From assembly GCF_902652985.1 (NCBI RefSeq), contig NC_047017.1, forward strand, positions 3,906,001 to 3,970,000: a stretch of DNA of 64,000 nt, written 5' to 3'. Positions 1-64,000 of this stretch are shown here, piece after piece; positions within the stretch are counted from its first letter, which is position 1, and each line of letters starts with the position of its first letter. The notes under the pieces are model-generated. The model made no database searches. It had not been told where the DNA came from and saw nothing but the letters and a program-made list of their open reading frames with translations. This DNA is from Pecten maximus. Lineage: Eukaryota. The position numbers and the translations under genes are program-made.

Positions 1-1129
1 CTGTCGTAGAAGGACGAAACAGCTATATGATGTCCCTAATATAACTGACGACTCCTAGAAAGACGAAACAACTATATGAAGCATTTTCTATTTTCATTTT
101 TGGCAGGTACTGCGTCTTTTTAACTTTTAGAGTAAATAGTAGAAATTAAGCTATCAATCAGTTATAACAAGCATATTTCATAAGGCAAGGTAGATGTTTT
201 TTTTTTGTAAAAAAACAGTCTTGTTTGATATTTCATTGCTAAGGTATATTGAAATATTTCTGGCCAATTTATAATTATTTTTTCACGTCAATGAATATTT
301 TGTTAACATTTTTTTTACAAGTAATAAGAACTAATTTCAATATATTACAGATTCGGTAAATGTTTAATGCTTAAACAACTACTATTGAAACTATTTCCTC
401 CTTGGAAAAAAGAACAAATACTTTAGATAAGACAATCAGATGATTCTGTCTTCAAAAATGCAAATTTAAATCTCAAGGTTATACGCAAGTTAGCAATAAA
501 TCACAGGATACACCTTCAAAAGGAATATAAGATTCCCAAATCACGAAAACTCAATAGTGGACTGTCATATTTAAAGAATTTAAATCGGTTTCGTGTATAC
601 CGAGAGACCAATTAACTCACTAGCTCGTCGTAATTGATATATGTTTCTCGTTTTCACTGATTACATAAGGGAATTCGGATAATATCAAAACGATATTCTA
701 TTCGCAGAGGTCGGTCATTAACTGTTAAATAATACCTACTGCTAAAGCAAAGGTTGCTCATGAATTGCTAAAAATGAAGTTCAAACAGTCTTTGATTTTT
801 TCATTTTTAAAATGGATTGACTTTTTGCGGTTTACCTGAGGAAATAATTATAATTAGTATTAATGGGCTATTTCTTTAAGTAAATAACATTATGGGTGAG
901 GCCAAGTGACTTCACAGCAGACTTCAAAAGATATGATATAGTCTTTGGAATGTACTGATCACTTTATTAGATATATACATGGAATCTGGCACCGCCTTCT
1001 TTTAAGATATGAGGGTTAATTTCATATCGCATTTAACAATTTGCTATCTACATATCGTGAAGATTATTAAGTCCGTTGTTTATTTATTTTACAACAATTA
1101 CGAAACAAGTTATGTCAAATTATATTCAT

Positions 1130-1309
1130 CATGCTTGTTTGTCTGGATGGAAGCGCCGCGAGGGGGTCTTACTTTTGAAAGAAACTGGAGTGCCCATGGA
1201 AAACATGTTCTGGCAGGTGACCCCATACCTTTTCACGTCCGATCGGGGAATCGAACCCTGGCTGCATAGGTAAAAGGCAAATGTGCTAATATGGTGCCAC
1301 CCGAACCCC
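1130..1309 (-). mobile_element. tRNA-derived SINE (degenerate)
   Basis: Minus strand reads ggggttcgggtggcaccatattag (A-box-like), ggttcgattcc (B box) and gggcactccagtttc (central conserved SINE domain). Confidence 0.7.
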
Positions 1310-3416
1310 TAGCCATTAAGTCCGTTATGTACATCTATGCTGGTAAAAGAGACAGATGTCTAAATATCACAAATTAACGTATTTGAAAAACTAAAACAGA
1401 CATGCATGCAATCATGTCAAAACATCATCGATAATAATTCAAATAATTTGTTTAAGAGTTATGGAAAATATTCTTAAATTCTCATATGCATCTTAAGGAA
1501 GCTGCTCAGTGAACCGTGACAAGGGTACTACTACTATTGAAAAAAGAAAAGTTGTTTTAGAATGATATTTTCAAGAAAGAGATGTTTTCATTATGCATCT
1601 ATATATGAATATATTATTTATTTATCAATCAATCCTTAATCTTAAAATAACAATACATGTATATTGTTAGTGTATACCAAAAAACGACCACCAATATACG
1701 AAACACTCTCCCTGTTCAATCTTGACAAAATGCAGAGAGATAATAAATTTTCCCGACGATGAATTTGAAGGTATCTCTGATAAGTCGAAGGCCACGTCAA
1801 GAATCTGGTGCCTCATTTCATGTACAGATATCTGTTAAACTGTTCAATGCTTTCAAAAGGACATATCATAATATTGTGATATAAAACCCCTCTTATTTCT
1901 AAATAAGATACGTCAGGTTTTGTTCCTTGTTCCGATTGCTGCACGGAAGCGATGAGAATCCAGCACGTACAGCCACCCCGAAGGGACGTGTGCAAAGGTG
2001 GGTTGGCTCCAGCAGTCCTGAAAACTCCGATAGCCAGACGGATAATGTTGGCCTGAGGGCATCACATCCGAAGCAGTTATATATCCCTTCGTCAAGTTAA
2101 CAAGTTCTGATTGTCTCGGGGTAGAGAATGAATGTCGGGTTCTATACAAACTTTCCTGATGACCGGAGCACTTTCATCTTTGGCGTAAATTACATCTCGG
2201 TGCAAAGTATTCAATAAAATGTTCCCTCGCTGAGATCTCATTCAATACCTGGATTTTTGATAGCAAGCGCAAAAACGTGGTGTTGTCAAAATCAATTTGT
2301 TATAAGGAAAGAAAAGTTTGATACGGGGTAGGTAGTCTAACGACAAATCTTCATATCAATGTAATTGGACGGTGCAACATCGTGGTGTACAGTCAGTTCA
2401 TTCTGATTGTCAACATTTGCCTTTGTTCAGCCAGGCATGACCACTGATAGCACGGCTTCACAGTGTAAGTGTAAAGACACAAGGAGGCCACCAACGGTAT
2501 ACTGCTCTTAAATGTAAGATCTTAAGAAGATATGTTTAATCAAGACACGATAACGAGTATATGTCGAGTAGGCTCTAGTTATCTTAACGGTCTCTCTCGC
2601 TAGCTTTAGGTCAAAGTTGCGCCGAGGAGAATAAAGCTAAACAGTGGCTGTATTTGTATCCAATGTAAATTGCAATGATAGCGCAATATCTTTGGCAATA
2701 TGTGGTTATCACCATGCATCGTTTAATTGTGTTTCGATGAGAAATTTTCCCTAAAAAAATGTAAAGGAAATTGATAGCGACGACTTCGAAACGTTATAAT
2801 TAATTTCATCTCAGTATCTTATGAGAATATGCCTGACTGGGAACAAAACGGGTCTATAAAAAAGTCCTTATCAGTTAATTACTGACGTCATTTTTTTCAT
2901 GAAGAACAAAGAAATGAACAGTATTATATTTTATGTCCGTTTTAAAAATAGAATTGTGATCAGTTTGGACAAGCGATAACATTGCCACAAAGAGGAAACA
3001 TGTAATGAAAGACAATTCCTTGATAACCAATTAACTTTATCTACGATAGTAAGTATACATCTATGACGTCATAATCATCATTAATATTATTTTCTTAAAT
3101 GAACTTTAAATGAAACTGTGGACAAAAAAGACTTCTCTATTTCGTTACATTGCGGTTTGATTTGGTGCTTCAGAAATTATTGGTATTATTTTTGTTTCTG
3201 ATGCTATATCTGTTTTTAAACAAGATGTCATACTAGTACTTTATTTTAAGAAAGTCAAGGATTCAGTAACACTCTAAATGTGATATTTTCGCCAATATAA
3301 CCTCTATCCTCTGAAGCTATATAAAATGAAACCCTAAATGTAAGTAAATAACTTTTACTTTGATCAGTTTGGACGTGCGACACTTACATTCGAGTACATT
3401 GATGTTGAAATAAATA

Positions 3417-3485
3417 GCTCGTGTTGGCGCAGTGGTTAGTACCCTCCCATTTCACCAAGACGAAAGAGGGTTTGGTTGCCCCACC
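3417..3485 (+). mobile_element. tRNA-like SINE head fragment
   Basis: tggcgcagtggttag A box, ttcacc loop and a decayed B box. Not a foldable tRNA. Confidence 0.45.
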
Positions 3486-4628
3486 GGCGCTATCCTATCG
3501 GTCAAAAATGGTGATAACAATTTTTACTATTTACCAAATTTACATGCGTTAATATTTAAGTGAATCAAACATGATGAGAAAAACAGGCTTTTTCTCAACT
3601 CTGAGACACCTTGAAGCTATCTTATAAAGGTGATGTCAGTAAATGAGCAGAAATAAATAAAACATGCAGATAAGAAATGGTCTCTATGTGATTGCTTAAT
3701 CGGATCACTATACGACTTCTGAATATTGATGAGAGTAATTAAAATAGAGTAAGTAAGTAAATCTATATTTTACTAAGGGTTCTATTTTTCTAACTTCTCT
3801 TTGGAAATCCCCACACTTTGCGCTTATTGTCACAGATAAACCCAAGGAGAGAACTCCAAACACTATATCTATTGTTAAAATTTGCTTCCCGCGGGTTGTA
3901 TCTTTTTCTTACTTTCCTAAGATTCAAGCAAACATCACTTTATGGCTGTGATGTTCCGTTTAGCGTCAGACAGGAGACATGAGACGTTATATATAATATG
4001 TCGGTTGCCATCGATATGAACAATCCGTTATAAACAAGTGAATCATTGTGTTTTATTTCGTGTGTTTGCCATCCATTTTCTGGGTAATACGTTTTGTACA
4101 TTTCCTGCGTTAGTATTCATTTCTGTCCGTCTGATATACAGTTAAACTGAACCATATACAACGGACATTGATCATCATAAATAGGCTTCATAAAATAAAA
4201 GTGGACCGAGCTCGTCTCATTGAAGACGTTTCTGACTCAACTACGCAGCACTTATCGTCAATGGCGGATCATTGGCAGAATAAGACAATGCATAGCTGTA
4301 AAAAGAAAATCCTTTGCAGTTGACATGAATCCGAATGTAGAACAACATTATCAGGAAAAAATATATATTTCGAACCAGAGGACAAGTATGTGGTCAGGCC
4401 ATATCAAGAAAATCTTCAAAATAGCAAGTTTTCATGTACCAAGAGGCTATCTATTGTGAAAATTATCCACAAGACGGTAGTCTTAAAGATGATCACTGCT
4501 AAAGCAAGCGACATGACGCAATGGAACAAAGTGCTATATACCCTTAACTTGGAAACCTTACAAATATGTTGTATTCATATATAGATTTAAATCATTGTCC
4601 GATCTAAATCGGCAGGTGTCAAGATAAC

Positions 4629-4658
4629 ATGCAAATGAGGCTCCCACAATGCAATGCG
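4629..4658 (+). promoter_or_regulatory. Octamer (ATGCAAAT) adjacent to an SPH/ZNF143(Staf)-like site
   Basis: atgcaaat-gagg-ctcccacaatgcaatgcg matches both consensus motifs. Function not shown. Confidence 0.35.
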
Positions 4659-5289
4659 AACAGCGAAAAACCTGTTATGATGCAACCTAGATGACGAAAC
4701 GAACACGACACATGAAATTCACACAAACTCTTGTTACATATACATTGCTGTGTATTGCTGTAGCCTCGCTTTCAATATGTATCCTCACTCTCCAGGTATA
4801 AGTGGGCTATGGATAGACAAGCATTTCCTGGTCCTGTTGGACATAATATTGTCCTGTCACGTCAGAGACTGTAGAAATAGACATCTGAAGGCAAAAGATA
4901 TGTTTGAAATATATATAGAAATATTTCTATACCTCATTACGCGAACGAAGTGCACCTTTAAGAAGTTCTAATTATTTTAAGACCATATAGAAACTTACAA
5001 TGACTCTTTAGGAGATACGACACGGTCTGGAAATAATAAACCGACTGTCATGAAAATACATATGAGTGATCTTTGTGCTACCATTTGCTAGGAATAACTA
5101 TGCCTTTCCAAACTATTTTTTCGATTTCTAGACTTTTTGAAGATAACAAAGATCAAAGCATAAAAAAATCCCCTATAAATGTTCAGTGGTTACAGGGAAA
5201 ATCCTTTTTTTTTTTGGAGAAACTACAACTTTATTCAAAACAACTATTTTGTTGATAAGGCAATCCTAAGCAAGGACAAACGGAACGGA

Positions 5290-6205
5290 CAGACATGATC
5301 ATGAACAAGGGGGACGAAAAACAAAAAGTAAACACAATACTATGAACCGAGGGGACGACAAGCGCACCGGAAAGGATACCTCATGAAGAGAGGTGACAAT
5401 AAATAAAACAGAAAGAAAACAGCAAAGGGGACGACCAACGAAACAGAAATAAATATGTATCATCTACCTAGGTGACGGCAAAGAAAACGGAAAGAAAACA
5501 TAATGTACTGAGATGACAACAAAGGAAATGGAACGACAATCGAAAATTAAAGAAAACCTAATGAACCGAAGTGACTATAAAGGAAATGTGAAAACCACAT
5601 CAGAGGGGCGACAAATGAAATATAAGGACGACATCACGAAACGAAGGGGACGATAAACAGAACAGAAAGACGACTTCATCAACCGAGTGGAGGACAAACA
5701 AATGAAACACCACATCACCAACCGAGGGGAGGACAAACAAATGAAACACCACATCACCAACCGAGGGGAGGACAAACAAATGAAACACCACATCACCAAC
5801 CGGGGGGAGGACAAACGAAAAGAAACACAACATCACCAACCGGGGTGAGGAAAAAACGAAAAGAAACACCACATCACCAACCGGGGGGAGGACAAACGAA
5901 ACAAAAAACACAACATCATCAACCGAGTGGAGGACAAACAAATGAAACACCACATCACCAACCGGGGGGAGGACAAACGAAAAGAAACACCACATCACCA
6001 ACCGGGGAGAGGACAAACGAAAAGAAACACAACATCACCAACCGGGGGGAGGACAAACGAAAAGAAACACCACATCAGCAACCGGGGGGAGGACAAACGA
6101 AAAGAAACACAACATCATCAACCGGGGGGAGGACAAACGAAACAAAAAACACAACATCATCAACCGAGGGGAGGACAAACGAAAATACAAACATCATCAA
6201 CCGAA
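5290..6205. repeat. 39/40-bp minisatellite (degenerate before ~5670, homogeneous after)
   Basis: Unit caaacgaaaagaaacaccacatcaccaaccggggggagga, with periods of 39 and 40. Confidence 0.93.
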
Positions 6206-6754
6206 TGACGCTAAACAATTAGGAATATATTAAAAACATAGACCAATTCCAGTTGATGAGATCATAATTCTGTTGTTTGTTTTTTTTCGTTTTTTTATTA
6301 GCTTTATAACACAAATTGGTCTACGATTTCTCATTAAAATATATAAATATAGAAACTAATACATGACATTCAGAAATGAGTATGCTGGAAAGATGTCGAG
6401 CAATTTCTAGTCATATATGGCACTATATCAAATTAGCAGAGAAAAAGGAATAAATGTCTGACTGAAAAAATAATCCAAACGTCATATCATACCACATGTT
6501 TATATAGACGAGGCGATATATGCAAGGCTATAGATTCATTGTTTTTTTGTTGTTATAAAACAATATTAACCGGCCTAGCGGGTTCCTGTAATGCAGTGGG
6601 TGTTCATATGCCTATACCTCGCAACCGAATGAAGTTCATTGCTTACATATTCATATTTTCACCCTTTACCTTTAAGGGAAAAAATGTCATTGCGACGGTA
6701 AATAAAGTGAAACATATTTCCAAGAGCCTCTGGAATGTAAAGTTAGCGGAACAA

Positions 6755-6990
6755 CATCTCCAACTGAGGGAACGACAAACGAAAAGAAAAGACAATATAA
6801 TCGACCGAGTGGACGAAAACGAAAAGGGAACACAGCATCATGAACCGAGGGGACAGAAAATCAAAAGAAAGACAACATAATCGACCGAGGAGACGAAAAT
6901 GAAAAGAAAAGAAAACATAATCGACCGAGGAGACGAAAATTAAAAGGAAAGACAACATAATCGCCCAGAGGACGACAAGCGAAAAGGAAA
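6755..6990. repeat. Second, diverged cluster of the 39/40-bp repeat
   Basis: Repeats of aacataatcgaccgaggagacgaaaat..aaag, related to the 5.3-6.2 kb unit. Confidence 0.75.
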
Positions 6991-9900
6991 TTGTCAATGC
7001 CTCCACTCCCTTTCCCGGGACAGATTTTTTTTTTTTTTCGTTTTCTTTCATGTAGTTGCATGTGAGCTGAATGCATGCCTGATATGGGTGACAGAGTACA
7101 CTGTTTAGAAGGGTACAAATCATATATGCACCTTGTGTCAATTTACCAAATGGAACTATATAAATTTGCATAGTGTCACAATAACGCGAATGTGCATAAT
7201 TAGGGTGTATAAACAGTGTTACATGTACAGAGTTTGATGTATATATAGACAAATATTTGGATATGTGGTTACCATGGTTATATACATATATGTGCGTGGT
7301 TACTCTTTTGAAAATTTTATATGAATTGAGAATGGCTGCTGACACACAGATCTACATAAAAGTAGAAAAAAAACTTTACAGCTTGAAAAATGAAAATGAT
7401 GTGCGTAAAAATAATATAAAAATTAAAACAGAAAAAAAAATCAAAAAATAAATAAAAGATAATAATAAAAGTATACGTATTTGTATAATAATTTGATTTA
7501 GAACAAAAAAATTCTTCCCTATTTCTGACAGTAGAATAGAAATATACCAAACCAAAAAAAAACTGTCTGTTTGTTAACCTCTCATGTTTACAATAATTTC
7601 TAAATTATTAAATTATTACACTACCAACTCAGAACAACCACTGTATGACGTCCAACAGATTCAACAAGAGAAAAAGGGAGACAACTGTTACTAGAACGAT
7701 AAAACCATATGTTAAAAGCTCCAAACTATTTATCGTGTGAGTGGTGACCATTAAAAATACTGGTGCTGTGTTATATCACGCTAAATAGTGTCATAATTAC
7801 TATGGAAACGAGTCACAAATTTCAAATTAAACCCCAGTCTGGCAATCTCGTCTGACAAGAGAACTATTATAGTCTTCGCCGTACATCGTTGCTTATGTCA
7901 TAACGGAGTGTGGAGAAAAAAAAGTGGTTTAATATCCGTCAATCCGCAATAAAAATACACAAACATTACATTATTTAAAAAAACAAGTTGGAGGCTGACT
8001 GGGTGCACCGTATCTGAACCAGTACAAAATACTTAAATGGTATTAAAAGCAACCTTCAGACAATTTGATATACATCCTATGGTAGTCTGGCGCGAGGAAT
8101 ACAATACTTTCATATTCAGGCACAGACATCCAGAAAGCATCAGTTAATCATCAAATCTAACGACTGTGGTCAATATAAGTTTTAAAAACACTTAAGCAAT
8201 CAGTCGGTGTAGAATGTCAAATCTAACACAGTATGGATGAATTATGATGTTTTAAAAGCCAGTATATATATTCCAACGTTGGGTATTCTCTGTCATATTG
8301 CCTCCTCTATATCACCATAGTGGAGCGATCTGTTTCCATCTGTCGTCTGCTCAGCAAAATCAATAAAGAATAGAAAATAGAGGCCTCTCATAATATTTGT
8401 TCAACAAACGAATGATTGGTGTCATGTTTCACCCGAAGTTGTTGCTAAGCAATTGATCATCAACACCATAATATAATCGGTCGGAAGACAGTGTTGCTTT
8501 AAAGAAATACAATTTGCTTCATGGCATTGAAACCTTTCAAGCTCTGTCGTAATGAATATTTCAATTACATATCGGGTTTCCCAGCTAACAATATCTGATC
8601 GATGATTAAATATGAAAAGTAAACCCCTAGAAGCAGACAATAGCCGTTTCGAATTACATGTTGAACGACTGTTTAATTGTGCCCTATGTACATCATTCTG
8701 AAATCGGCGACGGAGAGAACTTCGCTGAATCTGAGACCAAAATAAATACATTGTACTATCTCGTGCGGTTTGCATTATTGCCGTCAATATCATGGAAATA
8801 TTCAATCGTAAATGTCCTTTTCATGCCATCAAACGATATTGTATTAGTTAAGACCAACTCCAATCGGTGCTATACAATGTTCTTTAACTGCAATTAAAAC
8901 CAAGATCAGCCACGGACATTATTGTTCTCCGATTTGACAAAAGCTATTTGCATTTTAGAGTTTGTTTTATATAGCGCAATTTCCCTAATACATAAATCTA
9001 GTTAATTGTATGGCACGAAAAATCATTATGAGCGATTTCACTGAAAATTAATGTATTATATAAATTTAAAATGACAAAGAGTATGCCTAAATCTATATTA
9101 TCTTATTTAATACCATTGATTCTTTGAAAAGACACATTGACGAGTAAAAAAATCCGGAATAGTATTTCATTTATTGATTTACACTATGCTATACAAAATA
9201 AAATATTGATTTATGTATCGTGTGGTTAGCGAAATACGAAGGAAGGGAGATAACCCATTCCTATTTTTCTGAAAAATTCTAAACCTCAAACCTACGTGCT
9301 GGGATACATAGTGAAAATTTAAATTTTATCGATACAAAATTTACAATGATTATGCACTTGCAATACGTAAACCTTTATAAAATGAAATAAGAAATGAACT
9401 TTATATATGTGTTTGTCTTTTAAAAAACAACAAAAAACAAAAATAAATAAATAAACAAATAAACAAACAAACGTGTTTTATTATCGAGCAGCATTATCAC
9501 ACCAACTGTTTCATTTGGTGAAAAGCGTAAGCTTCTCAGCTACATTTCCTCTAACGCCTTAAGTCTATACAAACCTAGAAACCGTATACTGTTGGTGAAG
9601 ATTAAGTCTAGGAATTTATGGCATATCTGTTTCAGAGGGCGACGTGATGTTTATGAGAACTGTAGAGCCAGAAAAGTGACATCTCAATAGTTACAGCAAT
9701 GCATCATGGGATATTTATATTGGTGATATAGAAACGTCGTCCGCAGAAACGGTCTACAGAGTACCTAACGGTTCCCTGGTCATAAATCAACACATAGCTA
9801 TTTGCTTCTTTACACATTTATGACTAAAAGGTTTTTGATCATGTATATTGTATAACACGAGGTTAGATTTAATTTTATTGTGTACTTTTACATGTAGTTA

Positions 9901-12781
9901 TATAATAAATTTTAATAGATTTTGTAATAATATTGTCACGTTAACTTTGCAGAGGTTTTTGGTATTTTATTACAGCGCGGTAGACAGGAACCACGTGTGG
10001 TGCAGGAAAGGATCCGGACAGCTGGTTAAGCATCCGTTGTTTTTGAGACATGTTGTTTTCCTTTTTGCTTCGGTTTCTACTCTGATGCATTCGGTTCATT
10101 TCTTAAATAGTCGTTTGACCCGTTATCAAGGTAATGACACATTCATAAGATCAATTACGATATAAGCTCAGTTTGATACGGTATAAGAAAGTATATCTTC
10201 GATCTCAATGTTCCAAAATCAAAATTTGAAAATGAAAACAATGGTTAGTAAAAATATTGCCCTTATATGGTATCAAGCCAATACTAATTTGTGAAAATCA
10301 GTATCAATTTATGTAACCATTGGATTTCATATTAATTACTATCAATATTCAACACTTAATAGCTAAACTTTATTTATTTCACAACCATGAGACAATTTGT
10401 AACCATTTATATCAATTATCAATTTATAAGTCCGGAGAAAAATTCGGCGGCCGGTCATCTTGATAAAAAAAAATCCGAGACCGTTATCCACTGTGCCCTA
10501 CGAAAACCTCATTAATGCCAAAGAGATTAATCACCACGTGTTTTATCTATGTCACTCACTGTTACAACTTATATTTAATCACTATATAAATCAATACAAA
10601 ATGAAAAACGAACGAAAACAAAAATAATAGTTAAATGAAACTGGCGAAAATAAATGTTTCGCAAAATATAAAGTCATTTTAATGCTTACAATAGTTGGAT
10701 TCAGGGATTCCCCGGTAAGACATTGTTTCTCAAACTATTGCTAAATTATCTGATAATCTTTAATCTTAATTCAAAAACCACGAAACTAGGAAGGCCAATA
10801 CAGTTTTGATTAGATATTGATTAACAATCAGTTGTTTTCACATGACGGTTCTAAGATGTTAAATATGCCGTTTGTTGGCTTTATGTTACTGCTGAACATC
10901 TTATAATCAAATTTAGGTCATTTGAGGTCGGCAAATACAATGAATTGACATTATTTATGTATATGTACTTAGTTTCATTCTCCGCATTTATTGTAAATTA
11001 CGTTGGCTGACAAGGTATCATAAACTAAAAAAACTGGAAATGTTCTTTTAACTGTACCTGGGAAACAGAAAAAGAGGCCCACTCATACGAATGGGCGTGA
11101 ATTATGGATGGTGTCTAGCCTCTAAGACATAAATCGTCATTTTTATTTTCATGTTTGATTGTCTGAGAGTAATTTAGCGTGACGCCTTGAAGCATTGCTA
11201 TGGTTTTCTGTGCCAATCGGATGTGCTTCCTGTGTGTTATTCCAAACCGGAAGTTAATCCAGAGCAGATCACCTGATATGGCGCCATTCTAAATATCGGA
11301 CATCTCCCTTAGACAAATGTAAAACACGTATTAATCTTCATCCACGTGCCTTTAACTTCCTATGTCTGAAATAAATACACATGATCAATGTCAGAAATGT
11401 ATTCCAACACAAAAAGCGCCCGCTTTGAGACTGGTACATTGCCATTAAGTCGACGACTATGTAACAAAGATAGATGATATTTATCCCAAATCATTTCCGA
11501 CTCGCATGCATTACCATTGTAGTGATTCTATGGAGACCAGGGACAGGGTCTTGTATTGGAGATAGCAATACCAACCGATATGTCCAATGTAACCCGACTC
11601 ATCTTCGCTCTTCGATCTTAAACACTGAGAAACAACATATGACATGCAATTCAATATACAAAAATGTTCGGATTTTTTTTACCCAATTTTACATTTCTAT
11701 TTTAACAAATGCTTATACTTACGATTAAGAAAAACAGCAACAAAATTGATTGAATCACATATTTCAATAACACAGTAATATATCGTTAAATGTTTGTGAC
11801 TTAAACATATTTTATTTTCTAGACACAATTGGCTGGGCATCATTACATAACATATTATGACATTTTTAACATTGAAAAGTCCCGAACGTTTCCTTTCCCA
11901 TGTTTCATTTTAGGAAGAATAAAATAATTTTAAATCTATTTCTATCAAAATGTTATTAAAGTCACGAAGAGAAGTCACCTACAGACGGCCGAACAGTTTT
12001 ATGGAAATTGATTGCTTAATACAAATTGTCAAATCATTTAGCTGATGTCTATCGCTTATTAAAGCACTTTATTACTGATTTTCGGAAAATGCATAACGTG
12101 CACGACTGTATCCTTATTACACAAGTTAAGAAAATAAGATAGGAAACGTAATATAGTTTTATTTCTTTACTTATTTATTTATTTTGTTTCATAGTTCTTA
12201 CACATTTCTATAAAAACCAAAATAACAACATGTAAAAGCGCTGATAAAATGATACAAATAAAGACATTTGTGATTAGGAATGTATAAATGAACAGTGATT
12301 AAAAGGAGGTACGCGTCTTTGCTGCAAAATCAAAGGAAACAATTCCGTGCATTAAATCGAAATTTAACGGCATATGAAGAAACCTACCCAAGACCACCCA
12401 TCAATAAAACCATCTTCGTGGTGTCTCTATCTTCGTGGTGTCTCTATCTTCTTATCTCTACAATTATTTATTTAGGAGACACTTTTTTCTCTCTACATCT
12501 TCTGCTTTTTATCATCAGATTTTGCTGTATCAAAATACTTTTGAATGCGCACAAAAAAATCGTGAATACTAGCAAAAAAAGTCATTTTCATTTTGGTTTC
12601 TGATGAATTATTTCGATGGAAGGACTATTTAGGTAACATTGTGGTAGATCAATACATTAGAGAAATGTTTTCATGAGGTGAGGTCTTTTTGCATCTAATA
12701 TTTACATTCACTAACACTTGCGGTGTTTTGTAAATATCGCCCATTTTGCCAATTTAGAAAACCTTATTCTTATTGCAGGCA

Positions 12782-12816
<35 letters not shown>

Positions 12817-13628
12817 CTATATGAGTTGGCATTGTATGAATACGCTTAAAAGTAATAGAGATATTTGCGATGTTGGGAGGAGACGAATGCACGACCATAT
12901 ATCAGAAGGAAAGGAAAGACAACAGTGAAAGCAAAACATGGCATGAGATATAATGAACATTGACCAGCTGAAGTATGGTATAGCGCAAGGTTAACAAATG
13001 CCAGCTGAGTCGAGTAAGATCACTCGCTCTGTCTAAAATCTTAATACTTTAAGATTTTTTTGTGAAAAATTTCCTAATTATTCTTCAAAAATTGTAAAAT
13101 AAATTGTAAATGAAGGAGACTTCTACATTCTCTCCCTCCATTGCCACTAATTATCACCCCATATCTACTCTTCTTAATCTCAAATTTTCAAAAAATAAAA
13201 TCACTTTAGTTAAATTCTAATGTCATCTAGTGTAAATAGTTGTGTTGTATACTGTTTAAGGGAAAGGGCTTTATATTAGTTGGAAAACCTTTGCCTGGTC
13301 CCGTTGTATATTTACGATACAATAGAATATGTTTAAATCAAAATGCACGACCATTGTTATACTGGATCAAATGTCATCTATTCCTCGGTAGACCTAATGG
13401 CTGCCCGCGGTCATCTGTAGGAGCCATATTTGTAGCGAGATAGGTTTCTAATGTATTTATGAGGCATAATCGCAATTAATCTTCGCTTGTATTAATGTTA
13501 GAAAACGTTCTGATTTTTATTTTCAGTAAATAAGAAATATTTGACATTCATTAATGCAAACTAAATTAATCCGTCCATCTGAGTCGAGATACTTGTAATA
13601 AATGGTTGTCTGTATTAGAAAATATGTA

Positions 13629-13845
13629 CTGCATATTTGGTAATATTTGTGTGGGATTTAATATCGCTACATTCTCAGTGGTCATTAAATTTTTGCGCGA
13701 AAAGAAATACCCAGCGAATATAGATGTCTGTTACTGCATAACGTTTAAAAGACAAAGTTGCGCGAAATTTTGTACCCGCGAATTATGTCAGTTGGGACAA
13801 CCGCGAAAAACAGTATCAGGCCCGTGAAATTTAACAATTCCACAG
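13629..13845. mobile_element. TA-flanked MITE (CTG...CAG termini, cgcgaaa subterminal motifs)
   Basis: ta|ctgcatatttgg...aattccacag|ta with repeated cgcgaaa motifs. Same architecture as 48955..49156. Confidence 0.6.
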
Positions 13846-16800
13846 TAACTTGTCAATAAAATATATAGACTGTCATCATTTTTAAAAGAATTCTTTTTCA
13901 TTTCATTTAATAACCTGGTAGGTGTCATACACAGGTAGGTTATGGACATTTTAACTAGCATACTATCCTCATTGACAGAATGTGTCACCTAATTAGCAAA
14001 ACCAAACCGAAAATACCAGCAAATGAACGAAAACCTCAATTCTATATACAGGAATCCTTTGAAAATGAAAAGATCATTAGACAACATATTCCTGAAAAGT
14101 AAGAGTTGTCTGAGTCTTTGGCTTAAGCAGTAGATTATTGGTTCAATAAATCTTAAGACGGTAGATTAACAGAAAATGATCGAGAATTCCGAAAGAAGTA
14201 CTTACATACTTATATTAATCTGTCTTTCTTTGTGAAAAACAGAAAAGATGTCATGGTGAGCCATAGACACACATCATATGTCTATGTCTTAACATGACTT
14301 CATGCTCGCAGGTGACATGTTCTAAAGTCGGCAGAGAATATGTAATACCGTCGTTATATTAGTGAAAACATCAATGAGGGTAATATCAATAAATAAAATA
14401 ATAACATCCACGCATAACAATATTGGAGAGAAAACATGGAAACGAGAAGGGTTGGAATGTTAGAAGAGGGGGTTGGGTTTGGAAGGGGAGAAGGGTGGAA
14501 GTGGCGGAATATATTTCTTGGAAGAATGGAGAACATTACACTCTTAAACTCTCGTATAGTAGTGACTACTGTAAATATGGATTGCAAAACATGGATTTTT
14601 TTTATGATAAGTTACATTATACAGAATCAAAGCGTTTACTTTTAACCGAGTCTTTAATGACACCTGCCATCTCAGTTTAGGTCAAATACCATACCATCAC
14701 GTATGTTTAATGAAATATATTCCGTACTAAAAACTGATAAAGCCAGTAGATTCATAAAATCAAATAACATTTGAACCAAAAACGAAGGAACCTTTTATTT
14801 CATCGTCTGAGAGGAAACAGTTTTATTTACTATTCTAAAATTGTCTTTATGAACATGAAATTTAACTTCAGAAATTGTAAAGCATGGGTTAATTTTTAGA
14901 TATGAATATATTAAACCATATATGTTAAAATATTGAACACAAATATTGAGCTACCATGAGGATTTATAATCGAATCATAATCACCATGATTTGACGTATT
15001 ATAATGTAATACATGCAAACATTAACATGAAACGGGGAGCTAAACAAAGGCGGGGTTTGGCGATTCAGACGAAATCTTCCTATATTCAAATTTTATTACA
15101 GAACACTTACATATCAAAATCATACCATATTGAAAATTGCATTATTCCTACAAATAGTGTTGCATGGAGGAAATGAAACGGGTCTCCATTGATAGTTTCG
15201 GAAGATGTTTCATATGAATAAATCTATCAGGGTAAGTTGCGGTTATGGCCAATCATGAAGCTGTTAAACAATGTCGTAATTGGAACAACAACGGTTTTTG
15301 TTTGATTGTTGGTTTAAAAATAATTCAACTTATTTCCTGACAGTAAATATTGAAATTCATAGCTCAAGATTTATATTTCACGGAACTAACGGGTTGTTAT
15401 AACTGATACTATTGTGTTTTATTTCCCTTTTCTTATTGTAAAAGTAATCGATCAAAGTATAGTACCTACACAAAAATAAAGTAAATGTAATGAAATGTTA
15501 TTTACAGTAAGTCAAAACAGAAATTATGTATTGCTTTGTAAAATGATAATGAAACAATATTGATTGGCCAGTGTTAGATTAATCAGATAGTTGGTAAAAC
15601 ACAATACCCCATAGTGTCTCCTGACCTACTACCCTATATATTTTCACAACTGACTCATTTGTTTACAGTGATTATCGGGCGTTACGTCATAATCCATTAA
15701 ACTTTAATAATCAACATCATAAAGGTTAAGAATGACACCCAATTAAAACCAGATTTATTTTGTCATGATCATATGACTGTTTTGGTTTTTTTTCACACAT
15801 TTTGTATTTTTTAATCAGAATATCAATATATCAACAGAAAAGCTATAATGATAAAATATTATCTAATTTTATGGAGAATTTTATGACGTTAATTGTAGCA
15901 TAACCTATTACACACGGGGTGTGAAACTGTGCTGGATTTTGTCATTGCGAACAGGAGGACTCACACCCCTAACCTCATGTCCGATGTATATTCATATTTT
16001 GGCCAATGGAATGGGAAATTATGGCGATTTTCTGGTTTTTTTTTTCAATGTCTTAATATTATATTGATAAATGTACTTAGTGGTGTTAAAGCCATTGATT
16101 TGATGTAAGTAGTTCATTTCAAAAATTAATTTTATTTTAGAATGGTTTAACGTCCCGATTTTGTTTCTGCTTCTTGTATCATATCATTTCTTTTACATAT
16201 AACTTAAAATGCTACACTAATCAGTCTTGATTTGTGACATATTTGATTGGTGATAGACAAAACATATCTACTAAATATATTACGGAATAAAAAGCGGCTT
16301 ACACGTTCAAACCTGTTGCAGTGTACTGAACAGACTTAAATAACTCTGTATTTATCTTTAACATATTGTATTGTCTTTTTACAAAGGGATTAGATAGAAG
16401 TCATAGAAATTACGTCAGGACCATTTCATTTTTCATAAGTCTATATTTTATCCATATTGGTTATTTCTAGTAAAGGACATATTTGCATTTGACTTTTATT
16501 CTTAAATGCAAAAATATATATTTTATAAATACATATATTATTGTGGCAATTCATCTGAGGAATAATACGAATATCATATACGTACTAATATGTTCATTTC
16601 TATATAATTGGTTTGAATGTTAGATGTGTCATTTGCTATTCCGGGTACTTATTTGTTAAAAATTATGTCAATTTAAGAGACAGTTTAAAATGGTTTACTC
16701 TCCTACCAGATATTATTTTATTGTCCTATAAAAGATAGTTAGGATAAATCTGATTGGTTGTTAAGTAACGAGTATCAAAGATAACGTTGATATCAAAACG

Positions 16801-19800
16801 TCTTTGTGATATTTTACCTTTAAATCTTGTTTCTAAAGTATGGAAGACATGCATTAGCATTGTAACGTGCTTTGTGTTTTTGTATTTCAAAAAACATCAA
16901 ATAGACTCTACAATTCAATTGGTTACACATCTGATTAATATGTTAATTAATTCCTTTGGGAAAGCGTGTAGTACAAGGTTCTATTGAAAGATTCATAACT
17001 GAATTCGTTATCTCGTTTATGCTAATATTTCTACTTTGAATAAGAATATAGTTATTGAATTGATAGAGCAAAGCTTGCAATTTGTAGTGAAACACTGACA
17101 TATGCAATCAAATGCATAAAAAAACTCGATATATTTAAATAACTGAAGATCTTATTTGTACTTCTGAACAATGAATACATATATTGTTTTGAATTTCATG
17201 ACAATATCAAAGAAAGAATCAAAGTATCAGAAAAGGTATATGGAAAAAAGCAAATCGCGACTATGGTAAGAGTATGGTTAGTGAAAAACTGATGGGCGGA
17301 AGAATGGCAAAAAATGAAAGAAATCAGGAAAGACATTTAAAGTGGAGCCATGATTGCTGAATGTTTTCGTAGAGGTAAACTGAAATGATAATCAGTTTAT
17401 AATACATAATTGGCGAATGCATCTTAAAAGATAAATAATGCAAATCCATTGTTCATCATTAGTACACACTAAATCATTTCCTAAGCGTTGTTCGTTGATT
17501 TCTCAAAATTGCAGTTGTATGGCATTTGGGAAAAATCATTTTCTGTAATTAAGATAAGATGGTTGCGATTTACATTTTATTTTATGAAAAATGGAAATGG
17601 AAAATATGCAACGACTAAATTAGTATGTTTATGGATTGGATTGATTTCTTCATTCGGAAAAAAAAACTTTCTTCTTATTATTACTGTTTTTTGTTGTTGT
17701 TTTCTATGTGTTTTGTGGTTTTTTTTGCTTTTTTTATTTATCTGTTTATTTATTCATGTTCAATGAAATGGATGACAAAAGGTTTGCGCATCAAACAATA
17801 GACATTGGAAATTCACGTGCTGTAAAGAAAGTAATGATTTATGAAATCTACGTTCTAGAAATCGAAACCCAAACAGAGTGAATCGATATTATTTTTTCAA
17901 AATTAAAATTAGATGAGTACCATGAAAAATCTAACTTCCTCAAAATAACATTTTAGCAATTTTTCTTTTTCGAAGAAGACGAAAACACATTTCTAGAAAA
18001 TATAAATATTATTAATGTTGTATTTATTTCTAAATTATTTTTAATTCAAAATTATAATCATTAAACATTAATTATCTTATCGTGCTGATTTTTTCGTAAA
18101 ATAGCAAGTACAGTTCTGTACAATATACCACTAGATTTAATTACACATATCCATCTCCCAACAGAATACTAAAGTATATTCAATGTTATGTCCATCATAG
18201 CCAATCTGTTGTAGGTATGTGTGCAAATGTGTTCCGCAGATGATTGATGATATAGAAGCATTCTCCTGATTGGCATGGGATTGATACAAGCTAGTTTCAT
18301 GGAGATTACTCATTAACGGGATGATGAATATCATACCGAGAAACGAGACCATTTTTATCCACTTCCGAGATGTTAGCGTCTTGTGTGGTATACTTGTTTA
18401 AAAAAAACTTCTAACACTTAAACCTCTCTAACTTATCTGAAGTGCACGTGCTTTTTTAAGCGTTAAGAGGAGCAAGAGTGTGGGCTAGAAGCAATTACAC
18501 ATTAATGATATCGACAATTGCAATGAACCTCGCCTACGATACTGAATTAACGTATTTATCTAATGATAAGAATCTCTTTTGAATACATAATTGACTGATT
18601 TTTACTGGTCTGAGAGCTGACCAGCACATCCTTTGAACATATGATAATTACTTGAAATATGCACTATTAAATTGGTTCCTCAATTCTCTGCATTTAATTG
18701 TCTACTTCAATATATATCCTGCATAAGCCCTTAATGAATTAACGATGCATCTCTCGACATAACGGTACATAGTGCCGTACGTGAATTCCTAATGGAAATA
18801 TGTTAAATGATTCAGAATAACAGGATGATATTTATCATGATCTGTGATTTTTTCTTGTCATTCAATACACAGACAGGAAACGGTGGAAGACGTTTGATAC
18901 ACCACCTATATCTGAGTTCCTCAGAGTTCCTCCTGGGCATACGTGTTGGGTGATAATCCCTCGTAAAAGCTTCTGTTTTCGTACAACTGACATCAAGCCT
19001 GGGAGTAAATATCAACTTCTTTACCTAAAAAAACATATGGTACACTATGTCAGTACATCAACGTGTTGGGTGGTATCTTTCCGAGGCCCCTTTTCCCTGA
19101 TCACGGTGTGTGGCAACGAAATAAAAACTCAAATCTTTATGTGAAAAATTATCATGCGAACGTAGAATGTTCCTCCCAATTTGTTTCTTCATTTTTGGGA
19201 ATTTCTTGTCTCATTTCTGCGATGGGGTAGTATAGGTAGAGTATTTAGTTAGATAAAGCGGTGTTGATGTAGCTACTTTATACGTATTAAGATATAAAAA
19301 CTGTTGTGTGTTTGTATAATTGTATATCTAAGATATTAGATAGTGTTTTTTCAAAGGCTACGGGGTTGAATTGAGTACCTGAAAGTAGCCCTACATTCAG
19401 ACTCCTTGTCATACTGATATTATCATGTCACTAAACCGCTCAGTGTACGGAGGAATTCGGAAAAGTGGAGATCCCCCATATTTTATTATACCATTGTCCA
19501 AAACTGCGAAATAAATACAGATATTAAATATGAAACGAGCGATATTTAATATGCAGATGTGATAAAATCAAAAATGTTATAAGTGATAAGATATCTAGCA
19601 GTGATAATGATCATAGCAATAAATTGATGCTTTTAAACTTGTTCTGATAAAATATGGGTTTGAGAAATGCGAATAAAAAGTATTGATATGTTAATACTGT
19701 CAATGATAAAGAAATTCTTTATATTTCATAAATATGACATATTTTTTATCAAAAAAATGGAAATGAAAATTATACAAGGACTTATTTCATTCAACTCTGT

Positions 19801-22698
19801 CATTCGAATGAAACATTCCGAAAGGAGATATGCATACAAGACGTCCGTAGGCTCTTAGGTAAGTTATTGTTAACTTATTCGTTAACAAAAATTTCAATTT
19901 AGAATTACAAATTATGTATTTTGTGAATGGGGATGGTTAAAATTGGACAAATATTCGCTATCTATCTATCTGATCGCAGCCGAGTAAATGATCAATATGT
20001 ATACTTAGTCATTAAAAGTTAATTACCGAAACACAATTTGAAAAGAAAAATGATATAAATAACACCGATTATAACAGAAGATCCGTTCTTATGAAATAAA
20101 ATCAACAAGTTAAATGTTATTACGAAATATAAACCTATTTTTATATTTATTTCTGTAAATTCAAAGCAATTTACATTTGTTTCATAACCGCAACTTATTT
20201 CATAAGTTAAACAACTACATAGAGAATTATGGATTTTGAAAAATTTCAACTTAGAATGAAGGCTTCATGTATTTTGACAACTCTTTCCGTGACCCCTCTA
20301 ATTGAAAATTTTTCCGTGTAGTCAAAGGAATCCGTGCCCCTTTGATAAAAGGACGATCACGGACTTTTTGCATTCCATGTCGCGTGCTCTAGGAAAGGTT
20401 TTGTGATGTCCCGATATTTTCTCAAAAGTTTTTGAAGTTCTCATTCCTCCACAGATATGTTTTATTACGTAAAACATAAAGAATGTTGCTCCCTTTGAAA
20501 CGTATAAATAATCTTCAAAAGCAATTGGATATCATCTTGGAATATTCACACAAATTGAATCAATTTTAAATCAGAAATATGCTAATTTTGTTCCGAATAC
20601 GTAAGTGCCTTTCCTGCATTGCAGGTGGTTTATTTTGTATCATAAAATAATCTCATAACAAATCATTTTTCAATATCAGGATGCATACCTCTTAGTAATT
20701 ACATATTTTAAAGAAATATTAGATTTGCATTCTTTCGTTCCACAAGTGATGAAAATGTTCTCAAACAGATAAATAAAAATCACAGTTTGAACTGTTAACT
20801 GTCTGCGAACTCTTATTCTTTCAGCATGATATCTTACACTCAATAAATTATTACCAAAAATGCCAATTGATAACTACAGAAAAACATGCCTATAAAATAG
20901 ATATACTCACAACAATATCGTTTCAAAATCCTAATAGTTTCTTGTATAATGTGATTATAAATCCAAGCGAAAATATACGTTTGTCTTGACTCCGTACGAT
21001 CTGTTTTAATTATGCCGACAGAAATTAACCATTAAGGCCTTTGGGTGTCTGAGGTTGATATTTTTAATAAAAGCAAAATGAAACATAGAGATGGTATCTC
21101 TACTGTAATGATTTCGATAGGCATCGTCCATATATTGGGACCTAGATGTCATTTTTCACACTAACATGATTCAACATCTGGCATGCTCTTAAATTGCGTT
21201 TACTTCATACAGTACGTGGACGGCGGTTAATTGCTGTGAAGGTAAATATTATATTTCCTTTCTATATATTTCGTACAGAAAGAACTTATTAAGCTAATTT
21301 CTAAGGTTCCACACAAAAATTGATAAAACATTCTTACATTCATTTTATTTCAATCCATTTTGTACAGGTTATTATAGAAAAAAAATGTTATGCGAATGCT
21401 TATCCAGAATTAAAATGTAAGCTTGTAAAGAGTTAAATCTTGTCAATCGCTTTTATGTAAAACGGAATTATTCAACTTTTTCTAGGAGATTTTTGTTTAA
21501 GCGATTTTACCTTTCATATCGTTTGAAAGTTTCGTTACAATTTTAATTAAAATTTAGACGTATTCGGCTGTTTCTTTAAACTACGTTGAGATTCATTGCA
21601 GAAAATCTAAATAATTGTAAAATATGATATCAATATCTCCAGAATTATTTGCTTATACATTTAATATTGGTGATATTAATATTAAGCATATGTTAATCTA
21701 CTAAGTCATGCTTTGCGAAATTTCCCAATTCATCCTAACTTGTTTAAAATCCGACAGAAAGATACGTTTTTGAAGTAATGTTAAGTTTCAGATAAAGATA
21801 CATTTTCACATACAAATGTTGAGGCTTCAATGGAATTATTTCCTTAAAAAGACAATATATGCATAAGACAATGTATTATAGATTTTAATTTCGGTTTGTG
21901 ATCACAGCTCAAAATGTAAAGTTGAATTTAATGTAATGTAATTAGCAATGAATTCAAATCATGATGTTCACGTCAATCTAAATATATAGGTGTCCGATTT
22001 ATATAAGTGTCTTGACTCTCGCTTCTGATTTCATTTTGTATAATTCATATGTTGTATATATATCGTTAAATGGAAATTGATAAATAAAACTCAGTTTAAA
22101 CTAAAATGAACTCGAAATTGTACCAAAGCAAATCTATCCAATTGACACAGCGAGATATTTTTCGCTAATTTATATGTTGTTGTTTTTTTTTCAGTTTGTG
22201 GCTGTCCAATTTAGAATAAACTTAATTATTGAAGTATTTCCAACGTGCGCGTCAAGACACTAACTAACAAATATATATTTGATTACACATAATTGATTTA
22301 TCAGAAAATGCACTCTGACCTACAGATAACATCTATACTGATCGCTTTGGCAAGTTGTATATATGTTTAAAATGTCGGAATTCAAGAACAAACAGTATGA
22401 AGCCACTTTCTCTGCGAACCAACCTCATGTGTGTCAAATAACTGCACAGCCATGTATGTTTTGTAATTCAATAGTTCTTTGGATTTTTGCGGTTATTCGT
22501 TCGGTTCTGTTTTGTTTTGTCTAGAAAAAAACTTAAATACGTCTGTTTTATTAAAGGATGTTGAGTTTTTGGCTTTGGGCATATACACTGGTTTATTTCA
22601 ATGTAACCCACACAAACCATTTTGTCGCCACCCGCAAAAAGAAACATTTTGATGTTCTCAATTTCAATAAGCAATTAAAATATAGATCTGCTGTATTG

Positions 22699-22730
<32 letters not shown>

Positions 22731-25689
22731 ACATAAAGTAAAACATATTGATATTTCTGGAACAAAACATTTAAAAAAAAATAGATGCAGGTTTTTAAAT
22801 GTAGAAAATTCAAAAATAAAACAAAATAAAAACAGAACAAAAACGATGAAATAAACATTATACTACATTTATTATAGTGAATCGGAATATGCAAATCGAC
22901 AATATATGTAGTGTATATGTAATAATATTCAGTTTACCGTCAAATCCGGAAAACCGATAGTAACGTAAGTCTTGTATGTAGCAAAGTATACCTTTTATAT
23001 ACCAAAATCCCGACAATACGACGGCTATGATTCATAAGTGATTTTTAACATGATCCTTTAATATTAATCTAGCCAATGAAACCCAAATAATGTCGTCTGC
23101 TTGTCGAGTGTATGACAATGTATTTAGTGTCAAGCATGGCCACACTTGACAACCTCTGAAAAGCGGAAAAAACTTCTAAATCTGCTGGGAAAGATCTGAT
23201 TGGTTACATCGCCTCAAGCAAGATGGATAGCCATACACATTTTCTACATTTGATGCTTAAATTTATTGAGCTATAGAAAACACTATTCCATTAATTTAAT
23301 TGCTTTGACAGTTGTGAATTAAGATAACGAGCGATTTCCTTTTCACGTGATTTTTTTCAAGTGATGTTTGCCGATTTAGCCATTTGTATTTTGAATTAAA
23401 CATACATTACACTAAAGTGTAGTTTATATCGCTCTATTGATGTTATACTTTAAATATTGAATTTTAATTGGTCAATAATTAACCTCTACTACCTATCCAA
23501 GTATATACACGTATCACATGAAACTGTACCAATGGTATCCATATCAATGTGCATTGCGATGCAGGAATTCAGCCGATTCAGCCGATTTTCACTTTATACA
23601 TGACGGAAGTATATAGCCGATAATTTGTCATATATACTACAAAACCGTGATTAAAGATGGCAGTAGTAAAATAATTGGTAGCAGTAAGGTTTAAAAAAGT
23701 TTTTTTAATAATCTGGTTTTTTTTTCATTATCATAATACGAACTTCAGTGACTATTTTTATCTTTCCAATAAACGGTAGGCTCGATATGATATCGAATAG
23801 TGATAGGTTGACAAATACGCGTTTTAGATAAATAAACGGAGATAGCTTTATCTTAATTAAATAAAATCTGTATCAAAATTTAAATAAAGTTAGAATATCC
23901 TATCACTTACTATTCTTCACATTCTATGTCACAGATATTAAGTTTACTTACAGCTATATACTTAGAACTCACTATTTTATAGAGACTTGCAGTAATAAAA
24001 ATTGTATTGAATGTATTCCTGAGTTTTTGCATTATTAAGAAAGATAAATGTGCATATGTAAACACAAAATATAGAAACATAGAATTGGAACAGTTCAAAG
24101 TTAATGTAAATATACTATCAGACGTAATTCTGCCCTTATTCTGTCGTCTTTGATTGCAAATGTTTCTTTAGATATCGCCATATTTTAACTACGTTATATA
24201 AAGTAATATGCGCTTATTCAACAGATATGTTGCCTAGTGTCTCACCAAAATACATGTTTTATTTTTTCCAGTCCATAATTTCATGTATGCAAATTAGGTG
24301 TTAATAAAGACTTCTTAAATGGTTAATAGAGGCCTCTGATATGACCAAATGCCATTCGATATTGACAGGACATTTCATTTTATAGAAACAAAACCTAATG
24401 TGACAACAATTTGATATACTATATATGAACTATGTGTATGGTTAACTGTATATCATTTCATTAAACATTTAGATGAACAGTATATAATGTTTGTATACTA
24501 TACAGCGAAACTGATGTATATAATTCCATTTTCACCCAATACACTACTTGTCAGCATAACTCGCTTTCCATTGATGTTCAGCGTCTAATTTTTATCACGT
24601 TGACTAAAGCCCGGGTTATCTACTGAGACATGCCAGTTTGGTCAGCTGTTTTATATCAAAAGCTCATCACAACCCTAATCCTCACGTGACCAATATCTTA
24701 TGAGATACCAGAGACCATTTTATGTTTCATTCGGGCAGCTCTGTATCCATGGGCCCTCTTGGAACTGTAAAACACAAGAATACACATCAAAGGCGTCATT
24801 TTAGATACAAAAAGAAGTATATTTACCACGTAATTGTCGTATATTTTCTCACGTGGTACCCCGACATAGTTATGTTTACAACTTTCCAATGGTGTTTAAA
24901 AACATCTGGAACAACAATAGGGAAAATACCATTACAGGTACTTGAGCGCTAATTTGACTTAGCATGGCTATGTAAACTTGAGTTTTTTCATCTTTGATAA
25001 TTGCTTCTGATATCGAAGCGGACCACCTCAACGGGTTGACCTTACCTAGCTAGGGAGCAGTTCCTATGTCTGGTCTATGTGTAAACACGGAAGGTGTTAA
25101 CAGAAGATTTGTACTTGACTCTTCACTTACAAAGAAACTACAATCTATTTGATGTCAATATTTAAGTGGTCCCATACATATTGGTGATCCGAGTAGGGTC
25201 ACAATGAAGAGGGGGAAGCATCAAAAGATCAGGAACGTTTTCCCAAAGAAAACGGAAAGCTCATTTCCATGTGAAGATTAGTTAAAGAGATACATTGTGC
25301 AGATGATATGGAAGAAATTCGTCGGCAAATTTATCTATCCGTTTTGAATTTTGGGGAAGGTTATAGCTGTGAAGTGGTGGCAGAGGGTGTGTTTAAACTC
25401 GGTGTAACTTCCACTAGGGATGTTCTTTAGCAATATCCCTGGTTTGGCACATCAAGACCAACAAATGTTAATGTCATTATGTTTAAGTTCCTCTCTACAA
25501 ATGCACTCAAACACATTTACATCAATGTCATTCGGTGTGTCAATCCATTAACAAACAGAAAATTCATTGCTTTAAAGCAACACATTTTATCTTATTTTTT
25601 TCTAATAATCATTTTCTGTACAATATCGTTTTGTTACAAATTTTTACTGAAAATTTGATCTCAAGATCCGATGGGTTGCACGTTATGTA

Positions 25690-26053
25690 TTTCATCATAA
25701 CCCTTTGGTTATTATTTTTAATATATTTCATGTTGTGGATGTATAACACAAAAAGAAGTGTACTCTAAATAAACCCGAGCCGGTTTATGATGATTCGCGG
25801 TTAATAATGAGAATACACTCCATTTGTTTCCATAACATAAAAATATTTTCGAGTTAATCCTTCAAATCTAATCTAAAAAGAATTCTGCAAAAATTCCGTT
25901 TTTGGTGGACTCTTTTCTGTTATAAATCATTACGCTGCTTAATCCGCCAATCAAAAGCGGCGTTATAAACGGCGACGTCATGTTTTACGTTATGGGCTGA
26001 TAGCATAAATTTCTAGCCAATGACAATAGCTGTTACAAACAAGATTGAATTAT
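25690..26053. mobile_element. Degenerate palindrome-containing non-autonomous DNA element (possibly Crypton-related)
   Basis: Inverted catcataacc/ggtttatgatg, a ttcgcg hairpin remnant, and a terminal ...gccaatgacaatagctgttacaaacaagattgaattata. Confidence 0.35.
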
Positions 26054-26764
26054 ATTTCACGCATTTACCAAATTTTACATCTAAACAATCGGTTCATTTC
26101 ACATACAATCAATTTTGATACATTGTTCATTGTTCATGGTTCAGCATGAGTAGAGGTAGCCTATATTGGAAAACTTAGAGTTCAAATCTTCCAGTTTCAA
26201 AATAATTTTCTTTGAATGTTGTCAAAACAATTGAAATCGTTTTAATGGAATTCAAACTACAGTAAACGGTAAATCATGATACTCTATTACATATAACTTA
26301 TTGACATAACTATATAATTCTAGAAATCAGGGAGAGCTTAGAAAGCAAGTTCCTATTTCAGCAAATATATATCTCATGTCAAACTCTTGAAGATGAAAGG
26401 ATTTTATTTCTTGTATCATTATTATCTATCTATTGAAACATCTTTTGTTCTTTAGTACATTTTGGTTTTAAGATAAGTTTATTGATGATATCAAGATTAA
26501 AAACAAGCTAATTAACATGTATCCATATACATATAAATGTATTTATAATCAGTACATATCGGATAAATGGAGACGAAATCAGTTACGTTGATCTTTCCAT
26601 TACCGGGTGTATATAAAGCGGAAATGTACTTTTCATAAAATCAATTGAAATTGAAATTGATTTTGTTATGTATTCTTCAAATTTATTTCAAAATGAAATT
26701 GCATCATAACAGAATGTAAAAAAAAGTCATCAAGATCTGTATTGTATCATGAACTGATTTTATG

Positions 26765-27195
26765 ATTAACAAAACATATAATAGAATATGTCAATTCTAA
26801 TCACAGTCTATCTTCAAATATGGACTTACATCATCATTAACAAAACATTTAATAGAATTGTCAATTTCAATCAAAATATGTCTTGAAATATGAGCTTACT
26901 TAGAATATGTCAATTTTAATCAAAATCTGTCTTAAAATATGAACTTGCATCATCATTAACAAAACATATAATAGAAGATGTCAATTCTAATCAAATTCTA
27001 TTTTGAAATGTGAACTTACATTATCATTACTAAAACATGTAATAGAATATGTCAATTTTAATCAAATTCTATTTTAAAATATGAACTTACATCATCATTA
27101 ACAAAACATATACAAAAAGTGTAATAGAATATGTCAATTTTGATCAAAATCTGTCTTGAAATATGAACTTATATTATCATAAACAAAACATATAA
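26765..27195. repeat. ~71-bp tandem repeat, about 6 units
   Basis: Unit aatagaatatgtcaattttaatcaaaatctgtcttgaaatatgaacttacatcatcattaacaaaacatat. Confidence 0.9.
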
Positions 27196-28071
27196 GCATG
27201 TTTCTGGAACATATCTGTAAACAATAGCACAACTGTGCAAACATTTCCAAAGCATAGCAAAGGTTGAATGAAGTTTTAACACATATGACTCAAATAAAGA
27301 ACGTCTGTATTGGACACACAAAGCGACCATCAGGAGAAATCCGAGTTTTACAAATCTGGGAGGGGAATACGGTATCAACACTTCCATATCGACAATGGTA
27401 TCAGCTAAACCCACCATATAATTACTGTATTGTTGTGAAGAACTTAGACTTCACTAATCTGATTTTTTTTTTCAATATTTGACACAAAAGCTGCCGTTCT
27501 AAAACTACAGTTAAAGTCGGAATCTATGGAAATCTAAGCTTTTATAACTTGTAATTACATCGTATTGAAACTGCTTATTTTCCATCGATATTAAAGTTAT
27601 TCGAGTGAGGAACCCATCATTTTTCATCAAACATTGTTGTAATATATAATTATCGAGCACATTGTATCTGCAGCTGAAGTTCTAGCGGGCACCCCTACCA
27701 CACGGGCGGTGTGATATTGTCTAGCCGTCAATACGCTTTAAGGACTCTGACCTACCCACCCTTTTATTCGCTAGCTATTTCATTCCAATTTCGACAGTAT
27801 GTTAAGAATGACGAAATGTTCTAATGATACATTACCCTTGGTTGGGACGAAGTGGGCGATTCGGAATGGTGACAGTTATTGCCTATACGGCTACCAATGA
27901 GCTTGATACTGGGCCCTTGCACTCTCTTTAACTCCTTTTCGTTTACAACGAATATGTCTTCGCCATATAATGTTCTTCTCGAGTTCGTGCGATCGGAGTT
28001 TATCAAGTATGTTGACATTACCCCGTTGTAGTAACTTGATTATGTGAGCTATACCTTCACATTCACGTTTA

Positions 28072-28481
28072 CTGCAATGTACTTTCGCAAATATCTTTTA
28101 TCTACTTCTCAAATTTCGTATTATAACCAGTACAAGTTCCCTATCTCGTCTAACATGATGCCAGATTTATCCTAAATTGAATATTATTGAAGTCGTAACA
28201 ATGATCAGTCATGATCCCTGTTGGAATACTGCCTGACAAAAAAATCTTAAGAACCTCAGTTTGCCAAAATAACAATGGCCGCCGAAGTCCCTCGTTGGAT
28301 TACGAGAGTTTAATATATCATAGTGAATTATTGCTACATATCCCGCCATGAATTGATCTGGCAAAATATTTTGATAATTACATTTCGCGAAGCAGAACCA
28401 GTGTCAGTTATATATTTTTGAAGTAACAGTTTCGCCCCAAAAGCGAAAATAACTTTCTCGCGAAACTGAAATAATTTGCAG
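28072..28481. mobile_element. TA-flanked MITE-like element
   Basis: ta|ctgcaatgtactttcgc ... cgcgaaactgaaataatttgcag|ta. Confidence 0.5.
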
Positions 28482-28639
28482 TAGATGGCATTTTCTTTGT
28501 TGTCTTCCTGCTTATTATATACTCATTATATATCATATTCTAAGAATTGAAATCCATACATCACATTTAATGGGTCGCTTACCTTGGTTTATTTGTTTTA
28601 TCGTCTACTAACAAATAGCAAGTTTCTTTAGTAATTTTA

Positions 28640-28777
28640 AATATATTTCACGTGTGTGACAAATATTTGGTACAAGTATAGTTCACGCGTGTGACTTATA
28701 TTTGGTACAAATATATTTCACGAGTGTGGCTTGTATTTGGTACAGGTATATTTCGCGATTTAGTTACACGAGTGAAA
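28640..28777. repeat. ~34-bp tandem repeat (3-4 units) with cacg(a/t/c)gtg cores
   Basis: atatatttcacgtgtgtgac..atatttggtacaa repeated. Confidence 0.75.
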
Positions 28778-31700
28778 AAGAACAAAATTATTGACCCCTC
28801 AAGTAATATTTTTATTACCGAAGACATAATTAAATATTCTGAAATCCGTCACTATTTCTAAAGCACATACGTTGTTAAGGTACGGTGTCGAGCAGAAAAA
28901 GAAATATTTTTTACAAACGTTATATTTTTGACAGGCACACCAATGTATTGTAACCATTTAATTACATGCATTAATATGACAATTAGTTCAGTTCTATCTT
29001 TACAGAAAATTGCAAGATAATAACAATCCTAAATAATATTGAAATATCTAAGCCATTATTTCCATCACCTTTTTTTCTTAATTATCCACTGTTATGAAAC
29101 GGGATACAGTTTTGCTGCTTTTCTCCTTTATACATCATCGCTTCCAGCTTGTATTCCGATAGTCGCCATTTTTTTTTTCGTGCTGTCAAGCTTTTTTCTA
29201 ACCCAGATCAACGTTCCTCACGGACGGTTGTAGGCTACGCCATACGCGTGTTGGTTTCTCTTACTAGGGCCATGTCCTTGACGCCACGTGCTCGGTCGGG
29301 TGTACTCTTGTGACTTTGCGAGACTACTGTTTTCCGCTCTCTGTCTCTTCCTCCGGTTATCGCTGAAACAATAGACGTGTTTCTTTTCCATTTGGAACGA
29401 ATAAAAGTTATAAAATTTGTTTATTTACTCGAAACCTTACATATCTGTCCATCAACATGAAGAGTTAACATTTCACTTATCAAAACATCTTTGAGAAATA
29501 ATCAATGCTAATTTCGTTTTTAACAAAATTGTGTATATCTTCTTAACTGCAGCACAGTGTCACACCGAGAAGACATAATTGGCTGTAACGTTAAGACCAG
29601 TTCTGGGTATATTTGGCTGCAATCATCAAATACATTCCTCATTTGGAATCAAATCAGACATTTCTTGTCAGGCAACCACTTTTTATCTATTACAACGATA
29701 TTTGAAATGTAAAAATTAATCTGTTGGGAATAACAGCCACGTCACGGCATTTTTCAACCGCCAAGTAGAGATATATTTAAAATTCCAATCCTAACCGGGC
29801 CCCGGTATTTTTATTCAATAACTACAAAGCATTCAGTGTTTGTTTTGACATTTTTCCATTGGCCAAGCAGTGTTGATTGGATCAGAATTATGCCTGTTTT
29901 ATATAGTTTGATAATTGATTTGGTTGAAAGGAGGTGACGTCACACATCACTGATTCGTAAAACACCAATCATTTTACTCCTATCATCAATCTCCGACTTG
30001 TGTCAATGTAAATTAATTAACAAATCTGATTCGACTTTTAAACGAATCCTTGCGAAATCTCATACAATATTTTAAAATAAAAAAAAAAAGATTAAAATTT
30101 CACATCAAACGTTGTGTTTAAAATTCAATTTAAAGAGATTTCAATTTCGACTGTAAGAAATCTCTAGAGGTAATATTCACTTCATATTGAAATGAAGAGG
30201 TACTGTATGCTCTATACCTCAATTTCAAATTTGATGTGATATAAACTTAATGTATATAATTATTTGGATAACCAGTGAATATTCTAATATTTTTACCAAA
30301 AATGAATTCATTTTCTTAAGACAATATTTAAAATTACACGGGATATGACATTCGATAGAATCCCAATTGTATGCCTTCTTACACTAATTACACTGATTTG
30401 ATTGATTCAAACATATTTTATTGTCCAAAATGACAAATGGATGAGAGACAAGTTCTTACAACTTACACCCACTTCTCCATATATACAACATGTGCAATTA
30501 AATCAACATCACGTGATATGCTTTTTTTAAACACATTTTTATTGCTTCAAATATAAGCATGAGGATTGGGCACAAGTTATACAACTTATCAAAGCCCTCT
30601 CCTCTAAACATTATTACAACAATGTGACACAAACAATGGACATTTACATTAATTTTACGATTGACAAATTATAAAAGGAAGACTAAAGTTGGAAAGTAAT
30701 ATGCATTATGCAGATATACAGAAATAATTTTACTAAGTAAACATAACAGATAAAGCATATTGTACGATTACCTGGGATATTCTGTTAAAAATAAGACATC
30801 GTATTATAAATATGATTTTGATTTGTATTAGGATTAAAAAAAAACAACAACAACAACAACAAACGAAAAAAATGTCACGTGAATATCGCATTAGAATCTC
30901 TGTTATGAATATGAAATTGTGATTTGTGTTAGAGCTAAGTTTTTATATATAATGTACCTCGAATCTATCTCAGACTTAATAAAATTTGCTACATTTCACA
31001 TCATACCTGCTCTTTGTGTTATCGCTAAGGCCCAGTTCTCGTTGATATCCCTGTTGTTTCCTGTTTCTCTTCCCTGGTGCTTATTTCGAGATCATGACAT
31101 TTTCAGGATTTGACTCAAATTTATTTCTGCGTTTCGGCACTTCGTAGAACCAAAATTTAAGGATTAAAATTGATCTATTTAACAATAACAATGGCAAAGT
31201 TCATATTCAAAAATATATTCTCAAAAATGCTAAATGAATGAATCTTTACCGCACATCGCCATAGAGATATGGCAGATACATTTCAATTTTATTAAAACGT
31301 CCGCGTTCTTCAAAATGGACATAGGTTCTATATAAAATTAAGATATTTCATGGAGTAACCACGAAGTTTCTCACATAACAATCGATATTTTGTATAGACA
31401 AATATTGTAGCAACTGAATGAAATCGTCACCGAATTGAATAAAAAGATGGCGGGAGTTATGAAAAGAGCAGACGACAGTGCGTCTAGTTGGAACTTGTCG
31501 GTTCATAAATGCACCTGAAACAACCCTGGTGCAAAATATTTTAACAAAATTCTCATAAACTTCATACTTCACAATCAATCGGAGACTTAACTGCGAATAT
31601 ATTGCATATATATAATGCAAATATAATCTATCTCATATAAAGAAAAAAAAATATCACATCAGATTTTGAATTTAGATTCTTCGTTTTTGATAACTTTGTT

Positions 31701-33281
31701 GTCTGAAAAACTGTGCATTCGACTTGTTCATAACAAGATAAGTTCAGAAAATTATTATGTGCATATCATAAAGCTGTCTCTATATTAAGGAGCTCTAGAG
31801 CACCCTTTTACATCAACATCTGAAAATATCTGTATGATAGATCAAATCCCGACCCGATACTTCACATAAGATATGAATATATTCCGAAATGTATCTTCAA
31901 CGTAACACATAGTGTGTGCTTCATGGCGACAGGTATTACCCGTGTTATTCAGATATATATAATTTGCAGATAACGTTAGAGTGAAAGATAAGATTTTTAT
32001 CAAAAGCTTATTTTCCATAATTTCATAGCAGTGGGGGTATCGCTTTTTTATGATTTATGCATATATTACGCGTGTACTGAATGATCCTCGCCGTTAGATG
32101 TTGTGTCGACATCGCTTGTTAGAAGTGTCCCTGCATATGATCTCAAAAAGGAAAATTTGAAATATTCAAGGATCTTATCTGTCTGTCCGCAACATAAATA
32201 TTAAGCAATAACAAATCAGTATAAAACTACCCATGTAAATAGAAGTTACATGCACGTGCGTGTTGTGAATATTGTGTTTCTTTCATTCGAATTATTTGAT
32301 TTCCATTAATCCCGATAATAAACGGGGTTTTTTTGTTTTCTCCTTAAAATTTCAAAATTGCCAACAGTAATCGCATAAATACAAAGATGATCTTCTTAGA
32401 AACTCGCAAGAGGTTCACTATTATGACAAATTCTCAGACATCACTTTATAAGTCTCATATATAATAGATACAGTACGAATGTAAGATTCTGTTTATCACA
32501 TAAGCTAGACTTTTTTTGAAATCATTCATAAAAACAGCATATTCTCAAATTGATAAAACTTTCAACATAGGACGGCATTTCCATTTCCGTAATCGCTCTT
32601 GTGTGACGTCAGAATACATGTTACGTCATTAAATCGAGTCATCATAATTGAAAGTATCCAATAACCTTATCATAGTTCCGAAATCTGTTATCCTGCATGT
32701 TTTCGAAGAACTAACGTCATTGTTTAAAAACAGAGGGTTTTAATCGTGAGAATTTCTTTAAAGTGATGAGTTACCTATACAGTATATACACCTTTTCTTA
32801 TTGTCTCGTCATTGTAAATTCTGAGGGGTCGTCAGTTTGAACTCTTGTGAAACAGCTCAATTGCGATCCTAAATCTACGGGGGAGGATGACGAGGTCCAA
32901 TGCGCCAATATCCAGTCTGGGAGTTTATGGTAAACCATGACCATTGGAAGTGATGGCTGACCATTACTTTCTTGATTTAAGTGTAAGCAGGTATTTTTTA
33001 CTGTTTTCTTGCTGCCTGAATCAAATAATGACATATCCCTTCGTATAATTTGAAAATAATGACCCCTCCCCTCAATTTAAGCATCTCTATGATCGGGATT
33101 TTTCCTCTGTCTCTGAGAAAATGGCTGCAGATATCCAAAATCGCGAAGTATCTGCATGGTACCTGGGACTTCGCAATCCAAATCGGAGGCATCTCTGATG
33201 TACAAATGAAAACTAAAACCAAAAATAATAATAATCGTTGTATAATTATATTTTCGGAAAGATAGAGTTTTATATTTTAAA

Positions 33282-33500
33282 GGGGCCGCGGTGGCAGAGT
33301 GGTTTAGGTGTCCCGACACTTTATCACTAGCCCTCCACCTCTAGGTTGCGAGTTCGAAACCTACGTGGGGCAGTTGCCAGGTACTGACCGTAGGCCGGTG
33401 GTTTTTCTCCGGGTACTCCGGCTTTCCTCCACCTCTAAAACTTGACACGTCCTGAAATGACTCTGGTTGTTAATAGGACCTCAAACAAAAACAAACCACA
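33282..33500 (+). mobile_element. Full-length tRNA-derived SINE
   Basis: A box tggcagagtgg, B box agttcgaaacc, central domain ggtttttctccgggtactccggctttcctcc, and tail gttaataggacc..aaacaaaaacaaac. Near-identical to 49382. Confidence 0.9.
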
Positions 33501-34339
33501 CCAAATAAATATTCTAATTCGTTGTCTGGTTGACTAAAAGCTATCTAAATAGCTTATTTTCAGTAATAACTGTCACAATTTTACTTACTGAATTGAATCT
33601 ATATTTGAATTTCATCGCGCTAGGCTAAAATTTCCTTGTCGAAAACAATTTGATATCGTTTTCTAATGAATACATTATGATAATTAAGACAATTACACTT
33701 ATTAAACCTGGGTTGACTGAGACACACTAATGTGTGCGATAACAATTAATTTATTAACTTCATACTGCTATTTTTAGAAAGAGCAGGTTAATATATTATC
33801 ATTTACCTCACTTTCTGCAGTATACGTAATTCATTTTCCTCTTATTTATTGATAAAAAGAAAATACATATCTCATGTCGCATTCATGGAAAAAGTTTCTT
33901 TCTGACAATATATAACTCTATATACCTGAAAAATGAGTTTAACCTTGAACATTATCTGTGTTTCACGTAAAATTTATCGTGTGCTTATTTTAGAGTACGA
34001 TGCAGAACAAAGAAAAAACAGACTAAGACTGATGATAAAGGGAAGAGAAATATCGTATGAACCTGTCAAAGATAACCTTCATCCAAATTTAACTAAAACG
34101 ATGTTTTACAGTAAATTATCAACATTAAACCCCCCACCCCCCCTTAAACATAATTTTCATTTTATTTTGATATATGACTCAGACACCTGCTGTCATATTT
34201 GTCATGGGAGATTTTACTAAATTTCAACAATAAATATTCTATTTATATTAAAATGACTTGGACATGAAGCTGTTGATGCTTGGCTCAACACGTGCTAGCC
34301 ATAATGAGTCACAAGTTCACTATGAACGTGGAATCCTCT

Positions 34340-35440
34340 ATACGACTTTCAATATCCCGTAGTAATTGTGACATTCTTCTCCCTCGGCTGGCTGAAAGGT
34401 ACCGAGGCTCGAGTTCCCCTCGAGGTAATTCTACTCCGTAAGTCACGGAGAGCGAGGAGGCGATACAAGGTCCCCGTGAATAGTATTCTACAGCGTCAGG
34501 TTGGGATCTAATGCTACACTTACGGGTATAATGACAGTATCGGATGAACTGTCAAGTAATTTATATTCTCGATAATGTAACACTCGTACTTCATGCGAGA
34601 TATGTTAAACCCAGGTTAAGTCCATTGTTAAACAAGATAAAGCACCAGCTGGGGAGATGTAGAGAAAACATAAATTAACCGCTCCATGTAGATTTTTTAC
34701 AAATCGTATTCGGAGTATTATGCATACGTACGACGCCATGACCTGACAAAGTGGCCGGGTGTGTTTAGGGGTCAAATTATTGACAAGTAAAGCGATGTAC
34801 TCCGGATATCAAGGCCCGATTTAGGCCCTAATTTTAGTATGCATTTTGCTCTTCCTGGTTCAATCATACTCAGTTGGTTCGGCCAATAAGCCAACACAAA
34901 CATGTTTTCATAAGCGGAACCATTCTTCTTCGAAAACCCTTGCTGTTTGCTAAGTTTTCGCCCCATGACGAGCCAAGATCATTTCGAGTCAGATTTTTCA
35001 TGTAGTAGCTTGAGGCTACCACAAGTAACAAATACGAAAGGTCTGTTGTATGCTACAACGAGAAGAGTAAGTGTCTTGCCCAATAGCACAACAACAAAAG
35101 TCCAGGACAGTCCGCGATCTAGATATAAACTAGCAAAACTACCACTGGGGTTGTATTTCCGATGCTCTTAAATCCGTATGTCTGTTGTGTTATGTTTAGA
35201 ATACTACTCCTATAAACACGTACCAAAATTGTAATAAATTGTTTCCCAATTTTATACAGAGGTTATGGTCACGTGACCACATTAAAAGTGTCACTCTGAG
35301 ATTACGGCGTTCATAAATTTGATACCATACCTCAAGGTAAATACGTAAACACTTTGTAGGAAGATTGTGCGGAGTGGCGCCCTGGTGGACAGTAGCGATA
35401 CTTGGGTCAGAAACCAGTGTGCATTGTAAGGCGAGAACAA
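34340..35440 (-). mobile_element. Highly decayed DIRS-like retrotransposon tyrosine recombinase remnant
   Basis: Motif fragments in the expected order across frameshifts: DPSIATV, LCQVMA (cf. LCPVRA), FLYIS (cf. LFIS), SHEVRVL at 34584-34595 (cf. AHEVRA), LRDI. Recognised by eye only. Confidence 0.4.
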
Positions 35441-35542
35441 GTCTAGTCTTGATCAACCACACGCTTGATTACTACGCAATCAATGCCACTGTGTGGCATA
35501 GCATGCGCAGTAAAGACGAGTCTGGTTGAACGAAGAATAGAC
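35441..35542. mobile_element. Short fold-back element with CTAGTCT(C)G(T)TCAACCA(G)AC-type ends
   Basis: gtctagtcttgatcaaccacac ... gtctggttgaacgaagaatagac. The right half is homologous to 52261..52310. Confidence 0.6.
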
Positions 35543-35574
35543 GAATTCCAAGTTTTGTAATCAGGGCTTCATCA

Positions 35575-37478
35575 CCGTCGTCATGTGACTTAATCTGTTA
35601 TTTGACCCCATCATCTTAAGACACCATCGTCATATGACCTTAGCTGTTGTATGACTCCATCATCTGCAGACACCGTCGTCATATAACCTTATCTGTTGTG
35701 TGGCCCCATCATATGTAGATACCGTCGTCATATGACCTTAGCGGTTGTGTGGCCCCATCATCTATAGACACCGTCGTCATATGACCTTAGCTGTTGTGTG
35801 GCCCCATCATATGTAGATACCGTCGTCATATGACATTAGCTGTTGTGTGACCCCACCATTTGTTGACACTGTCGTCATATGACATTAGCTGTTATGTGAC
35901 CCCATCATCTATAGACACCGTTGTCATATGACCTTATCTGTTGTGTGACCACATCATCTCAAGACACCGTCGTCATATGACCTTATCTGTTGTGTGACCC
36001 CATCATCTGTAGACACCGTCGTCATATGACCTTAGCTGTTGAGTGTCCCCATCATCTGTAGACACCGCCGTCATATGACCTTAGCTGTTGTGTGACTCCA
36101 TCATCTGTTGACACCGTCGTCATAAGACCTTAGCTGTTGTGTGACCCCATCATCTGTAGACACCGTCGTCATAAGACCTTAGCTGTTGTGTGACCCCATC
36201 ATCTATAGACACCGTCGTCATATGACATTAGCAGTTGTGTGACTCCATCATCTGTTGACACCGTCGTCATATGACCTTAGCTGTTGTGTGACTCCATCAT
36301 CTGTTGACACCGTCGTCATATGACCTTATCTGTTTTGTGACCCCATCATCTGTAGACACCGTCGTCATATGACCTTAGCTGTTGTATGACTCCATCATCT
36401 GTAGACGCCGTCGTCATATGACCTTAGCTGTTGTATGACTCCATCATCTGTAGACACCGTCGTCATAAGACCTTAGCTGTTGTGTGGCCCCATCATCTGT
36501 AGACACCGTCGTCATATGACCTTATCTGTTGTGTGACTCCATCATCTGTAGACACCGTCGTCATATGACCTTAACTGTTGTGTGACCCCATCATCTGTAT
36601 ACACCGTTGTCATGACCTTGGCTGTTGTGTGACCCCATCATCTGTAGACACCGCCGACATGTGACCTTAGCTGTTGTGTGACCCCATCATCTGTAGACAC
36701 CGTCGTCATATGACCTTAGCTGTTGTGTGACCCCATCATCTGTAGACACCGTCGTCATATGACCTTATAGCTGTTGTGTGACCCCATCATCTGTAGACAC
36801 CGTCGTCATATGACGTTAGCTGTTGTGTGACCCCATCATATGTAGACACCGTCGTCATATGACCTTAGCTGTTGAGTGTCCCCATCATCTGTAGACACCG
36901 CCGTCATATGACATTAGCTGTTGTGTGACCCCATCATCTGTAGATACCGTCGTCATATGACCTTAGCTGTTGAGTGTCCCCATCATCTGTAGACACCGTC
37001 GTCATATGACCTTAACTGTTGTGTGACCCCATCATCTGTAGACACCGTCGTCATATGACCTTAGCTGTTGTGTGACCCCATCATCTGTAGATACCGTCGT
37101 CATATGACCTTAGCTGTTGCATGAGTGTCCCCATCATCTGTAGACACCGTCGTCATATGACCTTAACTGTTGTGTGACCCCATCATCTGTATACACCGTT
37201 GTCATGACCTTAGCTGTTGTGTGACCCCATCAACTGTAGACACCGTCGTCATATGACCTTAGCTGTTGAGTGTCCCCATCATCTGTAGACACCGCCGTCA
37301 TATGACCTTAGCTGTTGTGTGACCCCATCATCTGTATACACCGTCGTCATATGGCCTTAGCTGTTGTGTGACCCCATCATCTGTAGACACCGTCGTCATA
37401 TGACCTTAGATGTTGTGTGACCCCATCATCTGTAGACACCGTCGTCATATGACCTTAGCTGTTGTGTGACCCCACCAT
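35575..37478. repeat. 49-bp tandem repeat, about 39 units
   Basis: Unit gtcgtcatatgaccttagctgttgtgtgaccccatcatctgtagacacc. Confidence 0.97.
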
Positions 37479-38606
37479 ATCTTGTCACCTTCGTCATAAG
37501 ACGTAACATCAGAGGTTTGTTCAGCCTTTCTATAATAATTAAAAGTTCGTAATTGTTTTCGAAACATTTTTTTCGTTTTGTGTTTACTGACCATTGGCTG
37601 ATGTGTGCCATTTCGTCCTTTCGTCTCAAATGACGACATTTCAAACTGTATGTATATTCCACTTGTATGTACGATTAATATAACCAAAAAACAACTTTTA
37701 AAATAAAGAAAAAATAAGTAAGTAGGTATTTTTGGCTCTGGCACATATATGCATAAGTTCATCTATTGTAATACACACATCCATAGCAATCTATATACAT
37801 GTATTATTTCGAAGATAATTCTCCTCTAATGCCATTTGTGTTATATGCAGTTCGTCTCAGTGTCGGAGGGGAGGTAACTCGAACGACACCCGCGTGGTTC
37901 CAATTTTTTTGAGTCACCACAAATGTTGGCCATTGTTCTAATGATGACACCAGGCAGACTCCGAATGACACATTATCCCCGGGAGACAATGTACCAGGCA
38001 TTTTACAAATTACTTTAATTACATAGGGTAGGCAGAGAGAAAATCTTGCGGCCCAAATAAACATCGTTACCAAATTGCTGGCTCCTGGTGAACCTTAAGC
38101 TAACGACCCTTCGTTGACTGATAACGTATCTCTTTCTTAATTAAATTGAGGCTAAAGACAACCGAGAGATGTCGTCTGGCACCTGCTTAATCAGGGCCGA
38201 TAATCTGCCGATAGGGGTCGTAATCATAGCGGTGACGGTCACGCGACCCGCCCAGGAAATCGGCAGTTAGTTACATTTCTTTCTTTGCTTGATCTTTATC
38301 TGAATTCTCTACAATTTTCCCCTGTTCACCTGTCAACTTTAACAAATTAAATCAATTTCTTGAATTCAAAATTGCATTGTTCGTTAAAATAGTGGAAAAG
38401 ACAGACTTCCTTGGCATATTAACGCCACGGAAAAGCTTTAATAGTCTTTATACCAGGTTAAATAAATCTTTTTAATTAAGAATACGAAATATCGGGACTG
38501 GACCGGATCATCTGTTGGTAGTGACCAAACGGAATCTGCCATGTATTTCTAGTCAGTACAACACAGCATATTAATTAATACAAGCCATATTTATTGTACC
38601 ATAAAA

Positions 38607-38720
38607 ATCACAGGGGCTTGGCAAACAGCTTAATTTAAAACCCAAGGGTCCGTTTATACCTGTACAATATACATATACATACGGACCCTTGGGTTTTAAT
38701 TTGTGTCAAGTCCCTGTGAT
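38607..38720. mobile_element. Short fold-back (palindromic) element
   Basis: Outer arms atcacaggggcttggca/tgtcaagtccctgtgat and perfect inner arms ttaaaacccaagggtccgt/acggacccttgggttttaa. Confidence 0.75.
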
Positions 38721-40714
38721 ATAAATTTGACTCAAAGACACAGCATTTGTTAAATTGTATTTATTTCAACTTGTATCATATCTTAGTAATTGTTTTAAGA
38801 AAGATTCCTTATTCATAGCATTGGTTAAATTATATTTATTTCAACTTGTAGCATATCTTAGTTATTGTTTTAAGAGCAGATTCCTTATTTTATTATTATA
38901 TTATAATTTTAACAATATTATTCCCTGTGTGAGATCATCGATAGTTGTACAGACTGCTTACAGTATGATTATACAAGTATGATTATCGCTTCATATTTAA
39001 TACATGTACATTTTAAGTGTCCAGATCATGATTTATAGCTGAAAATTGGTTAAAAAAAATAGTTTGATTTACGGCCAAATTGTATTATTAATTATTACTC
39101 TTTGATCTCATTCATAGTTATCTAACTATGTTAAACAGATATAAGAACCAAGGGGGACGGACCTGCCATTATGGACATTAAAATTATATACTACAGAAGA
39201 TAATTACTTATTCTTTTGTTTGTTTTTACGCTATCAAATTACCATGTACATTTTGTAATTATATCAATATGTAATGAAATGTTTAATTGTATATTGTAAA
39301 GAAATCGTGACCTCGGACTGACCTTGACCCGCCAATGGCCCCGAATAAGTAAATCAATTATTTGAACTGAATGACTGGTACTTTATGACTGTATATACAT
39401 GCGTTGCGAGTAATATGAGATATATATACAAAAACTCAATTTGCATATATCCTTTGTCAACTTGGAACTAGTACATTTATAAGTAACTGTACTTTATTTA
39501 GTCAGAGTTTAAAAAGAATAAAAAAAACATGCTTATCAAGAAATATTGATCTCTGGAAATGAAGTTGACAGGAATACGGGATTATAACATATTTGATAGG
39601 GGCCAAATTCTGGGATTTTAATTAACTTTATAATCTTTAGAAGCTCATAATTACCATATTAGTCTTATACGTATGTGCTACACTTTAAGGCAACAATTGA
39701 AAAATGAAAGCAGAAAGTCTAGGGGATTTTGGACTTAAACATACTCTTCACAAATATGGAAACTCAATTGGATTTATCGAAAATATAGTTCAGTAGTATT
39801 CGCAATCAAATGATGCTCCACAAAAATCTAACAAATACGATCACATGAAGGGAAGTAATGAGAGGGAGACTACTCCAGAAAACTATTTTAAGCAATGTTT
39901 TTTTTTTTTTTTTTAATTTTTTTTTTTAATATTTCAATCATTTTAATGTTACATGGCTTAATATCTTTACATACATTTAGCTTGATATGTCACTCGTATC
40001 ATATAAATCGCTTCTTTCCTCTGTTTCCTCTAAATAGTTAAAGAAACAAAACACAACACACGTACATCTCAAACAATATTGAAAGAAAAGAAAATGCATC
40101 CAGGCTTACAGGCTCATGATGAACACTTACATAGTTATACACACACACACTCACCCTCACACCGACAGACACACACATACTAGTATTATAATAGTAACGC
40201 TTATAATTAATTTTTGAAAATGATTTTCTAATTTAAAACATGTTTTATGTACAATTTTACTGGTTTTAAATGGGATTCTTTTTCTCAAAATCAATACGCA
40301 ACGTCAATTGTCGTATTGTGACGTCAAAAAATCATGGAGAAAATATTACAAATTGTATTTTTGTAAAATGGTAACAATGTCGGTAACAAAACCTCTGCTA
40401 AAGTGAGACAGATTGAATTCTAAAAGACTCAATCGTCCCTCATATCCCAGAGAAAAGATTCCATCATTTTGGAATATAACCGTGTTAAGCAATGTTGTGA
40501 ACTGAGAATACTTGATGACTTACAGTTTTATATATGAAAGCATATATTGTTCCGAATGAATCTAGAACCTATAAAGAATTAATGTTTTATAGAAAGGAAT
40601 CATTACACGTTTGACACATATTTCCCAGTGCCATGATTTCAGACTTTTATTCCGAAATGATTAAATGATGGTTGCCGCAATATACCGATCGGCTAGAGAA
40701 ATCTCTTTAATATC

Positions 40715-40782
40715 TTGATCGGTCGAGAGAACGACTAGCAAGTCTGATGTATCGGGTTCGATCCCTAGCGGAGGGGGTGATT
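40715..40782 (+). mobile_element. tRNA-like head fragment (SINE-derived)
   Basis: B box gggttcgatccc with a decayed 5' half. Confidence 0.4.
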
Positions 40783-41009
40783 TGAATTTAATTATGCGCT
40801 CATCTCTCGATCATATACACTACATATCGTAGAAAATAGTGTACGTTTTGTTTTATTTAAATGTGTTCGATCCATGTGATCGGAGTGTAATTGTATCTAT
40901 CTAATCTTTGGGCGGGACAGGAACGTGACATGAACTCAAACAGTGCGTCCACAAAACTTATCAGGACAGTGTAAAATGTCGAACACTCATTTACCCTCAT
41001 TTATTCGTC

Positions 41010-41392
41010 ATTAGCTACTTATATTGCTTTTCTTATTCGTGTTCGTCCGTCGTCGTCCGTCGTCCGTCGATCGTCGTCGTTATTCGTTTACATCTTTGCA
41101 TTTTCAGGAGCCAATATTAATGAAATTTTGCATAAACCATTCTAAGACAACGGTCAATCAAAAGTGTAGATTATATGGTCAACCCTCCAGGGACAAAACA
41201 AAAAAGCCAAATAGACTGAAAATTCAAAAATACAATATTCTTCTGTCAGTAACAAGATGTGGCAGAATCAAATACTCTACACGGATATAAGGGAATCTAC
41301 CTTCGTAACCAAAGTTATAAATTTCATGGCACCCAGGGTAGCACGTTCCCCCCGGGAAGGGCTAACTTTCACAATAGCTATATATATAGGAG
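41010..41392 (+). mobile_element. Helentron/HINE-like non-autonomous element remnant
   Basis: ttagct start, a (cgtc/cgt)n microsatellite, then aatgaaattttgcata... and aaatttcatggcacccaggg...gggc boxes resembling bivalve HINE-type elements. Confidence 0.55.
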
Positions 41393-41394
41393 GT

Positions 41395-43388
41395 AGTGAG
41401 AATATGACGACGAGGGAGTGATGATGTGACGACGAGGGAATGACAACATGACAACGACGGAGAGACAACATGACGTCGAAGAAGTGACAACATGACGTGG
41501 AGGAAGTGACGATATGACGACAAGTGAGTGACAATATGACGACGAGGGAGTGACGATATGACGACAAGTGAGTGACAATATGACGACGAGGGAGTGACAA
41601 CATGACGACGAGGGAGTGACGACATGACGACGAGGGAGTGACAGCATGACAACGAGGGAATGACAACATGACGACGAGGGAATGACGACATGACGACGAG
41701 GGAATGACGACATGACGACGAGGGAATGACAACATGACGACGAGGGAGTGACGACATGACGACGAAGGAGTGCCGATATGACGACGAGAGAGTGACAACA
41801 TGACGACAAGTGAGTGACAATATGAAGACGAGGGAGTGACAACATGACGACGAGGGAGTGACAACATGACAACGAGGGAATGACAACATGACGACGAGGG
41901 AATGACGACATGACGACGAGGGAGTGACGGAGTGACAACATGACGACGAGGGAGTGACGGAGTGACAACATGACGACGAGGGACTGACGATATGACGACG
42001 AGGGAGTGACGACATGACGACGAGGGAGTGACAACATGACGACGAGGGAGTGACGATATGACGACGAGGGAGCAACAACATGACGACGAGGGAGTGACGA
42101 TATGACGACGAGGGAGTGACGACATGACGACGAGGGAGTGACGATATGATGACGAGGAAGTGACGATATGACGACGAGGGAGTGACGATATGACGACGAG
42201 GGAGTGACGACATGACGACGAGGGAGTGACGATATGATGACGAGGAAGTGACGATATGACGACGAGGGAATGACGACATGACGACGAGGGAGTGACGATA
42301 TGACGACGAGGGAATGACAACATGACGACGAGGGAATGACGATATGACGACGAGGGAGTGACGATATGATGACAAGGCAGTGACGACATGACGACGAGAG
42401 AGTGACGACATGACGACGAGGGAGTGACAACATGACGACGAGGGAATGACGACATGACGACGAGGGAATGACGACATGACGACGAGGGAGTGACAACATG
42501 ACGACGAGGGAGTGACGACATGACGACGAAGGAGTGCCGATATGACGACGAGAGAGTGACAACATGACGACAAGTGAGTGACAATATGAAGACGAGGGAG
42601 TGACAACATGACGACGAGGGAGTGACAGCATGACAACGAGGGAATGACAACATGACGACGAGGGAATGACGACATGACGACGAGGGAGTGACGGAGTGAC
42701 AACATGACGACGAGGAAGTGACGACATGACGACGAGGGAATGACGATATGACGACGAGGGAGTGACGACATGACGACGAGGGAGTGACAACATGACGACG
42801 AGGGAGTGACGATATGACGACGAGGGAGTGACGACATGACGACGAGGGAGTGACGATATGACGTCGAGGGAGTGACAACATGACGACGAGGGAGTGACAA
42901 GGAGGAAGTGACGATATGACGACGAGGGAGTGACAACATGACGATGAGGGAGTGATGACATGACGACGAGGGAGTGACGATATGACGACGAGGGAGTGAT
43001 GACATGACGACGAGGGAGTGATGACATGACGACGAGGGAGTGACAAGGAGGAAGTGACGATATGACGACGAGGGAGTGACGACATGACGACGAGGGAGTG
43101 ACGACATGACGACGAGGGAGTGACGATATGACGACGAGGGAGTGACGACATGACGACGAGGGAGTGACGACATGACGACGAGGGAGTGACGATATGACGA
43201 CGAGGGAGTGACGATATGACGACGAGGGAGTGACGATATGACGACGAGGGAGTGACGACATGACGACGAGGGAGTGACGACATGACGATGAGGGAGTGAT
43301 GACATGACGACGAGAGAGTGACGACATGACGACGAGGGAGTGACGACATGACGACGAGGGAGTGACAATATGACCACGAGGGAGAGAC
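41395..43388. repeat. 22-bp tandem repeat, about 90 units
   Basis: Unit gacatgacgacgagggagtgac. An internal block is duplicated at 764 bp (tgccg variant at 41771 and 42535). Confidence 0.97.
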
Positions 43389-45002
43389 AGCAGAAAGATA
43401 TTTGAAGCTCCGCTGATAAGGATGTTTTAGGTTACAGTATGAAAGTGAAACAGCGATCTGTTATTTCATTTGACCCTTATTATGGACACGATATCGTACA
43501 ATTAAAAAATTTCCTAAAACGTTGATTTTACTGATGGATCCAAGGATGGTAGGGTCGCGTTAATTTCATATAATTACATTCCGATCCAAGTCCGTCTTAA
43601 AAACAATATAAATGAATGTATTAAATATATGCATAATGATGTTCTCTATACAGGACACAAAGAAGCAATATATGTTATAATGATCTCTAAATCAGTTTAA
43701 AAAATCAGTTTACACGACTGTCATTGAGGAACAGAAGACATTAAACCATCTACAAATAGTTTCTGTGACGTCATAGGAAAGGTTGTTTCGTTCACGTGTC
43801 ACACGTGTTGTGTGAGATTAACTATTATACAATAGATATTTCTATTTATAGATCATTGTACGTATATAACTACGTCACGGACTGGTCGTGTGTAATATTT
43901 GGAAACGATTACTTTACGGGTCCGCTAAATATATCTTTAATTAATCCGGGCGACATTTTCAATCATTAAAAACAAAATAGGCGTTTTTAACATTGTATTG
44001 TTTACACTCGAGAGATTTTGTTTGGAACTGTCATTAATCATTCACGATACCATCAAACTAACAAGATGATCGGATATGTATATAAGATATAGTCGAGTTG
44101 AGTAGGCCACACGAAGAATTTAAATTTCTCTTTGGATCCAACAGACCAGAACAGACAGAATTTGGATACGACACAAGAATGAGGCCATACACCAATAATT
44201 GTTTGTTTACTTGTCATATATCTCGAATATTGAAATACAAACGTCAACCTTGCGCAAATTTATTTTTGAGAAGCTATACACCAAACATTTCTACATGTAT
44301 TTTCACCGATTGTCGTAACTTTTGCATGATTTATCAAAAACAACCGAAGCGGTCCAGACTAAAGAAACAAACTTATTCAATTAAAAAAAAAACAACAACA
44401 ACAAAAACAAAACAAAAAACAAAAAACAAAAAACACACACACACTTACACCATCACACATGTAAACGTGTTTCTGTTTTTACCTTCCAGAAATTACCTAC
44501 CCTTGAAACGAGTCTCCCCCATCAGCCCACAATTCTTTCTAAAACGTATTTATCTTGATGAGAAATCTGTTTTCCTTTTCAATTTGCAGTAAAGCTGTGA
44601 TTTCATCCTTACCCTTCAGTTTGCTGGCGATGTTGTGTCAAAATTTTAAATTCATTTTCAGATGTCTGAGTGTGAACATGTAAATTTTAATAAATACCTG
44701 CCGATGTATATTTTGAATCATTTTGTGACATATGATAAATTTGTTTTCTATTGAGTTTTTTCAATCGCATCTCTTTACTGATAAACGTTGTCCTTATTTT
44801 AAAGCTGACAAGACTTTATCGTACTGAGTATCCAAGTAATATTTAAAAGCCTTAATGAGCACGAATACCATTTATTTGTCTTACTATGGCCTTCGATTAT
44901 ATCTACATTGTATATTGTATATACGTACTGTCATAGCGGTTCTCGTTCACAACAAATACGACGGCGACGGTGGTATAGGTCCTTGCCTCACACCGGATCA
45001 AA

Positions 45003-45005
45003 ATG
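45003..45005 (+). CDS. Calmodulin-like gene, exon 1 coding part (initiator ATG only)
   Basis: ggatcaaaATG|gtaaga: good start context followed directly by a strong donor, with an in-frame TAG upstream at 44976. An ATG-only first coding exon is typical of calmodulin genes. Confidence 0.7.
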
Positions 45006-45264
45006 GTAAGATTATGTAGTGGAGTTTACATTGGGTAAGGCTACAGTACTAATATGATGAAAAATGATCAATTCAATGAGAGGTCTAGCTTTCGACATTC
45101 CTCTTTTTTATCAATGCGAGCAGAACATTCTGAACTTTAAGTATGTACACATTTGTTGTGTACCAGTGTGTTTAGAAATCTGCCGGTGCCGACCGAATAA
45201 TATTTCAGAATTGTTCATTTCGGAAATGTGGCAATACATTTTTTTTATATACAAAAAACGTATA

Positions 45265-45443
45265 TGTGTACAAAATGAAGACGGTGCCAAATATCCTGAT
45301 ATGATATGTGTAGAATATGACAATATTATATGTATACCATATGACAATAGTGTTTGTGTACAGTATGACAATAATGTGTGTATACAATATTACAATAGTG
45401 TATTATAAAATATGACAATAGTGTATGCTTACAATATGACAAT
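45265..45443. repeat. 24-bp minisatellite, degenerate left part
   Basis: Diverged copies of acaatatgacaatagtgtatgtgt, cut at ...gacaat by the Crypton-like dimer. Confidence 0.85.
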
Positions 45444-45605
45444 TAAGCATTAAACTGTCTTTTTATGGATTATATGGTCTATATAGATGCCAGAGCTTTG
45501 CAGACAATCTTCATAATGCGCGCTAGCGCATTATGAAATGATTGTCTGCAAAGCTCTGGCATCTATATAGACCATATAATCCATAAAAAGACAGTTTAAT
45601 GCTTA
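45444..45605. repeat. 162-bp near-perfect palindrome/hairpin at the element end (copy 1)
   Basis: taagcattaaactgtc...ttcataatgcgc-gcta-gcgcattatgaa-at-gattgtc...gacagtttaatgctta: 78-bp arms, a 4-nt loop and one 2-nt bulge. Confidence 0.97.
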
Positions 45606-45983
45606 TATTTACGTTTTCTATATTAGTTTCTTTTCGATTTCAACTTTAATTTTCATTATAATTTGAAATCTGACTTTTACCGACGTTTCCGTTGTCAGAG
45701 GTCAACAAATTGAACAGCCTATTGTGATTCACGTGCTGATTGGCAAAAAAAAATAAAAAAAAATAGTGCATGGAAATAATTAAAAAAATACTGAAAACAT
45801 CATCAGATATTTTAATAACAATATCAATAATATTGGTAGTCAGTATTTCAGAATATACGGATGAATTATTCAGTTTATTAACGATTTCGGATTTTTTTTT
45901 TAATTTACCATCCGGAACAATTATGCGGATGGAAATTTCACCCGTCACCACGCGCACGCAACGGCTGACAGCATTGACAGAGT

Positions 45984-46433
45984 TTAGCTATGAAAGTTGA
46001 ATGTGCAGTGGGAGAAAGTGGAATTCGCCAAAAAACCAGATGTAAACATGTTCTTTGATTGCATGGAAACCTGATTACAGTTTATAGTAGCTACAACAGC
46101 ACCGGTGTCAGGGATACGACCAATGTGAGAAGTGACAGTGGCCGAGGGAGTTAGACGAGCTTCAGCGACAACGTTGCTTGTGACGGGTACCATGGCTGTT
46201 TCAAGTTTAGGATGCGTTAGACACGATAATGCACCACTTGATGCTTTCTTTTGTGAAGAAGAAACTGTTCTATTATACGACCGGAGAGAAGCCTCGTTCT
46301 TATGATTTGACATAAACATGATGTGTCGGGTTTCAAAATTTTTGTCATTCAAACACTGGATGGCGGTGGCGCGCAAACAATGTGGTGTGTAATGATTTTC
46401 CACTCTGGCCCCGGAACAAATATCTGTCAACAT
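45984..46433 (-). pseudogene. N-terminally truncated tyrosine recombinase (Crypton/DUF3504-type) fragment, copy 1
   Basis: YTPHCLRATAI (H-x-x-R), IMFMSNHKN (second His) and SLRSY (catalytic Tyr) occur with Crypton-type spacing. An in-frame TAA just upstream of the Met means the first Arg/Lys region is missing. Confidence 0.82.
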
Positions 46434-46758
46434 ATGTGTTTATTAAATCTTGTTTTATTTCCATTTTCGTGATTGTTAACCATTCTTACCTTTATTTTCG
46501 TTTTACATTTTAAGATTTGTTTTCTGGTCTCGTACTCTATCCGATAGCATGATGAGCAATGATAAGATGCCATTTGTTTACATTGGTTGCAAGTAGTTCC
46601 GGGGGATCCGGTCGCGTATGAATAACACCCGAATGCACGATTTGGGTGTCAGTTATGCATAGAATGGTGTCACGCTTTGGGTGTCAGTTATACTCTCATA
46701 GACTGCAAATTTGTTTAGTTTGTTTATATCATGGCTTTGCCATCCAAATGTAAATATT

Positions 46759-46920
46759 TAAGCATTAAACTGTCTTTTTATGGATTATATGGTCTATATA
46801 GATGCCAGAGCTTTGCAGACAATCTTCATAATGCGCGCTAGCGCATTATGAAATGATTGTCTGCAAAGCTCTGGCATCTATATAGACCATATAATCCATA
46901 AAAAGACAGTTTAATGCTTA
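46759..46920. repeat. 162-bp near-perfect palindrome/hairpin (copy 2)
   Basis: Identical by eye to 45444..45605. Confidence 0.97.
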
Positions 46921-47299
46921 TATTTACGTTTTCTATATTAGTTTCTTTTCGATTTCAACTTTAATTTTCATTATAATTTAAAATCTTACTTTTACCGACG
47001 TTTCCATTGTCAGAGGTCAACAAATTGAACAGCCTATTGTGATTCACGTGCTGATTGGCAAAAAAAAAAAAAAAAAAGAGTGCGTGGAAATAATTAAAAA
47101 AATACTGAAAACATCATCAGATATTTTAATAACAATATCAATAATATTGGTAGTCAGTATTTCAGAATATACGGATGAATTATTCAGTTTGTTAACGATT
47201 TCGGATTTTGTTTTAAAAATTTACCATCCGGAACAATTATGCGGATGGAAATTTCACCCGTCACCACGCGCACGCAACGGCTGACAGCATTGACAGAGT

Positions 47300-47749
47300 T
47301 TAGCTATGAAAGTTGAATGTGCAGTGGGAGAAAGTGGAATTCGCCAAAAAAACAGGTGTAAACATGTTCTTTGATTGCATGGAAACAGCATTACAGTTTA
47401 TAGTAGCTACAACAGCACCGGTGTCAGGGATACGACCAATGAGAGAAGTGACAGTGGCCGAGGGAGTTAGACGAGCTTCAGCGACAACGTTGCTTGTGAC
47501 GGGTACCATGACTGTTTCAAGTTTAGGATGCGTTAGACACGATAATGCACCACTTGATGCTTTCTTTTGTGAAGAAGAATCTGTTCTATTGTACGACCGG
47601 AGAGAAGCCTCGTTCTTATGATTTGACATAAACATGATGTGTCGGGTTTCAAAATTTTTGTCATTCAAACACTGGATGGCGGTGGCGCGCAAACAATGTG
47701 GTGTGTAATGATTTTCCACTCTGGCCCCGGAACAAATATCTGTCAACAT
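47300..47749 (-). pseudogene. N-terminally truncated tyrosine recombinase fragment, copy 2
   Basis: Same 149-aa ORF with six residue changes, all C-terminal to the catalytic Tyr. Confidence 0.82.
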
Positions 47750-48087
47750 ATGTGTTTATTAAATCTTGTTTTATTTCCATTTTCGTGATTGTTAACCATT
47801 CTTACCTTTATTTTCGTTTTACATTTTAAGATTTGTTTTCTGGTCTCGTACTCTATCCGATAGCATGATGAGCAATGATAAGATGCCATTTGTTTACATT
47901 GGTTGCAAGTAGTTCCGGGGGATCCCGTCCGTACATCAGGTCGCGTATGAATAACACCTGAATGCACGATTTGGGTGTCAGTTATGCATAGAATAGTGTC
48001 ACGCTTTGGGTGTCAGTTATACTCTCATAGACTGCAAATTTGTTTAGTTTGTTTATATCATGGCTTTGCCATCCAAATGTAAATATT

Positions 48088-48524
48088 AGTATATATGTAC
48101 AATATGACGATAGTATATGTGTACAATATGACAATAGTGTATGTGTACAATATGACAATAGTATATGTGTACAATATGACAATAGTGTATTGTACAATAT
48201 GACAATAGTATATGTGTACAATATGACAATAGTATATGTATACAATATGACAATAGTGTATGTGTACAATATGACAATAGTGTATGTATACAATATGACA
48301 ATAGTATATGTGTACAATATGACAATAGTGTATGTATACAATATGACAATAGTGTATGTCTACAATATGACAATATTGTATGTATACAATATGACAATAG
48401 TGTATTGTACAATATGACAATAGTGTATGTATACAATATGACAATAGTGTATGTATACAATATGACAATAGTGTATTGTACAATATGACAATAGTGTATT
48501 GTACAATATGACAATAGTGTGTGT
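48088..48524. repeat. 24-bp minisatellite (23-bp variants), homogeneous right part, about 18 units
   Basis: Unit acaatatgacaatagtgtatgt(g/a)t, resuming in register (agtatatatgt...) immediately after the element. Confidence 0.95.
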
Positions 48525-48567
48525 GTTAAAATCATGTTTAACTGGTATCCTTTCAATCAACTTTCAG

Positions 48568-48604
48568 CAACAGGACCGTTTAGATGTTGGAGAGGATTTT
48601 GAAA
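48568..48604 (+). CDS. Calmodulin-like gene, exon 2 (QQDRLDVGEDFE + 1 nt); alternative acceptor at 48574
   Basis: ctttcag acceptor and a|gtgagt donor, phase 0 in and phase 1 out, joining exon 3 in frame. The 48574 start gives 31 nt, the length of calmodulin exon 2. Confidence 0.75.
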
Positions 48605-48954
48605 GTGAGTAGAACTTGTAAGAAGTACATGTCCTGCATTTCTCCGAGATTCTTCTTGTGTTAAAATTGTTAATGTCCTTAAATTGATGTCTAATGTGTC
48701 AAAATTGCGGATTTATTCCAAAATTGGCTGACAAAACATAATATAGCGGTACAGTTTTACATGCCTTTCTCTCTATATCTTAAAAGTACTTGGTCTTTTT
48801 GAGGAATATTGCAATGAGAACTAAATTCAGCCTCCGGTCTTCATAAAAGGATATTCTAGTTCTGATGAATCAATCAAAATAAATTGTATGGATATTTCTT
48901 AAAATTCACTTTTAATATATTTCCATAAAATAGATATACAAAAATGTATGTCTA

Positions 48955-49156
48955 CTGTAAACGTGGAAATTTACGCGAGAGGGAAATTTACGCTTTTGAT
49001 CGCGAAAATTTCCCCCATGCGTATTGCTTTGATATCAATTTGAGTAATCTCGAACGATAAACGAATGTGGATCGATCGCGAAAATTACCCGAACGCGTTT
49101 AGTTTACATATCTAAATCGCGAAATTAACCCCCCGCGAAAATAACTACGTTTACAG
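48955..49156. mobile_element. MITE with TA target-site duplication in intron 2 of the calmodulin-like gene
   Basis: ta|ctgtaaacgtggaaattt ... aaataactacgtttacag|ta. Confidence 0.85.
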
Positions 49157-49222
49157 TATTTGATAAATTTGTAGTTTGCTGTCAGTGATGACATATGAAC
49201 AGAATGTTTACTTAATTTCCAG

Positions 49223-49357
49223 AGAGGATCATGGACTCGTTCAAACGGGCCGACGAAGACAACAGTGGCTATCTCGACGCCAGAGAGTTGGGGCTCGTGA
49301 TGCGAGAGCTGGGCTTTAATCCGACGGAAAGTGATCTGGAAAAGATAGATACTGATG
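49223..49357 (+). CDS. Calmodulin-like gene, exon 3 (EF-hand 1 and start of EF-hand 2)
   Basis: ttccag acceptor and g|gtaag donor. Encodes RIMDSFKRADEDNSGYLDARELGLVMRELGFNPTESDLEKIDTD, which aligns to CaM [47 protein letters not shown]. Confidence 0.93.
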
Positions 49358-49381
49358 GTAAGGATAAACTGCATACGTCAT

Positions 49382-49553
49382 GGGACTGCGGTGGCCGAGT
49401 GGTCAATGTGTCCCGACACTTTATCACTAGCCCTCCACCTCTGGGTTGCGAGTTCGAAACCTACGTGGGGCAGTTGCAAGGTACTGTAGGCCGGTGGTTT
49501 TTCTCCGGGTACTCCGGCTTTCCTCCACCTTCAAAACATGGCACGTCCTTATA
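49382..49553 (+). mobile_element. tRNA-derived SINE, 3'-truncated, in intron 3
   Basis: Near-identical to 33282..33460, starting 25 bp after the exon 3 donor. Confidence 0.9.
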
Positions 49554-50073
49554 TGTCAAATGTCAAAAGCATACGTCATACATATAGGGATCGAGGGTTG
49601 GAAGTCGAGTACATGTATATTGTCAATGTTGTACAGGTACATATATTATTGAAGTATTGAAGTTACTATATCCCAGTACAGATACTTTGTACTTGAAGGA
49701 AATAAAACTTATTTCAAATCAATTCATTATTTATTTATTATCGATTTGGGTATTCTTCGAAGCCAAGGACAATTATGGTAATATAAGTTTTGATGAGCGG
49801 GCACAGGGAAACACCGATAATAAAAGTTTTATGTCCCATTGGAGAAAATAAAAGTCACGTTTTGTCTGTATCTGGTTGATGTTCCAGTGAAAAAAATGAC
49901 ACTTTTTCTCCAATTTATCCCGAAAAAATGGCAGTTTATCGACACGTGTATGGCTCTTCTCGACGACAATGGAAAAAAAAAAAAAAAAAAAAAAAAAAAT
50001 AACAGTGCCCTTATCAGCCAGATATGAATATTCTGTAGCCTTATATAAAGTATATTTTTATCTTTATTTTCAG

Positions 50074-50328
50074 ACAATGGAAAAATAGAATTCAACGAAT
50101 TAAGAGATTACGTCATCAAGGAACGCAAAAAACTACTACCACCAAGTGAATTAGAAAAACAATTATGTGAAGCCTTTGGTTTGTTTGACACGTTCAGAAA
50201 AGGTTTCTTAACTTCAGACGAGCTGAAAGTGATTATGAAAGAAAGGGGGGAAACAGTTACGGAAGAAGATTACATGGAGTTTATACAAGAGGCTGATGAC
50301 GACCAGGATGGTCACGTGAATTATAATG
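50074..50328 (+). CDS. Calmodulin-like gene, exon 4 (end of EF2, EF3, EF4 loop)
   Basis: ttttcag acceptor and g|gtaatg donor, phase 1/1. Encodes DNGKIEFNELRDYVIKERKKLLPPSELEKQLCEAFGLFDTFRKGFLTSDELKVIMKERGETVTEEDYMEFIQEADDDQDGHVNYN. Confidence 0.93.
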
Positions 50329-50704
50329 GTAATGTGCTAGAACAAGATCGTTTTACTTCATATACATTTTGTATACTAGCGATTTCGGCTTAAGTTTTAT
50401 AGGTCACGGGTCAAGGTCATCTACTCATGGATCATAACTGAATGTTTCGAATTTCAGAAAAATCATAGGAAAGACAATAAGGGTTTTAGGGTGTTGGTAT
50501 ACGCTTATATGAAATGGAAAAAAAAGAAGGAAGATTTTATTTATTAGATGCATGATGTAACCGATAATTTCAAATCTTAGTATTTTTGTAAGAAACATAC
50601 TTTAAACTGTGTGTAGGTATTTTATTATGTGACATTAAAAAATGAACCATGTTACTTTTGGAAAAGGTAGGAACCTATATCGTACCAGCGATATATTTAA
50701 TCAA

Positions 50705-50785
50705 CGGTCGAACTCATTCAGCACACCTCGCCAGATTCCGTCAGTAGCGGAATTTGCCGAATTGTGCCGAACGCGATCGAACTGT
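50705..50785. repeat. Degenerate fold-back element
   Basis: cggtcga..ttcagcaca / tgtgccgaa..tcgaactg with an inner attccg/cggaat pair. Confidence 0.45.
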
Positions 50786-50978
50786 ATTACTAGGGCATTT
50801 AAAATTGAATGGTAGACATATACAGGTCAACTCCGTACAGTGCTCAAAATATTATGTTCGCTTTCAAAGTTTTGTTGTATTGGCGATCAGATGAAATGTC
50901 GCCGTCAATTATGGTGCTACATGTAATTATGACTTCATAACAACCAAGTGATGGATGGCATTTGCAGGTCTTTGATAC

Positions 50979-51849
50979 CCTTATATTCCGAAGGCCCGTT
51001 AGTCCGAAAGCCCAATACTCCGAAGGCCCGATAATCCGAAAATAGGTAAATAACGATACATGTTGTATAGTAATGTTGATTGTCTTATGTCAGCATTACT
51101 CGAAATTGTTACTTAAATCACCTTTTAAAAATCGGTAATTAGTTTATTACAGATCCATTGTCAAATGATTCATAGGAAACTTTCATAGATAAAGATCATG
51201 TTAACAACTGGTGAACTGCTTCTGTAGCTCGATGAAGCGACAATGTGAATTAACATCAAGAATAATGTATAATCTAAGTTAATGGGGGTAATCATGTAAA
51301 AGAAACGACATAATAAGCATGGATCTAGAAGAAAATGAATGTTCAAACTGGATATGAAGTTAACAGACAAAACTTGTTCCGCTTCGCTTAGTACCAATAT
51401 CCAGTGTCGCTCCCATACGGTGTTAATTCAACGAATCCCCAACAAAAATTGACGCTATAACCGCCCACCATCATCAAGATGTTAGTCTCGCACTCCCCAG
51501 ACTGGGAAGAAACGACAACTCTGGAAAACGCAAAAATTGCGTTGACGAGTCCATTCTAAATGGCGCCGCTGTGAAGCGTAACGTTGCAAGGACACGACGT
51601 CAAAGATTTCATATATATATATCACTGATCCACGCACTTTTTGGCACAAAGATTTTTTTCTTTCGGTCTTTAATTCCATATTTTTCGTATATATATTCTG
51701 TCATACTCGTGATACACATCTTATACTCAACAGGAAACCATTCATACATGCATATAACCATTTATCCAAGTTTTAATATTACCTATTTTCGGACTATCGG
51801 GCCTTCGGACTATTGGGCCTTCGGGTTATCGGGCATTCGGAATATAAGG
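50979..51849. mobile_element. Non-autonomous DNA transposon with ~70-bp internally repetitive TIRs, in intron 4
   Basis: Left ccttatattccgaaggcccg...tccgaaaataggtaa and right ttacctattttcgga...ttcggaatataagg. The TIRs are built of 16-bp subrepeats. TSD not identified. Confidence 0.85.
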
Positions 51850-51937
51850 CGATCACCATAATCCGCTCCGGTAAGTTATAAATCATATTCACCGATAACA
51901 GGGTTATTATAATAACTTCATATTTTCCTTATTTCAG

Positions 51938-51972
51938 TATTCATCAAGAAGATGATTTGCGAATACTACTAA
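51938..51972 (+). CDS. Calmodulin-like gene, terminal coding exon 5 (VFIKKMICEYY*)
   Basis: Polypyrimidine tract plus atttcag acceptor, phase 1. Corresponds to CaM EFVQMMTAK*, with the intron at the position of the last CaM intron. Confidence 0.85.
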
Positions 51973-52813
51973 TTTGAGCCATCTTAAATCCATCGTGGCT
52001 TATGGAACCAAGGTACCCGACAACTAAAAAGGAGCTGAGGAATATTAGCGTGAATTGGACTGCAATAGCAAAAAGCATGCTGTTGAGCAAGGGAAACCGC
52101 CGCTGTGCGTGGGATTATTACAAAATCGGAGAGTGCAACGTCAGATTGAACTACCACATATCTTAGAAACGACAGAACCATTATACAAATACGTAGCTGA
52201 CAGAAGTGAATGTTGGTCTTATGTTTATGCATGGAAGTGCAAAGATTACTACACATTCTCTGTGTGGCATGACATGCGCACTCAACAAGGGTCTGGTTGA
52301 ACGAGACTAGTGCAAACTACGAAGATATACGTGGAGTTTTTTGTAATGTCTTTTTCTGCACTAGTACTTTTCATTAATCAGACGTCATTTTACAGAAATA
52401 GTGGGGTTAGTTAAATAGTTGAGTCAAATGTATTTGAAAATAAGTCCAAACATTAAAAGACGGGAAATGGTATGGCTTACGTCATATTGCAAAAGTGTTG
52501 TATTTCTGTGTTCAAAATGTTAATGTCATGGAATTATGAAACGCCAAATGAAATATAGATATATTTACAGCTAACTTTTAATTCAGCCAGAGGACTTCTG
52601 GTTAGTTCCCTCCCCCAGACTGCGCAGTTTGGTGCCCCTCCATATCCATGCGCTGTACACTTGTATATAGGTTCTTTCGTTCAAAATTGGGACTATTTTC
52701 AGTATGATTCCCGTCTGTAGTAATGACGTCACGATGTTTCTTAAGGAATATTTCTTTTACCAAACTTTTCATTCGTATTCGTTTTACATTTCTTTATGTA
52801 TGAATAACATAAC

Positions 52814-52959
52814 ATAGTAACACTATTGACGAAGGAAGAAATGCCATGCCCTCAACGGCCCGGGTCTCGAACTCACGATCTACGTCACCTATAATCGCCT
52901 AGTCAGAAATTTCAGCAGCTTATACTAAAATTGTCTTCCTTCGTCAAATGTGTTACTAT
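52814..52959. mobile_element. Inverted-repeat element enclosing a tRNA-like B-box segment
   Basis: atagtaacactattgacgaaggaaga / tcttccttcgtcaaatgtgttactat. The interior on the minus strand reads gatcgtgagttcgagacccggg. Confidence 0.7.
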
Positions 52960-53143
52960 TATATATACAACCTATAAAGAATCTATCTGAGTGATTTAAT
53001 TAAGTTGTCGGATTATATATTAAAGGGAGATAACTCAATTCCTGAAAGTAGGCATAGAAACAAAAAATCTGGAAAAATATGTTACTTGTGTTCAACTCAT
53101 TGACTTCAATAAATAATTCACCGATGTTGATGCCCTACAGTTA

Positions 53144-53224
53144 GTCTGAGACTAGCCCGAGTTTCATCTGGTCCTAACACCAGTCTGATGTCAGGGCCAG
53201 ATGAAACTCGGGCTAGTTTGAGAC
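53144..53224. mobile_element. Short fold-back (palindromic) element
   Basis: ~36-bp arms gtctgagactagcccgagtttcatctggtcctaaca / tgtcagggccagatgaaactcgggctagtttgagac. Confidence 0.8.
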
Positions 53225-53677
53225 AACTTTTGGCATATATCTTGAAATTGGTCTACTGATAACGTTCGTATGGGCTCGCAATCTACTCCTACTTTTGTAT
53301 CATGCAGAGCTAAATGTATGATATCCTTATGCATGTATTACGAAAATAAGTCGTCTGAAACGATTGTAGCTTTCATAACACGTAAGCCGTCATCATTGAT
53401 GACTGATATCTACCATTGCATTATAGATGTTTTGTTTTATATATTTTTATATGTATTTTTTTTTTGTATTATTATTTATTGTCAAATGTAATAAATTCAT
53501 TCGCTGAGTATCTGCAATACGTATTGTACATGTACATTACGTATTTGGTGTCTAAAATTAAAGGGGGGGGGGGGGGGGGGGGGGGGGGGAGAGAAACCCC
53601 ATTTTGTATATATAAGTAGGAAGGAACTCAAACCGTAGAAAGTGTTGTCCAGCATAAAGTACATAGGCATCTTCTAT

Positions 53678-54968
53678 GGTCACTGAACTTCCGGTAAATC
53701 ATTAGTTCTATCGAGTCATGAAACTTCCGATAATTCATTAGTTCTACCGAGGTCACGGAACTTCCGGTAATTCATTAATTCTACCGAGGTCACCGAACTT
53801 TCGGTATTTCATTAGTTCTATCGAGTCATGAAACTTCCGGTAATTCATTAGTTCTACCGAGGTCACGGAACTTCCAGTAATTCATTAGTTCTACCGAGGT
53901 CATGGAACTTCCGGTAATTTATTAATTCTACCAAGGTCACGGAACTTCCGGTAATTCATTAATTCTACCGAGGTCACGGAACTTTCGGTATTTCATTAGT
54001 TCTACCGAGGTCATGGAACTTCCGGTAATTCATTAATTCTACCGAGGTCACGGAACTTCCGGTAATTCATTAGTTCTACCGAGGTCACGGAACTTCCGGT
54101 AAATCATTAGTTCTACCGAGATCACGGAACTTCCGGTAAATCATTAGTTCTACCGAGATCACGGAACTTCCGGGAAGCCATTATTTCTGCCGAGGTCATG
54201 GAACTTCCGGTAAATCATTAGTTATACCGAGGTCACGGAACTTCCGGTAATTCATTAGTTCTACCGAGGTCACGGAACTTCCGGTAATTTATTAATTCTA
54301 CCGGGGTCACGGAACTTCCGGTAATTCATTAGTTCTATCGAGTCATGAAACTTCCGGTAATTCATTAGTTCTACCGAGGTCACGGAACTTCCAGTAATTC
54401 ATTAGTTCTACCGAGGTCATGGAACTTCCGGTAATTTATTAATTCTACCAAGGTCACGGAACTTCCGGTAATTCATTAATTCTACCGAGGTCACGGAACT
54501 TTCGGTATTTCATTAGTTCTACCGAGGTCATGGAACTTCCGGTAATTCATTAATTCTACCGAGGTCACGGAACTTCCGGTAATTCATTAGTTCTACCGAG
54601 GTCACGGAACTTCCGGTAAATCATTAGTTCTACCGAGATCACGGAACTTCCGGTAAATCATTAGTTCTACCGAGATCACGGAACTTCCGGGAAGCCATTA
54701 TTTCTGCCGAGGTCATGGAACTTCCGGTAAATCATTAGTTATACCGAGGTCACGGAACTTCCGGTAATTCATTAGTTCTACCGAGGTCACGGAACTTCCG
54801 GTAATTTATTAATTCTACCGGGGTCACGGAACTTCCGGTAATTCATTAGTTCTATCGAGTCATGAAACTTCCGGTAATTTAATAGTTCTACCGAGGTCAC
54901 GGAACTTCCGGTAATTCATTAGTTATACCGAAGTCACGGAACTTCGGTAATTCATTTGTTCTAGCGAG
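53678..54968. repeat. 37-bp tandem repeat, about 35 units, with a 517-bp (14-mer) higher-order duplication
   Basis: Unit gaacttccggtaattcattagttctaccgaggtcacg. Variant tcgagtcatg occurs at 53821/54338/54855 and cgggaagcc at 54171/54688. Confidence 0.97.
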
Positions 54969-55299
54969 TTAAAGTAATTCTTTGTAGTGTTAAACATTAA
55001 TATGCCATTGTTTTAGACAATATGAGAATTATTGATGTTCTCCTTGGATACATATTGAAGGAGCAGTATTAAGAATATAATGTAATCTCAATGAAATTGT
55101 TTTCAAAATGAAATTGAAACACCTTTTTGGTGAATTATTTGATGCCATTTCAGCCATTTCATTAAATTATTTGAGTAATTTGTATGTGTGTGTTTTTTTG
55201 TTTTGTTTTTTTATTTGTTTTGTTACGGCGCTCGAATTACCAATAAATGACTGAAACCGGAGTGCCCAAGAGGTCGTGTAGGTGACCAAATGAATTAAG

Positions 55300-58200
55300 T
55301 TGATGGACGGATGCACTTAGTTGAGTGACAAAGACGCTGAGGTAAAAGATGGATATATTAGGTTGAATAATAAAATCGCTAATGAGGAAAACACTTAGTT
55401 GAGTAATGGAATCACATGATAAAGTTGGATGGTTGATACATTTAATTTGAGCGATGAAGACAATTAAATAATGTCGTTGAATGGTGAAGATAGTTGAGTA
55501 ATATAGACACTTAGTGATGAAAAATAGTGATGGAGACACTTACTTGAGTTATGTAGACACTTACAGCTGAGATGTGAAGACACTTAGCTACATGATGAAG
55601 TCACTCAGTTGAGTAATGGAGACATTTAGTTGAGTGATGTAGACACTTATCTGGATGATGCAGACGCTTAGTTGAGCGATGAAGTTAATAAGTTAAGTAA
55701 TGAAGACACTTCATATAGTTGAGTTAAGACATCTCAGTAACGGAGACACTCAGTTGAATGATAATGATGGTTGAATGATTGAGACACATATTTGAGTGAT
55801 GTAGACACTTTGTTAAAAGATTAAGACACCTAGTTCACTTCAGGAAGACTCTTAGTTGAGTGGTTGAGACGCTTATTTAAACTGATGGAGACACTTAGAT
55901 GAGTGGTGCAGATATTGAAATGAGTGAATGAGATACTTGATTAAACATTAACAGTTTATTGACTTAATTGAGTAATGAAGACATTTAGTTTTAAGATTAA
56001 GTCACTAAGTTGGACGATAAAGACACATAGTTGAGTGATGGAGACACTAAGTTAAATGTTGGATATAGGTATAAATAACGGGGTGATTGAGACATTTAAG
56101 TTGGATAATTGAGACACTTACTTAATTGAATGATGGGTACACTTAGCTGAGTGATTGAAACACTTTGTTAAAGTGATGGAGACATATAATGGGATCGTCG
56201 AGACATTTAATTGAGTGTTTGAAATACTTTGTAAGACATTTATGTATATAATGGGATGATTCAGACACTTAGTTGAATGATGGATACATTTAGCTAAGTG
56301 ATGGAGACCTAAAGTTAATTGATGCAGACAGCTTACTTGAATGATGGAGATACTTAGTTCAATCAACGAAACACCAAATTGAGTCATGTAGACATTTGTT
56401 TGGCGATGCAGACACTTACTTCGACAATTAAGTCACTTAGTTCGATGATTGAAAAACAGTAAGTTGAGCTAAGAAGACACTGAATTGAGTTATGTAGACA
56501 TCTGAGTGATCAATACACTTATTTAAGCTACGAAAACACTTAATTGAGTGTCGGAGATACTTAGCTGAGTGATGGAGATACTTGGTTGAGTAATGGAGAT
56601 ACATGGTTGAATGATAGAGATACTTGGTTGAGTGATGGAGATACTTGGTTGAGTGGAGATACTTGGTTGAGTAATGGAGATACTTGGTTGAGTGATGGAG
56701 ATACTTGGTTGAGTGATGGAGATACTTGGTTGAGTGATGGAGATACTTGGTTGAGTGATGGAGATATTTGGTTGAGTGATGGAGATATTTGGTTGAGTGA
56801 TGGAGATATTTGGTTGAGTAATAGAGATATTTGGTTGAGTGATGGAGATACTTGGTTGAGTGATGGAGATACTTGGTTGAGTGATGGAGATATTTGGTTG
56901 AGTGATGGAGATATTTGGTTGAGTGATGGAGATATTTGGTTGAGTAATAGAGATATTTGGTTGAGTGATGGAGATACTTAGTTGAGTGGCGGAGATACTT
57001 AGTTGAGTAATGGAGATACTTGGTTGAGTAATGTAGATACTTAATTGAGCGATGGAGGTACTTGGTTGAGTGATGGCGATACCTGATTGAATGATGGAGA
57101 TAGTTGGTTGAGTAATGGAGATACATGGTTGAGTGATGGAGATACATGGTTGAGTGATGGAGATACTTGGTTGAGTGATGGAGATACTTGGTTGAGTGAT
57201 GGAGATACTTGGTTGAGTGATGGAGATACTTGGTTGAGTGGTGGAGATACTTGGTTGAGTGATGGAGATACTTGGTTGAGTGACGGAGATACTTGGTTGA
57301 GTGATGGAGATACTTGGTTGAGTGATGGAGATACTTGGTTGAGTGACGGAGATACTTGGTTTAGTGATAGAGATACTTGGTTGAGTGATGGAGATACTTA
57401 GTTGAATGATGGAGATACTTGGTTGAGTGATGGAGATACTTGGTCGAGCGATGATGATACTTAATTGAGCGATGGAGATACTTGGTTGAGTGATGATGAT
57501 ACTTAATTGAGCGATGGAGATACTTGGTTGAGTGATGGCGATACCTGATTGAATGATGGAGATAGTTGGTTGAGTAATGGAGATACATAGTTGAGTGATG
57601 GAGATACTTGGTTGAGTGATAGAGATACTTGGTTGAGTGATGGAGATACTTGGTTGAGTGATGGAGATACTTGGTTTAGTGATGGAGATACATGGTTGAG
57701 TGATGGAGATACTTGGTTGAGTGATAGAGATACTTAGTTGAGTGATAGAGATACTTGGTTGAGTGATAGAGATACTTGGTTGAGTGATGGAGATACTTGG
57801 TTGAGTGATGGAGATACTTGGTTGAGTGATGGAGATACTTGGTTGAGTGATAGAGATACTTAGTTGAGTGATAGAGATACTTGGTTGAGTGATGGAGATA
57901 CTTGGTTGAGTGGAGATACTTGGTTGAGTGATGGAGATGCTTGTTTGAGTGATGGAGTTACTTGGTTGAGTGATGGAGATACTTGGTCAAGTTATGGAGA
58001 TACTTGGTTGAGTGATAGAGATACTTAATTGAGTGATGGAGATACTTGGTTGAGTGATGGAGATACTTGGTTGAGTGATGGAGATACTTGATTGAGTAAT
58101 GTAGATACTTAATTGAGCGATGGAGATACTTGGTTGAGTGATGGAGATACTTGGTTGAGTGACGGAGATACTTGGTTGAGTGATGGAGATACTTGGTTGA

Positions 58201-60727
58201 GTGACGGAGATACTTGGTTTAGTGATGGAGATATTTGGTTGAGTGATGGAGATACTTGGTTGAGTGGTGGAGATACTTGGTTGAGTGATGGAGATATTTG
58301 GTTGAGTGATGGAGATACTTGGTTGAGTGATGGAGGTACTTGGTTTAGTGATGGAGATACATGGTTGAGTGATGGAGATACTTGGTTGAGTGATGGAGAT
58401 ACTTGGTTGAGTGATGGAGATACTTGGTTGAGTGATGGAGATACTTGGTTGAGTGATGGAGATACTTGGTTGAGTGATAGAGATACTTGGTTGAGCAATG
58501 TAGATACTTGGTTGAGCGATGGAGATACTTGGTTGAGTGATGGAGATACTTGGTTGAGTGATGGAGATACTTGGTTGAGTGATGGAGATACTTGGTTGAG
58601 TGATGGAGATACATGGTTGAGTGATGGAGATACTTGGTTGAGTGATAGAGATACTTGGTTGAGTAATGTAGATACTTGGTTGAGCGATGGAGATACTTGG
58701 TTGAGTGATGGCGATACCTGATTGAATGATGGAGATACTTGGTTGAGTGTTGGAGATATTTGGTTGAGCGATGGAGATATTTGGTTGAGCGATGGAGATA
58801 CTTGGTTGAGTGATGGCGATACCTGATTGAATGATGGAGATATTTGGTTGAGTGTTGGAGATACTTGGTTGAGTAATGTAGATACTTAATTGAGCGATGG
58901 AGATACTTGGTTGAGTGATGGCGATACCTGATTGAATGATGGAGATAGTTGGTTGAGTAATGGAGATACTTGGTTGAGTGATGGAGATACTTGGTTGAGT
59001 GATGGAGATACTTGGTTGAGTGTTAGAGATACTTGGTTGAGTGATGGAGATACTTGGTTGAGTGTTGGAGATACTTGGTTGAGTGGTGGAGATACTTGGT
59101 TGAGTAATTGAGATATTTGGTTGAGTGATGGAGATACTTGGTTGAGTGATGGAGATACGCGGTTGCGTGATGGAGATACTTGGTTGAGTGATGGAGATAC
59201 TTGGTTGAGTGATAGAGATACTTGGTTGAGTGATGGAGTTACTTGGTTGAGTAATGGATATACTTGGTTGAGTGATACAGATACTTGGTTGAGTGATGGA
59301 GATAGTTGATTGAGTGATGGAGATACTTGGTTAAGTGATGGAGATACTTGATTGAGTGATGGAGATGCTTGGTTGAGTGATAGAGATACTTGATTGAGTA
59401 ATGGAGATACTTGGTTGAGTGATGGAGATACTTGATTGAGTAATGGAGATACTTGGTTGAGTGATGGAGATACGCGGTTGCGTGATGGAGATACTTGGTT
59501 GAGTGATGGAGATACTTGGTTGAGTGATAGAGATACTTGGTTGAGTGATGGAGTTACTTGGTTGAGTAATGAATATACTTGGTTGAGTGATACAGATACT
59601 TGGTTGAGTGATGGAGATAGTTGGTTGAGTGATGGAGATACTTGGTTAAGTGATGGAGATACTTGATTGAGTGATGGAGATGCTTGGTTGAGTGATAGAG
59701 ATACTTGATTGAGTAATGGAGATACTTGGTTGAGTGATGGAGATACTTGATTGAGTAATGGAGATACTTGGTTGAGTGATGGAGATAGTTGGTTGAGTGA
59801 TGGAGATACTTGCATGGTTAAGTGATGGAGATACTTGATTGAGTGATGGAGATGCTTGGTTGAGTGATAGAGATACTTGATTGAGTAATGGCGATACCTG
59901 ATTGAATGATGGAGATATTTGGTTGAGTGTTGGAGATACTTGGTTGAGTAATGTAGATACTTAATTGAGCGATGGAGATACTTGGTTGAGTGATGGCGAT
60001 ACCTGATTGAATGATGGAGATAGTTGGTTGAGTAATGGAGATACTTGGTTGAGTGATGGAGATACTTGGTTGAGTGATGGAGATACTTGGTTGAGTGTTG
60101 GAGATACTTGGTTGAGTGATGGAGATACTTGGTTGAGTGATGGAGATACTTGGTTGAGTGATGGAGTTACTTAGTTGAGTGATGGAGTAACTTGGTTGAG
60201 TGATGGAGATATTTGGTTGAGTGATGGAGATACTAAATTGAGTAATGGAGATACTTGGTTGAGTGATAGAGATACTTGGTTCAGTGATAGAGATACTTGG
60301 TTGAGAGATGGGATACTTGGTTGAGAGATGGAGATACTTGGTTGAGTGATAGAGATACTTGGTTGAGTAATGGAGATACATGGTTGAGAGATGGAGATAC
60401 ATGATTGAGAAATGGGATACTTGGTTTAGTGATGGAAATACATGGTTGAGTGATGGAGATACTTGGTTGAGTCATTGAGATACTTTATTGAGTAATTGAG
60501 ATTTTTGATTGAGTATTTGATATACTTTATTGAGTGATGGAGATACTTGGTTGAGTGATGGAGATACTTGGTTGAATGATAGAGATACTTGGTTCAGTGA
60601 TAGAAATACTTGTTTGAGTGATAGAGATTCTTGGTTGAGTGATGGAGATTCTTGGTTGAGTGATTGAGATATTTGGTTGAGTGATAGAGATACTTGGTTG
60701 AGTGATGGGGATACTTGGTTGAGTGAC
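55300..60727. repeat. 21-bp tandem repeat (degenerate 55.3-56.55 kb; homogeneous 56.55-60.73 kb, about 200 units)
   Basis: Unit gagatacttggttgagtgatg, with a 315-bp (15-mer) higher-order duplication (gatacgc at 59154 and 59469). Confidence 0.97.
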
Positions 60728-62198
60728 ATATAGGTTTCATCTCGGTTAGTCCGTTATGTGTACGTATGTAATGGTTACGTCAATGTTTATCAGTGCTCTA
60801 TCGACTTCATTCCTTGGGTTTTTAATCATGTCTAAGTTTCGGGGTTTTTCGGTCCAGGTTAATATAACCGTTACTATTTGAAGCGGGGCTTGTAGGGTAC
60901 ATGTATTGCTTTAGCAATACCTAATAATATACATGTATATGCTTGTTAAATTTGAGTCTTCCTGACTCTTCAGTTTCACACACATTCATTATACGTGTAT
61001 ATACTTACATGTTTTGTTATATTGATTTAGCATAAATAAATTCAGGACTGGAAGCCTACAAAACACTTTAAAGCAATACTAATAAGTTAATAGGGTTCTT
61101 ACATCAGCCACTTTGATACATATATATATATATTGCCATTTTTTTTTTCTTTAAAGTATTTTTTTTTTTTTTTTTTTTTTTTGTACTTTCTCAATTAAAA
61201 TTAATTAATCATATCCATTTAAGTGTGCTTGGCTTTTAAAATAATAACCAAAGTTAACGTTCACGAAATATATATACGTATTACATTACACTTACTTTAT
61301 TTACAGTACTGTTTTTACAAATACATGTACGAATATACCAATATGTAAAAAAAAAAAAAAATGTGCTGAAATCTTTGCAATCTAATTTTAAACTTGAACA
61401 TTGTTATTTAAGATCACCGTTTTTTTTAAACTCATAATTATAGCCATCTGTTTGAACATTGTGACCATATTGTCTCGTTTTAACAGACACTACATTTAAT
61501 TAGCGTGCAATATCTTTAATTGTTTACTTTGCTATATTAGAATATCTGTGCAGATGGGTTAGTGGTTAAGTAATTAACTTTGTCTTACTGTAACACTTGT
61601 GTGACATACAAGCAATTATATTTTTAGGCTAATAATACTTAAACTGTACACGTCCGCTTACAATTACATTTGATAGCGAATCTAAATTGTCATATTTTGT
61701 TCGTACAGTATATATTTACTTCATTCGATCATAATCTTGCCAACATCTTTATAACAGCAGTACACATGTTCAGTGTACATAGTATATGCTATGTTTATTT
61801 CTGTTAAGCCGTAGTAAGAAAAGGTGGAAAAAGGAGACATTTATTGATATTGAAAATTTGTTCCCAATATTAACAACTGCCTATTATCTGTATACATATA
61901 TCTCTGATTTAATAGCTATTTCAATATTAGTAGTTTTAAAAATGAATTCAATCATTGATATTAATAATAATATATTAATTAATGAATCATTAATATCAAT
62001 AAATGATTTTTCAATAGATACATTTTTGTTTTATTTTCAAACGGGCTTGCCATAAATTTGATATGCCAAAAGGCTCGACTTGTGAGTAGTAAGCCTACTG
62101 GAGTACGAGAAGAGGAGTTATCTCCCTTCCCTCATTTCCATTCTGTACTCCTCGGGTGCTGTAGATGATTGCGCGGGTAGACAAAAAATGATGTGAAA

Positions 62199-62299
62199 AT
62201 GAAGAAGGTTGAAGGCACAGAGAGTGTGTGTATTCGTCATTTATGGGATCACACGACGACTTTCCGGTTTAACACTTTGTGTCTAGGTACACTGTTCAG
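62199..62299 (+). CDS. Beta-propeller/WD-like protein, probable first coding exon (MKKVEGTESVCIRHLWDHTTTFRFNTLCLGTLFR)
   Basis: gaaaATG context and ag|gtaacc donor in phase 2, which joins exon 63901 in frame (ag+g = Arg). Confidence 0.7.
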
Positions 62300-62574
62300 G
62301 TAACCACTCCGTAAACTTACAGTCACTTCATAGATCAGGCTATGATATGGAAGATCGGTATCACAAGGCCTGCTGTATCTGCTGAGATGCCGGTGTAAAG
62401 AAAAGACTGGATTAACCTGTTAACTAGAAGTCTATGCCTATATGTTTGACGTCTACCGGTATACAGACAAGAAATAAAACAAAATCTAGCCTATAGCACT
62501 ATATACGTACTGAGTTCTGCTAACAGTCAACTTATATTTAGTTTATACATACATGTATACATATATATATATAT

Positions 62575-62673
62575 AGGTGCCTGACTCGTTTTATAAAGTA
62601 ACAACATATAAGAGTAGTCTCATTTCATTTATATGTACTCTTGTTATTATTTTATAAAACGAGTCAGGCACCT
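62575..62673. mobile_element. Short fold-back element/MITE in intron 1 of the beta-propeller gene
   Basis: Perfect 23-bp inverted arms aggtgcctgactcgttttataaa / tttataaaacgagtcaggcacct, abutting a (TA)n tract. Confidence 0.8.
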
Positions 62674-63900
62674 GTGATTTATAGCATAACAATCTATGTA
62701 CTGATTGATGGGCCGCTGATAGACCACATGATTGGCATATCTAGTCTTATAAGCCCAATCGTACAGTGGAAAGTGATGCCACTTTGTCCAGTTTAGCCAT
62801 ACACTTTGTACATACTTGTATAAAGACAGTCTTAATATATAGGTATTTTTGGCTAAAATCTTTTTTTTTATATAAGACTAGACATGCCCTGTGATTGGAC
62901 GCACAATTCATAGATGTAATTCATCCACCATCATGATCAGTACATTGTAAATTGCAAAATGTACAGTGCCTTTCAAGTTCTGTTGTATGTACTTAGTTGT
63001 TGGCAATGATAATTAATATTTCAACATAAATTAATACTATTATTTTGCATGGATACTAGTCCTATCATATAATACTTTGAAGGTTCATATCATGATTTAT
63101 TATTGGGTATTTACATTTTTGTTATTTGTTGGAGGTTTGACATATAACAAATGTCTGATTATAAACGTAAAAAAAATCATGATATGTACATAAAAAAAAT
63201 CCTGATATGCACCTTCAAAGTCTTATATTATATAGGACTCACATGGATACATATGCATCTTACCAAGGAATATGTCGCCAGTCTTTCCACAGAGGTTTGC
63301 TGTTTTATCAAATTGAAACTTAGACTTTAATCCAAACAAAAATGCTCTGCATTCTATAAAAACAATCGCTAGCATGAAATGGATGGTTAATAAAAAATTT
63401 CATCACCTTCATAAAAAATTCTGTATTATTCGTTCCGCGTTATCTTATTGTACAAGGGAAACAATCATAACCTAGCTAAAAGTATCAAATCGCCACAAAC
63501 CTCTTTCATTTTTTTTGTCGCCTGTGAAGCCAGGTGGCACATAAGGATCATTTGTCCATTTGCCATGTGTCGTTGTCATCGTCTTTATCTTCAGATTTTT
63601 TTTCTTGTCATTTGCCACATCAATTTGTACCTTTACTAGTGTGTGACTTTGTCATAATGCAGTTTGAATTCCTTTTGCACATTCTCATAATTAACTGGTT
63701 TTCCTGACCTTTTTTTCGCAACAACTTGCCGCATCGGTTTGTTACTTAATATGTGGCTTTGTCATAATGCATTGCAGATTGAGTTCCACTTTGAACCCTA
63801 TATTTTTTTGCTTCAATTTCCCACATCAATATATATATATATGTAACTTTATAAATGACTTTTTCATGAACAAGGGATTTCTCCTATCTGATACTTGCAG

Positions 63901-63991
63901 GCAGAGTGGACTTACACTTGCCCTAGGAGGTGAAGATGGCATCATCAGACTCTATGACCTGTCCTCTACGGAGGGAATCAAATCTCAGCAG
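63901..63991 (+). CDS. Beta-propeller/WD-like protein, second coding exon (QSGLTLALGGEDGIIRLYDLSSTEGIKSQQ); gene continues beyond the window
   Basis: cttgcag acceptor and cag|gtaaga donor. LALGGEDGIIRLYDL matches the WD-repeat pattern hhxGxxDGxIRhWD. Confidence 0.8.
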
Positions 63992-64000
63992 GTAAGAATT

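Follow-up and report, generated by a model that had tools for sequence, protein, structure and literature searches.

The window analyzed here, a 64,000-nucleotide stretch of Pecten maximus contig NC_047017.1 (positions 3,906,001 to 3,970,000 of assembly GCF_902652985.1), contains two head-to-tail transposon units, each carrying a fragment of a tyrosine recombinase (YR) gene on the minus strand, which are inserted in a 24-bp AT-rich satellite (45305-45443 and 48087-48526). The positions of the units and of their end features are listed in Table 1. Probable exons of an EF-hand (calmodulin-like) gene were recognized by eye on the plus strand at 49220-49340 and 50075-50330, and the dimer lies upstream of this probable gene or in one of its introns. 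The window also carries long tandem arrays at 56544-60726, 35573-37502, 41390-43388, and 53678-54968 (with periods of 21, 49, 22, and 37, respectively), of which the 21-bp array has a strong GC skew, and further inverted-repeat elements, probably MITEs, at 50973-51855, 48953-49158, 53144-53224, 62575-62673, and 38632-38702, one of them with 16-bp subrepeats in its arms.

Table 1. Crypton copies in the window and the features of their ends
Feature	Position	Strand	Remarks
Non-autonomous CryptonA copy 1, 1315 bp	45443..46757	- (YR gene strand)	Internal deletion derivative of a ~2.77-kb parent
Non-autonomous CryptonA copy 2	46758..48086	-	Head-to-tail with copy 1, 97.4% identical to it
Element 6-nt spacer (overlap region) TTAAGC	45443..45448	+	Crossover directly 5' of the spacer
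Terminal hairpin, copy 1	45444..45605	+	+ is the putative folded and exchanged strand
Apical GCTA (G-NN-A) loop, C-G closing pair	45522..45525	+	Predicted fold
Apical 2-nt bulge, 3' arm	45538..45539	+	Predicted fold; the bulge of the original prediction
Inner half-site	45601..45616	+	4-nt spacer (45601-45604), then a 12-nt arm that is the far-end complement (45605-45616)
YR C-terminal fragment, copy 1	45984..46439	-	H-x-x-R, H, and Y motifs; 151-aa stop-to-stop frame
Far-end recombinase arm, copy 1	46746..46757	+	Last base at the putative scissile bond 46757/46758
Natural joined-end fold (circle-junction equivalent)	46746..46931	+	12-bp arm, 2-nt bulge (46758-46759), and copy 2 hairpin
YR C-terminal fragment, copy 2	47300..47755	-	
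Far-end arm, copy 2	48075..48086	+	
Split host target, right part	48087..48095	+	6-nt host spacer, then ATA; in the 24-bp satellite

Folding reproduced the 78-bp arms, GCTA apex, and single 2-nt bulge that had been predicted from the sequence: 78 bases of the 5' arm (45444-45521) are paired, and the hairpin consists of a 4-nt loop, a 12-bp apical stem, the 2-nt bulge, and a 66-bp stem, with a predicted stability of -90 kcal/mol and a z score of -25.55 (none of 200 shuffled sequences was equally stable). In both window copies it occupies a single end of the element, 3' of the minus-strand YR fragment, as the original prediction had it. The second hairpin (46759-46920) is identical to the first, whereas the whole copies are not; this identity is weak evidence alone, because the private substitution rates are 0.42% in the hairpin arms versus 0.36% in the element body. 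Two further details required amendment. The element begins one base before the hairpin rather than at its first base (position 45443 holds a T in 109 of 111 copies), and the stem, although it is a 162-bp hairpin by itself, gains 12 bp and a second 2-nt bulge once the far end of the element is joined to it.

A search of the window's genome (G000, 918 Mb) with the hairpin yielded 828 first-look candidates; all 40 scored places were identical to the hairpin, and the element body adjoins it in all 30 fetched loci. The proposed linkage of the hairpin to the YR body is thus borne out, also by three long copies, and an independent MITE unlinked to that body was not found among these 30 loci, each of which runs on into the Crypton body, so that identification as a MITE was rejected. 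When the YR fragment served as the query, 396 candidates were obtained, and among the 150 that were scored three lie in 384- to 425-aa frames within 2.8-kb copies that have both ends in common with the window element. The window copy matches one such long copy (L061) at element positions 1-996 and 995-1329. The same genome holds hundreds of element copies together with 2.8-kb parents encoding an intact DUF3504 YR, and the window copies differ from the family majority sequence by ~1.6%.

The YR fragment of the window matches the Phage_integrase profile with an E value of 9.7e-05, which is under the curated cut-off. The long-copy protein matches both DUF3504 (E value of 2e-10; 41.4 bits with a cut-off of 29.7) and Phage_integrase (2.6e-08, above the cut-off) and contains the catalytic residues R147, K180, H273/R276, H299, and Y308. 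It is encoded by the single long frame of the 2.77-kb copy, which has no reverse transcriptase or DDE transposase; a HUH/Helitron mechanism was rejected on the grounds that long copies code for a YR only. In a structural model of the long-copy YR (pLDDT of 82) the nearest structures are Cre/Tre (TM score of 0.66), and the integron integrase IntI (2a3v) scores much lower (0.38). Membership in the integrons was rejected on the basis of the DUF3504 protein and of this Cre-like fold, which ranks far above IntI. By sequence, the top match of the long-copy YR in the PDB is QRICH1; CryptonA elements are the source of the ZMYM, QRICH1, and KCTD1 genes. The flanks of 111 copies show no target-site duplication and no terminal inverted repeats at the two ends of the element, at insertions into satellites the flanks reconstitute the empty site with no duplication, and the non-autonomous derivatives have both ends in common with their parent. 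Judged by the DUF3504/YR domain, the catalytic residues, the ends, and the derivatives sharing parental ends, the sequence features assign the window element to the CryptonA family, as non-autonomous derivatives. The 4- to 6-bp direct repeats that the Goodwin model places at both ends are absent, the only match being the 3-bp TAT in 75 of 111 copies. YR relatives were found in none of 12 candidate stretches from viral contigs. The long copy L061 (L061:1-4200) is inserted beside frames resembling capsid and protease genes of the Polinton/Maverick type. RNA-library contigs (run X3) span the element, including the YR fragment, and are at most candidate transcripts.

Repbase labels the Crypton-derived Eulor5/6 repeats self-complementary, and for this reason curators may know the hairpin itself. 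In the published text that was available, Eulor5/6 are classed as Cryptons with no mention of palindromes (PMC5753468), the words "hairpin" and "palindrom" are absent from a 2026 paper on CryptonA (PMC13465315), and animal Cryptons are described as lacking direct as well as inverted terminal repeats (Kojima and Jurka 2011, PMC3212892). The CryptonA elements of the last study, as far as its accessible part describes them, resemble those analyzed here in encoding only a DUF3504/YR protein, in having abundant non-autonomous deletion derivatives, and in lacking a target duplication, and a circle was proposed as their intermediate; the ~160-bp terminal hairpin, the inner copy of the far end, the TAT-N6-ATA target, and the one-sided junctions set the present elements apart. 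No description of a folded Crypton site was found in a literature search whose scope excluded subscription journals, supplements, and Repbase/Dfam notes.

The ends were defined from 140 fetched loci with 140 usable inner-anchor matches, which duplicate removal reduced to 121 rows, 111 of them with both ends; the duplicate filter also merged copies without an outer arm, of which a recount found 9 (1 at a locus edge), along with 3 family-A loci without an anchor. The far end terminates in TAT in 110 of 111 copies, and the host triplet before the hairpin end is TAT in 75 and another triplet in 36. The host flanks (n = 106 on each side) read T (.88), A (.95), T (.78), followed by six weakly biased bases and then A (.56), T (.85), A (.63). 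Since this second conserved block sits 7-9 bases rightward, the target is TAT-N6-ATA. Core sites of YRs consist of two inverted arms flanking a 6-bp spacer, and both the target and the element junction, the latter with TTAAGC as its spacer, have this layout. TAT was accordingly rejected as a target duplication or a homology core, being the final three bases of a binding arm.

The junctions are one-sided. Among 111 copies, 35 have a non-TAT triplet on the left and TAT on the right, none shows the reverse, and 1 has non-TAT triplets on both sides; for base +1, 75 have T on the left and non-T on the right, with the reverse in 2. All copies share a single crossover position. In no case among 119 distinct far-end flanks does host DNA come after the element spacer (the dimer junction makes up one collapsed class), and at the outer end 5 or 6 of the 6 spacer bases are kept in 114 of 115 cases, if rows of the ATAAGC type are taken as the inner arm read from the opposite strand. 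Exchange of two strands over a non-homologous spacer would be expected to leave both crossover positions after replication, and only one is seen. From the lack of host-flanked far ends with the element spacer, together with the 35:0 and 75:2 asymmetries, one strand pair alone appears to have been exchanged, as far as a genomic footprint can tell; the one-sided junctions point to the plus strand of the window, cut at 46757/46758. Polarity alone is no proof of folding, since the bacterial SE elements show strand-biased circularization by a YR, and the same pattern could arise if a heteroduplex spacer were repaired with a bias.

What brings folding into the argument is the inner half-site, whose arm (45605-45616) can pair with the far end of the element (46746-46757), one of the pairs being G.T. 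Its spacer is 4 nt long, compared with 6 nt at the junction, so that a 2-nt bulge forms directly 3' of the putative cut when the two ends are joined. The predicted energies of the junction folds of the two strands are just 2 kcal/mol apart. In the window's family (A) and in B, D, G, J, K, and L, far ends were located by alignment of copies and pair with the inner arm of their own family; in family H a search for the sequence complementary to the inner arm located the far end in each of 3 copies. An unrestricted complement search gave spurious best matches (L144, L151, L165, L176, and short contigs), and a fixed-register test was used instead. It covered 15 families, 11 from the window's genome and 4 from metagenomes, down to ~24% protein identity, with the outer register set by analogy in six single-copy families and with kin families not being independent. 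A 4-nt inner spacer came out best in 14 of the 15; inverted half-sites with unequal spacers (6 versus 4 nt) that pair inside one strand are thus present in these families. Pairing of the far end with the inner arm of its own family averaged 11.07 of 12 positions versus 7.34 across families, a difference reached in 0 of 20,000 label permutations. Positions -12 to -5 show several pair types across families, at least three of them at several positions, i.e., covariation. The exception in the scripted test was family E, owing to a degenerate arm. Judging from these sequence comparisons, the conserved bulge is the one formed by joining both ends rather than the apical bulge to which the original prediction referred.

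These families were collected with an N-terminal YR query, which gave 148 matches and led to 40 further fetched loci. Families that range from ~70% to 24% protein identity carry hairpins of ~140-180 bp at a distance of 290-960 bases downstream of the YR gene, with unrelated arm sequences; several copies are truncated or have no hairpin. The family represented by L173/L174 (23-28% YR identity) has defined ends and no 3' hairpin and may belong to a different Crypton group. A metagenome scan added at least 80 loci from other sources, many of them on contigs that end too early, and a 3' hairpin was seen beside YR relatives from other organisms in at least ~17 loci of some 11 groups. One family-B copy (L065:3259-6767) has been rearranged through internal inversions and carries two hairpins, and a DIRS/Ngaro-like retrotransposon with gag-like, RT, and YR frames (L072:1-3541) adjoins a family-A copy.

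From the end architecture and the one-strand footprint we infer a chemistry that uses a folded substrate: the hairpin is the 3' end of a CryptonA transposon and, together with the other end, probably forms a folded-strand site for one-strand exchange by the YR of the element. The strand antisense to the YR gene would fold, either while single-stranded (at a replication fork or within a circle) or as an arm of an extruded cruciform. The YR would cut after TAT, leaving a free 5'-OH end at which the first two bases are unpaired beforehand, which would make homology between the element and target spacers unnecessary. A single exchange with a duplex target would give a pseudo-Holliday junction that replication resolves. 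In excision, the folded hairpin end would recombine with the duplex far end to form a one-strand circle, and such a copy-out route fits the high copy number. An existing far end would in turn make a good target, which would account for the dimers. The suggestion that the hairpin is a recombinase substrate stands in part, since it is neither a passive TIR nor a free MITE and a folded substrate is favored by several lines of evidence; its apical bulge, in contrast, is not invariant. That animal CryptonA elements as a group move as folded single-stranded circles, by one-strand exchange of the integron/CTXphi type with no spacer homology, has in our estimate a somewhat better than even chance of being right.

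By analogy, the closest working counterpart of the joined-end site is attP of CTXphi. As described in PMC4246890, recombination of attP(+) with dif by XerC likewise involves two inverted half-sites on a circle, which have unequal centers and pair within the strand, and one strand is exchanged (by XerC only) with a duplex target, the product being thought to be resolved by replication. The centers of CTXphi measure 12 and 5-7 bp and lie 90 bp apart, those of the Crypton 6 and 4 nt at ~150 nt; only CTXphi depends on the XerCD of its host, on dif as its one target, and on homology beside the XerC site and integrates irreversibly (same source), whereas the Crypton encodes its own enzyme, has degenerate targets, shows no spacer homology, and must also be excised. 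Integron recombination (attC x attI or attC x attC), as covered in the available portion of PMC5027507, is similar in that structure prevails over sequence, unpaired features matter, one strand is preferred, resolution is replicative, and units are stacked head to tail. There, every site contains a complete attC hairpin and IntI reads extrahelical bases, whereas the Crypton site becomes complete only when the ends are joined, and its protein model is nearer to Cre than to IntI, as noted above. The comparison with telomere resolvases (protelomerases), also made in the original prediction, fails because the crossover is at the stem base and thus ~80 nt away from the apex, not at the center of the palindrome.

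The only tyrosine recombinases with single-stranded substrates that the same review names in that portion are IntI and XerC/D. If the folded-strand reading is correct, CryptonA would provide the first eukaryotic tyrosine recombinase acting on folded single-stranded DNA and a compact, self-contained system that inserts DNA at degenerate TAT-N6-ATA sites. How animal Cryptons move had been open, and the circle model was an analogy; the end anatomy now supplies exact substrates (the folded junction, target consensus, cut position, and exchanged strand), which together with candidate intact enzymes makes the question directly testable. The end architecture can also serve as a structural signature with which to find and orient Cryptons.

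The alternative that survives best, possible but distinctly less probable, is that recombination takes place at an ordinary duplex circle junction and that the hairpin and inner half-site are accessory, as a second binding site or as a single-strand origin or primer of the circle once copied out, with the strand bias arising as in the bacterial SE elements or via biased repair. The junction does have the normal arm-6 bp-arm layout, and the strand-specific loops described below would suit a priming signal equally well. There are also precedents. In the accessible text of PMC9345347, SE-6945 has one strand circularized by a YR; SE-6945 and SE-6283 resemble the Crypton in YR-mediated movement, a 6-bp spacer, single-strand exchange, and copy-out and differ in being bacterial, in having four genes, and in that the donor is not left empty, with no hairpin mentioned. 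Starships are eukaryotic YR elements that move via a circle, and a synthetic circle suffices for their integration; they differ in having a DUF3435 captain and flanking microhomology, and the words hairpin, heteroduplex, and single-stranded are absent from the main text of the preprint (bioRxiv 10.64898/2026.09.21.753150). Against an accessory role, a binding site or origin needs no contiguous pairing of the arms with a 2-nt bulge placed at the cut, as seen in 14 of 15 families, and the wobbles in the far-end arm fall as G.T on the plus strand in families A, B, L, and m1.

The apex is less uniform than the joined ends. Inspection by eye showed that in all 11 YR-linked families with an intact apex in the window's genome the loop reads C-GNA-G or C-GNNA-G on the strand opposite to the YR coding strand; these are not 11 independent trials because loops are inherited among related families; the exceptions are L178 and L230, whose loops are not GNA/GNNA, and L192, which is ambiguous. 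GNA/GNNA loops are unusually stable on one strand only, a property that was looked for in a single literature source and not found there. The apical bulge keeps its side in 7 of the 11 families (also by eye), where the 3' arm has a net surplus of +2/+3 at 8-12 bp from the loop, but G.A mismatches take its place in the other 4, and in some copies of the window's own family it is flipped, symmetrized, or deleted. The 89 YR-selected family-A copies with an outer end comprise 64 full-length hairpins, 10 with the same 78-bp deletion, 13 with other deletions, and 2 longer ones; about a third of the copies have damaged hairpins, and deletions in the host genome recur at CryptonA hairpins. The 8 apex-deleted and 4 flipped copies are dispersed over a tree of 105 bodies, none with a nearest neighbor of the same type, which led us to reject the 78-bp form as a mobile subfamily. 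Such scatter, a sequence-level pattern to which assembly artifacts may contribute, suggests damage after insertion, with the intact apex as the mobile form. The proposed check for compensatory arm-to-arm changes found no compensation within the family among full-length hairpins: none of 46 arm substitutions in the 64 of them is compensated. Symmetric pairs occur in 2 of the 10 78-bp copies, where repair or assembly effects are possible. Mismatches in family-A arms comprise 12 distinct G.T and 4 distinct A.C events, a G.T excess that falls short of significance (p = 0.077).

The head-to-tail junction has 39 exact matches in the genome (control, 0). Of these, 30 were examined: 5 are family A-A dimers, 9 begin like other Crypton families, and 16 run into unrelated sequence, so that the count of 39 overstates the number of Crypton junctions. 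Joined ends are observed as genomic dimers only. The copies in the five A-A dimers are 92.8-97.8% identical, which indicates separate insertions; rolling-circle concatemers were rejected because copies within dimers differ by 2-7%. Stacking also occurs across families, with a family-F hairpin directly adjoining a family-A far end (L075:3480-3740).

Flipped apices and head-to-tail dimers could also be produced if the inverted half-sites recombined in a duplex circle, in an inversion like that of 2-micron/Flp, or if the element were amplified by rolling-hairpin flip-flop. This we regard as very unlikely. Flipped apices do exist (L051, L054/L074, L106, L109), but they are partial (loop only, or loop and bulge), and the flipped copies number 4 of 105 on the tree, scattered; the identity of the dimer copies speaks for separate insertions; and half-site spacers of 6 and 4 bp are incompatible in duplex YR recombination. 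Least probable of all, and largely refuted already, is an origin of the palindrome as an independent MITE or by passive fold-back duplication of the terminus. The same genome is rich in long palindromic repeats and the arms mutate after insertion at the rate of the body, but all 30 loci show the hairpin joined to the body, its position, similar length, and end logic recur despite unrelated arms, in other organisms included, and the intact form has spread even though about a third of hairpins are damaged.

Many Crypton copies of several families are inserted in AT-rich satellites like that of the window, which offer repeated TAT-N6-ATA-like sites. One such satellite (L074; G000:C8:34149000-34158999) holds three family-A copies, namely a copy whose apex is fully flipped, with a mini-element after it, a copy with the apex deleted, and a near-intact copy. 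A separate repeat family (L261, L263, L267, L269, and ~10 more) contains the 18-bp word of the Crypton junction and continues into differing sequence.
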